64,000 nt of DNA from Candidatus Obscuribacteraceae bacterium (GTDB taxonomy: Bacteria > Cyanobacteriota > Vampirovibrionia > Obscuribacterales > Obscuribacteraceae), in the NCBI GenBank assembly GCA_044229845.1, contig JBGASG010000010.1, positions 96,001 to 160,000 of the forward strand, given 5' to 3'. Below, in pieces: positions 1 to 64,000 of the stretch (position 1 is its first letter; each line of letters opens with the position of its first letter). A model generated the notes under the pieces. It had not been told where the DNA came from. It was given only the letters and a program-made list of their open reading frames with translations, and did no database searches. A program made the position numbers and the translations under genes.

Positions 1-830
1 TAGGTGACGCCGCTGCCCTCAACGACCTTTTCACGCGCTACAAGCCGACAGGGGTCATGCACTTTGGTGCTTCAGCTTATGTCGGTGTTTCGGAAAACGA
101 GCCTTTCAAGTATTACCAGAACAATGTCGTCAACTTCGTCAACTTGACTCAGGTCATGGATGCGCACAATGTGCGGCGTATTGTTTTCTCTTCCAGTTGC
201 GCAGTCTACGGCGATCCGCAAACAGTGCCGGTCGACGAAAACCATCCTCTGAAGCCGGTGAGCGTCTACGGACAGACGAAATACATGAACGAGATCATGT
301 TGCAGTCGCTGGCCCGCACCCGCGGATTGTCCTCGGTCAGCCTGCGGTACTTCAATGCTGCCGGCGCCGACGAATCAGGTGAAATCGGTGAACGGCATGA
401 CCCGGAAACTCATCTGATCCCTCTGGTGCTCAAAGTCGCCAAGGCACGCCGCGGTCACATCGACGTGTATGGTACTGACTACCCGACTCGTGACGGCTCG
501 TGCATACGCGACTATATTCACGTCACGGATCTGGCGCGTGCTCATATAGCGGCCCTTCAGCTCCTGGAGGGAGCAGGGGACGAAACCATCTGCCAGTTCA
601 TCAACCTGGGCACCGCAAATGGTGCATCGGTGCTGGAGGTGATCGACGTCTGCCGCAAAGTGACCGGCTTCGACATTCCCGCCAACCTGCAGCCGCGCCG
701 CCCGGGGGACGCTGCCGTGATTTACGCCAACAACGACAAGGCGGCTCGGTTGCTTAACTGGACGCCGCAATACAGCCTGGAGCGCATTGTCGAAACTGCC
801 TGGAAATGGGAGCAGCATGGTAAATTCTAG
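1..830 (+). CDS. galE: UDP-glucose 4-epimerase (5' end lies before the window)
   Basis: Frame open from the window edge (GDAAALNDLFTRYKPTGVMHF); motifs FSSSCAVYG, YGQTK (YxxxK), LRYFNAAGA, ETHLIP, DGSCIRDYIHV. Confidence 0.93.
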   Translation, partial: GDAAALNDLFTRYKPTGVMHFGASAYVGVSENEPFKYYQNNVVNFVNLTQVMDAHNVRRIVFSSSCAVYGDPQTVPVDENHPLKPVSVYGQTKYMNEIMLQSLARTRGLSSVSLRYFNAAGADESGEIGERHDPETHLIPLVLKVAKARRGHIDVYGTDYPTRDGSCIRDYIHVTDLARAHIAALQLLEGAGDETICQFINLGTANGASVLEVIDVCRKVTGFDIPANLQPRRPGDAAVIYANNDKAARLLNWTPQYSLERIVETAWKWEQHGKF

Positions 831-832
831 GT

Positions 833-1960
833 ATGCAAGAAGTTGACGTTCTCATTGTTGGCGCCGGGCCGGTCGGTTGCGTCATTGCTGAGCGCGTCGC
901 CAACGAGCTTGATCTCCTTGTCCTGATCGTCGAGCAACGAAATCATGTCGCGGGCAACACCTACGATCGCACGCACGAATCCGGGGTGATGATCCATCAG
1001 TACGGTCCGCACTATTTCCGCAGCGACAGCGAGTCTTTGATTCAGTACCTGTCGAAGTGGACCGAATGGCATCCGGGCAACTACGTCGTCAAGGTCTTCA
1101 CGCGCGGCGAGCTGTTTCCCTTTCCGATCAATCTCGATACGCTCGAACAATTCTTCGGGCGAAAGTTCACCTCAGAAGAAGCTCAAGAGCACTTGGAGCA
1201 GATTCGCGCGAAGATCGAAGACCCGAAAAACTCAGAAGAGTTCGTGTTGTCGCGCGTCGGACGCGAACTGTACGAGGCGTTTTACTACGGCTATACATGT
1301 AAGCAATGGGGTCAAACTCCCGCCGAGCTCAATCCTTCTGTATGCGGACGCATTCCAATCAGGTTCAATCGCGACAATCGGTATGTGAACCAGAAGTTTC
1401 AGCAGATGCCCGCGCGCGGCTACACGGCACTGTTCACCAATATGATCGAGCATCCCAAAATCGAGGTCATGCTCAACACAAGCTATCGCGACATCAAAGA
1501 CAAAATCAAACCGCGGTTTGCCACCGTGTATTGTGGACCTCTGGACGACTATTTCAATTACCAACTGGGCTCGCTGCCGTGGCGCAGTCTGGACTTCGAC
1601 TTCAAAAACTACGACCAGGAGTTCAAACAACCCTGCGTGCAGATCAACTATCCAAACGATCACGAATACACGCGGTCGGTGGAAATCAAGCACGTGACCG
1701 CCCAGCAGGCACCAAATACAGTGGTGTCCTACGAATACTCCAAAGCCACCGGCGATCCCTATTATCCGGTGCCCGACATTCAGAATCAAAAACTGCTGTC
1801 CCGCTATCGCGAGTTGGCCGAGGGTGAGAAGAAAAACAACGTATACTTTGTGGGGCGGCTTGCCGAGTATCGTTATCTGAACACGGACGAAGCCATCGAG
1901 CGAGCGCTTTCTGTATACGCGGAAATTCGGAACCAGATCAAGTGTCAGAACTCTGCGTAG
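833..1960 (+). CDS. glf: UDP-galactopyranose mutase
   Basis: GAGPVG FAD motif, HQYGPHYF, YTCKQWG, PYYPV, GRLAEYRY; directly after galE. Confidence 0.93.
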   Translation: MQEVDVLIVGAGPVGCVIAERVANELDLLVLIVEQRNHVAGNTYDRTHESGVMIHQYGPHYFRSDSESLIQYLSKWTEWHPGNYVVKVFTRGELFPFPINLDTLEQFFGRKFTSEEAQEHLEQIRAKIEDPKNSEEFVLSRVGRELYEAFYYGYTCKQWGQTPAELNPSVCGRIPIRFNRDNRYVNQKFQQMPARGYTALFTNMIEHPKIEVMLNTSYRDIKDKIKPRFATVYCGPLDDYFNYQLGSLPWRSLDFDFKNYDQEFKQPCVQINYPNDHEYTRSVEIKHVTAQQAPNTVVSYEYSKATGDPYYPVPDIQNQKLLSRYRELAEGEKKNNVYFVGRLAEYRYLNTDEAIERALSVYAEIRNQIKCQNSA

Positions 1961-2694
1961 TGATGCCGGTTTTCAACGAGGAGCGAGCCATCCGCGGAGC
2001 GGTTCTGGAGTGGCTGACCGAGTTGCGCCGCCTGCAGATAGATTTCCGCTTTCTAGTATTGAACGATGGCTCCACCGACGGCACTCTCCAGGAAGTAAGC
2101 GGTCTCTCCGGCGGCGAGCCGGAACTGGAGGTACTCGACAAACCCAACACCGGGCATGCCGACAGCTGCATGCGCGGTTATCGGCAGGCGATCGAAAATG
2201 GCGACCTGTGGATTCTCCAGATCGATTCGGATGGGCAGTGCGATCCTAAGTACTTCGCGGAAGTCTGGCGGCAACGCGATGAAAAAATTGCTGTCCAGGG
2301 ATTTCGCGTCTCACGCGAGGATGGTTTCATTCGGCTTTTGATGTCTCGCGTGCTGAGCGTTTGCCTCTATCTTGCGTCGGGCGGTACGTATGTGCGCGAC
2401 CTCAACGTTCCTTATCGACTCATGCATCGCAGCACGCTCAAACAGGCCGTAGTACTGGTGCCTGAACGGTTTCCTCTCTCGAACATTCTGCTCTCCTACA
2501 TTTACGAAAAATATTTCGGCATTCGCTGGGTCGATATCAACTTTCGCGACCGCTGGTTTGGTTCGTCGAAGACCAATCTGCCGAAAACCGCTCAGATAGC
2601 CATCCAATTTTTCGACGAGTTCAGCAAAGTCAAACCGCAAATCGAGGCACAGCGGCGGGCGGCTGCCATTGAACAACAACAACGGCAAGAGTAA
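1942..2694 (+). CDS. Glycosyltransferase family 2 (Dpm1/GtrB-like)
   Basis: VVMPVFNEE, NDGSTDGT, IDSDGQ (DxD). Confidence 0.88.
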   Translation: MSELCVVMPVFNEERAIRGAVLEWLTELRRLQIDFRFLVLNDGSTDGTLQEVSGLSGGEPELEVLDKPNTGHADSCMRGYRQAIENGDLWILQIDSDGQCDPKYFAEVWRQRDEKIAVQGFRVSREDGFIRLLMSRVLSVCLYLASGGTYVRDLNVPYRLMHRSTLKQAVVLVPERFPLSNILLSYIYEKYFGIRWVDINFRDRWFGSSKTNLPKTAQIAIQFFDEFSKVKPQIEAQRRAAAIEQQQRQE

Positions 2695-3197
2695 TGGTTA
2701 AGTGCGATCACAGTGATACCAGACTCAGTTGCGTCGATTGCTCGCAGCCGGTCTGTCCCGGCTGCATGGTGCAGTGCGCCGTCGGTCAGCGCTGCCCCAA
2801 GTGCACCGGCAAGTTCACCAGCCATGTGGCTAAATCTGCAAAGTTTTCGCTGGCCAAAACTTTGCTCTTCAGTTTTGCTTCCGGATTCGGCCTCTGTTGT
2901 CTGTCCATGATGCTCAGCGCGGTGATGGGTTTGCTCAGCTGTTTCAACCTGGTCATCGTCGGCTTTTTCGGTGTCATGCTCGGGCAAAAAATCAATCAGA
3001 CGGTGGGTTTGGGCAACGCACGCAAATACATGCCCTGGGTGGGAGCAGCTTGCGCAGCCGGCGTACTGGTGCATCCGGTTGGCTGGGCGATGGTCTTCTC
3101 ACTGATGATGGGCGACCTGTCAATCATCGCTGCAGCATGGCTGGCGCCTGTTTTGATTGTGCTGACCGTGATGGCGCCGATTATTTCCGATTCGTAG
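2694..3197 (+). CDS. Membrane protein with N-terminal Cys-rich (B-box-like) zinc finger
   Basis: CxxC..CxxC..CxxC (CVDC, CPGC, CPKC) then about four hydrophobic helices; TAATG overlap with the upstream gene. Confidence 0.7.
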   Translation: MVKCDHSDTRLSCVDCSQPVCPGCMVQCAVGQRCPKCTGKFTSHVAKSAKFSLAKTLLFSFASGFGLCCLSMMLSAVMGLLSCFNLVIVGFFGVMLGQKINQTVGLGNARKYMPWVGAACAAGVLVHPVGWAMVFSLMMGDLSIIAAAWLAPVLIVLTVMAPIISDS

Positions 3198-3430
3198 AAT
3201 AGAGTCGCAGAGGGCGATTCGTCGATTCCGGTCGATGAGAGACAGCCCTTCCTACTATCGATGCTGGGCCTCATATCGGTCGTTGGTTGGGCGATTTGGG
3301 GATCGGTCCTAAATTAAGCTTCGCTCAACGGGAGATCGGAGGGCACCAACCACAAGCTATCCTACGCGGAAACGCGTTGACCTGGTCCGCGGATGGAAGT
3401 GTAGATCAGCCTTTGACAACGAGGGGTTTT

Positions 3431-4780
3431 ATGACAGCCGGGAAGCAGAAAAAGAACGTAATCATCATGGGTGCCGCCGGACGGGACTTTCATGACTTCA
3501 ACGTGTTCTGGAAAAACGAGCCCAACTGCAACGTTGTGGCATTCACCGCCGCTCAGATTCCGGACATCGCCGGAAGAACTTATCCAGCTCAATTAGCTGG
3601 GCCTAACTATCCGAAGGGTATTGCCATCGAGGACGAGGCGAACATCGCCAAGCTGATCAAACAGCACGAAGTCGACGAATGCGTGCTCGCTTATTCCGAC
3701 TTGAATCATAAGGACGTCATGCACAAAGCTGCTGCCGTCAACGCTGCCGGCGCCGCCTTCAAAATGCTGGGCTGGCAACAGACCATGATTCCTTCCCAAA
3801 AACCAGTGATTGCCATTTGCGCAGTGCGCACCGGCTGCGGCAAAAGCCAGACAACCCGCAAAGTCTGCGAATACCTGAAAGCAGCCGGCCTGCGCGTGGC
3901 GGTCGTGCGTCACCCGATGCCCTACGGCGATTTGACGAAACAAATCTGTCAGCGCTTCGCCACTCTCGAAGACCTCGATAAGCATGAGTGCACCATCGAA
4001 GAGCGCGAAGAATACGAACCACATATCGTGGCCGGCAACCTGCTGTTCGCTGGTATCGATTACGGTGCCATTCTGGAAGCCGCAGAAAAAGAAGCCGACG
4101 TGATCGTCTGGGACGGCGGCAATAACGATCTGCCGTTTTTCAAACCGAGCCTGCACATCGTGGTCACCGACCCGCATCGTCCGGGACACGAGATGTCCTA
4201 CTATCCGGGCGAAACCAACCTGCGCATGGCCGACATAATTGTCATCAACAAAGTCGACACCGCATCAATCGACAATATCGCTATCGTCGAAGCCAACATT
4301 CGCGCCGTTAACCCGAATGCGAAAGTCGTGAAAGCCGAATCGCAAATCACGGTTGCCGATCCCGAACTGGTCAAAGGCAGTCGCGTGCTCGTCGTCGAAG
4401 ACGGACCGACATTGACTCACGGAGAAATGGCTTTCGGCGCCGGCTACGTCGCCGCCAAGCGCGGCGGTGCTTCGGAAATCGTGGACCCGCGTCCGACCGC
4501 AGTCGGTTCAATAAAAGATACGTTCGAGCACTATCGCCACATCACCGAGATTTTGCCGGCGATGGGCTATGGCGAAAAACAAATGTCAGAGCTGGAGAAA
4601 ACGATCAACTCGACGCCCTGCGATCTGGTCTTGATCGGCACTCCGATTGACTTGTCTCGCCTGCTGAAAATCAACAAGCCGACGACTCGCGTCACTTATG
4701 ACCTGGTCGAACAAGACTCGGATCACCTGCGCAAGATGATTGAAAAAGTTACTTCGAAGAAAGAGGCGTGTGCAAAATGA
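3431..4780 (+). CDS. P-loop NTPase of the cyclic 2,3-diphosphoglycerate synthetase-like / arginine synthetase (ArcE) family
   Basis: IIMGAAGRDFHDFN, RTGCGKS P-loop, RHPMPYG, TIEEREEYE, WDGGNND, EDGPTLTHG; GAGGGG SD before ATG 3431. Confidence 0.85.
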   Translation: MTAGKQKKNVIIMGAAGRDFHDFNVFWKNEPNCNVVAFTAAQIPDIAGRTYPAQLAGPNYPKGIAIEDEANIAKLIKQHEVDECVLAYSDLNHKDVMHKAAAVNAAGAAFKMLGWQQTMIPSQKPVIAICAVRTGCGKSQTTRKVCEYLKAAGLRVAVVRHPMPYGDLTKQICQRFATLEDLDKHECTIEEREEYEPHIVAGNLLFAGIDYGAILEAAEKEADVIVWDGGNNDLPFFKPSLHIVVTDPHRPGHEMSYYPGETNLRMADIIVINKVDTASIDNIAIVEANIRAVNPNAKVVKAESQITVADPELVKGSRVLVVEDGPTLTHGEMAFGAGYVAAKRGGASEIVDPRPTAVGSIKDTFEHYRHITEILPAMGYGEKQMSELEKTINSTPCDLVLIGTPIDLSRLLKINKPTTRVTYDLVEQDSDHLRKMIEKVTSKKEACAK

Positions 4781-5688
4781 ATTCCACAATGAATAAATCC
4801 ATCGTATACGACCGCGCGGATCAACTGCCGCAGAACTTCCTCGCCTCTTGCCGCAAAATGCCGTTGCCCACCACCATGCTCATGTGCCGCCCGGAAAACT
4901 TCGACGTAGTCGATGTGAAAAATCCGCACATGGAAGGCAACATCGGCAATGTCGACAAAGGCAAAGCCGTTTCTCAATGGGATGCGGTGCGCGAAGCGTT
5001 TCTTCAATCAGAAGCGCAAGTCGAACTGATCGAGCCGGTACCGGACTGCGAAGACATGGTGTTCTGCGCCAATCAAACCTTCGTTGGACTGGATGCCGAC
5101 GGCAAGAAACTTTGCGTGCTCAGTCAGATGAAACACGCATCCCGTCAAAGAGAAGTGGCAGCTTTCGGAAAGTGGTTCGGCGAGCGCGGCTATCGCGTGG
5201 AGAATCTGCCCGGGCAGATCGGCTTCGAAGGATCGGGCGATGCCATCTGGCATCCAGGCAGAGCACTGGTCTGGGGCGGCAGCGGCTTCCGCACCGAGAG
5301 TGAAGTCTATCCGCACATCAGCTCGTTCTTCGGCGTTCCCGTCATTCGCTTGCCGCTTAAATCCGATCGCTTCTATCACCTCGATACGTGCTTCTGCGCA
5401 ATCGACGAAGAGACCGTATTGATCAATCCGCGCTCACTCACCGAAGAGGGAGTGGCGATGATCCGTGCCGTGTTCAAGAACGTCATCGAGTGTGATGAGC
5501 AGGAAGCCAACGAAGGCATGGCTTGCAATGCCACCGCCATCGGCGCCAAGCATGTGTCAATCCAGAAAGGCAACGACAAGACGGTTGCGGCTCTGCAGAA
5601 GCTCGGCTACAAGGTGATCGAAGTCGACACTTCGGAATATCTGAAATCGGGCGGCAGCGTCTTCTGCATGAAGATGTACGTGTTCTAG
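4777..5688 (+). CDS. Pentein (amidinotransferase superfamily) hydrolase resembling the ArgZ arginine dihydrolase domain / citrullinase
   Basis: NPHMEGN, DMVFCAN, FEGSGD, FYHLDTCFC, ACNA, KSGGSVFCM (Glu-His-Cys catalytic set); ATGA overlap with the upstream gene. Confidence 0.85.
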   Translation: MNSTMNKSIVYDRADQLPQNFLASCRKMPLPTTMLMCRPENFDVVDVKNPHMEGNIGNVDKGKAVSQWDAVREAFLQSEAQVELIEPVPDCEDMVFCANQTFVGLDADGKKLCVLSQMKHASRQREVAAFGKWFGERGYRVENLPGQIGFEGSGDAIWHPGRALVWGGSGFRTESEVYPHISSFFGVPVIRLPLKSDRFYHLDTCFCAIDEETVLINPRSLTEEGVAMIRAVFKNVIECDEQEANEGMACNATAIGAKHVSIQKGNDKTVAALQKLGYKVIEVDTSEYLKSGGSVFCMKMYVF

Positions 5689-5742
5689 AGTTTTTCAGAG
5701 CCGGGATGCCGGTTCGAGAAACTACGCAAACTAGCAGCTTAA

Positions 5743-5777
5743 GAAACAGGCACGGCATCAATTGCGGTGCCTGTTTC
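5743..5777 (+). terminator. Stem-loop after the arginine-metabolism pair, possible terminator
   Basis: gaaacaggcac ... gtgcctgtttc perfect 11-bp inverted repeat; weak U-tract. Confidence 0.5.
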
Positions 5778-6125
5778 GTCACAGACGTAAATTAAACGTC
5801 ACAGAAGCAGGTGCGTTCGGACGCCGATTTACCAATCACTAACTAAAGTTTTCATGTAGGCAGAACGGCTCAGACCCACCTCTCCGATGCCTTTTGCAAA
5901 GTTGAACGGCACACGACTCAGCCGCGGGAACCGCGTGCCCGGCAGGCTTGGAACTGCAGCAAATGTATTGAACCGATACGTTTCGCGGCACGGAAATGCC
6001 CCTGGTGTATAATCTGCCTCAGCTTTTGTCTCACTTTTGTTGTGCTCCCTGCTGGGGCCGATCATTTGTTCCGATGGTAGAGGCCCAGGCCAGTCAGAGT
6101 CTCAAGAAGAAGGGAGGAAGAAATA

Positions 6126-6500
6126 ATGGAGGTAAAGCCAGTGTTTCGTCCACTAGTCAGAATCGCATTCCTTGCCCGCGCAACTTTCGAAGTCGGTCGC
6201 GAACGCGTTGAAGACGCGATCGATGCCCTCACCGCTCGCGCCAGCGAAGCCAAATCCACCGGCGAAGAAAGACTGCACGAAGGGCAGGACAAAGTAAAAC
6301 AAGTCGCCAGCGAACTCTACCAACAAGTTTGGCAGCGTTCCGAAGTGCTGGAAAGCCAGGTGCGTGAAAAACTGAAACGCCAAGTTGCAGATTTCTCGCT
6401 CGGCGCTCTCGGCGATGCCACTGAAATCAACGAGCTTCGTGCTGAGCTAGCCACTCTGCGCGCCGAACTCAACGACCTCAAAGGCAAAGCAACAGCCTAA
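6126..6500 (+). CDS. Small coiled-coil protein, phasin/granule-associated-like
   Basis: GGGAGG SD; helical 124 aa ending ATEINELRAELATLRAELNDL; own terminator. Confidence 0.55.
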   Translation: MEVKPVFRPLVRIAFLARATFEVGRERVEDAIDALTARASEAKSTGEERLHEGQDKVKQVASELYQQVWQRSEVLESQVREKLKRQVADFSLGALGDATEINELRAELATLRAELNDLKGKATA

Positions 6501-6520
6501 GCACGGCTTCAAAGAATTAC

Positions 6521-6550
6521 AAGGCGACACTCCACAGTGTCGCCTTTTTT
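6521..6550 (+). terminator. Rho-independent terminator
   Basis: aaggcgacact-ccac-agtgtcgcctt followed by a T run. Confidence 0.85.
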
Positions 6551-6757
6551 CTGGCCTCAGCTCGCAACATCGAAGTCAAGCGGCGCCCGCAAGCAAAGCC
6601 CTCTCCCTGTCCCAAGAACTGAATTGATATCACTTCAGTTTTTGGTTGGCGCCGGCAGATGAAATCACTTTCTGTAGCGAGGAATTTGTCAAGCGGGCCG
6701 GTCGGTGCTCTATTTGACTTATACTTCTAGTTGTCATTGTCGATGTTTCCTGCACAA

Positions 6758-8683
6758 ATGACCCAGTCTTTGAGTAAGCCATCACCTGATGTGGCGTCCG
6801 ATGCAAAAGGTGCGCCGTATGCTTCGCCGCCACCGTTGCCTGGCGGGCTGTCGCTCAAAGAGGTCTACGACCCCGCCAAAGCTGATGCGGCAGTGCACCT
6901 GCCCACACTCTTGTTCGACGAGCGGTTCTGGGAGCTGGCGACGACACTGGCGCGATTTTTCGTGGTTTCGTTTCTTTCAGTCGTCCTGCCCGACAAGCGG
7001 CTGACCGCCGAACAAAGGCGGCGCGAGAAAGCTGAGCGCATCAAAGATTTGCTGATCGAACTGGGTCCGACTTTCATCAAACTCGGACAGTTTCTTTCGG
7101 TGCGCCGCGATGTGCTGCCGGAAGAAGTGGCGGATGAACTGAAGTGTCTGCAAGACAAAGTGCCGCCGTTCAATTTGCAGTTGGTGCGCAAGACAATTCT
7201 CTCCGACCTGGGACAAGCACCGGAAGAGCTTTTCTCCGATTTCAGCGAGAAACCGCTCGCTTCCGCCAGCATCGGACAGGTACACCTGGTGAAACTCAAA
7301 GATGGTCGGCGCGCCGTCATCAAAGTGCAGCGCCCCGATCTGGCTACGGAGTTTTATCGCGACCTGGGTCTGATGCGGCTTTTCGCGCGCGCCGGCAATT
7401 GGGTGACGTCGCAGGGTCGACGTTTTTCTACCATCTTCAAAGGCGTGCGCACTTCCAATCGACTGTTGCGCCGGCGCCAACTCAACTTCGACGCCTGGAT
7501 CGAACTGTCGCATGAATTCGGGCGCACGCTGTTTGCCGAAATTGATTATTTGCAAGAAGGACGCAACGCGGATCGTCTGCGCAAAATTCTGCACAAGCAC
7601 GCCAACATCCGCATTCCGCGGGTGATCTGGAAGTACACTGGCCGGCGAGTACTGGCGCTGGAATATATTCCGGGCGTAAAAATCGATCGTGTCGATGAGC
7701 TGAAAGCGCAGGGCTTCAACCTCGAAGAACTGGGCAACATGCTGATCAACTGCTATCTGGAGCAGTTCATTCTCACCGGTTTCTTTCACGCCGATCCGCA
7801 TGCCGGCAACCTGGCGATTGATCCATACGGCAATCTGATCATTTACGACTTCGGCATGATGGGCGAGATTACCGAAGAGCAAAGGCGCGGCATGTCGGCG
7901 CTCGTGCATGCCACCGTCAAGAAAGACCCGCAGGAAATTGCCAACCAACTGGTGAAACTGGGGATTGTGATTCCGGACGCCGATCTGGAAGCACTGGCCC
8001 GTGCGGTGCAGCCTTTCATCGACTATTACGGCGGGCAAGGTCTGATGGAGCTCGACTTCACTCACCTCGAGCAGGACATCGAAAACCTGATTACAAAACG
8101 CAGTTTCCGCCTGCCACCAAGCCTTGCATATCTGTTGCGGGCCGGCAGCACCCTGGAGGGCATCGCACGTACCCTCAAGCCCGACTTCAGCTTTATCGCC
8201 GCAGTGCAGCCAGTTATACGCAAATGGGCGCTTTCGGACGGGCTCAGTTATCTGGCCCGCGAAGGCAAATTGTTGGCATTCGCCAACCTGGCCCTGGAAG
8301 AATTGCGCTCAAAAGACGGCGGCGCCAAGCGCAAAAAGACAGCCGAATCGGCTACTTTGCCCGCAATTGTCGAAAGCACGGCTTTGAACACCGGTGCATA
8401 TTCGGACGCTCAGCCCTGCAAATCCTGCACAGATCACAATTCAAGAGCAAATAGTCTGAGGAAAACGCTGATAACAAGCATCAAATTGGGGTATGGTTAC
8501 GTAGCAGTTTCTACCGCAGGATTGGTATTTTTGGGGGCTACAGGCTCGCAAAGCCATTTACAACCGATCTTATGTTTATTGATAGGAAATTCTGTTTTAG
8601 GGGCAATAATAATTAGGAAATTGCACCAGGCAATGACGTACGTTCCTGATTCAGCCGGGGATAAGAAGGGCAATTGCAAATGA
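6758..8683 (+). CDS. ABC1/UbiB/AarF family atypical kinase with C-terminal membrane anchor (start uncertain, 6731-6758)
   Basis: LGPTFIKLGQ, ASASIGQVH, IKVQRP, FHADPHAGN, YDFGM. Confidence 0.92.
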   Translation: MTQSLSKPSPDVASDAKGAPYASPPPLPGGLSLKEVYDPAKADAAVHLPTLLFDERFWELATTLARFFVVSFLSVVLPDKRLTAEQRRREKAERIKDLLIELGPTFIKLGQFLSVRRDVLPEEVADELKCLQDKVPPFNLQLVRKTILSDLGQAPEELFSDFSEKPLASASIGQVHLVKLKDGRRAVIKVQRPDLATEFYRDLGLMRLFARAGNWVTSQGRRFSTIFKGVRTSNRLLRRRQLNFDAWIELSHEFGRTLFAEIDYLQEGRNADRLRKILHKHANIRIPRVIWKYTGRRVLALEYIPGVKIDRVDELKAQGFNLEELGNMLINCYLEQFILTGFFHADPHAGNLAIDPYGNLIIYDFGMMGEITEEQRRGMSALVHATVKKDPQEIANQLVKLGIVIPDADLEALARAVQPFIDYYGGQGLMELDFTHLEQDIENLITKRSFRLPPSLAYLLRAGSTLEGIARTLKPDFSFIAAVQPVIRKWALSDGLSYLAREGKLLAFANLALEELRSKDGGAKRKKTAESATLPAIVESTALNTGAYSDAQPCKSCTDHNSRANSLRKTLITSIKLGYGYVAVSTAGLVFLGATGSQSHLQPILCLLIGNSVLGAIIIRKLHQAMTYVPDSAGDKKGNCK

Positions 8684-9441
8684 CAACATTGAAATGGCGT
8701 GTGGCTGCGAAAACAGACCCAGGCTGCCAGCGCCAGAAGAACGAGGACAACTACTTCGTTAGTCCTGACAATCGTGTGTTCGCTGTTGCGGACGGCATGG
8801 GCGGCGCCCTTGGCGGCGCACGCGCATCGAAACTGACCGTTGAGGCAATTGAAGCCCTTTGGAAAGAAAATCCCCCCTCTTCCGCCGACCGTGACGCCAT
8901 CAGACAGTGGCTGGTAGACGCCGTCACCGCCGCTAATCGCTCGGTATTTACCGTCGCTGAACAAGACTCCAGCGTCCGCGGCATGGGCACGACCGTAGTG
9001 GTCGCCGTACAATCCGATGACAATCACCTCCACATCGCCCACGTAGGCGATTCCAGAGCCTATCTGGTGCGCGAAGGGAAGCCGGTATTGTTGACTCAAG
9101 ACCATTCAGTCGTGCAAGAAATGGTCAGAGCCGGCCGCCTTACCGAAGAGCAGGCCAGAATCAATCCTTACAAAAACTTAATAACTCGCTGCCTCGGGCA
9201 TGACGACAAGGTGGAAATCGACCAGACGCCTGTCGAACTTAAACCCGAGGACTGGATCGTGCTCTGCACGGACGGACTGCCGACCGTCCTGCGCGACGAG
9301 CAAATCGGTGAAGTGGTGGAAGGCGTTACCGAGCCGGAATCCGCTTGCGACGAACTGGTAAAACACACAATAGACGGCGGTGCCCCAGACAACGTGACGG
9401 TAGTTGCCGTTCGTTACGAGTCAGACAACGGACAGGGCTGA
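8680..9441 (+). CDS. PP2C-family Ser/Thr protein phosphatase (Stp1/PrpC-like)
   Basis: NED, VADGMGG, MGTT, HVGDSRAY, LCTDGL, DNVT; ATGA overlap. Confidence 0.93.
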   Translation: MTTLKWRVAAKTDPGCQRQKNEDNYFVSPDNRVFAVADGMGGALGGARASKLTVEAIEALWKENPPSSADRDAIRQWLVDAVTAANRSVFTVAEQDSSVRGMGTTVVVAVQSDDNHLHIAHVGDSRAYLVREGKPVLLTQDHSVVQEMVRAGRLTEEQARINPYKNLITRCLGHDDKVEIDQTPVELKPEDWIVLCTDGLPTVLRDEQIGEVVEGVTEPESACDELVKHTIDGGAPDNVTVVAVRYESDNGQG

Positions 9442-9523
9442 GCGCCCGACTTCAGCCGGCAGCCACGTTGATCTCGTGGCAGGCTGGCACCAGGCAAGCC
9501 CCAATGTGGATTGCGACTGATAA

Positions 9524-10015
9524 ATGAGCGGTATTTTCGAGAAGTGCGCTAGATGCGGAGCGACGGTCAGCCCGACCAGAGCCTGCCCCTATTGCATTGC
9601 TGAATACGGCTCCAGTTCGCAGGGCGACAATGGCGGTTCCAGCCCGGGAGCCCATGGCGGAGTGCCCAATCCGCAGACCGAAACGCTGGAAGACATTCTT
9701 TCTAAGTCGAGCAACCTGCGCGCGCCTTCGGGCATGGCAATGCTGATCAATAGAGACACTTCAGAGCGCTTTCCGCTGGCTCAATCCGTATCGAAGATAG
9801 GTCGAGACAAGGCCAACAATATCTCCCTGCACAACGACAGCTACGTGTCCCGCCACCATGCCTGGGTGCTCTTCATCAAAGGCAGCTACTGGGTAGAGGA
9901 CCTTGGTTCTACCAACGGCACCTTGCTCAACGACGAGCTGCTCTCCGAGCGCAAACAGATTTTCCCGGGCGATCGCATAAAAATCGGCAGAACCGAACTG
10001 GTTTTCGAGCTTTAA
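9524..10015 (+). CDS. FHA-domain protein with N-terminal CxxC-CxxC zinc ribbon
   Basis: IGRD, VSRHHA, DLGSTNGT, GDRIKIG; CARC and CPYC. Confidence 0.9.
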   Translation: MSGIFEKCARCGATVSPTRACPYCIAEYGSSSQGDNGGSSPGAHGGVPNPQTETLEDILSKSSNLRAPSGMAMLINRDTSERFPLAQSVSKIGRDKANNISLHNDSYVSRHHAWVLFIKGSYWVEDLGSTNGTLLNDELLSERKQIFPGDRIKIGRTELVFEL

Positions 10016-10100
10016 CTGCGGTTGCCTAAACGCATCTAACATGCCCGCGCACGGTCCACACCACAGGTGGTGCTGAGCCTTCTGATAAAATTGGGCGTCT

Positions 10101-10766
10101 ATGGTGTTTCAAATGGCTGACATCGCATTCAATTCGGTTGGCGATAGTACCCAGAACCAGCGGCGTGTTCCGCGCCTGGTACTGGCATCTCAGTCGCCAC
10201 GGCGCATCGACCTGCTGCACGCGCTGGGCTTGCGCTTTGAGGTGATTCCCAGCCAGGCTGACGAAACTATCGAGCCCGGCGAAGAGCCGGCAGCCATGGT
10301 GCGCCGGCTGGCACAGAAGAAAGCCGATGAAGTGGCCACGCGCCTCAGTGAGGTCGGCAGCGAATCTGTAGTGCTGGGCGCCGACACCACGGTCGCCCTG
10401 GACGGTGAGTCGCTGGGCAAGCCGGAATCGCGCGAGGAAGTGGTGAAGGTACTGCGCCGCCTCTCGGGCAAGTCCCACGAAGTTTATACGGCGGTGGCGC
10501 TGATTTGCCTGCCGCGCAAGGAAGTGCTTCTTGACTACCAGGTGACGCGGGTCTATTTCCGCGAACTACGCGACGCCGAGATCAGGGCGTATGCACAGCT
10601 GGACGAGCCCATGGACAAAGCCGGATCCTACGCACTGCAAGGCGTCGCTTCCTGCTTTGTGGAAAAAATAGAAGGCTGCTACACGAATGTGATCGGGCTG
10701 CCGATACCACTGACGGTATCAATGCTGCGCAAAACCGGGATGCGCGTTCTCGACATCCCCACCTGA
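10101..10766 (+). CDS. maf: Maf family nucleoside triphosphate pyrophosphatase
   Basis: LASQSPRR, GADT, LGKP, DKAGSY, NVIGLP. Confidence 0.93.
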   Translation: MVFQMADIAFNSVGDSTQNQRRVPRLVLASQSPRRIDLLHALGLRFEVIPSQADETIEPGEEPAAMVRRLAQKKADEVATRLSEVGSESVVLGADTTVALDGESLGKPESREEVVKVLRRLSGKSHEVYTAVALICLPRKEVLLDYQVTRVYFRELRDAEIRAYAQLDEPMDKAGSYALQGVASCFVEKIEGCYTNVIGLPIPLTVSMLRKTGMRVLDIPT

Positions 10767-11923
10767 TGGCCATAGAGACCTCCGCCTCCGAAAGACTGAA
10801 GCGCGAGCTGCAAGGCTTTCGGTTTTGCTTTCCGATTATGGATAGACTCGGGGAGTTTCTGGATTCAGATCAAAACAATCACCTGCGCGGAAAAGTGATC
10901 GGCTGGCACTGCCACCTGACCTCGATCACCGCGGCCACTGCGGAAGTGATGGTGACCGCCGGTGCACGTCTGTTTCTTTCCGAGTGCAACCCGCACACCA
11001 CCGACCATGACTCGGTGTCCTACATGCAGAGCCTGGGTGCGCAAGTCTTTACCGGCGCGCAATCAGTTGAGAAGGTGCTGGCGGCCGCGCCGGTTTTGAC
11101 CTCGGACACCGGCTTCGTGCTCACGCGGGCAGCGATTGCCGGCGGTCGCCTGCCATTCGCCGGCAACGAAATCACCAGCTCGGGCGTGAGCGCCTTACGC
11201 GCACTGCCGGCGGTGCCAATGCCGGTGATCAACATCAACGATGGGCAACTGAAACATAATATCGAAAACTTTCATGGTGTCGGCGATGGTGTCATCGACG
11301 CGCTCTTCAAGTTAACCGGCAGAGTCTGGTCAGGTCGACCGGTAGCAGTTCTCGGCTACGGTCGCGTCGGCGCCGGCGTAGCCCGTTACTTGCAGCAGCT
11401 GGGGGCAGTGGTGGCGATCGCGGAAGTCGATCCGGTGCGTCAGTTGATGGCGCATTATGACGGTTTTGCGCTGACATCGCTGGCACAAGCGCTGCCCCAA
11501 AGCGAGCTTTTGATTACCGCCAGCGGCAGTCGATCGCCGGTGCCGGAGCAGCTCTGGCACACCGCCCGTCCCGGCATGGTGGTTTTGAATGTGGCGCACT
11601 TCGCCAGCGAACTGGATTCTCTTAAAGAAACCGCCACTGCAGTGACGCCTTTCAGTGAACATCTGGAACGTGTGCAGTTAGAGGGGACGCATGTGCTCAT
11701 GGCTACGTCCGGCAGCCCGGCGAACGTGGTAATGCTCACCGGCTCCGCCGAACCATGCCTGATTCACCTGACCACCGAAATGCTTTCCCTTAACTACCTG
11801 GGCGCCCTTCTGGACAGAGGCGAGAGCTTGCCTGCCGGCGAACACAAAGTTCCATATGAAGTTGAGCGACAGTCGAGCCTGCTGGCTCTGGCGGCACTGG
11901 ACGGCAGCGCCGCGCAGCCCTAG
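10766..11923 (+). CDS. ahcY: Divergent adenosylhomocysteinase-like protein
   Basis: HCHLT, CNPHTT, EITSSGV, ININDGQLK..ENFHG, GYGRVG, EVDPV, NVAHF. Confidence 0.75.
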   Translation: MAIETSASERLKRELQGFRFCFPIMDRLGEFLDSDQNNHLRGKVIGWHCHLTSITAATAEVMVTAGARLFLSECNPHTTDHDSVSYMQSLGAQVFTGAQSVEKVLAAAPVLTSDTGFVLTRAAIAGGRLPFAGNEITSSGVSALRALPAVPMPVININDGQLKHNIENFHGVGDGVIDALFKLTGRVWSGRPVAVLGYGRVGAGVARYLQQLGAVVAIAEVDPVRQLMAHYDGFALTSLAQALPQSELLITASGSRSPVPEQLWHTARPGMVVLNVAHFASELDSLKETATAVTPFSEHLERVQLEGTHVLMATSGSPANVVMLTGSAEPCLIHLTTEMLSLNYLGALLDRGESLPAGEHKVPYEVERQSSLLALAALDGSAAQP

Positions 11924-12028
11924 AAAGAGTTAAGAACACCGGGTTTTCCGCCCAAGACAAGGCGCTTGGAGACGTGTTAACCTGAGCTAGTTATGGTTGG
12001 ATCGGCTTAAAATCAAGCAAGGTGTGAC

Positions 12029-13477
12029 ATGCGCGCTCGCTCTGTTTCGCTTGTTGTTGGCTGCCTGATGGCTCTGGGCGCCGGTTTCCCGGCTCTGGCC
12101 GCCGATGACGGCTCGTCCTCGATGGATTCCATATGGCTGGATGCCCCGCAGCCGGCGCCTGCAGGCGAATCGCCCAATCCGGCATCGCCGAAGCCCACCA
12201 CCACGACGACGACTCCCAAATCCAACAAGACCAAGTCCAGCCCCGCTTCTAAAGAATCAAAAGAGCCTAAACAATCTAAAGAGCCGGCCGCCGTCGCCCC
12301 GTCATTAACACCCGCACCGGCTATCGAAACTTCGGCCGATTCAGCCGCCGGCACCACGGCCGCTCCGTCGACCGCCACCACGACCGGCGGTGCCGCGCCC
12401 GCCGAAACGCAGCCCAACACTGTTGCCCCCATGGTCACCCTCGATTATTTCAAGACCAGCTCGCTGGTCACAAAAGGAGGCTGGCCCGGCGTCGGTCCCT
12501 TCAAAGAAGAAGGCTCGCCGCTCGACCTCAGCGACCCGAACGGCAACCGATTGAAAGTGGACGTCAGCGGCACACAGGTGACACGCGCCGAACTGAATTT
12601 GCAAAAACCGAGCAACGACTTCCTGGATGTGCAAATGAACGCTGACTTTCTGCTCGAATCGGTAGGCGTGAAGCCTAAGAAGATCGTCGAGTTCAATGAG
12701 CAGCTGGAAAAGAATCGCACTCTCGTCACCAAGGGCGATGGCATGCCGAACATGACCGTCGGCAGATATTTTGTCGCCATCCAGAAATCCGCTGCCGATT
12801 CCTCTGCGCTGGCAATTTCCGTGAATAGTTTGGATGCCGATCGGTCGGCTCTGCAAGCTCATTCTGTCTCGCAAGAAACACCGCCGCAAACCACGGGCAA
12901 CAAAATCGCCGGCATTTTCGGTCTGAACAAGACGCCGCAAACCTCGTCCACCGCAACGCAGCCAGCCAAGACACAGCCGGTCAAGACGACTCCTGCCAAG
13001 ACGACGCCGCCCGCCACCACCGGTGGCAGCACGGCTGCGGCATCTCCCGGCGGCGATTTGAAAGAAACCTTCCAGACTCTCGTGCGCAACTGGCAAAACC
13101 TGAAGAAAACTGCCGTGCGCCAGAAGCAGACCAGCGACCTGGCCCAGTTTCTCGCCGGGCAGGCGCTCTCCCGGCAGACTACCGCCATTAAATGGTTGGT
13201 CGACAACAAACAGTATTACGACATCACTCCGCAATCGGTAGTGGTTGAGAAAGTCTCGCCGGTCACTGCCGGCAACGACAAAAAGTTCCTCGTGTCCACA
13301 GTCATCAAAGAACACAGCAAGCGCTGTGAAGACGCCGGCAAGGTCGTCCTGGACAAAGACGACACTTACAAAGTCAATTACACCATTGAGAAGATCGGCG
13401 ACCGCTGGTTTATCGTCGACTCGGCGGTGCCCAGCGCAACAACCAAGCCCGCGGCGGGCGGCAAAACGGGCCGATAA
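12029..13477 (+). CDS. Secreted protein with P/T-rich linkers and C-terminal ARC6/Ftn2 IMS-like (DUF4101) domain
   Basis: Signal peptide ending ALA; C-terminal LVRNWQNLKKTA..LAGQAL..YY..YKVNYTIEKIGDRWFI. Confidence 0.65.
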   Translation: MRARSVSLVVGCLMALGAGFPALAADDGSSSMDSIWLDAPQPAPAGESPNPASPKPTTTTTTPKSNKTKSSPASKESKEPKQSKEPAAVAPSLTPAPAIETSADSAAGTTAAPSTATTTGGAAPAETQPNTVAPMVTLDYFKTSSLVTKGGWPGVGPFKEEGSPLDLSDPNGNRLKVDVSGTQVTRAELNLQKPSNDFLDVQMNADFLLESVGVKPKKIVEFNEQLEKNRTLVTKGDGMPNMTVGRYFVAIQKSAADSSALAISVNSLDADRSALQAHSVSQETPPQTTGNKIAGIFGLNKTPQTSSTATQPAKTQPVKTTPAKTTPPATTGGSTAAASPGGDLKETFQTLVRNWQNLKKTAVRQKQTSDLAQFLAGQALSRQTTAIKWLVDNKQYYDITPQSVVVEKVSPVTAGNDKKFLVSTVIKEHSKRCEDAGKVVLDKDDTYKVNYTIEKIGDRWFIVDSAVPSATTKPAAGGKTGR

Positions 13478-13480
13478 CCG

Positions 13481-15064
13481 ATGAAGCCTGGTCGCACCCC
13501 GAGACGCCATCTGCTTCTCTTGAGCGCCACCGCGGCAATAGTTCTGTCCGCGTCCATGCTTTTGACGGGTCGCGCGGCGATACCGCAAGTGATGGCACAA
13601 GAGCGTGGCCGCGGTCTTTCGATTTCCGATCATACTGGTAAACCCCTGATACCGAGCGCGGTGCTGCGCGTGGGCAAGGACGTTTATTTCTTGACACCGG
13701 ACGACATCTGGTTCGTCGAAAATGCCACCGATTTCCTGCCGCCGTTGCAGCAACTGCGCGCCCGCCCGATCACGCCCGCGAAAGGCAAAGTCAACAACAT
13801 TCCGCTGCACGAATTGAGTGACTTCGCCTACGTACCCAAACGAAACAGCATTGCGGTGCTCGACAAAACCGGCGACGTTTTTGAATACTCGCTGTCCACA
13901 AAAAAATGGAGCCTGCTCATGGACAGCGCGCAGTCGGCCGGCGAACCGGATTATGTGGAACTGTGCGCAGCGCCCGAGCATATTTGCCTTCTCGATCCTG
14001 AGCTAAATCAACTTCTGCAGCTGCCGGGAGCCAACCGCGTTTTCTCGGGAACAGCGCCGTGGCGCGTGCATAAAGGTGATGTCAGTGTCGCCGACGGCGT
14101 GGCCATTGCTTACGATGGTGCCGCCCTCGTGTTGCATCGCAACGGACGCATCACCACATTCGGGTCCGGCGGCAGAGCCCAGACCAAAATGGACTGGAGG
14201 CCACCGTCCCACGTCCGACCGACACGTTTTTATGCCTGCGCCAACGGCGGACCTCTCTACATCGTCGACCGCGAAAACAATCGCGTGCTGGCACTGATCC
14301 GCTCCAATCAAAAACTGGCCTGGCAGCACTATCTATTTAGTGCCGACAGCGATCTGCGCGGATTAATCCCCGGGCAGAATGCATTCTGGATTCTCGACCG
14401 CAACAAGCTGATATTGCGCAGTCTCGCCGATGTGGATGAGCCGGATGCCAAACCTAATTCGCGAGTTCTTGACGAGCGCCTTGCTGGCTTTGCTATGCCA
14501 ATCAAGAATAGCGCTCTGCCTCGCCATCCAGGAGTATTTCCGGGTTCACGCCGCCTCTACAGGCGGGGCATTCACGCTGGACTGGATCTGTTTCATGACC
14601 CCGGCTGCGGTACCAACGTAAAAATGGATACACCGGTGCTGGCGGTAGAAAGTGGCACCGTCATCCGCGCCGACTGGGGATATAAAGATCTGCCGCCGGC
14701 GCAGTACTGGGCGAAGATTCAAGCCTGCCGCAGCCAGCATGACTGCTCGGAAATCAACGAGAATTTTTTCCGCGGACGGCAAATCGAAATCGACCATGGC
14801 AACGGCGTGATTACTCGTTACGCGCACTTGAATGGAATCAAGAAGGGATTGAAAGTGGGCGCCCGGGTGTCAAGAGGCGAACATATAGGCTATGTGGGCG
14901 TTTCGGGAACCAGCAACACGTTGCCAGGACATCCCAAGTATCCGCACCTGCACTTCGAAGTCTGGATCGATGGAAAATACCTGGGTTACGGTTTAACGCC
15001 GGAAGAAACAATTTGCCAATTTGAGGATATATTTGGAGCAATCTGCAAGCGAGGCGGTTCATGA
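13481..15064 (+). CDS. Exported M23 family metallopeptidase with N-terminal beta-propeller-like region
   Basis: HAGLD (HxxxD), YAHL, HLHFEV (HxH); N-terminal hydrophobic signal. Confidence 0.88.
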   Translation: MKPGRTPRRHLLLLSATAAIVLSASMLLTGRAAIPQVMAQERGRGLSISDHTGKPLIPSAVLRVGKDVYFLTPDDIWFVENATDFLPPLQQLRARPITPAKGKVNNIPLHELSDFAYVPKRNSIAVLDKTGDVFEYSLSTKKWSLLMDSAQSAGEPDYVELCAAPEHICLLDPELNQLLQLPGANRVFSGTAPWRVHKGDVSVADGVAIAYDGAALVLHRNGRITTFGSGGRAQTKMDWRPPSHVRPTRFYACANGGPLYIVDRENNRVLALIRSNQKLAWQHYLFSADSDLRGLIPGQNAFWILDRNKLILRSLADVDEPDAKPNSRVLDERLAGFAMPIKNSALPRHPGVFPGSRRLYRRGIHAGLDLFHDPGCGTNVKMDTPVLAVESGTVIRADWGYKDLPPAQYWAKIQACRSQHDCSEINENFFRGRQIEIDHGNGVITRYAHLNGIKKGLKVGARVSRGEHIGYVGVSGTSNTLPGHPKYPHLHFEVWIDGKYLGYGLTPEETICQFEDIFGAICKRGGS

Positions 15065-17691
15065 ATACGGATAAACCAACATCTGAATTGGGACACGGCA
15101 TCACTTTTCTTATGGTGGCACTGTCTATCACCATCGGCATGTCGCAAACTGCTGCCGATGCATCAAGCAAGGACCGAGCCAGACACCAGGCTATTCCGAA
15201 ATCGGCAAAAGTGGCATTGAAGATCGCCACCAAAGAAAAAATCGCCGCTAACGAAAAAGACGCCAAGGCTGATAACGAGAAAGACAAAGACAAGAAAGAC
15301 GCAAAAGTCGACAAAGACGTAAAGTCCGATAAAGGCAAAGCCAAGGAAGAGAAGAAAGCCGCCGACGGAAAAGCGAAGGCCGACGCCAAGGCTGCCAAAA
15401 AAGACGCCAAAGACTCGAAAGCCGCAAAAGACGAGAAAGCGGAAGGCAAGGGTTTCTTCAAAGGAATTTTCGGCAAGGAAGAAGAAGGCAAAAACGCCAC
15501 TGCCAAAGACGGCAAAGCCGAGACTTCCCCGTCCGCCGGTAAGTCTCCGTCCGCCGGCGATGATGCCGCCAGCGGTGCCGCAGCAGCAACTCCACCGGCA
15601 GTGCCGTCCGCACCGGCTCCAACACCAGCGCCGGCGGCAGCCAAACCGGTAGCGCAGGCAGCCACCGACAGCGCCACCGGAGCCGAGCCGAAATACATTC
15701 CAGATGCCGCTTTGATCAGCATTCTCAAAGACATTAGCAAGAGCCTGGCAGACAACGACGACATCAAAAATATCGAGGATCCGGCTCAGAAAGTCGCCAT
15801 CAAACTGGCTGCCGATACACTCACGAAAGCGCTTGCCGATCCGGATCTCGGCACCAACCGGATCATCACCGCCGAAGACCGCCCTCGCGTGGAGACCCGC
15901 CTGGTCGCCGAGACCTGGGACTCACAACTGGTACAGCTGGGACCGAACTGCACGGCATCGTTGTCGACGCTGTGGGCGAAGCGAGCCAACGGACTGGTCA
16001 ACATTTCTATCGCGGGCACTTGCGGATGCAAGGCGGTTCCCGGTAGCACTACGGATACAAAGATCGGCGAGTGGATTGTCGTGTTGACTGGCAAATCGGC
16101 AATCGACAAAGGATTTGATATTCAAACCCAGCAGGAGGTGCCCTTCTGGTTGGGCAAGCTGAGTGGATTTACGGTCGAAGCAACCGTTTGCTCACAGGAG
16201 GCGCAGGAAACCGGAAAAAAGCCTCAGTCGCCAGCACTGGTTCTCAAATCAGTGCTGACGGAACGCGGTCGCAAGCACCTGGAAGCCGTGACGGCATGGC
16301 AAAGCGCACAGAAACTGGCAATCTTGCAAGCGGAGCAAGAACGCACACGCACTGAAGAAGAAGCCAAACTGGCAGCCGAGGTCAAAGCCAAAGAACAAGA
16401 CCGGCTGTCTATGGAAGCTAAAATTGCCGCCGAGAAAGAGCGGGTCGAAAACGAAGTGCGCGCCAAACTAGCTGCCGAAGCGGCGCTCAAGGCTGTAGCT
16501 GAGCAGAAAGCTAAAGAACTGGCGGAAGCCGAAGCACGCGCAAAAATGGACGAAAAGGCGAAAGCCGAAGCGGCCGCCGCCGAAGCTGAAGCCAAAGCGA
16601 AAGCCGAAGAAGAGGCAAAAGCCAAGTTAGAGGCGGAAGCAAAAGCCAAAGTAGAAGCGGAAGCGAAAGCCAAGGCCGAAGCTGAGGCGAAAGCCAAAGC
16701 CGAATTGGAAGCGAAAGCGGAATTAGAAGCCAAGGCCAAAGCCGAAGCGAAAGCCAAGGAAGAAGCCGAAGCCAAAGCCAAGGCCGAAGAAGATGCGGCA
16801 AAGGCAAAAGTCGCTGCCACCACTCCCAGTACCAACTACAACTATGGCAGTCGCACTTGGGACAGCCCGGCGCCTGTACAAGCCAGCGGACTGCCTAAAT
16901 CAGGCAGCGGCAAGACTACGCTACTTGTGCCTGACCGTGCAGTCGCCGGCCAGTATGTAACGGCAGCGGCTGTAAATGAAAGCAACGTCGGCGAATCATA
17001 CGTCGAACTGGCATTCAATGGTGCCGCCTTGACGACAGCAAACGACGGAACCGTTCATTATATGGTGCCTGAAGATTCAGCGCCTGGTCCGACGATGGTC
17101 GTCACCTTACCTGGTAATCCTCTTGATGCACCGAAATCCATGGAAGTGCTGCAACCTTTGATGGTGCCGGCTACACAGCAGGTGCCGCGCATTGATAAAG
17201 CCAACCCGATGGTGGCGGCCGGCGAGGTATTAACCATCGACGGTCACAGTTTCGATGGAGTCGGCGACAACAATCGCGTGATTGTGGATGGTGCCGGCGA
17301 TGCCAAAGTATTGGCCGCCTCACCGGTGCAACTGAAAGTGGAGTTGCCGCGCGGGATCGCCGCCGGGCGCCATTCAATAAGCATCAGCACAGCCGGGTTG
17401 CGCAGCAATCCGATGTTTGTAGATGTCGTCTCGGTGCGCATCGACACGCTCGGCAAAGACGACCTCAAACGGATCAAGGTCTGCGTGCTCGGCACTCAAA
17501 ACAAAGTGACGCTTAAGCTCACAAATCGCTCTCCCGAGGTGGTGAGATTAGCCAAAGGCGACGAGCAATTCGTGACGACGGCAGGCGGTACCGATAACTA
17601 TGCAATGGTCACCGCTCAGCGCGTCGGCAAAGGCGCGGTGAACATCAACGCCCGGGTTGAGCCGCCCACAGCAGTCAGCCGCGCGTACTAG
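15061..17691 (+). CDS. Large exported protein with K/D-rich region, TolA-like AEAKAK helix and C-terminal IPT/TIG-like domain
   Basis: Signal peptide; long A/E/K repeat; GEVLTIDGHSF...VLAASPVQLKVELP Ig-like pattern; ATGA overlap. Confidence 0.7.
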   Translation: MNTDKPTSELGHGITFLMVALSITIGMSQTAADASSKDRARHQAIPKSAKVALKIATKEKIAANEKDAKADNEKDKDKKDAKVDKDVKSDKGKAKEEKKAADGKAKADAKAAKKDAKDSKAAKDEKAEGKGFFKGIFGKEEEGKNATAKDGKAETSPSAGKSPSAGDDAASGAAAATPPAVPSAPAPTPAPAAAKPVAQAATDSATGAEPKYIPDAALISILKDISKSLADNDDIKNIEDPAQKVAIKLAADTLTKALADPDLGTNRIITAEDRPRVETRLVAETWDSQLVQLGPNCTASLSTLWAKRANGLVNISIAGTCGCKAVPGSTTDTKIGEWIVVLTGKSAIDKGFDIQTQQEVPFWLGKLSGFTVEATVCSQEAQETGKKPQSPALVLKSVLTERGRKHLEAVTAWQSAQKLAILQAEQERTRTEEEAKLAAEVKAKEQDRLSMEAKIAAEKERVENEVRAKLAAEAALKAVAEQKAKELAEAEARAKMDEKAKAEAAAAEAEAKAKAEEEAKAKLEAEAKAKVEAEAKAKAEAEAKAKAELEAKAELEAKAKAEAKAKEEAEAKAKAEEDAAKAKVAATTPSTNYNYGSRTWDSPAPVQASGLPKSGSGKTTLLVPDRAVAGQYVTAAAVNESNVGESYVELAFNGAALTTANDGTVHYMVPEDSAPGPTMVVTLPGNPLDAPKSMEVLQPLMVPATQQVPRIDKANPMVAAGEVLTIDGHSFDGVGDNNRVIVDGAGDAKVLAASPVQLKVELPRGIAAGRHSISISTAGLRSNPMFVDVVSVRIDTLGKDDLKRIKVCVLGTQNKVTLKLTNRSPEVVRLAKGDEQFVTTAGGTDNYAMVTAQRVGKGAVNINARVEPPTAVSRAY
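16520..16810 (+). repeat. Degenerate coding tandem repeat (AEAKAK/EAKAKAE)
   Basis: Repeated gccgaagcgaaagccaag-type units. Confidence 0.85.
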
Positions 17692-17818
17692 CACCGGACT
17701 ACAGCGCGTAGCCAAGAGCCGACCTTGACAATCGCCGGCGGACCTTCTTGATGACAGTTCCTCAAGAAACGGTTTGCGCCCACCGCCGCCTCCCGGCAAC
17801 CGGGTTAAAATGGTCCGC

Positions 17819-18310
17819 ATGGCTAAAAAGACCAAACCTGTAGAAGCGCCAATCAAGGACGCAGCGGCGTCGGCATCGCCAGGCACACAACCGGCATTGC
17901 AGCTTCCCGGCACCAGCAAGACGAAAGTCGAGAAAGTGAACAGCTATCTGTCGACCGTTTCGACGACACTGGCTATCCTCGGCGGTGTGGGCACGTTGGG
18001 CGTCTGGCTGGCAGCGAACTTTTACACCGGACTTGTGGAAGTGCGCCCGCAGGGACCTGCCGAATTTGTTGAAGTGCGCGTCTTCGATCAAAAAGGCGAA
18101 TCGACGACGTTTCACACGAGAAGATTTCCGCTCATGCCTGGTGAATATCACCTCGAGATCAAGACGAGCGAGAAAGCGCCTTTTCATGCCGACACCACGG
18201 TGCAATTCACCAAAACATCGGTCGTCGAAGTACCCGCTCACCCTGTTTTGGACAACGAGTCAAAACGACGTTGGTGGCAAATCTGGAAGAAGAAACCAGA
18301 ACAATCATGA
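17819..18310 (+). CDS. Hypothetical single-pass membrane protein with small beta domain
   Basis: One hydrophobic helix, LMPGEYHLEI; stop overlaps the hemL start (ATGA). Confidence 0.6.
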   Translation: MAKKTKPVEAPIKDAAASASPGTQPALQLPGTSKTKVEKVNSYLSTVSTTLAILGGVGTLGVWLAANFYTGLVEVRPQGPAEFVEVRVFDQKGESTTFHTRRFPLMPGEYHLEIKTSEKAPFHADTTVQFTKTSVVEVPAHPVLDNESKRRWWQIWKKKPEQS

Positions 18311-19587
18311 GCGTCACCACGCCTTCTTTCACTCGTTCTCAGCAACTATCTAAAGAGATCGCCGAACTGATTCCCGGCGGCGTCGACAGCCCGTTTCGTT
18401 CGTTCAAAGAAGTAGGCGGCGAGACCATTTTCTTCAATCGCGGATTGGGCTCGCGCATCTTCGATGTCGACGGCAACGAATACATCGATTATCTGGGCGC
18501 CTGGGGACCGGCAATTCTCGGCTACTGCTACCCGGAGGTGGTGGCGGCCTGCCAGCAAGCAGTGTCGGCCGGCGCGCTGTTCGGAGCACCGCACGAAGCA
18601 GAGCTTTCCATGGCCAAAGAACTAACCGCGACCATGCCCAGCATGGAGCAGGTGCGTTTCGTCAATTCCGGCACCGAAGCCGTGATGAGTGCGATTCGCC
18701 TGGCACGCGGATTTACAGGTCGCGATCTGATCATCATGTGCGAAGGAGGCTATCACGGGCACAGCGACTCAGTGCTGGCATCCGTATCGCACCGGTCCAG
18801 CGCCGGCATTCCGTCAGCTACCGCTCGCAACACAGTGCTCGTTCCTTTCAACGACGCAAAGGCGTTGCAAAAGGTGTTGCGCGTACGCGGCAAGCGCGTA
18901 GCAGCGCTGGTAATCGAACCTGTCTGCGGCTCGATGGGCGTCGTGCCGCCCCAGGACGGCTATCTCCAGCAAGTAGCTGAGCTTTGCGCAGCGCATGATG
19001 TAGTGTTGATCTTCGACGAGGTGCTCACCGGCCTGCGTATCGCCCACGGAGGCGCTCAGGCATACTATGGAATCAAACCAGACCTGACTTGTCTGGGTAA
19101 AGCGTTGGCAGGGGGCGCACCGATTGGTGCTTTCGGCGGGCGCCGCGACATCATGCAACACCTGGAACCGATCGGCAAGGTGTATCAGGCCGGTACGTTC
19201 TCAGGCAATCCGGTCACCATGGCAGGCGGCATCAAAACGTTGCAGATTCTCGCCAAACCGGATATCTACGAACACCTGGAAGAGCGTACTGCTCACCTCT
19301 TCGACGGATTGTCCAGGTCGATCGAGAAATACGGCGCCCCCATTCAGCTGCAGCGCGTCGGCTCCATGTTCGCCATTATCTTCGCACCAAATCCGGTGCG
19401 CAACTTTCAAGACTCGCTCGCTATTGACGCGGCCAGCTTCGCAAAATTCTTCCACTATCTATTGAATCGGGGCGTCTATCTCCCGCCGTCCTCAGTCGAT
19501 GCCGCTTGCCTCTCGGCGGCGCATACATCTGATGATATCGACCGCACCATCGAAATCTGCGACCCGGCCATTCAACTGCTTGCTTAA
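18307..19587 (+). CDS. hemL: Glutamate-1-semialdehyde 2,1-aminomutase
   Basis: IPGGVDSPFR, VNSGTEA, YHGH, FDEV, LGK, YQAGTFSGNP. Confidence 0.95.
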   Translation: MSVTTPSFTRSQQLSKEIAELIPGGVDSPFRSFKEVGGETIFFNRGLGSRIFDVDGNEYIDYLGAWGPAILGYCYPEVVAACQQAVSAGALFGAPHEAELSMAKELTATMPSMEQVRFVNSGTEAVMSAIRLARGFTGRDLIIMCEGGYHGHSDSVLASVSHRSSAGIPSATARNTVLVPFNDAKALQKVLRVRGKRVAALVIEPVCGSMGVVPPQDGYLQQVAELCAAHDVVLIFDEVLTGLRIAHGGAQAYYGIKPDLTCLGKALAGGAPIGAFGGRRDIMQHLEPIGKVYQAGTFSGNPVTMAGGIKTLQILAKPDIYEHLEERTAHLFDGLSRSIEKYGAPIQLQRVGSMFAIIFAPNPVRNFQDSLAIDAASFAKFFHYLLNRGVYLPPSSVDAACLSAAHTSDDIDRTIEICDPAIQLLA

Positions 19588-19634
19588 AGCAACAAGGCGT
19601 TCGGTTTGCGCACGAGGGTGTGCGGGTTTGCGCA

Positions 19635-19663
19635 TTGCACGCCCCTAGCCGCCTGCCTATAAT
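19635..19663 (+). promoter_or_regulatory. Sigma70-type promoter for the five-paralogue operon
   Basis: TTGCAC-N17-TATAAT, ending 46 bp upstream of ATG 19710. Confidence 0.7.
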
Positions 19664-19709
19664 CCGAAGAAGCCCCACAAGTTCCCGTACCGTTGGCAGG
19701 AGAGAACAC

Positions 19710-20468
19710 ATGGCTAACACTGCGCACCAGTCCGGTGCGGAGGCGCAACTAGACGCGCCCGCAGCCGGCGGCGATAACAACGCCACCTTGAAATTGGACA
19801 TCAAAGAAATCATGTTACCAGCGCTGAACGATGCTTCGGTCCAGGCTTTCATGATGTCCGTCAACGACATGAAAAAAGGCGGATGCGGCTGCGCAATACC
19901 AAGCACCGACATCTACGATGTAAAAGATTGGACCAGAAGAGACATCGATTCGCAATTCGGGCTCGTACGTCGCGACGAAGGCTACTCTTTCGAGCGCATC
20001 AGGGGTGCCGACGGCAACACCTATGCACTCGACATGGACTACAGCCACGGCGGACCCGGCAGACCGACGGTGTACGAAAGGGACATCTACGGTCATAAAG
20101 TCGAAGTCACCGATCCCGATGTAATCAATGACATCGCGGCACGCGGAAACTACCTGGCAGTCATTGATGCCGCCCAAGATCGCATTGCGAAACTGGGCTG
20201 GACAGACGACCAGCGAAAGGACGCTCAACACATCCTCGATGCCGTCGGCGACAAAAATCCTGAGGCTCTGCAAACGGCTGTCATGCAATACCTATTGGAT
20301 GGCGGCGACTTCCAGAAACTCCTGGTTGGACTTGGCAGTCTGGCGAAGGTACAGGTCAAAGACCTGGACATGAACTGGAGGCACGGACCAGATCATGACA
20401 CCATGAGCATCACGTTCGCCGGTTCCGACCACAGCAACTTCGACTTCACCTGGCCACCAAAATCATAA
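19710..20468 (+). CDS. Hypothetical protein, paralogue 1 of 5
   Basis: AGGAG SD; shared motifs DW..D...FG, I.G.DG.TY, D..G..V.VTDP, YL..GG. Confidence 0.85.
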   Translation: MANTAHQSGAEAQLDAPAAGGDNNATLKLDIKEIMLPALNDASVQAFMMSVNDMKKGGCGCAIPSTDIYDVKDWTRRDIDSQFGLVRRDEGYSFERIRGADGNTYALDMDYSHGGPGRPTVYERDIYGHKVEVTDPDVINDIAARGNYLAVIDAAQDRIAKLGWTDDQRKDAQHILDAVGDKNPEALQTAVMQYLLDGGDFQKLLVGLGSLAKVQVKDLDMNWRHGPDHDTMSITFAGSDHSNFDFTWPPKS

Positions 20469-20498
20469 CGGCAACTAGCACCTGGGGAGATCACATTC

Positions 20499-21308
20499 AT
20501 GAGCTACGACACGCACCATTCTGGTGCCCAGATTGACGCAGACACACAAGCGATCAGTTTAGCCGGCAGAGATGCAAGCGGCGACTCGCAGACATCTTCA
20601 TGGCAAGCCAACGCTTCCTTGTTGTCCTTCGATCGAGAAAGCATGCAAGTGGCTCTGGCATCTATCAAGGCGATGGAGAATCGCGAGAGCGGAGTTTCTG
20701 CCGTTACTCCTGGACAAGTTTTGATCACGGACCTGTCCTCGATCAAAGACTGGGAAAAGGTAGACGTGAAAGGACAGTTCGGCATCACGCGCACAAAAAC
20801 CGGCACCGGCGAGTCACTCCATATCGATAGAATTCCGGGACCGGACGGCAAAACCTACGCGCTGGAGTACACCAGAGAAGGTCAAGATGCCAAAGCCTCT
20901 TTCTTCGAAGTGGACGCCAACGGACAGCGCACGGCAGTGACAGATCCCGCACTGCTGCAAGAACTGAGCAAGCGAGCAACTTTGATCAACGTTGTCGACC
21001 TGTCAAAAGATCGCCTGTCGGCTCTGGCATTGACGCCAGAGCAAAAGTCCGCACTGGACTCAATAGCAAATGCAGTCAAAGCACGAGATAGTGCGGCCCT
21101 GAAAGACGCGATCGATGGCTTCCTCAAGAATGGTGGCACCAAGGAAACTCTCTTCATGGCGCTGCCCGCCGAACTGCAGGTAAAGACCGCCAATGCCATG
21201 GTCGCCGGCGGTCACAGCAAAGAGGGCGTCGATACGATCTCGCTCCTGGTATACAACGAAGCGAGCGGAACGTTCGACTTCAATTTCACTTACACCTTTC
21301 CAAAATGA
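20499..21308 (+). CDS. Hypothetical protein, paralogue 2 of 5
   Basis: GGGGAG SD; DWEKVD..QFG, IPGPDGKTY, DANG..VTDP, FLKNGG. Confidence 0.85.
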   Translation: MSYDTHHSGAQIDADTQAISLAGRDASGDSQTSSWQANASLLSFDRESMQVALASIKAMENRESGVSAVTPGQVLITDLSSIKDWEKVDVKGQFGITRTKTGTGESLHIDRIPGPDGKTYALEYTREGQDAKASFFEVDANGQRTAVTDPALLQELSKRATLINVVDLSKDRLSALALTPEQKSALDSIANAVKARDSAALKDAIDGFLKNGGTKETLFMALPAELQVKTANAMVAGGHSKEGVDTISLLVYNEASGTFDFNFTYTFPK

Positions 21309-21317
21309 GGCTTTCTT

Positions 21318-22058
21318 ATGAGCAACCAGTCACACCCGGAGAGTCCGGGTTTACCAGAAACAAAGTTGATCAAGCCGGAGCAAGCGCCGCCCGCGATCAG
21401 TGGTGGTGACCTCCTGGTGGTCGGCGACACCAATCAGATGAATGGCGTCCTGCAATGTTTCAGAGACATGGAGAGAAGACCCGGATTTCAGGGCAGCACG
21501 GCGGATCCTTTTCAAGTGGAGGACTGGTCGAATATCAATGCTGCCACCACATATGGAGTCGTAAACGATGGTGGCGGGTATTCGATAAATCAAATTCCGG
21601 GCATCGACGGAGAGACATACAGTTATCGTTTCAACCGGGTTATGGATGGCATCAGTCAACGCGTATACAAGCATGATGCTTTCGGCAACGACGTCGAAGT
21701 CACCGATCAGCGCGTGCTCATGGAAATATCCCGTAAGGCTAATTTGATTCACCGCGTCGATGCAAGCCAGCAGTTGCTCTCCACTAAAACCGACGAGCAA
21801 AAAGAGATGCTGGACAAGATGGTGACGGCAGTGAAGAACGACGACATGGCTCGAATCGTAAATCTGCTGACGCAATACGTGCAGGCCGGCTCATCGCTGA
21901 AAGACTGCGGCGACGCATTCGAAGCGGCCGCCACTATTCGCAACGCCGGTGCGTCCTTCGTCTTCCAGCCGAACACCGACTCGGCAACACTTACGATCAG
22001 GTACAAACGCGCAGACGGCGAGGAGAGAGAACTCGACGTCACAATGCCCAAGCAGTAA
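21318..22058 (+). CDS. Hypothetical protein, paralogue 3 of 5
   Basis: GAGG SD; DWSNIN..YG, IPGIDGETY, DAFG..VTD. Confidence 0.85.
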   Translation: MSNQSHPESPGLPETKLIKPEQAPPAISGGDLLVVGDTNQMNGVLQCFRDMERRPGFQGSTADPFQVEDWSNINAATTYGVVNDGGGYSINQIPGIDGETYSYRFNRVMDGISQRVYKHDAFGNDVEVTDQRVLMEISRKANLIHRVDASQQLLSTKTDEQKEMLDKMVTAVKNDDMARIVNLLTQYVQAGSSLKDCGDAFEAAATIRNAGASFVFQPNTDSATLTIRYKRADGEERELDVTMPKQ

Positions 22059-22069
22059 GGAGAGACAAT

Positions 22070-22834
22070 ATGAGCGATGTAACACACCCGCTCGGTGTGG
22101 GCTCCCGCGCGGGCGATAACCCGACGCTCAGGCAACCTCTGGATGACACCAGAGAAACTAACCTGAATGTGTTCGACAAGCAAAGTATGACGGAGGCGCT
22201 GGCGGCCATTCGGGCGATGCAGCTTAAGGATGAACCGCTGTCGCCGATACCGGCCGGCACGGAAATTAAGGATGTGTTCGGCAAACACGACTGGGAAAAC
22301 ATCGATTTAGGGAAAGAATTCGGATTTACCAAGACCGAAGACAAACTGGCGATCGAGAAAATTCCCGGCGATGACGGCAAAACCTACAGCATGGAACTCG
22401 ACAGTAAAGACGGTCGGCTAACCGTCTGGGAGGTCGATGCTCAGGGCAACAAGAAGAATGTTGAAGATCCGCTGATCATCTTAGAGATTCTGCAGAAAGC
22501 AAAATATCTCGAAGCCATCCATGACGGAAAACAGTTTCTCGATAGTTTGAACTTAATGCCTGAACAAAAGGGCGCGCTCGATGACGTGATAAATGGCATC
22601 AAGGACAAAGATCCGCAGGCCGTAAAAGATGCTGTTGATGCTTACCTGAAGGCAGGCGGTGACCCGTCCAGTCTGTTCCACGCGCTGGGCACCCTTCTCA
22701 TGCTCCGTCAGGTGGAGGGCATCATTGTGGGCATTCACAAAGTGGACGGCGGCGACAGCATCATGATTGGCTTCGGCAAAGGATCCGACAAGCCGGACGT
22801 GATCATCGACCTGCCGAAACAGATAAAGGCATGA
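22070..22834 (+). CDS. Hypothetical protein, paralogue 4 of 5
   Basis: AAGGAG SD; DWENID..FG, IPGDDGKTY, DAQG..VEDP, YLKAGG. Confidence 0.85.
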   Translation: MSDVTHPLGVGSRAGDNPTLRQPLDDTRETNLNVFDKQSMTEALAAIRAMQLKDEPLSPIPAGTEIKDVFGKHDWENIDLGKEFGFTKTEDKLAIEKIPGDDGKTYSMELDSKDGRLTVWEVDAQGNKKNVEDPLIILEILQKAKYLEAIHDGKQFLDSLNLMPEQKGALDDVINGIKDKDPQAVKDAVDAYLKAGGDPSSLFHALGTLLMLRQVEGIIVGIHKVDGGDSIMIGFGKGSDKPDVIIDLPKQIKA

Positions 22835-22853
22835 AACACAGGAAGGTGACACC

Positions 22854-23639
22854 ATGAGTCAACTCGAACATTCGCGTACAACCGGCGACCAGGGAGCGCA
22901 CCAATATCCGCCCCCGGAGGCGCTTGGCGAGCAGGAGCGGCACCCTGGCTTCAACCCGGATGAGATCCTCAACGTTACCAATCAACAACAGCTAAGTGAT
23001 GCGCTGAGCGCCATTCGCGCCATGACGGGCTCGACAGAAGCAAGCAACTCCAAGAAGTTACCTGACCCTTTCGCTATAGAGGACTGGAGCGGAATCGATG
23101 CCAAATCGCTATATGGAGTGACTGAGACTGAGAATGGTTGGAAGATTGATAGAGTCCCTGGACTGAACGGCAAAGCATACTCCGTCGTCTTCGAACGAGA
23201 CGAAGGCGGAACCGGCTTTACCGAACGCGTGTATCAAGTCGGTGCCGACGGCGAACTAAAGGAAGTGACGACGCCATACATCGCGGTGCCGGCGATGCGG
23301 ACAGCAGATTTGATTCATCGTGTCTCTGAAAGCCAGGCGGTGCTTGCCAATCCAGAAATCAACGAAGCACAGCACCAGATTCTCGATTCTCTCGTTCAGC
23401 ACATCAGCGAGGGGAATGACGACATGGACCAGCTCGTCAAAGACTACCTGGAAGAAGGCGGCACATTCAAAGAGTTTGTTGAAGCGCTGAAGGCCGCGGC
23501 CGTAGTTAAGGGACTCGACGATGCGGTCATCGAATACAAGCCGAATGTGGACTACGCGCAGGAACTCCGGGTGACGTTTCCACTGCAAGACGAAGTCGGT
23601 TACACCTATCGCTTCGACCCGGTGAGCAAGCCGCTTTAG
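22854..23639 (+). CDS. Hypothetical protein, paralogue 5 of 5
   Basis: AGGAAGG SD; DWSGID..YG, VPGLNGKAY, ADG..VTTP, YLEEGG. Confidence 0.85.
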   Translation: MSQLEHSRTTGDQGAHQYPPPEALGEQERHPGFNPDEILNVTNQQQLSDALSAIRAMTGSTEASNSKKLPDPFAIEDWSGIDAKSLYGVTETENGWKIDRVPGLNGKAYSVVFERDEGGTGFTERVYQVGADGELKEVTTPYIAVPAMRTADLIHRVSESQAVLANPEINEAQHQILDSLVQHISEGNDDMDQLVKDYLEEGGTFKEFVEALKAAAVVKGLDDAVIEYKPNVDYAQELRVTFPLQDEVGYTYRFDPVSKPL

Positions 23640-25372
23640 CGTGACAGAGCCTGATTGACTTCGCCCAGTTCTTTTTCAGCCATCTTCGCCTCGGAAGACG
23701 ACTCGCCATAACGACGTTTCTTCTCAAAAACAACCCACTCGAGCGCTGACTTGGCTGCCTGATAGTCACCGAGTTTGTAATACACACGACCCAGCGATTG
23801 CAAACTATCGCAGTAGCGCGGGTCGGCGTTGCCGAAGCGCCCGGCGACTTCATGCGCTGATTTGAAGTAAGAACGGGCTTGATACAGGTCGCCCATCTTC
23901 TGCGCACGTTGCGCGGCTTGCATGTACTGGGTGTAGTAATCCCCCAGTGAATACTGGCGTACGGGCTGTGCGGCTTGTTGATATCGCTGTGCGTATTGCT
24001 GCTGAGTAGCAGGTTGCGCATACTGCTGTGTGGCAACCGGCTGAGGTACGGCTTGTTGAGAAACAGGTTGTTCAACCGGCGGCGGTTGCATAGCCACTGG
24101 TTGCGGCTGGAATGCCGGCTGTTGCGCAACCGGTTGGAGGGCTGTCGGGGAAGTTCGCGCGGCAGTCGACCGCGTGACCGGTTTCAACTCATCATCAGCC
24201 TCGGGGCGCGCTGCCGGATGCATCATCTGGAAGGCGAAAACAAAGATTGCCACCACACCGCAGGCGGCCAGTCCCAGCACCGCTGGATGCACATGCCCGA
24301 AAGTCTTCTGGACTTGATCGATCTGCTCGTGCACCTGAGCAGCTACATTGGCTGGTATCGGAATTGAGAGGGTGACATGGTGCCCGGCACGAATTGCTTC
24401 CAGGGCTTTCTGCAATTCGTCCATGGTTTGAAAACGATCATCCGGAGACTTGGCCATGCATTTGCGGACCACATCTTCCAGACCACGCGGGAAAGTAATC
24501 TCCGGAACAGCCTCGATAAACGAGGGAATGTCTCCGTGCACCTGCTGGTACATGCATTCAATTGGGCTGCCGCCGCTGAAAGGCGTACGTCCCGTGAGCG
24601 AGAAGTACATGACGCAACCCAGCGAGTAGACGTCTGAACGCACATCCTGTGGTTTGGCGCCGCACTGCTCAGGACTCATGTATTGCGGGCTGCCGAATAT
24701 CTCGCCTGTGGCGGTGAGTTTGGCGGCGTCGCCCAGTTCGGTTTCGTCCAGTTTGGCAATTCCGAAGTCGACGATCTTGACGAAATCGGGATTGCCGTCG
24801 TAATCGCAGATCATAATATTGGCCGGCTTGATGTCGCGGTGGATGACACCGCGTGCATGGGCATGCGCCAGTCCGGCCGCGGCGGCAATGAACATCGGCA
24901 CCGCCCGCGATGCCAAAATCGGGTGACCTTTTTTGACCATGTGGTCGAGGTTGGTGCCCTCGATGTAATCCATGACCAGATATGGCTGACCGCCCTCCAC
25001 ACCGACATCGGAAACGCGCAGAATATTCGGGTGGTCCAACAAGCTGAGGGCATTGGCTTCCTGCAGCAAGCGCTTCATCGCCGCTTTGCTGGTGATCAAA
25101 GTAGGCAATATGGTCTTGATGGCGACAACGCGATTCATCAATGTATGGCGCGCTTTGTAAATGCGCCCCATGCCACCATCAGTAATGGCTTCGGTGATCT
25201 CGTACTTGCCCCCGATGATCATGTCGGGTTTCCAGGGTTCCTGCAGCTCAACCAGCGTCGACTGATCGAACGGGCACGTGCGCTCGCCTTCCTCGTACTC
25301 CTCGTCGCAGATCAAACAGACCATGCGCTTGGGCACGTGCATCCTCAATGAATCGATGCTGTGTTCGCTCAT
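23636..25372 (-). CDS. Membrane Ser/Thr protein kinase with N-terminal Cys motif, Q/P-rich linker and C-terminal TPR
   Basis: GGMG, VAIK, HRDIKPAN, DFG, YMSPE; TM helix; SLQSLGRVYYKLGDY TPR. Confidence 0.93.
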   Translation of the reverse strand: MSEHSIDSLRMHVPKRMVCLICDEEYEEGERTCPFDQSTLVELQEPWKPDMIIGGKYEITEAITDGGMGRIYKARHTLMNRVVAIKTILPTLITSKAAMKRLLQEANALSLLDHPNILRVSDVGVEGGQPYLVMDYIEGTNLDHMVKKGHPILASRAVPMFIAAAAGLAHAHARGVIHRDIKPANIMICDYDGNPDFVKIVDFGIAKLDETELGDAAKLTATGEIFGSPQYMSPEQCGAKPQDVRSDVYSLGCVMYFSLTGRTPFSGGSPIECMYQQVHGDIPSFIEAVPEITFPRGLEDVVRKCMAKSPDDRFQTMDELQKALEAIRAGHHVTLSIPIPANVAAQVHEQIDQVQKTFGHVHPAVLGLAACGVVAIFVFAFQMMHPAARPEADDELKPVTRSTAARTSPTALQPVAQQPAFQPQPVAMQPPPVEQPVSQQAVPQPVATQQYAQPATQQQYAQRYQQAAQPVRQYSLGDYYTQYMQAAQRAQKMGDLYQARSYFKSAHEVAGRFGNADPRYCDSLQSLGRVYYKLGDYQAAKSALEWVVFEKKRRYGESSSEAKMAEKELGEVNQALSR

Positions 25373-26763
25373 TCGTCCTCTAAGATCTCCGCTTTCACGC
25401 GGCCGTCCTTCACGGCTTTGAGCAGTGCTTCATGGTCCCGCTCAGTTTGATCGGCATACTGCACAGCCCACGAACCGAGCGCTTTATCGAACGTATCCCC
25501 ATCCCCGAGGTAGCCGGCGATAGTAGCCGCGTCTCCGCTGCGAGCGTGTGCCTTGGCCAACACCTCTCCGAAAAGAGTGCCCATCTTGATCAAGTGCGAG
25601 GCTTCCCAGGTGTCGGTGGTCAGTTTGACTTTGGTATCGCGCAGTTGCCTGACATAGAAATGCACGCCCTGCTTGCCCTGGAACCAGCCCAGGAAGATAT
25701 CGCTGGCTGATTGCACAACACGCTGTCCGGTGACGACACGCTGCCCATGGTTTTCGAACTCACTCTTTCCCGTGTACTTTTCCAGCACCGAGTTGTTGGC
25801 TTGTTTGACTTGCAAGAAGAGCGGCTCGCCATCAGGTGACATCATCAAGATGATGTAGCAACGAGTGCCGACACTGCCAATCCCGACTACCTTAATGGCC
25901 GCATCGATAAGTTTGTAGCGCTCGAACAGATGGCGCTTGTCGTCTTGCAAGGATTCTTTGTAGGCGTTCAAACCCCAGACTGCACGCTCCATAAAATCAG
26001 GATCGTTATCCGGATGGTAGATCAAGGGCGGGTTGTCTTTGATCTTCGAAAGCCCCCCGGCATCGCTTTCGGTCAGCTTAGGAAACATGCGCCAGCTGGT
26101 CTTCTTAACAGCTTTCTTCAGGTCGTCCTGCAGGTTTTTCTTGAGGGCGGCGCAAGTCACGTTGTTGACTGTTTCTTCCCAGTCGAGCTTGTAGTACCAG
26201 ATGTCCAGAATCGCCAGCGATGACAGCTCCGACATCTTCATGCGATAAGCACGCGCCACCTGTTCAGCAGCGGCAAGCGCATCGCGTTTCTTCAGACCGT
26301 TCTCGCGTGCGATCAGGACTACGCTCACGGCCAGGCGTTTGAGATCCCACTCCCAGGGACCGGGCAGTGTTTCGTCAAAGTCGTTGAGGTCGAAAACAAT
26401 GTTTCTCTCCGGCGTGGCGAACGCACCGAAATTGAGCGAGTGACAGTCTCCGCAGAGTTGCACCTTCACGCGGCTGATCGGAGTTGTCGAAAGGTCGCTG
26501 GCCATGACCGCCGCCGCCCCACGAAAGAAAGTATGGGGAGACTTGAGCATTCGTCCATAGCGAATCGGCACCAGCTCCGGAAGGCGGCCTTCATCTTGAG
26601 CCAGCAAGATGTCGATCGGGTCCGGACGTTTGTCCGCCGGCTCCCAATTGCAATGCTTTTCATGAGGCACGGCGCCAGCCAGAACTTTGCCGCGCGCCCG
26701 CCGGTCGTCACGGGGCGTCACCGTCGCGTCGTGCAGTATTGCCATCTTCTCTTCTTTAGCCAC
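25369..26763 (-). CDS. DUF2252 family protein
   Basis: RYGRM..SP..FFRG, CGDCH..NFG, FDLNDFDE, KVVGIGSVG, YVRQLRD, AHARSGD. Confidence 0.9.
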   Translation of the reverse strand: MAKEEKMAILHDATVTPRDDRRARGKVLAGAVPHEKHCNWEPADKRPDPIDILLAQDEGRLPELVPIRYGRMLKSPHTFFRGAAAVMASDLSTTPISRVKVQLCGDCHSLNFGAFATPERNIVFDLNDFDETLPGPWEWDLKRLAVSVVLIARENGLKKRDALAAAEQVARAYRMKMSELSSLAILDIWYYKLDWEETVNNVTCAALKKNLQDDLKKAVKKTSWRMFPKLTESDAGGLSKIKDNPPLIYHPDNDPDFMERAVWGLNAYKESLQDDKRHLFERYKLIDAAIKVVGIGSVGTRCYIILMMSPDGEPLFLQVKQANNSVLEKYTGKSEFENHGQRVVTGQRVVQSASDIFLGWFQGKQGVHFYVRQLRDTKVKLTTDTWEASHLIKMGTLFGEVLAKAHARSGDAATIAGYLGDGDTFDKALGSWAVQYADQTERDHEALLKAVKDGRVKAEILEDE

Positions 26764-26906
26764 GGTTCTAACCTACCCCGCCTTATAGCTCAACCATTTA
26801 GATCAATATATGGACAAATAGGATATGCCCGCCAATACGGGAAGCGGCACAAGATTTTTTCCTCTTTTGCGGAGGAATTTCAATCCCTGGCATGTCAGTC
26901 AAGGGG

Positions 26907-27890
26907 TCAGTGCGGTCTACTGTTAGCGTCGGCAAGACCGGCTCTGACAGGCACGATGTCGAGAACAGTAATCTCTGGAGGAGCCATGAAACGCACGCGT
27001 GGCGAGCCTCCTTCCATGCCGATACCCCGGTTGACGTAAAGTCGCATGCCGCCTACCTGATACAAACCGGCTTCATATTTCTTGCCCGTCCTCGACCGCG
27101 TGATGATGGCGCCATAGCCGGGCAAAGCCACCTGTCCGCCATGGGTGTGTCCGGCACAGAACAAATCGACCTTGCGGTCGGTGATTCTCGATACTTCCGC
27201 CGGGAAGTGATGCAGAAAAACATTGAACGTGTCGGCGGAAACGCCCTTGAAAGCTCGTTCCAGCTTCCACTCTTCGTCCACCCCCACACCAATAATGGCT
27301 ATATCTGCGCCTTCCACGTTGATATGAGCGTTCTCGGCATGCAAAACCTTCACTCCGGTGCCTTCATAGAGATCCAGGCGGGTCCACGTGCGGCTGTCGT
27401 GATTGCCGAAAACGGCGTAGGTTGGAGCGATTGCCGCCAGTTGTTTCAAACAGGTCTTGAAGATGCCCACTCCGGCAGGGGCATTGACTGCATCTCCGGT
27501 GAAAACAATGATGTCCGGCTTGAGCGCCGCCACGCGGGCTGGCAATTCCGGCTCCAGCCGCGGCTGCGGATCGCTGTGCATATCGGATAGATGCACGATG
27601 CGAATCGGATGCGCGTCCGCCTTCAGCTTGGCGGTCGGGATTTGCACTTCGGTCACCGTCAGGGTGTAAGGCTCGACGAAGAACCCATAGGCAATGCAGA
27701 GCGAGCCGACGGCACTCAGAGCAAGGGCCACTTTGTCGGGCAGGCTGACTGGTTTCTTGCCGCGATTGGCAATCAGCCGCACCAGAGCGCAGCACCCCGC
27801 CAAATAGACGAACGCCATCACTGCGATACACACTGCAAGCGCAGTGCACTCATCTAGACATAGCTTTCCAGCGACGTGCTCTAACTTCAT
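26907..27890 (-). CDS. Membrane-anchored metallophosphoesterase (YkuE/YaeI-like)
   Basis: SDMH, TGD, GNHD, GHTHGGQ, VNRGIG. Confidence 0.9.
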   Translation of the reverse strand: MKLEHVAGKLCLDECTALAVCIAVMAFVYLAGCCALVRLIANRGKKPVSLPDKVALALSAVGSLCIAYGFFVEPYTLTVTEVQIPTAKLKADAHPIRIVHLSDMHSDPQPRLEPELPARVAALKPDIIVFTGDAVNAPAGVGIFKTCLKQLAAIAPTYAVFGNHDSRTWTRLDLYEGTGVKVLHAENAHINVEGADIAIIGVGVDEEWKLERAFKGVSADTFNVFLHHFPAEVSRITDRKVDLFCAGHTHGGQVALPGYGAIITRSRTGKKYEAGLYQVGGMRLYVNRGIGMEGGSPRVRFMAPPEITVLDIVPVRAGLADANSRPH

Positions 27891-28004
27891 CTATGCACCG
27901 AGTGATTCAAGAAACTGTGCGGTGCACCGTTTCAAAGCAATCATAGCCGGTCAGTGTAAAGTCCGGGTTAGAAACGCCGAAGCTGGACGAAACCGGCTAG
28001 GAGC

Positions 28005-29954
28005 CTAGTACCAGCCTTTTCGCATAGCTTTTACGACCACTTCTACCCTATCCGAAATGATGTAGCACTCAGCTTCCTGATAGCCCGCCCGCATAAACTG
28101 CGAACGGCTGCGCAGGAGATGACGATACTCCTCGTCGATGGTCTGGTAGATGACATTGCGCACCCGCTCCGCCACCTGGCGAATCGGCTCGCCGTGCTCG
28201 GTGCCGAATAACTGTTCGGCAAGCGCGATGTAGTCTCGCAATTTGACGCCCACGCCCAGATGCCCGTTGGCGAGCGCCAGGCGCACACAGTCTTCCAGCT
28301 GTTCGCGACACTTGGTCAATTCGTAGACCAGCACTTCCGGTACACAATTGGAATTGAACAGTGTCTGCACCGACTTCATATCGCGCAAGCAGGAGAGCAA
28401 TTGGAAGTCATAGTCGCCGGAGAGAAGCTGTCCAGCCGAGCCAATGAGTACATCAAGCCTGGAGTTGATTGCCCTGACATAGTCGGTCCAGAGCTTGGCG
28501 TTCTTCGCATCTTTGAAAAGATGCATGGCACGCTGCCGTTCAGCCGGAGTCAAATGCTGATCGGCACGCAATCGCAGCACAGCCAGCAAAAACATGTGGC
28601 TGGGCGCGTAGCCGACACCCTCCGCATATTTCTCCCAGAGCGGCATGATCTTGTCGGCATGGCGACCGTATTGCAAACGCAAGTCGTCGGCAATCATGCG
28701 GATGATCAACACATCCTGCCCCATGTGTCCAAGCTCGTGCAAGAGCGCCGACATGACGTCTTCCGACATCGGCTCGTCTTCGAATAAAATCCAGCGCTGC
28801 AAGTTGACGATGCCTTCGCCGACTATATAGGAAGCGACGGAGTTGTCATTGCGATCGATGAGATTGAGTTGCGCGTACGGCAAGCTCAAAAGCGTGGTAA
28901 TCTGCGTTACCAGCGGCTGCAACTCTTGAATGCGCCGCTCGCTAATCTGCGTTAGCTGGTGGCGCAGAGTCTCCACCTTTTCGTTTAACAGCGCGTGTTG
29001 AGGATCGCCTTCTTCAAGGCCATCGAGGTCGTTGCTGCCGCGCACGAATTCCAGATACAGATCATTTGCCGGCAGTCCATCTTGCCAGCGGAAATTGGCA
29101 CCGAGTTGCACCAGGTAATAGAGCAGCCTGACGTCGGCCATGGGGAAGAAGTCCAGCCCTTGCGGGACGACGCCTTCCGTTTGCCAGTGGTGCATCAACC
29201 AGCGCGTCGCCAGCGCCGAGATCTCATCGTCACCATCCCTGGTGGCATACCAGTAGGCGCGTTCCCGCATCGGTCCCGGCAGCGAAGACAGCATCCGGAT
29301 CGATTCGGTCTTGACGCACTTATGCACGTGATTGGACTTGTAGAGATACTTGCACCCACCCGGTTCCGGATCTCCGAGAATCTCGCACAAGGCGGACATC
29401 TGCTGCTTCGGATCGAGGCTCAGGCACTGCCACAGAAGCGGGAAGTAATAGGCGGACCAGTTGCTGTCGTCGGTCAATTGCCCGATCAAACTGAGCACCG
29501 CCGATAGTTTGGCTTTGTTTTCGGCGATCAAAAGCGGAATATGATCCGCCTGCAATCGCTCGAGCAAAATGCCGCGTGCCAGGTCGTTGTCTTCTTTATC
29601 AACGATGCCTTGCAGAGCCGGAATAGCAGCCGCTGAATTGCCGCGCGCCAGACTCTCGAGCAGTTGCAGCGATAACTCTTTTTCTTTGAGTTCATGAATC
29701 TCGTGAATGGCCACTTCGATCAGATCTTCGTCCACGGCTGCTTCAGCAAAGCGAATCAGCTCAGTGAAATTGCTGGTAGAAACCAGCAGCCGCAGCTGAA
29801 TTTTGGCCGACTGCTCCTGGCGGAGCTTGGTCATTTCAGCGTTTTCCGGGACGGCATCCGCCGTCTTTTTCAAAAGCTTGTTTCCAGCAGTCTCCAGTAC
29901 ACTCGTCGCCGCAGCGACAAGCCGGGTCACCGGATTATCTATTGATAGTTGCAT
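28005..29954 (-). CDS. Hypothetical helical protein with HExxH motif
   Basis: 649-aa ORF; LLHELGH plus distal QEAE; HEAT-like N-terminal helices. Confidence 0.65.
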   Translation of the reverse strand: MQLSIDNPVTRLVAAATSVLETAGNKLLKKTADAVPENAEMTKLRQEQSAKIQLRLLVSTSNFTELIRFAEAAVDEDLIEVAIHEIHELKEKELSLQLLESLARGNSAAAIPALQGIVDKEDNDLARGILLERLQADHIPLLIAENKAKLSAVLSLIGQLTDDSNWSAYYFPLLWQCLSLDPKQQMSALCEILGDPEPGGCKYLYKSNHVHKCVKTESIRMLSSLPGPMRERAYWYATRDGDDEISALATRWLMHHWQTEGVVPQGLDFFPMADVRLLYYLVQLGANFRWQDGLPANDLYLEFVRGSNDLDGLEEGDPQHALLNEKVETLRHQLTQISERRIQELQPLVTQITTLLSLPYAQLNLIDRNDNSVASYIVGEGIVNLQRWILFEDEPMSEDVMSALLHELGHMGQDVLIIRMIADDLRLQYGRHADKIMPLWEKYAEGVGYAPSHMFLLAVLRLRADQHLTPAERQRAMHLFKDAKNAKLWTDYVRAINSRLDVLIGSAGQLLSGDYDFQLLSCLRDMKSVQTLFNSNCVPEVLVYELTKCREQLEDCVRLALANGHLGVGVKLRDYIALAEQLFGTEHGEPIRQVAERVRNVIYQTIDEEYRHLLRSRSQFMRAGYQEAECYIISDRVEVVVKAMRKGWY

Positions 29955-30250
29955 ATTGCTACGCCCATAAGCCCACAGGGAAAGTTGTGGGAAGACCGCC
30001 GCTATTTGCTCAAATGTAGTTCAGGGACTGAGATTGCTCTAGGGTAAATGTACGTACTCGGCGAGCCTAGATAATTAAATCTAATCCGGCGACAGACACC
30101 GGATTCCGCCAGGGACCTGGCTGGCCCAGCACTGGGCCGAGAGATGCTTTCTTGTCCGCGCACGGGGCCGGATTCGGAGAATCAGACATCGCAGCGTGCT
30201 GATGCGGCCACGTACGGGGCCAGCGAAAAAGAATTCGCTGGGGTCTGCTT

Positions 30251-30988
30251 CTAGATGCGACCAGCCATACGGAAGAGGTCGGAGAACGTATCGAAGATCA
30301 CCGAGAACTTGCCACCGGAGGCGCCTTGCGAGAGGCGGGGCAGGTGCTCGATGGGAATCTCGACTACTCTGAACCCATTGCGGGCGGTGCGGATGCACAG
30401 TTCTGCATCGACGAACGGCGTATGCGATTCCAGCTCAATTTTGTTGAGAATCGAGCGGCGGAACAGCTTGATCGAGTTCACATCTTTGAAGGAACTTCCG
30501 TAGCACAGACGCAACATCAGGTTGTAGACGCCCGATTGGAACTTGCGACGCGGCGGGTCATTGCGGTGCACCCGCCAGCCGATGACCAGGTCGTGATTGA
30601 GCAGACCTTCCGCCATCTTGATCAGTTCTTTCGGCGCAAACTGATAGTCGCCGGGCAGAGAGAAGACGTATTCCATGCTGCCTGCATAATACAGTTCGCG
30701 AATCGTGCGTCCGAAGCCCTGGTTGACCTCGTGGTTGATGACCTTCAGTTTGGGGAATTTTTCCGCCAATCCGTGCAGGACGTTCAACGTGTTGTCTTTG
30801 CTGCCATCGTTGACGACGATGATTTCATAGTCGCCGCAGATTTCTTGCAAGAGACAGTCGGCATCTTGCACCAGCTTCGGTACCGTCGTCTCGTCGTTAT
30901 AAGCCGGAATGATCACTGACACCGAAGATAGTGGCAGCACAAATCGGCTTTGCAGGAGAGCGCCTGTTCTTTGTGTTTGGTTAGGCAT
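30251..30988 (-). CDS. Glycosyltransferase family 2
   Basis: SVIIPAYND, NDGSKD, NQGFG; AAAGGA SD before MPNQ. Confidence 0.9.
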   Translation of the reverse strand: MPNQTQRTGALLQSRFVLPLSSVSVIIPAYNDETTVPKLVQDADCLLQEICGDYEIIVVNDGSKDNTLNVLHGLAEKFPKLKVINHEVNQGFGRTIRELYYAGSMEYVFSLPGDYQFAPKELIKMAEGLLNHDLVIGWRVHRNDPPRRKFQSGVYNLMLRLCYGSSFKDVNSIKLFRRSILNKIELESHTPFVDAELCIRTARNGFRVVEIPIEHLPRLSQGASGGKFSVIFDTFSDLFRMAGRI

Positions 30989-31018
30989 GACGTGGTCCGT
31001 TCCTTTGTACATCCAGTC

Positions 31019-32185
31019 TTACGGGGTGATGATCGGCTGTTGGGCCGGCTGCGGCACAAATATTCCGGAAGACTTGCGCGCCTTTTGACGCTGCAAAGCT
31101 TCACGTACTTCTTTGATTACCGTTTCGACTTCTTCGTCTGTCAGATGCGGATGCATCGGCAGACTCAAGATGGAATTAGCGGCGCGCTCGGTATGCGGCA
31201 GGTCGCCTTCTTTATAGCCGAGGTGTCGATACGCCAGCTGCAGGTGAGCCGGTATCGGGTAGTGAATGAGGGTTTGCACTCCACGCGCTGCCAGTTGTTT
31301 CTGCAGATCGTCGCGGTTTTCTGTGCGAATCACATAAAGGTGGTAGACGTTCGGAGCGCCCTGCACTTCATATGGTGCCACCACCACATCCATCAAACCT
31401 TCTGTGTATTTGTGGGCGATCGAGCGGCGTTTGTGATTCCACTGCGGCAAGAAAGGCAGCTGGGCGGCGAGAATCGCGGCTTGCATTTCATCGAGACGGC
31501 TGTTGATACCAATCTCGTCATGGTGGTAGCGCACGGTCTGTCCGTAATTGCGCAGCTTCAAGAGCTTCTGGTAGTCCTCTTCGGTCTGGCAGGCAACTGC
31601 GCCGCCATCACCGAAAGCGCCCAGGTTTTTGCTCGGGTAGAAGGAGAAAGCGCTGAAACGACCGATGGAGCCGGCTTTGCGCATGTTGTAAGTAGCGCCA
31701 GTCGCCTGGGCGACGTCTTCAATAACCGGAATGCCATAGCGGTCGGCCAGTTCCATAAGAGGATCCATGTCCACCATCTGTCCGTAGAGGTGGACAGGCA
31801 CAATGGCTTTGGTGCGCGACGTGATTTTGGCGGCGACTTTCGACACATCCATCACATAGGTTTGCGGATTGATGTCGACGAAAACCGGCTCGGCGTAGGC
31901 CATCGAGATGGCATTAATAGTAGGTACGGCCGTGTGGGCTACGGTAATCACCTGGTCGCCGGGATTGACGCCGGCGGCAGCCAGGGCAAGGTAAATCGCT
32001 TCGGTGCCGGAGGCGCAGCCGACGGCATAGGGAAGTCCCAGATAGGCGGCGAACTCTTCTTCGAAACGCTTGAGCTCCGGACCCAAGATGTAATGTCCGC
32101 TGTGCAAGACGCGCAGAACGGCGGTATCAATCTCAGCCTTGTAGGCCTGGTAGTGAGCCTTCAAATCGCCGAATGGTATGTTCAA
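31019..32185 (-). CDS. DegT/DnrJ/EryC1/StrS sugar aminotransferase
   Basis: SGTEA, VHLYGQ, EDVAQ, SFYPSKNLGAFGDGG, NSRLDE; TTG start after GAGG. Confidence 0.95.
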   Translation of the reverse strand: MNIPFGDLKAHYQAYKAEIDTAVLRVLHSGHYILGPELKRFEEEFAAYLGLPYAVGCASGTEAIYLALAAAGVNPGDQVITVAHTAVPTINAISMAYAEPVFVDINPQTYVMDVSKVAAKITSRTKAIVPVHLYGQMVDMDPLMELADRYGIPVIEDVAQATGATYNMRKAGSIGRFSAFSFYPSKNLGAFGDGGAVACQTEEDYQKLLKLRNYGQTVRYHHDEIGINSRLDEMQAAILAAQLPFLPQWNHKRRSIAHKYTEGLMDVVVAPYEVQGAPNVYHLYVIRTENRDDLQKQLAARGVQTLIHYPIPAHLQLAYRHLGYKEGDLPHTERAANSILSLPMHPHLTDEEVETVIKEVREALQRQKARKSSGIFVPQPAQQPIITP

Positions 32186-32403
32186 GCAAAACACCTCATA
32201 ACGGGGCTCAGCCGCACACGTGGGCTGAAGTACATGACAATACTAGAGTAAGAAGGTATGACCTGGAATTAAGCGCGGTTAACTGGTTCGAGCGCCTGTC
32301 AGGCGGCATCGTGCTAATATACGACGGACCTCGTTGAAAGCCGCACAGAGTGCGCCTTCAGACCAGTTAGATGAGACATTTTTGAGATAAGCGAGAGCTA
32401 AGC

Positions 32404-33468
32404 GTGCCAGCTATTACGAAAAAAGATTTTGCCAATAAAACAGTGCTGATCACCGGCGGGATGGGTTTTATCGGATCCAACCTGGCGATCAAGCTAGCCG
32501 AATTGGGCGCCAAAGTAACAATTCTCGACTCGATGATCCCCGACTACGGCGGCAACGAGTTTAACGTCGCCCCTATCGCCGATCAGATACGCATCAATTT
32601 TTGCGATATCCGAGATGAGTCGGCCGTCAACTATTTAGTGCGTGACAAAGACTACGTATTCCATCTGGCTGGGCAAGTTTGCCACCTGATGAGTCTCTAC
32701 AACCCGTTCCCGGATATTGAAATGAATATCACGGGCACCGCAGTCTTGATGGAAGCGCTACGCAAATTCAATAAAGAAGCGATTGTCGTCTATACCGGAA
32801 CCCGCGGGCAGTACGGACCTTCGGTCAGCCTGCCGGTAAACGAAGAAGCCCCGACCAATCCCAAGGGCATCTACGAAATCTCCAATCTGACCGCTGAAAA
32901 AATCATTCGCGTCTACAACGACGTTCACGGCATTCGTTCGGTGCTGCTGCGTTTGAGCAACATTTACGGACCGCGTTCGCAAATGCTGCACTCGCGTTTT
33001 GGCGTGTGCAACTGGTTCGTCAGACTGGCAATGGACAACGCCAAACTGCAAGTCTTCGGAGACGGCGGCATATTGCGCGATTTCCTGCATGTCGACGATT
33101 GCGTCGACGCGATCTTGCGCACCGCAGTTACACCAGCCTGCTACGGCGAAATCTACAACGTCGGTTCCGACATTCCGGTCAGCTTCCTTGAACTTGTGAA
33201 GACCATCATTGAAGTAGGTCAGCAAGGCAGCTGGGAATTCGCAGAATTCACCGCCGAGCGCAAAGCTCAGGAGCCGGGCGACTTCTATTCGGACATCACC
33301 AAGATCTCAAAAGCCACAGACTGGCGTCCGACCATCAGCCTGGCTGACGGCTTGAGAAACACCTTCGAATACTATCGCCAGCATCGCGATCATTACTGGA
33401 AGGTAGAACCAGCTCAGGCAGCTGCGTCCTCCAAAGAGCCAGCCACTACATCTGGTGCTCGAAAGTAG
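32404..33468 (+). CDS. NAD-dependent sugar epimerase/dehydratase
   Basis: TGGMGFIGS, FHLAGQ, RLSNIYGP, RDFLHVDD; YEISN in place of YxxxK. Confidence 0.9.
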   Translation: MPAITKKDFANKTVLITGGMGFIGSNLAIKLAELGAKVTILDSMIPDYGGNEFNVAPIADQIRINFCDIRDESAVNYLVRDKDYVFHLAGQVCHLMSLYNPFPDIEMNITGTAVLMEALRKFNKEAIVVYTGTRGQYGPSVSLPVNEEAPTNPKGIYEISNLTAEKIIRVYNDVHGIRSVLLRLSNIYGPRSQMLHSRFGVCNWFVRLAMDNAKLQVFGDGGILRDFLHVDDCVDAILRTAVTPACYGEIYNVGSDIPVSFLELVKTIIEVGQQGSWEFAEFTAERKAQEPGDFYSDITKISKATDWRPTISLADGLRNTFEYYRQHRDHYWKVEPAQAAASSKEPATTSGARK

Positions 33469-33819
33469 ATTCTGAAAGCCGGAAGTCCTTATTTGCCGGC
33501 CGGCGTTTGAAACGTTGGATTTTACGCTCGATGGCGTTTTTCGCGTTTTCAATCGCTCGTTGTTCTGCCGAAAGCGGTACTTCTAGAGATGTATAGGATT
33601 CGTATGGATAGTAAATGTTCGTCATGTGCGCCTCTGGCGGACAGACCGTAGGGATTGTGTGGGCTGCTCGTTTCTATCCGGCTCTGCCAAATTTTTGACA
33701 AATCTCGGCGGGAAATACGGGGGCGTGGGAATTTCCCCACTGCGCAAGATTAGACCCGCGCCTATAGTGAAATTATTCCGTTCCGCACCGCAAGCTTCCT
33801 TTGGTTAGGAGAGAAAGCC

Positions 33820-34830
33820 ATGGGTTTTGATGGCGATTTGAAAGCACAACCGCAAGCAGAGAAAGGCGTTACTCCTTTAATGCTGGCTGACTTCGAAGGC
33901 GCGCCGCAAGGCAGGCAGGTAATGGTCCAGGTCGCCGATGCCGGCGATCAAGATGGACAGGGCCAGCAACCGCAAGGCGGCGGTGGACATGGATTCGGCA
34001 GCTGGCTCAAACGCCAGGGCGACAAGATTGGTCACGGCGCCAAGAAACTGGGCGGCGAAATCAAAGAACAAGTGCAGAACATCGACCCAGACAAGGTCCA
34101 GGATGCTGCCAAGAAAGCAATCAATTCGGATGTCGGCAGAGCTGTAGTCGGTGGTGTCACCGGACAACAGACCGACGGCGCGGCAGGCGTCATCGGCACC
34201 GCCAGCAAGATTCTTTTTCCGCAAGCGCAGATTCTCAATATCGGCGGTCGCGAAATCGGCGGATTCGCATCTCGCAAGTTCGCTCTAGGGTTGCTGGAAG
34301 ATCCGGCCAAGATGAGCCTGAAACTCGACGGCAACTTCGATATTCTCGACAACGATAAAAACGGTTATATCAAACCCGACGAAGTCGACGGCAAAGCCGG
34401 TCTCACCGGGCTTCTCGATGACTCGCGTGGATTGGGTCCGATCCTGCAACGCGGATTCACCGCTTTCGCAAACCTCGATGGCAAGGATGCCGAGCTTGGT
34501 ATCAGCCGCGGTGACGTCACAGCTCTCAAGCTGATCACCAACGCCGACCTGAGAAACAAATACATCGACGATCAAGCATCATCCTCGCGCCTCTACTGGG
34601 GCGGCGGCGGACTGGTTGCCAGTCTGGCCGGCACCGGTGCAGCCAAGTACTTCGCACCGGCCATGCTCGAGAAAGTCGGCGGCGCTAGAGTAGGTCTGGC
34701 GATTGCGGCCATCACCACGGTCAGCGCTTTCGTCGGCGGCATGTGGAAGAAACACAGCCTCAGCTCAGACTTCGCGCAAAAAGAAGAACAACTGAAATCC
34801 ACATTCGAATCAATTAAAGCCGCCCTCTAA
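33820..34830 (+). CDS. Hypothetical protein with EF-hand loop and C-terminal Gly/Ala-rich hydrophobic hairpin
   Basis: AGGAG SD; DNDKNGYIKPDE EF-hand loop; two C-terminal small-residue hydrophobic helices. Confidence 0.75.
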   Translation: MGFDGDLKAQPQAEKGVTPLMLADFEGAPQGRQVMVQVADAGDQDGQGQQPQGGGGHGFGSWLKRQGDKIGHGAKKLGGEIKEQVQNIDPDKVQDAAKKAINSDVGRAVVGGVTGQQTDGAAGVIGTASKILFPQAQILNIGGREIGGFASRKFALGLLEDPAKMSLKLDGNFDILDNDKNGYIKPDEVDGKAGLTGLLDDSRGLGPILQRGFTAFANLDGKDAELGISRGDVTALKLITNADLRNKYIDDQASSSRLYWGGGGLVASLAGTGAAKYFAPAMLEKVGGARVGLAIAAITTVSAFVGGMWKKHSLSSDFAQKEEQLKSTFESIKAAL

Positions 34831-34918
34831 TTCCCGGCAAGTTGCAGCTTTTAGCGTATTCTACTTATCGTACGGGCACGCCCTGATTCAGCGTGATTCG
34901 GGGAGCCCTGCCGGGAGA

Positions 34919-36424
34919 ATGCGCATGACATCTGAAGCAGCGGTGGAAGAACACAAGCAGGGGCATTTCAAAAAGTCTCTCGGTCTTGTCGATGCTGTGG
35001 CGGTCGTCGTCGGCTCCATGATCGGCTCAGGCATATTCATCGTTTCGGCAGAGACCGCACGTAATGTCGGCGCACCGGGTTTGGTGCTTCTCTGCTGGTT
35101 GCTGGCCGGACTGCTCACCATAGCTGGTGCCCTCTGTTATAGCGAGTTAGCCGGCATGTTTCCCAAAGCGGGCGGGCAGTACGTCTTCCTGCGCGAGGCT
35201 TACGGACCGCTGGCCGCGTTTCTATACGGCTGGACGCTGTTCGCCGTCATTCAGTGCGGCACCATCGCCGCAGTCGCCGTCGCATTTGCAAAATTTCTAG
35301 GTTTCTTCATACCGCAATTCGTCTCCAACAACAATGTGCTGCTGGCGTATGCGCCCTGGGACTGGAAGTTGACCACCCTGCAGGCGGTGGCAGTAGTGCT
35401 GATTGCCGGACTGACGGCTCTCAACTGCCGCGGCATCGAAGCCGCCAAGTTTATTCAGACCAGCTTCACGGTCACCAAAGTCTGTGCGCTGGCGGGTCTG
35501 ATTGTTTTGGGATTGCTGGCATTCGACAAGCATTTCGGGATGCAAGTCAACTTCGACATGAGCACTTTCTTTGCTGCGCATGACGCCACCGGCACCCCGA
35601 TTATCGGACTGAAACTGGCTACCGTACTAGGTCTGGCTATGGTCGGCGCACTCTTCTCGTGCGACGCGTGGAACAACATCACCTTTGCCGGCGAGGAAGT
35701 GAAGGACGCCGAAAAGATACTGCCAAAGAGCCTGGCTCTCGGTACCGGGCTGGTGATCATGATTTATCTGCTGGCAAATATCGCCTACATGCTTTTGCTG
35801 CCCGTGCATGGCACCGAGAACGCCACCGAAGTCGTTGCGCGCGGCATCTCGCATGCAGCAGAAGACCGCGTGGGAACAGCCGCAGCCCAAATTCTCTTTG
35901 GCGATGCCGGCGGTGGCATTATGGCTGCCGCGATCATGATCTCGACCTTCGGTTGCGTCAACGGTCTGATTCTGGCTGGTGCCCGGGTGTATTACGCGAT
36001 GGCGAAGGACGGGCTGTTCTTCAAACGCGCCGGCGAACTGCACCCGAAGACCAACGTTCCGGTCTGGGGACTGATTATTCAGGGTATCTGGTCCGCCGCG
36101 CTCGCCACGTCCGGGACCTACAGCAAGCTTCTCGACTACGTTGTCTTCGCAGCTCTGCTGTTTTATGTGGTGACCGTGTTTGCGGTGTTCGTCCTCCGGA
36201 AAAATCGCCCGGACGTGCCCAGACCGTACAAAGTTATCGCCTATCCGTTACTGCCCGCCCTCTACTGCGTCTTCGCCCTGATCGTGATGGGCGGACTGCT
36301 GTTTGAAGAGTCCTCACGTGAATTCAGCTTGCGCGGGCTGGCTCTGATTGCCTCCGGCTTGCCGATTTACTTTCTTGCCAAGAAGTTCTTCAAGCCCGGA
36401 AACACGCCGCCACAGCCGAATTGA
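34919..36424 (+). CDS. APC family amino acid permease
   Basis: GSMIGSGIF, ELAGMFPKAGGQY, ARVYYAMAKDG, RPYKV; about 12 TM helices. Confidence 0.93.
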   Translation: MRMTSEAAVEEHKQGHFKKSLGLVDAVAVVVGSMIGSGIFIVSAETARNVGAPGLVLLCWLLAGLLTIAGALCYSELAGMFPKAGGQYVFLREAYGPLAAFLYGWTLFAVIQCGTIAAVAVAFAKFLGFFIPQFVSNNNVLLAYAPWDWKLTTLQAVAVVLIAGLTALNCRGIEAAKFIQTSFTVTKVCALAGLIVLGLLAFDKHFGMQVNFDMSTFFAAHDATGTPIIGLKLATVLGLAMVGALFSCDAWNNITFAGEEVKDAEKILPKSLALGTGLVIMIYLLANIAYMLLLPVHGTENATEVVARGISHAAEDRVGTAAAQILFGDAGGGIMAAAIMISTFGCVNGLILAGARVYYAMAKDGLFFKRAGELHPKTNVPVWGLIIQGIWSAALATSGTYSKLLDYVVFAALLFYVVTVFAVFVLRKNRPDVPRPYKVIAYPLLPALYCVFALIVMGGLLFEESSREFSLRGLALIASGLPIYFLAKKFFKPGNTPPQPN

Positions 36425-36436
36425 TGCTAAATTCGC

Positions 36437-36465
36437 TTGACATCACCAGCCCTCCTGGTTAAGCT
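36437..36465 (+). promoter_or_regulatory. Sigma70-type promoter for the downstream kinase
   Basis: TTGACA-N17-TAAGCT. Confidence 0.6.
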
Positions 36466-36559
36466 GATGGCTGTACGATTACTATCCCCACCGTAGCGGT
36501 ATAGATTCTTCAGGGCTCAAGCCCTGGGATGCGTTCTCGCACATGGCACTGGGTGCACC

Positions 36560-38503
36560 ATGGCCGAAGAATTCTCGAACGAACACAGACCTCGCCCGGT
36601 CCCACCGGCAGCGGCGGGAGCCAGCGCGCCCGTGCGCCCCTACGACGAAAACGTCATCATCGGGTCTAAAGTTGGCGACAAGTACGAGATTTTGGAAGTC
36701 GTCGGTCGCGGCAGCATGGGCATTGTCTACAAGGCCCGCCACGAGCTGATCGGCAAAATCGTCGCCGTGAAGATGTTGCGCTGGCAGCTGCTTTCCGATC
36801 AGCGCAGCAAGAAACGCTTCGAGCGCGAAGCCATCGCCAGCAGCCGCCTGGAACACCCAAATATCATCGCTATCTACGATTTCGGGCTGACGCCCAGCAA
36901 TCAGCCGTACATCGTCATGGACTTCGTGCAAGGCACCACGTTGCTGCACGTGCTGCGCAAAGAGCGCTCCATGGCGCCTGAACGAGCGGTGCGCGTTTTT
37001 TCTCAGGTGGCGGACGCCTTGCATCACGCCCACACTCGCGGCGTCATTCACCGCGACCTCAAGCCCGCTAACGTCATGCTGCTCGAGAAAAACGGACAAA
37101 GCGACTTCGTCAAAGTCGTCGATCTGGGCATCGCTAAAATCGCCTTCGGTGAAGATGCCGAACCGGAAGCGCTCACCAAAACCAACGAAGTGTGCGGCAG
37201 CCCGCTGTACCTCAGTCCCGAGCAGTGCAAGCAACAACCGATGGATCCCCGGTCTGACATGTATTCGCTGGGCATCGTCATGTACGAGCTCCTGACGGGC
37301 GTGCCCGCTCTGCAAGGCTCAACCGTCTACGACACGCTCTATATGCACGTGCACAACAAACCCAAGAGCTTCGCTGAAGTACGCCCCGACCTGAATATTC
37401 CCAAGAAGCTGGAAGAGATCGTTTTTCGCACCCTGGAGAAGGACCCCGGCGACCGCTTTCCGACCATGCAGGATCTGAAGCGCGAACTGGACACCATCTT
37501 TGGCTACCGCCATTCGGCGGAACATGCCATTCACGTGATTCCGCCCGAAGCGATGCTGTCCGCCGAGATGGTGCGCAAATTGAAGATTGCCGAGGGCGAA
37601 CCGACGCCCTACATGCCGATCGAAGCGCTCAAGAAAGACTCCAGCGGGCGTATTCTTCCGCCAGAGACGCCCCGCCCATCCGCGCACGCTGAGACTATGG
37701 CCGAAACAGAAGCGCTCACACCTGATACTGCTCAGCGTGCCATGGAAGCCGCGGTACAGTCATCTCGCCCAGCAGCACCGGCGGAAAATAAACGCAGCAC
37801 GAGCAGCAACCACAGTGGCAAGAAACGAAACCGATCGAAGTCCGGCAGCCAATCGGTGGTGCCGCCGGTCAGCACCGGCCCTGATACCAAAACCATCATC
37901 CTCTCCGTAGTCAGCGCCGTCATCGCTACCGCGCTCACCATCGGCGTGATGCTCTACCTCAATAAACCGCAACCCCAAGCGCAACAACCAAATCAGCCGG
38001 TCGCCACCGGCAATTCTCCGACTACCGATGAGGCCGCCGGCAGCAGCAGACCCGGACCCAACGGCAAGTTGCGCATGAAACTTCCCGACGCAAACAAAAC
38101 GCCGGAGACAGAGCCCGCAGAAACGCCGCCGGCGGTCACAGCCACACCGCCCGCGGTTACAACCACGCCGGTGCGCAGCCCCGCCTCCAGCACGCCTCCC
38201 AAGACCGCAGAACCGCCGACCGCCCCCGTTAACTTAGCTACGCCGACGCCTCCAGAACCAGCGCCACCGATTACCAAACCGGCAGCAATCAGCAACTCTG
38301 AGGCCGGCAACCCGCCGCCGGCGGGCGGGCAAGACGTGCAGCTACCGTTGCCGGGGTCCAAGCCCGAGCGCAAAATCAGTAAAACAAAAACGACGCCATC
38401 ACAGACGGTGACAGCATCGCCCAGCAAACCAAAACCAGCCGCTTCAGGCGGCTCCGGCGAATCGGGTGACGCCTTCTTCGGCATCTTCCAGCAAGGCAAG
38501 TAG
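36560..38503 (+). CDS. Membrane Ser/Thr protein kinase with Pro/Thr-rich C-terminal tail
   Basis: GRGSMG, VAVK, HRDLKPAN, DLG, YLSPE; one TM helix. Confidence 0.93.
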   Translation: MAEEFSNEHRPRPVPPAAAGASAPVRPYDENVIIGSKVGDKYEILEVVGRGSMGIVYKARHELIGKIVAVKMLRWQLLSDQRSKKRFEREAIASSRLEHPNIIAIYDFGLTPSNQPYIVMDFVQGTTLLHVLRKERSMAPERAVRVFSQVADALHHAHTRGVIHRDLKPANVMLLEKNGQSDFVKVVDLGIAKIAFGEDAEPEALTKTNEVCGSPLYLSPEQCKQQPMDPRSDMYSLGIVMYELLTGVPALQGSTVYDTLYMHVHNKPKSFAEVRPDLNIPKKLEEIVFRTLEKDPGDRFPTMQDLKRELDTIFGYRHSAEHAIHVIPPEAMLSAEMVRKLKIAEGEPTPYMPIEALKKDSSGRILPPETPRPSAHAETMAETEALTPDTAQRAMEAAVQSSRPAAPAENKRSTSSNHSGKKRNRSKSGSQSVVPPVSTGPDTKTIILSVVSAVIATALTIGVMLYLNKPQPQAQQPNQPVATGNSPTTDEAAGSSRPGPNGKLRMKLPDANKTPETEPAETPPAVTATPPAVTTTPVRSPASSTPPKTAEPPTAPVNLATPTPPEPAPPITKPAAISNSEAGNPPPAGGQDVQLPLPGSKPERKISKTKTTPSQTVTASPSKPKPAASGGSGESGDAFFGIFQQGK

Positions 38504-38507
38504 GAAC

Positions 38508-40979
38508 TCAGTAGCGAGTCTTTGCCGCTTCCACCGCGGCCTTTGCTGTAGCCAGCCGATCACGTACACTCGCTAATACCCCCGGCGATACCACGCCGGC
38601 AGCTTCGGCATCAAGAGCCGACTCGCGGTTCCACAAAGCCAGGTCGTCGTCGAACTGTTTCTTCCGTCTGTAAATGTCAGATAGCTGCGTCGCCAGCTGC
38701 AAGCGACGTTCGAAGTCGCGCTCTTGCCCACGGCGCTTCACTTTGCGCAGCCGCACATCAAGGGCTTCTTTGAGGCTTGCGGCGGCAGCATCCAGATCGC
38801 CGCGCCTCAGCTGGCATCGCGCCAACTCGCCCCACCAGTATGACGGAACGTTCAATCTCTCGTGCTGCTGCGAGTCAACGAGCACCGCCTTCAGAACTGG
38901 TTCCGCTGCGCTGTACTGTTTCTTCGCAATCAAGGCTGCCGCTTTTTCGAGTTCTGTCCGTCCTGAAGTGATGCCTGCCTGCTCCGCTAGGGCACTTGTT
39001 TCCAACACGAGTTCCCTTTTGCCGAGGGCATTGTAGGCGCGACACAGATAATAGATGCAAGTCATCTGTATATCTTGAGAAACGTCTATCTTGGCGCGAC
39101 GTGCTCGGAGAAACTCGTCACACAAGGGGCTTAACTCGTCGACAGCCCTGGCGAAGTCGCCGCGCGCATAGAGCGCCTCAGCGATATACAGCTTCGCACC
39201 AGCGGCTGTCGCCTTATCTTGGGGAAAGGCTTTCAGCCACTCGCCAGCAACAGCAATAACTTCGTCATTGCGCTGAAGCTTGGAGAGCAATAGCAGGTAT
39301 TGTCCATATGCACGCAGCGCAAGTGCACTGTCTTTGCGAAAGGCATCGTTGGAATGAATAAGAACGCGCAAGTTGTCTGCCGCCCGCTCTTGATCCCCGA
39401 GTAGCGCGGGGACATGGGCGTTCCAGACCATGCCGGCCCAATAGTCTCGGGCGCTACGAAATCGGTCTCCTTCCGCTCCGAAAAAGCGCTGCAAGTTATT
39501 GCCGTAAACCGCAACCAGCTTCAGCTTTAGCTGCCGATCATCATCGTCGGCTGTCTCAACCGCCTTCTCCAGACCCTCCAGATTCTCTAGCACCTCTTTG
39601 CGAACTTCCTTGCCGCGGTCCTCTTCAGACTTCAGGTAGAGATAGTCCAAGGAGGCGGTCCAGTACGCGACGCACTCGTCCAATGAAGATGAAGATGAGG
39701 AGAAACAGAGCACGCGTCTTTTTGCAGCGTCCAGAGCGCGCGCACGGTCTGAAGCTCCATTGAAAAACATCGCTGCCGACTGCAAATGATTCGCCTTCCG
39801 CTCAGCGTTCTCACTGTTCTCGGCACGCACCATTTCCAACCGCGCCGCCTCAGACAAAGAGGCGGCATCGCCCGACTGTTGCAGCGCGTCAATCAATTTA
39901 TCGTTCAAAAACGCAGTCGCCCGCGCGTCTGGACACCAGGATGCTAGCTGTTTGAGGAGCACCGCCCGTGCGGGTGGCACCACCAGCACTCCGGTTGCCA
40001 GGGCAGCTGTGAGAATCGCTAACTGCGCACGCATCGGCTTTTTCGGTGCCAGCGGTTGGCGTCTCCTTCGCCGCACACCCGCGGTGACAGCCTTGCCATC
40101 GAGGAAATTCTGCAAGTCGTTAGACAGCTCTTCCACCTGTTTATAACGATGATCCGGATCCTTTTCCAGACAGCGATAAACAATATTGGCGAGACTTTCG
40201 GGGACCTGCGCGGCGACGGGCAACACTGCGTCTGCTGTCTCGTGCTTCGAGAGCACTTCCAGCAGATTGTCGGACTGAAAAGGTTCGTGCCCGGCCAGCA
40301 TTTCAAACAACACGCAACCCAATGCGTACACCTCGGAGCGCGCGTCCAATTGCTTTCCCTGGCACTGCTCGGGGCTCATGTATGCAGGGCTGCCGAGTAC
40401 ACTCCCCGTCTGAGTAAGCTTGCCGCCACCGTCCAACTGCTGCACTTTGGCAATACCAAAATCAAGAAGCTTTGCGCACTCACCGGCATCGCTAGTGGTG
40501 GCGATCATGATATTGCCTGGTTTGATATCGCGATGCAAAATCCCTTGTTTGTGAGCCTCTGCAAGACCGGCACAGATATCGATCAGCAAGGCGCTCGACC
40601 AGCACGCATCCAGGGCTCCGGCTCGCGAGATGCGCGTCGCCAGACTTTCGCCTTCCAAATACTCGATCACCATATAAGGTGACCGATCTTCGATCAATCC
40701 CATGTTGTAGACTTCGATTAGATGCTTGTGTTTCACCTGACAAAGTGTCCGCGCCTCCAGGCGAAAGCGCTGCAGTGCCGTTGGATCATTGAGGCTGTGG
40801 AGCAAAACCTTGACGGCGACGGGCCTGTCCATCGACAAGTTGTGCGCCCGATACACGGCACTCATGCCGCCGCGCCCAAGCAGCGCATCGACACGATACC
40901 GCCCATCGAGGACGGTGCCGATTAAAGAATCTCCCACGCCGAGGGGAGCGTCATTGTCAGGCTCATCGACGCCAGTCAT
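38508..40979 (-). CDS. Membrane Ser/Thr protein kinase with TPR-like C-terminus
   Basis: GRGGMS, HRDIKPGN, DFG, YMSPE; TM; helical repeats. Confidence 0.92.
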   Translation of the reverse strand: MTGVDEPDNDAPLGVGDSLIGTVLDGRYRVDALLGRGGMSAVYRAHNLSMDRPVAVKVLLHSLNDPTALQRFRLEARTLCQVKHKHLIEVYNMGLIEDRSPYMVIEYLEGESLATRISRAGALDACWSSALLIDICAGLAEAHKQGILHRDIKPGNIMIATTSDAGECAKLLDFGIAKVQQLDGGGKLTQTGSVLGSPAYMSPEQCQGKQLDARSEVYALGCVLFEMLAGHEPFQSDNLLEVLSKHETADAVLPVAAQVPESLANIVYRCLEKDPDHRYKQVEELSNDLQNFLDGKAVTAGVRRRRRQPLAPKKPMRAQLAILTAALATGVLVVPPARAVLLKQLASWCPDARATAFLNDKLIDALQQSGDAASLSEAARLEMVRAENSENAERKANHLQSAAMFFNGASDRARALDAAKRRVLCFSSSSSSLDECVAYWTASLDYLYLKSEEDRGKEVRKEVLENLEGLEKAVETADDDDRQLKLKLVAVYGNNLQRFFGAEGDRFRSARDYWAGMVWNAHVPALLGDQERAADNLRVLIHSNDAFRKDSALALRAYGQYLLLLSKLQRNDEVIAVAGEWLKAFPQDKATAAGAKLYIAEALYARGDFARAVDELSPLCDEFLRARRAKIDVSQDIQMTCIYYLCRAYNALGKRELVLETSALAEQAGITSGRTELEKAAALIAKKQYSAAEPVLKAVLVDSQQHERLNVPSYWWGELARCQLRRGDLDAAAASLKEALDVRLRKVKRRGQERDFERRLQLATQLSDIYRRKKQFDDDLALWNRESALDAEAAGVVSPGVLASVRDRLATAKAAVEAAKTRY

Positions 40980-41116
40980 TCGCGCCCTCCCGGGGCGGCA
41001 GTTGCTGCGGGCTAACTGTATCCATCATTAGCAACTGAATCTGAAAAAGTCTTGAAACCCCGAATGAATGTACAGCATAATGGCGCGGAGCAAATCTTCC
41101 GATCTGGCGATGCCTC

Positions 41117-42652
41117 TTGAGAATTTGTCTTCTATCGCGTGAATATCCCCCCGACACAGGTTGGGGCGGCATTGGCGCCTACACCTACCAGCACGCCCAC
41201 GGTTTGAAGCGACTGGGGCACGATGTAGAAGTCGTGGCGCTGGCTAAGAAGGAAGTGAGCAGCGAGCACGAATTGCCACCGCTGGAAACCGAAGGCATAA
41301 AGGTGCATCGCGCGATCTGGGGACCGCTGCTTGAGGATCTCTCGTCGATCTGTTTGATTTCTCCGTATTCGCACTATGTGCTGAAGTGTTCGCTGGCGCT
41401 CTGGCAGAAGTTTCTCAAGCGTCATCGCGAATTGCCTTTTGATGTTGTAGAAGCGCCGGAACATCTGGCCGAAGGCTTGTTTCCAGCGATGACTAAGATC
41501 TGTCCGCTGGTGGTCAGATTGCATACGCCACACTCCAAATTTGTGCAGGAGGGTTACCACAATCTCGTGCCGTCCTTCGATCTGCATATGGTGTCAAATC
41601 TGGAACGAACGGCGATGCTGGAAGCCGATGTTCTCTCTTCCCCGAGCGTGGACCTGGCTCGCTATGTCGCATCTGATTGCGGATATAAGCTAGAGGACAT
41701 CGAGATCGTCAGGAACCCGGTGGATGCCGATATCTTCTCGCCCGATGGACCGCGAGCAATTGCTGCCGACGGAGAGAAACCGGTGGTATTTTTCGCCGGT
41801 CGCCTGGAAGAACGCAAAGGTGTTTATGACCTGGTGACAGCAATTCCAACAGTGCTCACGTCCTGTCCGCAAGCGCGTTTCGTTTTCGTGGGCGCCGATA
41901 CCAACACCGCCCGCGGTGAAGGCTCAGTCCTGGCAGAACTAAAAGAACGGCTGCAAGCCAGCAACTCACTGCAATCCGTCAACTTCGTCGGCAAGGTGCC
42001 GCTGTCGGAGATGGCTAACTATTACCGCTCAGCGGACATCTGCGTGGTTCCGTCGCTCTATGACAATGCACCATATACGGTGCTGGAAGCGATGTCCTGC
42101 GGTAAGCCGATGGTCGGCTCTTCGGCGGGCGGAGTACCGGAGTACATTGTTCATGAAGAAACGGGACTGATCGTCCCGACCAGCAACTCCGAAGAACTCG
42201 CGAAAGCAATCAGCACGCTTTTGACGAATAAAGAAATGCGCCTGGCTTACGGAGCTGCGGCGCGGCGTCGCATCATGAATAGCTTTGAGCGCAGCTTAAT
42301 CGCCGGCGAAAATGCCCTCTACCGGAAAGCACCAGAGGAAGCTATTCAAGATTTCGTGACGATGTTGATTGCCTATCACGAGTCATTGTCAGAGCTGATT
42401 TATAAGCATGCAGCGGGACTCAATCGCCGACGCTGGCAACAACTGCTGGCTCACCGCCCCAAGTTGGCTATCGCAAAGCTCGTGTTGAGTTTCTTCCAGG
42501 CAGCATCGAAAGTTCCGATACTCGGCAAGCCGGCGGAGAAAATGGCGCGCCGCCTTGAGGTGGGTGTCGAGAACAAAGAACGCGAGGCACAGGAGAAAAT
42601 GCTCGAGCGGCTGTTTCTGCTGTTCGATCTGCCGGCTAAAGCTCGCAGCTAG
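41117..42652 (+). CDS. Glycosyltransferase family 4 with C-terminal extension
   Basis: SREYPP..GGIG, GRLEERKG, DNAPYTVLEAMSCG, GGVPE. Confidence 0.92.
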   Translation: MRICLLSREYPPDTGWGGIGAYTYQHAHGLKRLGHDVEVVALAKKEVSSEHELPPLETEGIKVHRAIWGPLLEDLSSICLISPYSHYVLKCSLALWQKFLKRHRELPFDVVEAPEHLAEGLFPAMTKICPLVVRLHTPHSKFVQEGYHNLVPSFDLHMVSNLERTAMLEADVLSSPSVDLARYVASDCGYKLEDIEIVRNPVDADIFSPDGPRAIAADGEKPVVFFAGRLEERKGVYDLVTAIPTVLTSCPQARFVFVGADTNTARGEGSVLAELKERLQASNSLQSVNFVGKVPLSEMANYYRSADICVVPSLYDNAPYTVLEAMSCGKPMVGSSAGGVPEYIVHEETGLIVPTSNSEELAKAISTLLTNKEMRLAYGAAARRRIMNSFERSLIAGENALYRKAPEEAIQDFVTMLIAYHESLSELIYKHAAGLNRRRWQQLLAHRPKLAIAKLVLSFFQAASKVPILGKPAEKMARRLEVGVENKEREAQEKMLERLFLLFDLPAKARS

Positions 42653-42674
42653 GTAGGGCACAAAAATCGCGCGC

Positions 42675-43940
42675 TCAGCGGGGCGCAGTTTCTTTCAGAT
42701 GCTTGTAGAGCGTTTCGGCGACCAACTTATGCCCCGCCGGCGAATAATGGATGTGGTAGAAGAGCGGGCTCTCTTGCAGCGGCGCCAGCGATGGGAAGAC
42801 CTCGTTCAGATTGACCACCTCGAACCCCTGGCTGGCGCCCAGCTTCTTCAGGTTGGCAATCTCTTGCAGATAAAAGAGCATGTTGTTGGGTGCCGGCAGC
42901 GGCGCCACGATCAGCCTGCCGCCCTGTGCGCGCACAGCATGGTTGAATCGGCGAAAAATCGCGGCGGTGATGTTGAAATTTTGATCGCTAGCCCACTGAT
43001 ACATCTGAAAGTCTGAATTGGGCACTCCTGTGTGTGCCGGATTGAAAGGTGCGGCATCGGCAGCCGCATGTTCGGCGTCGAGAGCAGTGACCACTTCCCG
43101 CTCAGGTTGCACCGTCTCTGGTGGCAGAGCTTTGCCTTTAGGCATAAATCGATTGAGCACGTCGTGTATGGGCTTGTAGTACTTGTTGCCGGCCATGTTC
43201 ATGTCGGTCTTCGCAATCACGCCCCAGAGACGGCAGTTGCGCCGCAGCCAATCCAATTTTGTGAGCAGCCGAGCGTTGTCGCTGGCCAGGTATTTGTCCA
43301 GGTACGAGAAGTCGCTGACCAGCTCTCCTTCCGGTGTGATAGCGAAATAGGGACGCGGCGACGGTTCCTTGCTTTCGGGCGTGCGGTTTTCGCCGGAGTC
43401 GAGCGCGTGGAAACAAACAATGGTGATGTCCGGTTCGTAGCCGGCTACATCGCGCAGCCACTGGTAGTACTCCTGCCCTGTGCTGTACCCACCCATCCCG
43501 AAGTTGAGTACTTCGAATTTCTTGTTCGCCAATCCGGCGTTGAGCTTGTCTTCGAGCAAGCAGCTGAATCGGCTGGCAAATGGAACTTGCAGCGCTTCCG
43601 CATTCGAATCACCCAGTATGACGATGCGCGTGATGCCGGGCGGTTTGGCGACGCTGCGCGGAACGTCGTACATGCCGGCGGCATTGGTGCGCTCAGAAGA
43701 ATAGCCCTCAGAGCGGAAGGTGATCGGCTGGCTCTCCAGATGTGTGTAGCCCAGCACATTGTCGATTTTCAAATACTCTTCTTCGCCGACATGCGCTGCG
43801 CGACAGATCAGTTCCAGCACAATCAGGCAAACCGGAATCAAAACAATCGCAATCAGCAATCCTTTCAACACCGCCCAGAGGACGCTCCTCGGCTGCAGCT
43901 CCGGATGCGGGCTGTGCGGCTTGACTGGTCGTTCTAGCAC
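42675..43940 (-). CDS. Membrane-anchored SGNH hydrolase-fold protein (AlgJ/PatB-like acyltransferase partner)
   Basis: LGDSN, NFGMGGYST, HIHYSPAGH; downstream of an MBOAT gene; start uncertain. Confidence 0.8.
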   Translation of the reverse strand: MLERPVKPHSPHPELQPRSVLWAVLKGLLIAIVLIPVCLIVLELICRAAHVGEEEYLKIDNVLGYTHLESQPITFRSEGYSSERTNAAGMYDVPRSVAKPPGITRIVILGDSNAEALQVPFASRFSCLLEDKLNAGLANKKFEVLNFGMGGYSTGQEYYQWLRDVAGYEPDITIVCFHALDSGENRTPESKEPSPRPYFAITPEGELVSDFSYLDKYLASDNARLLTKLDWLRRNCRLWGVIAKTDMNMAGNKYYKPIHDVLNRFMPKGKALPPETVQPEREVVTALDAEHAAADAAPFNPAHTGVPNSDFQMYQWASDQNFNITAAIFRRFNHAVRAQGGRLIVAPLPAPNNMLFYLQEIANLKKLGASQGFEVVNLNEVFPSLAPLQESPLFYHIHYSPAGHKLVAETLYKHLKETAPR

Positions 43941-43960
43941 TATTCCTTTCACATGCACCC

Positions 43961-45472
43961 CTAGAACTGGAAGTAAATGAAGGGAACGGAGCGATGCGGC
44001 GCCAGGGCCACAATCATGAAGGCGCAAGCGGCAGCGAGCACGACACGAACGGCTATCGGTCTGGCGAGATCGCTGAAAAAGGGCAGTTCGACCGGTGCCG
44101 CAAGTTTCTCATCGCTCTGCTCATTGGCGCGCTCATACATCGAACGAGCAATGAAGACGCCACCATAGAGGGTGCAGGCGACCGGCAGGACCGACTGCCA
44201 GAATTGCCGCCACAAAGACCCATCGACCAGCGAGGAGTGGGCGGGTCCGGTGACCAGTCCGGAGAAGATCTGCAAGCCCTGCGTCATGTTTTCACAGCGG
44301 AACAGATTGAATCCCAGGCAAGCAAAAATGAAGGTGGCTGCCACCGAAAGCAAGTGATAGGGCTGCGAGTTCCTGAGGGCAGTCAACGCAGGATTGGCGT
44401 TAACCAGCTTTTCGTAAAAACGGTGCACCACAAGACCGAAGCCGTGGAACATGCCGAAAGCGACGAAGTGCCACGCGGCGCCATGCCAGAGCCCGCAAAG
44501 AAACATGGTGATCAGCAGGTTGGCGGCCATCCAGAATTCGCCGCTGCGCGAACCACCCAGCGGAATGTACACGTAATCACGCAACCAGTTCGACAGAGTC
44601 ATGTGCCAGCGCCGCCAGAAATCTTTGACGTTATTGGCGAGCAGGGGTAGATTGAAGTTTTCAGGCAACCTGTAACCGAGCACCAGCGCCGACCCTCGCC
44701 CGATGTCGGTATATCCGGAAAAATCGAAGTAGAGCTGACAGCAAAATGCGATGATGCAAATCCAGGCATCCGGCAATGACATCGCCGTTGGTGCCTTATA
44801 TCCGGCTTGCACGATCGCAGCCAGGTTGTCGCCGAGCACGACCTTTTTGAAAAGTCCCTGCAAAATCAGGATCAGTCCTTGCTGGAACATGGCGCCATCG
44901 AACTTTGCCGGCTCAGCAAGCTGGGGATCGAAGTCTTGAAAGCGCTTGATCGGCCCTGCGATCTGCGATGGGAAGAAAGCCGCGAACACACCAAAGCGAA
45001 TCGGATTTTTGATCGGCTTGGTGCCCTGGAAAATGTCCACCAGGTAGTGAATGAATTCGAAAACGAAAAACGAGATGCCCAGCGGAAGGATAATCGGCAG
45101 GTCTTCCATGCCGGTCGTCAGAGGCTTGCCGAGATGCGCCAGATGACTTACGAAGCCGCCCATATTATTGAGCGCATCCAGTATGAAATTGGTGTATTTG
45201 AAGAGCGCCAAAAGCCCAAGATTTAGCGTGATGCCGCCAATCAGAACCAACCGCCGATAAGTTTTGGACTGCAGTCGCGCCAGGAGCAGCCCCAGCAAAT
45301 ATGTTGCGACCGTCATACCAATCAGCAATACGCCGCATATCTTCGACCAGCTCATGTAGAAAACATAGCTGGCGACCAGCAGAACGATTGCCTTCAGCTG
45401 GCGCGGCACGAGCCAATAAATGGCGAACACCGCAGGCAGAAAAAGCAGATATTCGAGGCTGTTGAAGAGCAT
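43961..45472 (-). CDS. MBOAT O-acyltransferase (AlgI/PatA/DltB family)
   Basis: LPLGISFF, DFSGYTD, FWRRWHMTLS, GLWHGA, C-terminal FIYFQF. Confidence 0.95.
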   Translation of the reverse strand: MLFNSLEYLLFLPAVFAIYWLVPRQLKAIVLLVASYVFYMSWSKICGVLLIGMTVATYLLGLLLARLQSKTYRRLVLIGGITLNLGLLALFKYTNFILDALNNMGGFVSHLAHLGKPLTTGMEDLPIILPLGISFFVFEFIHYLVDIFQGTKPIKNPIRFGVFAAFFPSQIAGPIKRFQDFDPQLAEPAKFDGAMFQQGLILILQGLFKKVVLGDNLAAIVQAGYKAPTAMSLPDAWICIIAFCCQLYFDFSGYTDIGRGSALVLGYRLPENFNLPLLANNVKDFWRRWHMTLSNWLRDYVYIPLGGSRSGEFWMAANLLITMFLCGLWHGAAWHFVAFGMFHGFGLVVHRFYEKLVNANPALTALRNSQPYHLLSVAATFIFACLGFNLFRCENMTQGLQIFSGLVTGPAHSSLVDGSLWRQFWQSVLPVACTLYGGVFIARSMYERANEQSDEKLAAPVELPFFSDLARPIAVRVVLAAACAFMIVALAPHRSVPFIYFQF

Positions 45473-45692
45473 CCGTGATTATTCCGCGCGCAACTCTCAA
45501 GACTAGTTCAGTTGCCGCTTGAAAACATTACGAACCATTTATGCTCATGTTTACAGTTCGCCACCAGAGACACCACATCCGGTGACGAAACGGCGGCAGA
45601 TTGCCACTTTGTTACCTCAAGATCATGTTGGCTACCTGCCCAACCACTATGATCATTTGAATCAGTTGTGAAGTGGGACAGCAGCTCAGCGC

Positions 45693-46898
45693 ATGCAGAA
45701 ATTTCGCCTCGTGACGAGCAGACCCGTGGTCATCGCCGCCGTGTTGCTGGCGGTTGTCAACGGATTGCTATATGCGACCAACCCTCTCTCGAAGGTCGAC
45801 CCCGAACTCCTCATGGGCGCCCGCAGCTGGGCATGGTGGGCAGTTCAGGACTACAAAAAGGTTCAGCCTGATGTCGTCGTCACCGGGTCATCCATGGTGA
45901 TGCACCCGCTCTGGCACCAGGAAGCCCAATACCGCCAGCAGAATGTCGAACTTATTGTCGACCACAGGAGTCATTTCCTGGAGTCCTTTCTAGATAAAGC
46001 GACCGGCAAACCCGTAAAGGTCTTCAATTTTGGATTGCCTGGCGGCATGGCATCGGATGCATTCATTACAGTGCGCGCGATTTCGCAGATGCCACAGCCA
46101 AAACCCAAGGTGGCTGTGATTTGTCTATGCGTGCGCGACATGATGGACAACAGCTTTGGGTGCGCGGCAACTTCACGTCATTACGATCTGTTTTCACGCC
46201 TGGCAGATACCAGCGATGTTGCTGAACTGGCAGTGCCCAAGCCACTCGACAAAGGTCGAGTTTTGCTGCGCGATGCGGTTTTCCTGAAGCGCAAGAACAA
46301 AGAGGTCAACGCTGTATTGACCGCAAAGACCCGCGAGATCGCCAGTAAAGCCTACAAACATCTGCCGCCAAGTCCACTGGACAATGTTTCTCCCGAGAAA
46401 TCAGTCAAGTTTGCATTCCAGAACGATGAGCTGGAGCAAGGCTTCTGGATCGCCAAGCCGAATGTGCCTCGCTGGTATGTGGAAGCGAGCGCCGACTGCC
46501 GCAAGCGAATGCGGCGCACCAATGATGACGTGTTTAATAATCAAGTCGCGTTCTTGGACCTTTGTTTGAAAGAGTGCAAGCAAAACGGCATTGTGCCGGT
46601 GCTGGTCAATATGCCTACTTCGCCGGTGATGAAACAGGTACTGAAGCCCGGCATGTACGAACGCCACATGAATGCATTGACTGCGATGGCAAAGAAATGG
46701 AACGTCGAGTTGATCGACGCCAACCAGGATATATACACAGCTGAAGACTTCACGGATTGGGCCCATATGCACGCCACAGGCGGCCAAAAGGCGTTTGGAA
46801 TCATCGGTCGTGCCCTTGCTGCCAATACGGTGGCTGTAAAACAGCTCTCCGCCTCGTCGCAAGTGGCAACCACAAAGGAGGCTGGTCATGCTTTTTAA
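45693..46898 (+). CDS. SGNH-like protein (DltD/DUF1574-like)
   Basis: N-terminal anchor, TGSS, NFGLPG, FTDWAHM (DxxH). Confidence 0.78.
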   Translation: MQKFRLVTSRPVVIAAVLLAVVNGLLYATNPLSKVDPELLMGARSWAWWAVQDYKKVQPDVVVTGSSMVMHPLWHQEAQYRQQNVELIVDHRSHFLESFLDKATGKPVKVFNFGLPGGMASDAFITVRAISQMPQPKPKVAVICLCVRDMMDNSFGCAATSRHYDLFSRLADTSDVAELAVPKPLDKGRVLLRDAVFLKRKNKEVNAVLTAKTREIASKAYKHLPPSPLDNVSPEKSVKFAFQNDELEQGFWIAKPNVPRWYVEASADCRKRMRRTNDDVFNNQVAFLDLCLKECKQNGIVPVLVNMPTSPVMKQVLKPGMYERHMNALTAMAKKWNVELIDANQDIYTAEDFTDWAHMHATGGQKAFGIIGRALAANTVAVKQLSASSQVATTKEAGHAF

Positions 46899-48369
46899 CA
46901 GCCTCACTTATCTGATCTTCTTGCCCGTGACAGTCGCACTTTACTGGCTGATTCCATTCAAACTGCGCACTCCGCTGCTGATCGTGGCCAGCTACGTGTT
47001 CTACATGTCGTGGAAACCAATCTACGGCTTGCTGCTGTTGGCGCTAACCGTAATCAACTACTTGTTCGGGCTGGCCATTCATAAATACGAGTCGAAGAAG
47101 AAGAGCATTCTTGTCGGTGCGCTGGTTGCCAACCTCGGCATGCTGGCTTACTTCAAGTACACATATTTCCTGCGCGATACCGCCAACGGTGCAATGTCCT
47201 TGCTGGGACCCAACGCCCCGCAATTGCCACCGATTGCCTGGGAGATTTTCCTGCCCCTGGGCATTTCGTTCTTCGTGTTCGAATTTATCCATTACGTCGT
47301 GGACGTCCACAATGGACATCAGCCCGTGCGCAAGTTCCTCGACTTCGCGCTGTTTGCCAGTTTCTTCCCGACGCAGCTCGCCGGTCCTATCAAACGCTTC
47401 CAGGACTTCATTCCGCAATTGTTGTCGCCACGCAAATTAACCAGCAGCGACTTCGATGAAGCCATTGATTTGATTATGCTCGGTCTATTCAAGAAAGTGG
47501 TGCTCGCCGACAACATCGCCCTGGTCGTCAACCGCTGCTATGCCAACTGGCAGCTGCTCAACGGCGTCGACATGTGGCTTGCTGCCTGGGCATTCGCCTT
47601 CCAGGTCTACTACGACTTCTCCGGCTACACTGATATCGCCCGCGGTTCAGCATTGCTTTTCGGCTTCAAAGTGCCGATCAACTTCAACTTGCCGTACATG
47701 GCCGGTTCCATTTCGGACTACTGGCGCCGGTGGCACATCTCGCTCTCGCTCTGGATTCGCGACTACCTGTTTATCCCACTTGGGGGAAATAAGAAAGGTC
47801 CCTGGCTGGCTTGCTTCAACGTTTTCGTCACCATGGCACTGGCGGGACTGTGGCACGGCGCGGCTGATCACTTCGTAGCCTTTGGCGTCGTCATCGGCGC
47901 CATGATGGTGATTCATCGCCTCTGGCGCTTCGCTGTCGAGAAGAGCTCCCTGCTCACACAAATAGTATCGACGCAAGCCTTCCATGTATTTGCGATTCTT
48001 CTGACGTTCAACTCGTTCATGTTCTGCATGGCGACATTCCGCGCGCCCAACGTGCCAACCGGACTCGCTATCTGGAACAAGATGCTCTTCATCCCGGACA
48101 TCATGTCGGGAACGTGGCATCTGCAGCCGACCATACTGCGGACAGCGGAGTCACCCTTGTTCCAAATATTGCCTGTCTTGTTATTGGCTTGCTACCTGGC
48201 ACAGGCTGGACTGTATGGCTTTGCGAAAGCAACCGGCAAGGATGATGCAAAACAGCCTGCCGTGCCCCTGCCCCGCTTCCTGAAGCCGGTGTACATCGCA
48301 GCCGTGACAATTCTGCTGATCCTGTTCTCGCCGCAAATCACGCCGCAATTCATCTACTACCAATTCTGA
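46888..48369 (+). CDS. MBOAT O-acyltransferase (AlgI/PatA/DltB family), second paralogue
   Basis: LPLGISFF, DFSGYTD, WRRWHISLS, GLWHGA, C-terminal FIYYQF. Confidence 0.95.
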   Translation: MLFNSLTYLIFLPVTVALYWLIPFKLRTPLLIVASYVFYMSWKPIYGLLLLALTVINYLFGLAIHKYESKKKSILVGALVANLGMLAYFKYTYFLRDTANGAMSLLGPNAPQLPPIAWEIFLPLGISFFVFEFIHYVVDVHNGHQPVRKFLDFALFASFFPTQLAGPIKRFQDFIPQLLSPRKLTSSDFDEAIDLIMLGLFKKVVLADNIALVVNRCYANWQLLNGVDMWLAAWAFAFQVYYDFSGYTDIARGSALLFGFKVPINFNLPYMAGSISDYWRRWHISLSLWIRDYLFIPLGGNKKGPWLACFNVFVTMALAGLWHGAADHFVAFGVVIGAMMVIHRLWRFAVEKSSLLTQIVSTQAFHVFAILLTFNSFMFCMATFRAPNVPTGLAIWNKMLFIPDIMSGTWHLQPTILRTAESPLFQILPVLLLACYLAQAGLYGFAKATGKDDAKQPAVPLPRFLKPVYIAAVTILLILFSPQITPQFIYYQF

Positions 48370-48390
48370 TTCGGTGCAGGGAGTTAGGCG

Positions 48391-50112
48391 ATGCAAACTA
48401 TCGTTCAAACACCGAGTGGACTTGTTGCAGCTAGCAACTCGTCAAATGCACCAACAGGTCGGAGACACATCAACTGCCTAACCTCACTCCGAATTTTCCC
48501 TGCCATCATTGTGATTCTCTTTCACGCCGGGGAACACTTCCCGTGCATACGCGGGTGCTTGAATCACGTTGCTGTCACTCAAGTAATGAGTTTCTTCTTT
48601 GTACTTTCAGGTTTCATTCTGACCCTGAATTACCCCCGAATTGATGGCTTCAAAGCGACCATGTCCTTCTATGTCGCGCGTGTCGCTCGCGTATGGCCTG
48701 CGCACGTAATCTGTCTGCTCCTACTCATCGGGCTGATTCCTGAAGCCTTCAAGCTCACTTCGGCATCTCTTCCGAAGTTTCTCGCCAATATCACACTCAC
48801 ACATGCTTGGTGGCCAAACTGGCAATACTACTTTTCGTTCAACGCTCCTTCCTGGAGCAACTCCACTGACATGGTGTTGTACTTAGCCTTCCCTCTCTTG
48901 CTCGTCGGTTTAAGCAACAGCAAGAAGCGTTGGTTGGTGGCGGCGACAGTTATTGGTTTGACGGCTACCGCGATAGCGGTCTGTAATGTCCTGCACTTGC
49001 CTGAATTCTCGCCAACTGACCCTTCGAGTCAGGGGATATTGTATGTTCAACCACTAACGCGCTTGCTCGAATTTGCGATTGGCATGTCAGCCGCCCTCCT
49101 ATTCACTAAGTGGACTTCAAGATGGGATTTGGGCACAGCAAAGACAACTATTCTTGAGTGTACGATTCTAGGTGTGGTGGCATTGTTGAACCTCACGAGT
49201 TCCTCCATTAGAGTTGCCTCGGTGCCATTCCTTGGAGAACCTGGTGGATACTGGCTCCAAAACAGTGGACTCCCAGTCTTTGGACTCGCCGCGCTATTTA
49301 TGTGCCTCGCGACCGAGAAGGGATTGATCGCAAAGTCGCTCAACTCAAGAGTTTTTGTGACACTCGGAGAACTCAGCTTTGCTATATACATGTTGCACTC
49401 GGTGATGCTGGCTCATCACGGAATCAACAACCCAAAGGCAGACGGACCCAGCGACTTCTTTCTCTACTTAATTGTGCTGTTGGTAAGTGCGCACCTTTTG
49501 TGGAGACTTGCGGAGCGTCCAATGCGAAGAATCATTTTGTCAATCGGCACCTTCTGGCTTAACCTTAACTCTTCGAATCGCCAAGTCCACGAAGCTGGAA
49601 GTAGGGCGAAGTCCTCGGGCGTCTCAATTTGGCTGATAGCAGAATGCGCACTACTGGTAGTGCTAATTTACTGCTCCATGCCCACCTTGACCTGCATTTC
49701 TAAGGCACAAGCCGAACGCTCAGCTCCTTTGGCGCAAGTCAAGGACATTGCCTACTCCCCGTTCCTAAAATTGAAGAGTGCCGTGGCCAGAACCTCTGGA
49801 AGAAGCTCCACTCTCGAACTGATCTGGGAATCCACAAGATCGCAAAACCCCAACTTTCTAATCGTCGCGGACGTACTCGATGCTTCAAAACAAACCATCG
49901 GGCACACATCGTACATGCAGGACCTGCGGCTTGTAAGAGTCAATCCTGGAGACTTGTGGATTGAGCGCGTCAACATAGGGACTGCTGCTGGGACTGCCGC
50001 CAAGTACTTCTCAATAAAGGTGCTACAGCGAAAGCGAAACGTCATAAGCCCTGATACCAGCGGACAACCCGGCCCCCAACCTCAAACCATACTTGTCCCG
50101 ATTACCTTCTAA
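48391..50112 (+). CDS. Acyltransferase-3 (OafA/OatA-like) with C-terminal soluble beta domain
   Basis: LTSLR..FH, FFVLSGFIL, RVARVWP, PSWS, LGELSFAIYMLH, ERP. Confidence 0.88.
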   Translation: MQTIVQTPSGLVAASNSSNAPTGRRHINCLTSLRIFPAIIVILFHAGEHFPCIRGCLNHVAVTQVMSFFFVLSGFILTLNYPRIDGFKATMSFYVARVARVWPAHVICLLLLIGLIPEAFKLTSASLPKFLANITLTHAWWPNWQYYFSFNAPSWSNSTDMVLYLAFPLLLVGLSNSKKRWLVAATVIGLTATAIAVCNVLHLPEFSPTDPSSQGILYVQPLTRLLEFAIGMSAALLFTKWTSRWDLGTAKTTILECTILGVVALLNLTSSSIRVASVPFLGEPGGYWLQNSGLPVFGLAALFMCLATEKGLIAKSLNSRVFVTLGELSFAIYMLHSVMLAHHGINNPKADGPSDFFLYLIVLLVSAHLLWRLAERPMRRIILSIGTFWLNLNSSNRQVHEAGSRAKSSGVSIWLIAECALLVVLIYCSMPTLTCISKAQAERSAPLAQVKDIAYSPFLKLKSAVARTSGRSSTLELIWESTRSQNPNFLIVADVLDASKQTIGHTSYMQDLRLVRVNPGDLWIERVNIGTAAGTAAKYFSIKVLQRKRNVISPDTSGQPGPQPQTILVPITF

Positions 50113-50117
50113 TTGCC

Positions 50118-52250
50118 ATGACCAACGACGGAAAAGAGCTTAGGCTCGGTCCTGGAACCGTAATCGACAATCGATTCGAAATTGTCGCGTTTCTCGGTGC
50201 AGGCGGAATGGGCTCGGTCTATCGAGCCAGACAACTGGAATTCAATCGTGATGTCGCAATCAAATTTCTGCATCGCCGATTTTGCGAGGACGTCTCAGCC
50301 GTAAAGAGATTTCAAAGAGAAGCCAAAATCGTTGCCAAGCTTCAGCACAAGAACATACTAACGGCATACGCATTTGGAGGTTTCGAAGGACACATCTATT
50401 TAGCGACAGAGTTCGTCGGAGGGCGCTCGCTCGGGGCAATGATCCACGAACGGGGTCCAATTCCACCCGAGCAAGCACTTCCGCTGTTAGTGGACATCTG
50501 TGATGCGATGCAGTACGCGCACCAACAAGACGTTTTGCACCGAGATCTGAAACCAGACAATGTACTAATCGTTGCTGAGCCCGGTAAATCTGCCACGGCA
50601 AAGGTGCTGGACTTCGGTCTTTCCAAACTACTTGGGTCGAATAATGCAGGAAAACTGACACGGACGGGAGAAGTAGTTGGAGACCCCCGCTACATGAGCC
50701 CGGAACAATGCCAAGGACAAAGGTTGGACGAAAGATCCGATATCTACTCGTTTGGTTGCCTGATGTATGAGGTTCTTTCTGGAGTGTGGCCTTTCGAAAG
50801 AGATGATGCTGTGGCAATCATGCAGTGTCACCTTTCGCACCAACCAGAATCGTTTGCTCGTCGCTTGGGATTGCCGTTGGCGCTGGAGGCGATCTGTTTC
50901 ACGGCAATGTCCAAAAGGCCCAACGACAGATTTGAGTCATTTGACGCGTTGAGCAAACACCTGAAAGACGTTCTGGCAAATCCCAATCTGACCATAGCAA
51001 TGCCATCAAGGCACGGAGCGAGACCCAAGCTAGCAATTCGGCCATTAGCACTGGCTTCAGTGCTAATTTCGATAGTGGCGGGAATCGCCTTGCTGGCATT
51101 TGCACCCCCGGACATATGGCTCGCCCGCATACAAAATGCTCTACCCACAGACACTAAAACCAACTTGGAAAATTCCCTCAAGCTCGCCGCATTCCACTTC
51201 GGAAGAGGCGACCTAGAAGAGTCTGCTAGCTTGTACACGAGCGCACAGCATTTAGCAGAAGAGCTACGAAACGATGAAGCCTCCCTGCTGAGTACATCAG
51301 GTTTGGTGTCGGTGCGTGTTCAACAGCACGACGACAAGGAGGTCGTTTCCACTTGCGAACTGCTGCTTGCTGAGGGAGTGCAGCTTTTGAAAGGACCTGG
51401 CGCGCCAGCAGAAACTGCAAACAGTGCCATCAGAAATGGAGTATCCGAGCTAATAAGGCTGAATCCGAGTGAAGCATTGCCACTCTCCCGTGAGCTTGCC
51501 GATCTATACAAAGCTCGAAAATTGAATGGTGATGCAAGAAAGATACTGGAACTGATCGCACCAGTCGGCGGAGACGTGGAGCGAGCCAACAACTATTTCG
51601 CGCTTGGACAACTCGCTCTTCAGGATGCCGACAAGACGGCTGCGGCCTCGTACTTCGACCGGGCTATCTCTACCGCTCCTGGAGGCTCTTATAGAATGTT
51701 AATCATGCAGCTAGTCGGCTCCGCACTGATGACAGCCGGCGACTTCAAAAGTGCTTTGGAATATTGGAAAAAATTGGAAGTCGATGTAAAAGGAAAAGCG
51801 TATCCCGGGCGTTCTCAGCTGTACATGTGCATGGGTGACTGCTACGCAAACCTTCATGAACTTCCGCCGGCAAGGGATTTCTATAGCGCTGCGGTTTCTA
51901 TTGAGGAGCAAAAGCAAACTCCCTCTTACGCCATTCTTGTTCCCAGCGTTCATGGTGCGGGGCTGAGTGAATTCGCTCTTGCTGACTTTGCAAGCGCCGA
52001 GCAGTCTTTCAAAAAAGAGATTCAAATACTGGAGAGTCAGCCCTCGAAAGACGAGAGGCAGCTCATACAGGCAATGTCAATGCTCGGTGACTCTCTGACT
52101 TTTCAAAAGCGGGAGCAAGATGCCCATACACAATTTGAACGAGCTCTAGAATTGATTCAAAATTCGAGAGCCGGAGCTGGACTCGAATCAATTCGTCAAA
52201 GTTTGGTTCAGAAGCTGGCACGAACCAGCGCCACCAGCGCTGGACACTGA
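50118..52250 (+). CDS. Membrane Ser/Thr protein kinase with TPR domain
   Basis: GAGGMG, HRDLKPDN, DFG, YMSPE; TM; TPR-like repeats. Confidence 0.93.
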   Translation: MTNDGKELRLGPGTVIDNRFEIVAFLGAGGMGSVYRARQLEFNRDVAIKFLHRRFCEDVSAVKRFQREAKIVAKLQHKNILTAYAFGGFEGHIYLATEFVGGRSLGAMIHERGPIPPEQALPLLVDICDAMQYAHQQDVLHRDLKPDNVLIVAEPGKSATAKVLDFGLSKLLGSNNAGKLTRTGEVVGDPRYMSPEQCQGQRLDERSDIYSFGCLMYEVLSGVWPFERDDAVAIMQCHLSHQPESFARRLGLPLALEAICFTAMSKRPNDRFESFDALSKHLKDVLANPNLTIAMPSRHGARPKLAIRPLALASVLISIVAGIALLAFAPPDIWLARIQNALPTDTKTNLENSLKLAAFHFGRGDLEESASLYTSAQHLAEELRNDEASLLSTSGLVSVRVQQHDDKEVVSTCELLLAEGVQLLKGPGAPAETANSAIRNGVSELIRLNPSEALPLSRELADLYKARKLNGDARKILELIAPVGGDVERANNYFALGQLALQDADKTAAASYFDRAISTAPGGSYRMLIMQLVGSALMTAGDFKSALEYWKKLEVDVKGKAYPGRSQLYMCMGDCYANLHELPPARDFYSAAVSIEEQKQTPSYAILVPSVHGAGLSEFALADFASAEQSFKKEIQILESQPSKDERQLIQAMSMLGDSLTFQKREQDAHTQFERALELIQNSRAGAGLESIRQSLVQKLARTSATSAGH

Positions 52251-52256
52251 GAATTC

Positions 52257-54626
52257 TCAGTGCCCCGGAGAATCGCCGCTCCTGATGAGATTTGGCATGT
52301 ATTTTTTTTCAATGTCGTGCCAGCTTGACTCTGCCTGTCCCGCGCGTCTAGCTGCCGCATGTGCATCTCTGCAATGCTTATCATCGTACTGAGCTTCAGC
52401 GTCGTGAAGCAGCGGAGAACGGTCGATAATCAACGCTCTCTCATACACCCTCGCAGCATCCGCCCACCTGCCTAGCTTAGTCATCGATACGGCTAGCGAG
52501 CGCAGAGAGTAGAGTTGCTGATGCGCCAACTCGACTGCCTCCTTCTGATTCGCTGCCACTGATGACATAGCCACCAGAATCTCATATCGATGAGCGAAGG
52601 TTTTCGACGCAGTATCGAACTGCCCCGTGTTGACTTGGGAATTCCCCAGTGCCAAAAGCAACTTTACCAGGTAAGGATTCGCTTCCGCCTCGGGATGCTC
52701 CGTTTTCTTCCAGGCTGCCATCGCCGCTTCGAATGCTTGCCGAGCCTCCAAAGCATGCCCTTGCTTCACCAAGATATCGCCTTTAGTGTTGAAGATTGCC
52801 ACTTCGCTCAAATAGCTTTTCTGCGCAGACCTATTTGCAAATCCTGCAGCCTGATTCGCATACTTCAGAGCTTGATCATATTTTCCGGCATTGAGAAACA
52901 GCGCAGCAGCATTGTTGCAGACGCTGGCACGCGCATTATCGGTCTTGCTTAAACTAATGGCTTCATCTAAATAGCTTTGAGCGTTTGGAAAGTTTCCTTG
53001 ACTAACGTCAACGGCGGCGTGATTGTATAAGTACCGAAGAGCAAGCTCCTCACTCTTCGGAGTGGTCGTGATCAGGCTCAACAGCTTTTGCGCTTTCAAA
53101 TTTTGTTGGCGATTTTTATACACTTCGACAAGTGGAACAATCTCATTCTCGACGCTCTCACCAGATGCGATGGCAGCTTTTGCCGCAAGAACTCTTTGCA
53201 GTCGCGTGTCCACGATATCGCTAGCGAGGCCAGTTTTTACCAATTGCGTCCCGTGCTTTATTACTTGATTTGCTGCTGTCCAGTTATCATCCAGCTTGTT
53301 CTTATTCACATATTCGGCAGCTTCGTACCACGAGTTGAATTTGTCGATTTCTTGCTTGTTTTGCTCAGGAAGTTCTGCAATTTCGGCCAAAGCTGTCAGA
53401 TGCGGCAGAACCTCCGTTCTCCGCTGATGCTTGTCGAGAACGGTAGCCAATTTGCGGTGCGCTTCAATCGCTTGCTCGAGTGTCGAGTTTTGCTTGTCGG
53501 CAACAACTTTGTTGTAGTAATCGATTTGCAGATTGTCGAAGTTGACGTAAAGCCATCCGGCTCCCGCCGCAGCAAGCAACACTGCCACCAGAATACCGAT
53601 GTGCATCTTGGTGTAATGCCGCCGTTTCCTCGCAGGCTTTTGCTGGCTGATGCGCACGACAGTGGTGCTGTTGCGATTGATGCTGGCGAGTGCTCCAACC
53701 ACTTCGTTCATTGTTTGAAAGCGGTTGTCCGGATCCTTCTCCAGACACTTAGCGATGATTCGCTCCAGATCAAGCGATACCTCCTGCCCCGGCATGGCTT
53801 CCGAGAGAAGCGGCGGTTTCTCCTGCAATTGCAGATACATGGTGGCAAGCGGCGTCTCACCTTCAAGAGGCGGATCGCCGACAATTATCTCGAACATCAC
53901 ACTGCCGAATGAATAGATGTCCGACCGCGCATCCAGCGGTCGCCCCGTGCACTGCTCCGGGCTCATGTAGGCAGGCGTTCCAAACACTGCGCCGGCACGC
54001 GTCAACTGCTGAACCTGCTCGCCTTCGTGGGGCATCAATTTTGCGATACCGAAGTCGACCAGTTTTACAACATCATCTTCGGCGCTTTCAAATTCGTGCA
54101 CCAGCATGATGTTGCTCGGTTTGAGATCGCGGTGAACGATGCCCTGTGAGTGCGCATGTTCCAGAGCTGCTGCGGTTTGCCTGAAGATCGGCAAAGCCCG
54201 ATCGACCGGCACGCGTTTGTCCTCACGAAGTATCTCGTCAAGACTGATGCCCTCGAGATAATCCATCACCAGATACACGCCCAGCTCCGAAGCGTTGAAT
54301 GCGTAGACCTGAATGATGTTGGGATGCTTGAGTTGGCTGATTGCTTTCGCTTCGTACTGGAAGCGTTGCAGCGCCTCGTGCGATGCGACGCTTCCTTTGA
54401 GCAGCATCTTCACAGCCACGATGCGGTCGAGGAAAAGATCTTTCGCTTTGTAGACGACGCTCATGCCGCCCTTGCCGAGCAGCGAGATTATCTCGTATCG
54501 CTCGTCGATTGTGGACCCAACTTGACCAAGAATGTCTTGCTCAGACTGACGCTGACCATCAGCCCGGGTAACATCTTGTTCTTGATCGGAAATCGACGTC
54601 ATGTCGGTTGGTTCCTCGGGATCCAC
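52257..54626 (-). CDS. Membrane Ser/Thr protein kinase with TPR domain
   Basis: GKGGMS, HRDLKPSN, DFG, YMSPE; TM; TPR-like repeats. Confidence 0.93.
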   Translation of the reverse strand: MDPEEPTDMTSISDQEQDVTRADGQRQSEQDILGQVGSTIDERYEIISLLGKGGMSVVYKAKDLFLDRIVAVKMLLKGSVASHEALQRFQYEAKAISQLKHPNIIQVYAFNASELGVYLVMDYLEGISLDEILREDKRVPVDRALPIFRQTAAALEHAHSQGIVHRDLKPSNIMLVHEFESAEDDVVKLVDFGIAKLMPHEGEQVQQLTRAGAVFGTPAYMSPEQCTGRPLDARSDIYSFGSVMFEIIVGDPPLEGETPLATMYLQLQEKPPLLSEAMPGQEVSLDLERIIAKCLEKDPDNRFQTMNEVVGALASINRNSTTVVRISQQKPARKRRHYTKMHIGILVAVLLAAAGAGWLYVNFDNLQIDYYNKVVADKQNSTLEQAIEAHRKLATVLDKHQRRTEVLPHLTALAEIAELPEQNKQEIDKFNSWYEAAEYVNKNKLDDNWTAANQVIKHGTQLVKTGLASDIVDTRLQRVLAAKAAIASGESVENEIVPLVEVYKNRQQNLKAQKLLSLITTTPKSEELALRYLYNHAAVDVSQGNFPNAQSYLDEAISLSKTDNARASVCNNAAALFLNAGKYDQALKYANQAAGFANRSAQKSYLSEVAIFNTKGDILVKQGHALEARQAFEAAMAAWKKTEHPEAEANPYLVKLLLALGNSQVNTGQFDTASKTFAHRYEILVAMSSVAANQKEAVELAHQQLYSLRSLAVSMTKLGRWADAARVYERALIIDRSPLLHDAEAQYDDKHCRDAHAAARRAGQAESSWHDIEKKYMPNLIRSGDSPGH

Positions 54627-55004
54627 TTTAGCCGTTCCCCAAACGTAGCGCTGTCCAGCATCGCCCGCGGTGCCAGCTGCATGGTACCGGCCATGATGCC
54701 CAAAAGCAACAGCCGCACCGTGAACAGATGGCTAGGTTATCAGCCACCAGCTATGTTCACCGCACTGCAATGGCTGGAGCGGGCTCCAGCACTTCCTCTT
54801 CCAATCTTCACTCCTGCGGACCCAACCCTAGCAACCCGGGTCCTTAGCATGAGGAGTTAAATCCACTATGCCAGCTCGGAGTCAATTTGGCAATTGGAAA
54901 GCGACCAGCCGTGTCGTTTGCGAGTTTCACCACTGCGCAATTCGCGACTTTATCAGAACAACCGGGCACAATAGAAACAGATTCAGAGCGCAGGAGAGTT
55001 GCGC

Positions 55005-56363
55005 ATGCCGCAAATCGAAACTGGTGACTCAGAAAAGAAGCGCGATAGTCGAGACAGCGACCATGTTGTTACTTCACACAAGGTCGCTGGAGAAAGCATC
55101 AGTGGCGAGCCGATGGCTCCCGCCTACGAGCCGAAGTTCAAGTCATTCTCGAGCGTAGCCAAGCAAGGTGTCGATCAGGTTTTGCACACTGTATCCCAGT
55201 TTTGCATTGAGGACAAGGAGCAAGGCAAGCTCATAACCGCCAATGGTGAAAAGTCAGCTTGGGAGCCAAGACCGTCGTTTATGGAGGGACTCAGGCAAGC
55301 AGTCCAGGGGCGTTCAAGAAACGAGGCAGAACTCCGCCAAGCGGAGTTTTCCATTGCGTACATGACTAGAAAGGCCGCTCAATTCTTCCAGGATGCTTCT
55401 AGCGACCTTGTAGATGGACTCAAACGATGCTTTGGACAGGAAAGCTCTAGCGAAAAGATGACTGAGAGCCAGGAGTCAGCTTCTGACCGAGGTGAACCAG
55501 CTGTTCCCGCCGCCGAGCAGAGTACACCTACGCCGTCAGGAATAACTGATCAATCTCTGACTGGAATTTCTGAAACTCCGAGCGTCCCAAATCAGGCTGC
55601 TCAGAGCGAATCTAGTCATCAAAACCCAGACGGGATGCGGCAAGCTGACTTGCGCGACACCGTCGATGGCGTCCTAATTGCTCAAGAACCTTCGCAAACT
55701 GGCAGTAACTGGCTGAACGAAAAATGGATTCAGGGTGAAGCCAGGAAACTGCTGGACGTGACAAAGCAAGTGAAAGACAAGTACCTTTATGAAGAAAGTG
55801 GAAGTCTTCATCAAGTGCACAGCGTGCCCGAAGCGGTCATCTCCAACTACAGAGCTCTGCTGAACTCGCCAAAGCGCGACCAGGGTGAATTTCACACCGC
55901 GATCGCCCGCAAGCATGAAGACGGGAAGCCCGATATGCTGATGGCTTCGCCGACCTTCTTCACGCATGGAACCAAATTGCTTATTCCGGACCGAACCCCA
56001 GACCGAAAACTGCGATTACTGCCTTACGAGCTTCATCTGTCCCCCGATATTCAGTCATTCGGCAAGGACTTCAAAGTTGAGACTTTGATGCACACGCATC
56101 CACACACCTCGGATAAGGAGCTGGATCCCAACTCTTTTAGCGGCCCCGACAAGGATCAAGCTGACTCATTCCAGAACCAAACCTCGACGACTGTCAGAAG
56201 TTTCCTGCTTACACCAGACAACAAGCTTTTGGTCTATGTGCCCAGAGAGAAACAAGCCAACCCAAGTGGGGAGGAAGTTGGCGTCTTTCTACCGGACGGG
56301 TCCTTCAAGATTACCAATGAGAGATACAAGAAAGAATTCTCGCCCTTCTCCAAAGCAAACTAA
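55005..56363 (+). CDS. Putative polymorphic toxin 1: conserved N-terminus plus JAB/MPN-like (DUF4329-like) C-terminus
   Basis: AGGAG SD; N-terminus shared with 57475 and 59796; YEESG...MHTHP...FSGPD...LLTPD. Confidence 0.7.
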   Translation: MPQIETGDSEKKRDSRDSDHVVTSHKVAGESISGEPMAPAYEPKFKSFSSVAKQGVDQVLHTVSQFCIEDKEQGKLITANGEKSAWEPRPSFMEGLRQAVQGRSRNEAELRQAEFSIAYMTRKAAQFFQDASSDLVDGLKRCFGQESSSEKMTESQESASDRGEPAVPAAEQSTPTPSGITDQSLTGISETPSVPNQAAQSESSHQNPDGMRQADLRDTVDGVLIAQEPSQTGSNWLNEKWIQGEARKLLDVTKQVKDKYLYEESGSLHQVHSVPEAVISNYRALLNSPKRDQGEFHTAIARKHEDGKPDMLMASPTFFTHGTKLLIPDRTPDRKLRLLPYELHLSPDIQSFGKDFKVETLMHTHPHTSDKELDPNSFSGPDKDQADSFQNQTSTTVRSFLLTPDNKLLVYVPREKQANPSGEEVGVFLPDGSFKITNERYKKEFSPFSKAN

Positions 56364-56411
56364 TTCTACTGGAGACATCACCTGTATTTTCGAGAGCCTA
56401 TCGATTGGTAC

Positions 56412-56909
56412 ATGCTGGTCTGTGTCGTGCTGTCCCTTGCGCTGTGCAGGGATTGCTGCTTCCTGATGGCCGTTGGTTTTTTCTCTCTGGCATCCAAGGC
56501 TTGTACTCTTCTGCTTTTTGGAAAAAGGTCGCAAATCAATCCTTGGGCGGTTCGATTTGCAATTGGTCTTTTGCTGGGCGCCTGCAATGCGGCTGCGGTC
56601 GATCGACTTCTATGCCTGTGGGCGGACTTTGGGAAATTTGCTCATTTAGACGCTCTTGACGCCTACTTAGGATCGCTTACAAATCTTCTTCCCGCAGCGC
56701 TCGTCGAAGTGTTTCTAATATCGGTGGTTCCATTCGTCGTGTGGTGCGTGTTGGTCGGGTCCGATTTGTTAATCTTAGCCTTGCTTCGGAGATGTTCGTT
56801 TAGGCTCGTGTCTGCACTTTGCCTGATAAATCTGCCCCTCACCCTCTGGGTGGTGACAATATTGGTCTGGGTACCCATGCATGGACATCGAGTATCCACC
56901 TATGACTGA
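56412..56909 (+). CDS. Hydrophobic membrane protein, putative cognate partner/immunity 1
   Basis: About four TM segments directly after toxin 1; may start at CTG 56382. Confidence 0.55.
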   Translation: MLVCVVLSLALCRDCCFLMAVGFFSLASKACTLLLFGKRSQINPWAVRFAIGLLLGACNAAAVDRLLCLWADFGKFAHLDALDAYLGSLTNLLPAALVEVFLISVVPFVVWCVLVGSDLLILALLRRCSFRLVSALCLINLPLTLWVVTILVWVPMHGHRVSTYD

Positions 56910-57045
56910 GATACAGTTCGTATCCGCTCCCAGCAAGCATCGGACACACAGGCAAAGAAAGAGTTCTGCGAGGCCCGGATCGCTCCAGTGTCACCGCATG
57001 CGGTATCACGCGGATCGGCAAACACCGGCAGACAGAGAGCAAAGC

Positions 57046-57345
57046 ATCAATGCGGCAAAGCACACGTTAAGTGCAGACGCCTGCAAATCTCAACCACAAA
57101 AGATTCGTTTCCTCATCCGCCATCGCCGCCCCCGATGGCTCCACTCGCACACCGCGTCGGCCAGATCAACTAGATCATCCGGGACGGAGAAAGCCCGAAC
57201 TGGGGCTGGGGTGAGCAGATTACCAGGAATGTAGGCTATCCACGTATCGACCGGCGGAAGACATATCGCACCAGAATACGGGTTGATGAAAGGGCTGAGA
57301 CAGGCTGAGCCCGGTTCGGCAATTTGCTCCAAGCCGGCTCCCTAC
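57046..57345 (-). pseudogene. Internally deleted remnant of the gene at 61726-62397
   Basis: Retains QIAEPG, PPVDTWIAYI, VPDDLVDLADA; SD, ATG and the middle of the gene are deleted. Confidence 0.85.
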
Positions 57346-57474
57346 AAACATCGGGATCTGGCGCCAATCTATAGATTCCAGTTCGCGAGTTCACCAATGG
57401 GCACTTCGCGACATTATCAGAACAACCGGGCACAATAGAGATAGGGACAGATTCACAGTGCAGGAGAGTTGCGC

Positions 57475-58647
57475 ATGCCGCAAATCGAAACTGGTGACTC
57501 CGGAAAGACGCGCGACAGTCGAGATGTCGACCATGTTACTTCACACAAGGTCGCTGGAGAAAGCATCAGCGGTGAGCCGATGGCGCCCGCCTACGAGCCG
57601 AAGTTCAAGTCATTCTCTGGTATAGCCAAGCAAGGCGTAGACCAGGTTTTGCACACTGTGTCCCAGTTCTGCATTGAGGACAAGGAGCAAGGCAAGCTCA
57701 TAACGGCCACTGGAGAAAAGCCAGCATACGAGCCAAGACCCTCATTCCTGGAAGGATTGAAGCAAGCGGTACAGGGGCATTCGAAGGAAGAGGCTGACCG
57801 TCTTCAAGCTGAATTCTCGATCGCTTACATGACCAGAAAGGCGACTCAATTCTTTCAAGATGCCTCGGGCAGCATCGTTAGCGGATTTCAGCGATGCGTA
57901 GGTTTGGATGACTCAAATCAGAAAAATTCAGTAAAGCAAAACCTGGGCCTCGATCAGGAAACTGGACAGCAAACGATAACCATCGGCAAGAGAACATATC
58001 CAGCGTCTGACATAACCGGCCAATCTCTGGCGCAGATGTCTGATGTCCCAAATCAAACAGTGCCCGACGAATTGGAACATCGCAAGTTCGACTCCGGTGG
58101 AAAATGGATTTCAGCTTACCAAATTGATTACTCTGGGAAGAAGCCATTTTCGGGTGCGCCAGATGATGTCTTTGTGATCACAGCCGAGGGCCATCCGGGA
58201 AAACTGATGAAAGAGAGTCGACTTTGGGTTTTGGATGGCGAGCGGCTAAGCCTCCACACCCTTTCCGCGCTTGTTGTACACCTGCCAGAGCGGCGCTTTT
58301 TTCCATCGGGGCGACGTCTGTTGCTTGTGAATGCATGCAAGAGCGGAAAGTCTGTCGAAAGTTCAGGCGATGAAATGATCGAGCCAGGAATCTCGGGACG
58401 AAGTGCTGCAGCTCAGTTGGCAGTATTGTCCGACAGTTGGACTATTGGCGCGGCCGGTGATATCAATTCAGATACTGGTGAGGTTTACACGATAGGAAAC
58501 CTGGGGCAACACGTTCCATCGAAATGGATATTATTCGATCCCAAAGGAATCCCTCGCTTGGAATTCGGCGCAAAAATGACAGAGGAAGATTGGCAAAGAG
58601 CCGAATCTCTGTCCCGAAAGAAGTTGGACTGGGCGGAGCAGCGCTAA
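57475..58647 (+). CDS. Putative polymorphic toxin 2: conserved N-terminus plus caspase/peptidase C80-like C-terminus
   Basis: VFVITAEGH...LLLVNACKSG...AAAQLA...WILFDP. Confidence 0.65.
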   Translation: MPQIETGDSGKTRDSRDVDHVTSHKVAGESISGEPMAPAYEPKFKSFSGIAKQGVDQVLHTVSQFCIEDKEQGKLITATGEKPAYEPRPSFLEGLKQAVQGHSKEEADRLQAEFSIAYMTRKATQFFQDASGSIVSGFQRCVGLDDSNQKNSVKQNLGLDQETGQQTITIGKRTYPASDITGQSLAQMSDVPNQTVPDELEHRKFDSGGKWISAYQIDYSGKKPFSGAPDDVFVITAEGHPGKLMKESRLWVLDGERLSLHTLSALVVHLPERRFFPSGRRLLLVNACKSGKSVESSGDEMIEPGISGRSAAAQLAVLSDSWTIGAAGDINSDTGEVYTIGNLGQHVPSKWILFDPKGIPRLEFGAKMTEEDWQRAESLSRKKLDWAEQR

Positions 58648-59390
58648 TGGCAGGGGCGATTGCCATCACGGATGATTTCAACGAAGCCTACCCATGCGAA
58701 GACTCTTGGGCTGCAGTGTTCGTCCTTCCCGCTATCGTAACCACCGTGCCGTTCATGTTGCTATTACCGTCTGTTCAGGCTTTCGCTTCGCCCTTTTGTG
58801 AACTGTCGTACCCGGTTACTTTCATTTGCTGCATTCCTTGGCTAAGGCATATTTTGAGGGCTGCGCGTTTCTTGCTTTTTTCGTCAGACTTGACGGCAGT
58901 CGCCAGGTTTTTCTCCATGCTCGCCATCGCGGGTCTCGCCTTCAATGCATTAGTCCAAATCGCATCTGGAATACTATTCGACATCGCACGCCATCAATTA
59001 GGACCTGTTTTCCACGAGGACAATTTCGTCCAAACGATGGTGTTTGTCGTGCTGGCTGTAGTGGGATCTTTTTATGGCACGTGCTACTTGGTTCACAGAA
59101 TCAAACAACAGAGATTGTTGTCGGTGAGTTCGGAGATTGGCACCTCGACTATCCTTTTCTTGGCATCAATACTTCCAGCTGCTTCAATATTTGTCGTCTA
59201 TCTTGCCGCAGAGCATATCCCTAGTTTGGCCGGAGTAATCCGCGCTGTGGGAAGTAGTTCCATCACCTACATTTACTACTTCGGTCTGGCTTTGTCTTAC
59301 CTTATGACTTTCGGTGGACTCAAGCTAGTCAGCGCGGATCGGCAAGCATCGGCAGAAAGCAAGGCATCAATCCGGCAAAGCACACGCTAA
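58647..59390 (+). CDS. Multi-pass membrane protein, putative cognate partner/immunity 2
   Basis: TAATG coupling to toxin 2; about six TM; paralogue of 60997-61749. Confidence 0.7.
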   Translation: MAGAIAITDDFNEAYPCEDSWAAVFVLPAIVTTVPFMLLLPSVQAFASPFCELSYPVTFICCIPWLRHILRAARFLLFSSDLTAVARFFSMLAIAGLAFNALVQIASGILFDIARHQLGPVFHEDNFVQTMVFVVLAVVGSFYGTCYLVHRIKQQRLLSVSSEIGTSTILFLASILPAASIFVVYLAAEHIPSLAGVIRAVGSSSITYIYYFGLALSYLMTFGGLKLVSADRQASAESKASIRQSTR

Positions 59391-59666
59391 GTGCAGACGC
59401 CTGCAAATCTCAACCACAAAAGATTCGTTTCCTCATCCGCCATCGCCGCCCCCGATGGCTCCACTCGCACACCGCGTCGGCCAGATCAACTAGATCAATC
59501 CGGGACGGAGAAAGCCCGAACTGGGGCTGGGGTGAGCAGATTACCAGGAATGTAGGCTATCCACGTATCGACCGGCGGAAGACATATCGCACCAGAATAC
59601 GGGTTGATGAAAGGGCTGAGACAGGCTGAGCCCGGTTCGGCAATTTGCTCCAAGCCGGCTCCCTAC
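59367..59666 (-). pseudogene. Second internally deleted remnant of the gene at 61726-62397
   Basis: Near-identical to 57046-57345, with one extra base (tagatcaatcc). Confidence 0.85.
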
Positions 59667-59795
59667 AAACATCGGGATCTGGCGCCAATCTATAGATTCC
59701 AGTTCGCGAGTTCACCAATGGGCACTTCGCGACATTATCAGAACAACCGGGCACAATAGAGATAGGGACAGATTCACAGTGCAGGAGAGTTGCGC

Positions 59796-64000: not shown

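Follow-up and report, generated by a model that had tools for sequence, protein, structure and literature searches.

Five diverged tandem paralogues in an Obscuribacteraceae genome as putative substrates of a type IV secretion-like machine

Closest described systems

The X-Tfe effectors of Xanthomonas carry the XVIPCD, a C-terminal domain of ~120 aa with motifs that are conserved and a tail rich in glutamine, which binds the coupling protein's all-alpha domain (PMC8740702). The BID domain of the Bartonella Beps is described as a signal for export that also plays effector roles of a secondary kind (PMC6509941). For Vampirovibrio chlorellavorus, a member of the class to which the present organism belongs, delivery of proteins to prey via a type IV system has been proposed (PMC4451040).

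The present locus is a row of five genes, g1 to g5, in a 64,000-nucleotide stretch of Candidatus Obscuribacteraceae DNA, referred to below as the window; the bacterium is related to the cyanobacteria, non-photosynthetic and uncultured. The five proteins end in a module that likely belongs to a wider, unnamed domain of the family. By analogy of working with the XVIPCD, this wider domain is a segment of ~100–120 aa that recurs in proteins otherwise dissimilar, and its lineage possesses a coupling protein and a type IV system on the chromosome; the end module of the five (~85–110 aa, C-terminal in 5/5) resembles the XVIPCD in position and rough size only (PMC8740702). Unlike the XVIPCD effectors, the five show no XVIPCD sequence match, no glutamine-rich tail and no recognisable toxin domain in front, and the position of the wider domain within its proteins is often central or N-terminal. 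Like BID, the wider domain also occurs in one or several copies per protein and is variable in sequence; however, BID forms a bundle of four helices plus a hook, whereas the end module is predicted to form three short helices and a beta meander, and BID has a positively charged tail, whereas the five are acidic and end with one or two lysines (PMC6509941). The system of V. chlorellavorus is of the T-type, with two of three operons on plasmids (PMC4451040). In contrast, the VirB4 system found here is chromosomal and TraG P-loop/TraC-like, and its coupling ATPase was found within this order only.

A poly-immunity locus consists of several unrelated immunity families in a row, with gene content varying between close relatives, whereas the five genes are homologues of one family, match no immunity family and are stable in one congener. 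WXG100/type VII pairs are helical hairpins of ~100 aa with a central WxG motif, in contrast to the five, which are 246–269 aa long, mixed alpha/beta and without a Pfam match. Lineage-specific tandem arrays of orphan paralogues are born by tandem duplication, long retained and narrowly distributed, and the five show the same traits. The arrangement of the array is nothing new and an ordinary outcome of tandem duplication; the novelty lies in the family and in the unnamed domain that it shares.

The array and its five paralogues

19635..19663, + strand: likely sigma-70-type promoter, TTGCAC-17 nt-TATAAT, from sequence reading and its retention in the congener
19710..20468, + strand: g1, subtype A, 252 aa; orthologue in genome G001 95% identical, dN/dS 0.076
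20499..21308, + strand: g2, subtype A, 269 aa; dN/dS 0.20; of the five, nearest the wider domain
21318..22058, + strand: g3, subtype B, 246 aa; dN/dS 0.19
22070..22834, + strand: g4, subtype A, 254 aa; dN/dS 0.14; the copy that was modelled
22854..23639, + strand: g5, subtype B, 261 aa; dN/dS 0.23

The initial annotation, made from the letters alone, had described five co-oriented genes with products of 246–269 aa, gaps of 9–30 bp and a Shine-Dalgarno (SD) sequence each. The open reading frames of the window agree: all five lie on the + strand, the gaps from g1 to g5 are 30, 9, 11 and 19 bp, and an SD-like purine-rich stretch lies 5′ of every ATG, that of g3 being the weakest. As for the promoter that had been placed ahead of the array, its −35 box TTGCAC has 3/6 matches only, and the element falls below the promoter-scan threshold and is not listed there. 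The congener has TTGCAT-17-TATAAT, and this retention of both hexamers and their spacing despite changes at 5/17 spacer bases supports the assignment. The array was also called a self-contained operon, a description borne out only in part: hemL lies 122 bp upstream in the same orientation, and no terminator was found between the two. At the other end, the stop of g5 overlaps by 4 nt that of a convergent Ser/Thr kinase gene. RNA libraries (four runs) gave scattered contigs of 150–270 nt at depth 2–9, alike for the array and its flanks, which is evidence neither way.

The five are diverged paralogues, as had been claimed: homology is found in 10/10 pairs, with local identity of 24–37%, E from 2e-9 to 4e-44 and z of 21.7–60.9 against 200 shuffles. 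The subtype order A-A-B-A-B also stands, since g3 and g5 form a clade (support 99/97 and 98/95) and the DPF..EDWS and LIHRV motifs are limited to these two; the grouping of g1, g2 and g4 has support of 85–87, and that of g2 with g4 only 81–89. Because of the tree and the gene order, we infer that an A-B pair was duplicated (g2-g3, g4-g5) next to an older A copy, g1. The colinear motifs reported earlier are not all universal: I/V.G.(D/N)G..Y occurs in 5/5 proteins, but DW..(I/V)(D/N)....(F/Y)G, (Y/F)L..GG and a PK close to the C-terminus in 4/5 each, and L..I.AM and D..G....V.DP in 3/5. DNA similarity, earlier considered not evident, is weakly detectable at the best motif (36 nt, 67–81% to the reference copy), and recombination repeats were not found between the genes of the array. 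A crude hydropathy rule finds neither a signal peptide nor a transmembrane stretch in the five, in agreement with the first reading; no catalytic or toxin domain is recognisable in them, and their pI is 4.5–5.0.

The only congener available has the same five genes in the same order, and its orthologues group by array position. Against these orthologues (dS ~0.3), dN/dS of 0.08–0.23 indicates purifying selection, and values of 0.003–0.06 in four neighbouring genes mean that the five evolve faster. Position-wise orthology, these ratios and the identical order support the earlier idea of an old, maintained diversification. The congener g4 copy is 16 aa shorter, with an in-frame loss within helices, and a sixth, solitary copy sits elsewhere in the congener genome. 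Relatives of the five are labelled Ca. Obscuribacterales. The search for homologous arrays that had been suggested found the array at only two loci in genome_contigs, and two patterns gave 0 confirmed of 597 stretches in JGI metagenomes. Among 13 matches, P0013, P0014, P0016 and P0017 were discarded as repeat or helix look-alikes. P0005, in which the g1 front is joined to a PF08450 domain on a single contig of 1.5 kb, was taken to be a probable assembly chimera.

Protein architecture and the wider domain

An AlphaFold2 model of g4 (mean pLDDT 74, pTM 0.66) divides the protein as follows.

22070..22267, + strand: residues 1–66, predicted disordered polar/acidic tail; pLDDT <50, one low-confidence helix at 37–52
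22277..22546, + strand: residues 70–159, beta module and long helix; pLDDT 86–95
22559..22813, + strand: residues 164–248, three helices and three strands; likely the wider Obscuribacteraceae domain

All five proteins share this plan, with an acidic tail predicted to be disordered, a beta module, and an end module of three helices and three strands. The beta module is the best-conserved part among them (mean pairwise identity 35% in residues 70–133) and, occurring in 2/107 genomes of the order, is genus-restricted among the genomes searched.

Searches of Pfam (best E 0.086), NCBIfam, PADLOC, PHROGs and PDB sequences gave nothing credible for the five, and the wider domain has no credible match in Pfam. 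Pfam includes an XVIPCD model, and no such match was found for the five or the wider domain. The label of an unrecognised family holds for these libraries, but the end module likely belongs to a wider, equally unnamed domain. The ESM Atlas returned leads under 0.9 only, or nothing. The Foldseek check proposed with the initial annotation gave no match at E ≤ 0.001 with the models of g4 and of the wider domain. A fold search with both models reached best Z of 6.9 and 6.7, which lie within background and show neither difference nor new fold. Both models match helical bundles of the B12-binding cap type, again within background (Z 4.6–6.3 over 53–69 residues), and a B12-binding cap domain has no Pfam match in the five or the wider domain. 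BID is absent from the fold-search rows of both models, which does not exclude BID. A literature search of partial coverage found nothing on this family or on an Obscuribacterales type IV system.

The wider domain was detected in 33/47 genomes of the family and missed in 14/47 and 2/2 genomes of the order's two families, in which the coupling ATPase described below is almost always present. It takes the form of singles, adjacent pairs (at least 7/20 loci), repeats of 2–3 copies within proteins of 610–1865 aa, and a LysM fusion without evident signal peptide, and its genes sit in unrelated core neighbourhoods. An end-module profile built solely from the five and 8 close relatives was run on 2234 ORFs from 20 relative loci. 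Wider-family ORFs took 21 of its first 23 ranks, and 14 of these 21 lie in the 15 loci picked without the five's profile. The best non-self match of this profile in its own genome is likewise a wider-family gene. Profile–profile comparison by hhalign gave a probability of 97% with biased seeds, and 92% and 88% with seeds barely visible to the five's profile (reversed controls ~1%); the blind alignments span only 50–52 helical columns, not the strands. A wider-domain profile built without the five, some of its seeds having been chosen through them, finds g2 at E 2e-5, the blind profile does not recover the five (g2 E 1.4), and iterating from a seed of two sequences within the own genome failed to draw them in. 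The wider-domain profile also matches designed helical bundles (E 3e-4). In the AlphaFold2 models, g4 and the wider domain both run helix-helix-helix-strand-strand-strand; most members of the wider domain have two further strands and a helix, and the proteins of the array stop short of the last two strands. A rule for acidic, signal-less, polar-tailed proteins, fixed ahead of the test, selected 14 of 244 ORFs at relatives' loci, 12 of them wider-family members. We consider homology between the end module and the wider domain likely. As a lead only, the beta module might correspond by circular permutation to the second half of the wider domain; the motifs are in register, but the probability is a mere 2% (E 0.023).

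Export reading, rival explanations and meaning

The genome encodes a chromosomal VirB4-like ATPase (TraG P-loop, E 9e-22), present in a second copy, that matches TraG P-loop/TraC models and not PF03135. In an ATPase cluster at G000:C18:234896–245162, two TrwB-like proteins and one HerA-like protein are followed by giant LysM proteins without signal peptides by a crude rule, and the arrangement is alike in genomes G083 and G061. At E ≤ 1e-30, the coupling ATPase is found in 45/47 and 2/2 genomes of the order's two families and in 0/151 other genomes of the class; its co-occurrence with the wider domain amounts to one phylogenetic event. At the end of the LysM giants stands a DUF7718-like domain, which was not matched in the five. 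No direct tie between the five and the machine was seen: they sit between hemL and the kinase gene. No FlhA/SctV, sheath or TssC (flagellar, type III and type VI markers) was found; at a genome completeness of 88%, the assembly may lack further export systems. As to a shared N-terminal export motif, a first pattern showed no enrichment and a de novo search did no better than shuffles. A tuned motif reached 13/116 vs. 2.8 shuffled in the tuning set only and failed on held-out sets (10/273 vs. 8.5; 1/14).

Of three options offered earlier, an effector or ligand repertoire is the most consistent with the data, although its support is circumstantial and the export motif failed. We propose, with a probability of roughly 40%, that the five are putative signal-peptide-less cargo of the order's chromosomal type IV secretion-like machine; the link is circumstantial. 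In this promoter-led row of five old paralogues, the end module, a likely member of the unnamed Obscuribacteraceae domain, would then serve for export as a handle or carrier in the manner of XVIPCD or BID domains. The beta module, specific to the genus, would be a diversified binding part, and the disordered acidic tail may ease unfolding or targeting. For the export reading speak the mobility of the wider domain, a trait that export handles share, the proteins selected by the acidic, signal-less, polar-tailed rule, and the secretion-like machinery. An order-wide, chromosomal type IV-like protein exporter with its own new-fold domain for cargo recognition, on which the five form a genus-specific A/B heteromeric effector panel, is somewhat unlikely.

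The single promoter with gaps of 9–30 bp, the retention of all five in order under purifying selection, the tree that fits A-B pair duplication and the two unlike neighbours at several wider-family loci would also suit cell-retained subunits of a hetero-oligomer (A-B heterodimers or a polymer) encoded in one operon for stoichiometry. This is compatible with export and, in our view, somewhat unlikely: the sixth copy in the congener is solitary, many wider-family genes are single, the congener g4 tolerates its 16-aa loss within helices, and dN/dS is 0.08–0.23 vs. 0.003–0.06 in the four neighbours. The five could instead be cytoplasmic adaptors or scaffolds in the signalling by Ser/Thr kinases that this lineage has expanded, their disordered tails offering sites for phosphorylation or docking. 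The kinase gene abutting g5, however, is convergent and not co-transcribed, the one recognisable fusion partner of the wider domain is LysM, which is extracytoplasmic, and no signalling-domain fusion was seen among the domain-bearing proteins scanned. These points make such a role unlikely, even with many Ser/Thr kinase paralogues in the genome, no signal peptide, and polar tails predicted to be disordered.

A further reading, also improbable, takes the likeness to the wider domain for a generic pattern of helices and the five for an orphan family isolated at genus level. The failure of the blind profile on the five, the matches to designed bundles and the helix-only blind alignments speak for it, but wider-family members fill 21 of the top 23 ranks, the strand region comes next in matching order in the two models, and the top non-self match from the own genome belongs to the wider family. 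The poly-immunity array suggested earlier, in which each gene would counter a different incoming toxin, is highly improbable. Acidic, signal-less, diverged tandem proteins would suit it, but it fits poorly because the five are one family, the congener (dS ~0.3) has the identical set of genes in identical order and no toxin gene is adjacent; neither a convincing Pfam/PADLOC match nor recombination repeats between the genes were seen.

The array exposes an unnamed mobile domain with no matched fold across most Obscuribacteraceae genomes, in an order that also has a near-universal secretion-like ATPase cluster. If the domain is an export handle, it would provide a marker for listing the secreted arsenal of this uncultured group, and would allow a direct test of the idea, proposed for their relative Vampirovibrio, that these sludge-associated bacteria attack other cells or manipulate them. 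The effector-panel reading, if true, would suggest that a lineage so far described mainly by metabolism lives as a predator or in association with hosts.

The five-gene array and its flanks

The initial annotation had described five co-oriented reading frames separated by short gaps, and this arrangement is borne out. Their coding scores are usual for the genome.

19635-19663, + strand: promoter-like site, hexamers and spacing conserved in the congener
19710-23639, + strand: genes g1 to g5, encoding 252, 269, 246, 254 and 261 aa, with intergenic gaps of 30, 9, 11 and 19 bp

The products are homologous paralogues, as had been proposed: all ten pairs align far beyond chance (z 21.7-60.9). The two subtypes also hold in the order A-A-B-A-B, with g3 and g5 belonging to subtype B and g1, g2 and g4 to subtype A. 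Each of the family motifs listed earlier was found, but in three to five of the five copies, not uniformly. All five paralogues carry an invariant His at position 6, in a tail otherwise unconserved; neither g4 of the congener nor the distant homologues retain this residue.

The promoter-like site was not reported by a consensus scan. A promoter ahead of the array is nevertheless made likely by the congener, which keeps both hexamers and their spacing although 5 of 17 spacer bases have changed. The upstream neighbour, hemL, lies on the same strand 122 bp away, and a search for a terminator between it and the array found none, so transcription from hemL into the array is possible. The description of a self-contained operon thus stands as regards the conserved promoter-like site and is weakened by this possible read-through. 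Downstream, a Ser/Thr kinase gene is convergent with g5. In four RNA-library runs, short contigs (150-270 nt, depth 2-9) were scattered over the array and over its flanks to a similar extent. Also in the window (15061-17691 and 12029-15064), an M23 peptidase gene and an ARC6-like IMS-domain gene lie upstream of a gene for a secreted protein of 876 aa, which has a long repeat of EAEAKAK type and matches IPT/TIG weakly.

Distribution and divergence of the family

Full-length copies of the five were detected in 2 of 61 relatives and in 2 of 104 family genomes, 12 others giving weak partial matches only. A search of 1.84 billion database representatives returned 13 matches: nine family members, among them five distant full-length proteins (P0008, P0009, P0010, P0012 and P0015), and four look-alikes, which were discarded. 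The database label of the cluster members, and of related records, is Ca. Obscuribacterales. The congener (G001) has all five genes with identical order and flanks, plus one solitary extra copy. Between the two genomes, dN/dS of the five is 0.08-0.23 vs. 0.003-0.06 for four neighbouring genes. The sequence tree fits an older A copy with a duplicated A-B pair next to it, the grouping of g2 with g4 having modest support (81/82 and 86/89).

The congener's g4 (L012:11057-11773) lacks 16 aa in frame, inside the end-module helices, and its g5 (L012:11800-12555) is 10 aa shorter; both deletions coincide with recurring short sequence stretches. The sixth, solitary copy (L013:547-1332), absent from the genome studied here, lies on the border of a region with what we take to be RecD-like, NurA/HerA-like and toxin-antitoxin-like genes.

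Protein anatomy and the wider domain

Neither family libraries nor fold searches gave a credible relative of the five, in agreement with their description as an unrecognised family. In the AlphaFold2 model of g4 (pTM 0.66, from an alignment of 14 rows), residues 1-66 are predicted to be disordered; a beta module follows, then a long helix at 134-159, a group of three helices at 164-212 and, at 218-248, three strands. Within the order, the beta module was detected in just 2 of 107 genomes. The end of an HExxH-like-motif protein (L033:1-1725) resembles the first half of this module; the E value was about 1e-4 in a search of limited size, and the order-wide search did not recover the resemblance.

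The C-terminal helices and strands, termed here the end module, weakly match two other genes of the genome, as well as proteins from 12 further genomes of the family. A profile built from these gave matches in 33 of the 47 genomes of the family and weak ones in 2 of 153 others; a deeper profile, run on 250 genomes from elsewhere in the phylum, had none. The model of this wider domain shows these three helices and three strands as well, with two further strands after them. Circularity was tested because the first seeds had been picked with the five's own profile. With seeds which that profile barely sees, profile-profile probabilities reached 92% and 88%, reversed controls giving about 1%, and wider-family ORFs filled 21 of the top 23 ranks when the five-family end profile was run against 2234 ORFs. 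Against homology, the blind wider-domain profile did not recover the five, the blind alignments are restricted to helices, and the wider-domain profile also matches designed bundles. On these sequence comparisons, the end module is probably homologous to the wider domain.

Wider-family genes, either single or in adjacent pairs (pairs at at least 7 of 20 loci), occur in unrelated neighbourhoods. The domain is also found in two to three copies per large protein and, in a fusion, C-terminal to a LysM domain. A DSP-PTPase-domain protein of 1577 aa (L100:298-5028) is the immediate upstream neighbour of a giant protein in which the wider domain stands twice in tandem. The genome (G000) holds four further solitary wider-domain genes.

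G000:C1:301486-302385: solitary wider-domain gene
G000:C1:775115-775927: solitary wider-domain gene
G000:C13:89835-90530: solitary wider-domain gene
G000:C1:417478-417891: solitary wider-domain gene

A candidate export route and its alternatives

The five are acidic, polar-tailed and, by a crude hydropathy rule, without signal peptide, a class that holds 121 of 3432 proteins of the genome under a rule drawn up with the five in view. Applied unchanged to 244 ORFs from relatives' loci, the rule selected 14 proteins, 12 of them wider-family members. FlhA/SctV, sheath, TssC and PF03135 were not found in the genome (88% complete), which encodes secretins, pilus-type ATPases and two VirB4-like ATPases.

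G000:C17:20254-33815 (L073, L074): chromosomal VirB4-like ATPase (TraG P-loop/TraC), surrounded by unknown genes for membrane or secreted proteins in the same orientation
G000:C13:100192-102914 (L070): second VirB4-like paralogue
G000:C18:209349-245162 (L095, L099): coupling-like ATPase cluster, two TrwB/VirD4-like and one HerA-like, then four giant LysM-motif proteins on the same strand

One gene beside the first VirB4-like ATPase weakly matches an outer-membrane efflux model, and G000:C13:76824-87349 carries five Ser/Thr kinase-like genes in tandem (664-705 aa). The giant LysM-motif proteins (1165-3443 aa) have no signal peptide by the same hydropathy rule, and the two that were scanned both finish with a DUF7718-like domain. 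The cluster's arrangement is repeated in two other genera (G083, G061), and elsewhere in the order 47 of 49 genomes have the coupling ATPase, vs. 0 of 151 outside. The cluster would appear to be a so far undescribed locus for protein export, shared at the level of the order.

Our leading reading, given a probability of roughly 0.4, is that the five are cargo of the order's type IV-like machine. They would be exported by the coupling-ATPase/VirB4-like apparatus, with the shared domain working as XVIPCD (PMC8740702) or BID (PMC6509941) does; both serve as working analogies, and the five are members of neither. Against export count the array's lack of linkage to secretion genes and the co-occurrence of domain and machine, which amounts to one phylogenetic event; a shared N-terminal motif did not hold up in held-out tests. 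A hetero-oligomer of the five retained in the cell is rather unlikely, and a role as signalling adaptors distinctly so. That they form an isolated orphan family appears improbable, and a poly-immunity array very improbable.

T4SS-based predation was proposed for Vampirovibrio in PMC4451040, and PMC4040986 portrays Obscuribacter through metabolism, the word "secretion" being absent from the main text. No paper found in the part of the literature covered describes this family or the order's export-like machine. The family is real and undescribed, and its arrangement is an ordinary tandem. An export role of the five is plausible but unproven, and the array usefully points to an unnamed family-wide domain.
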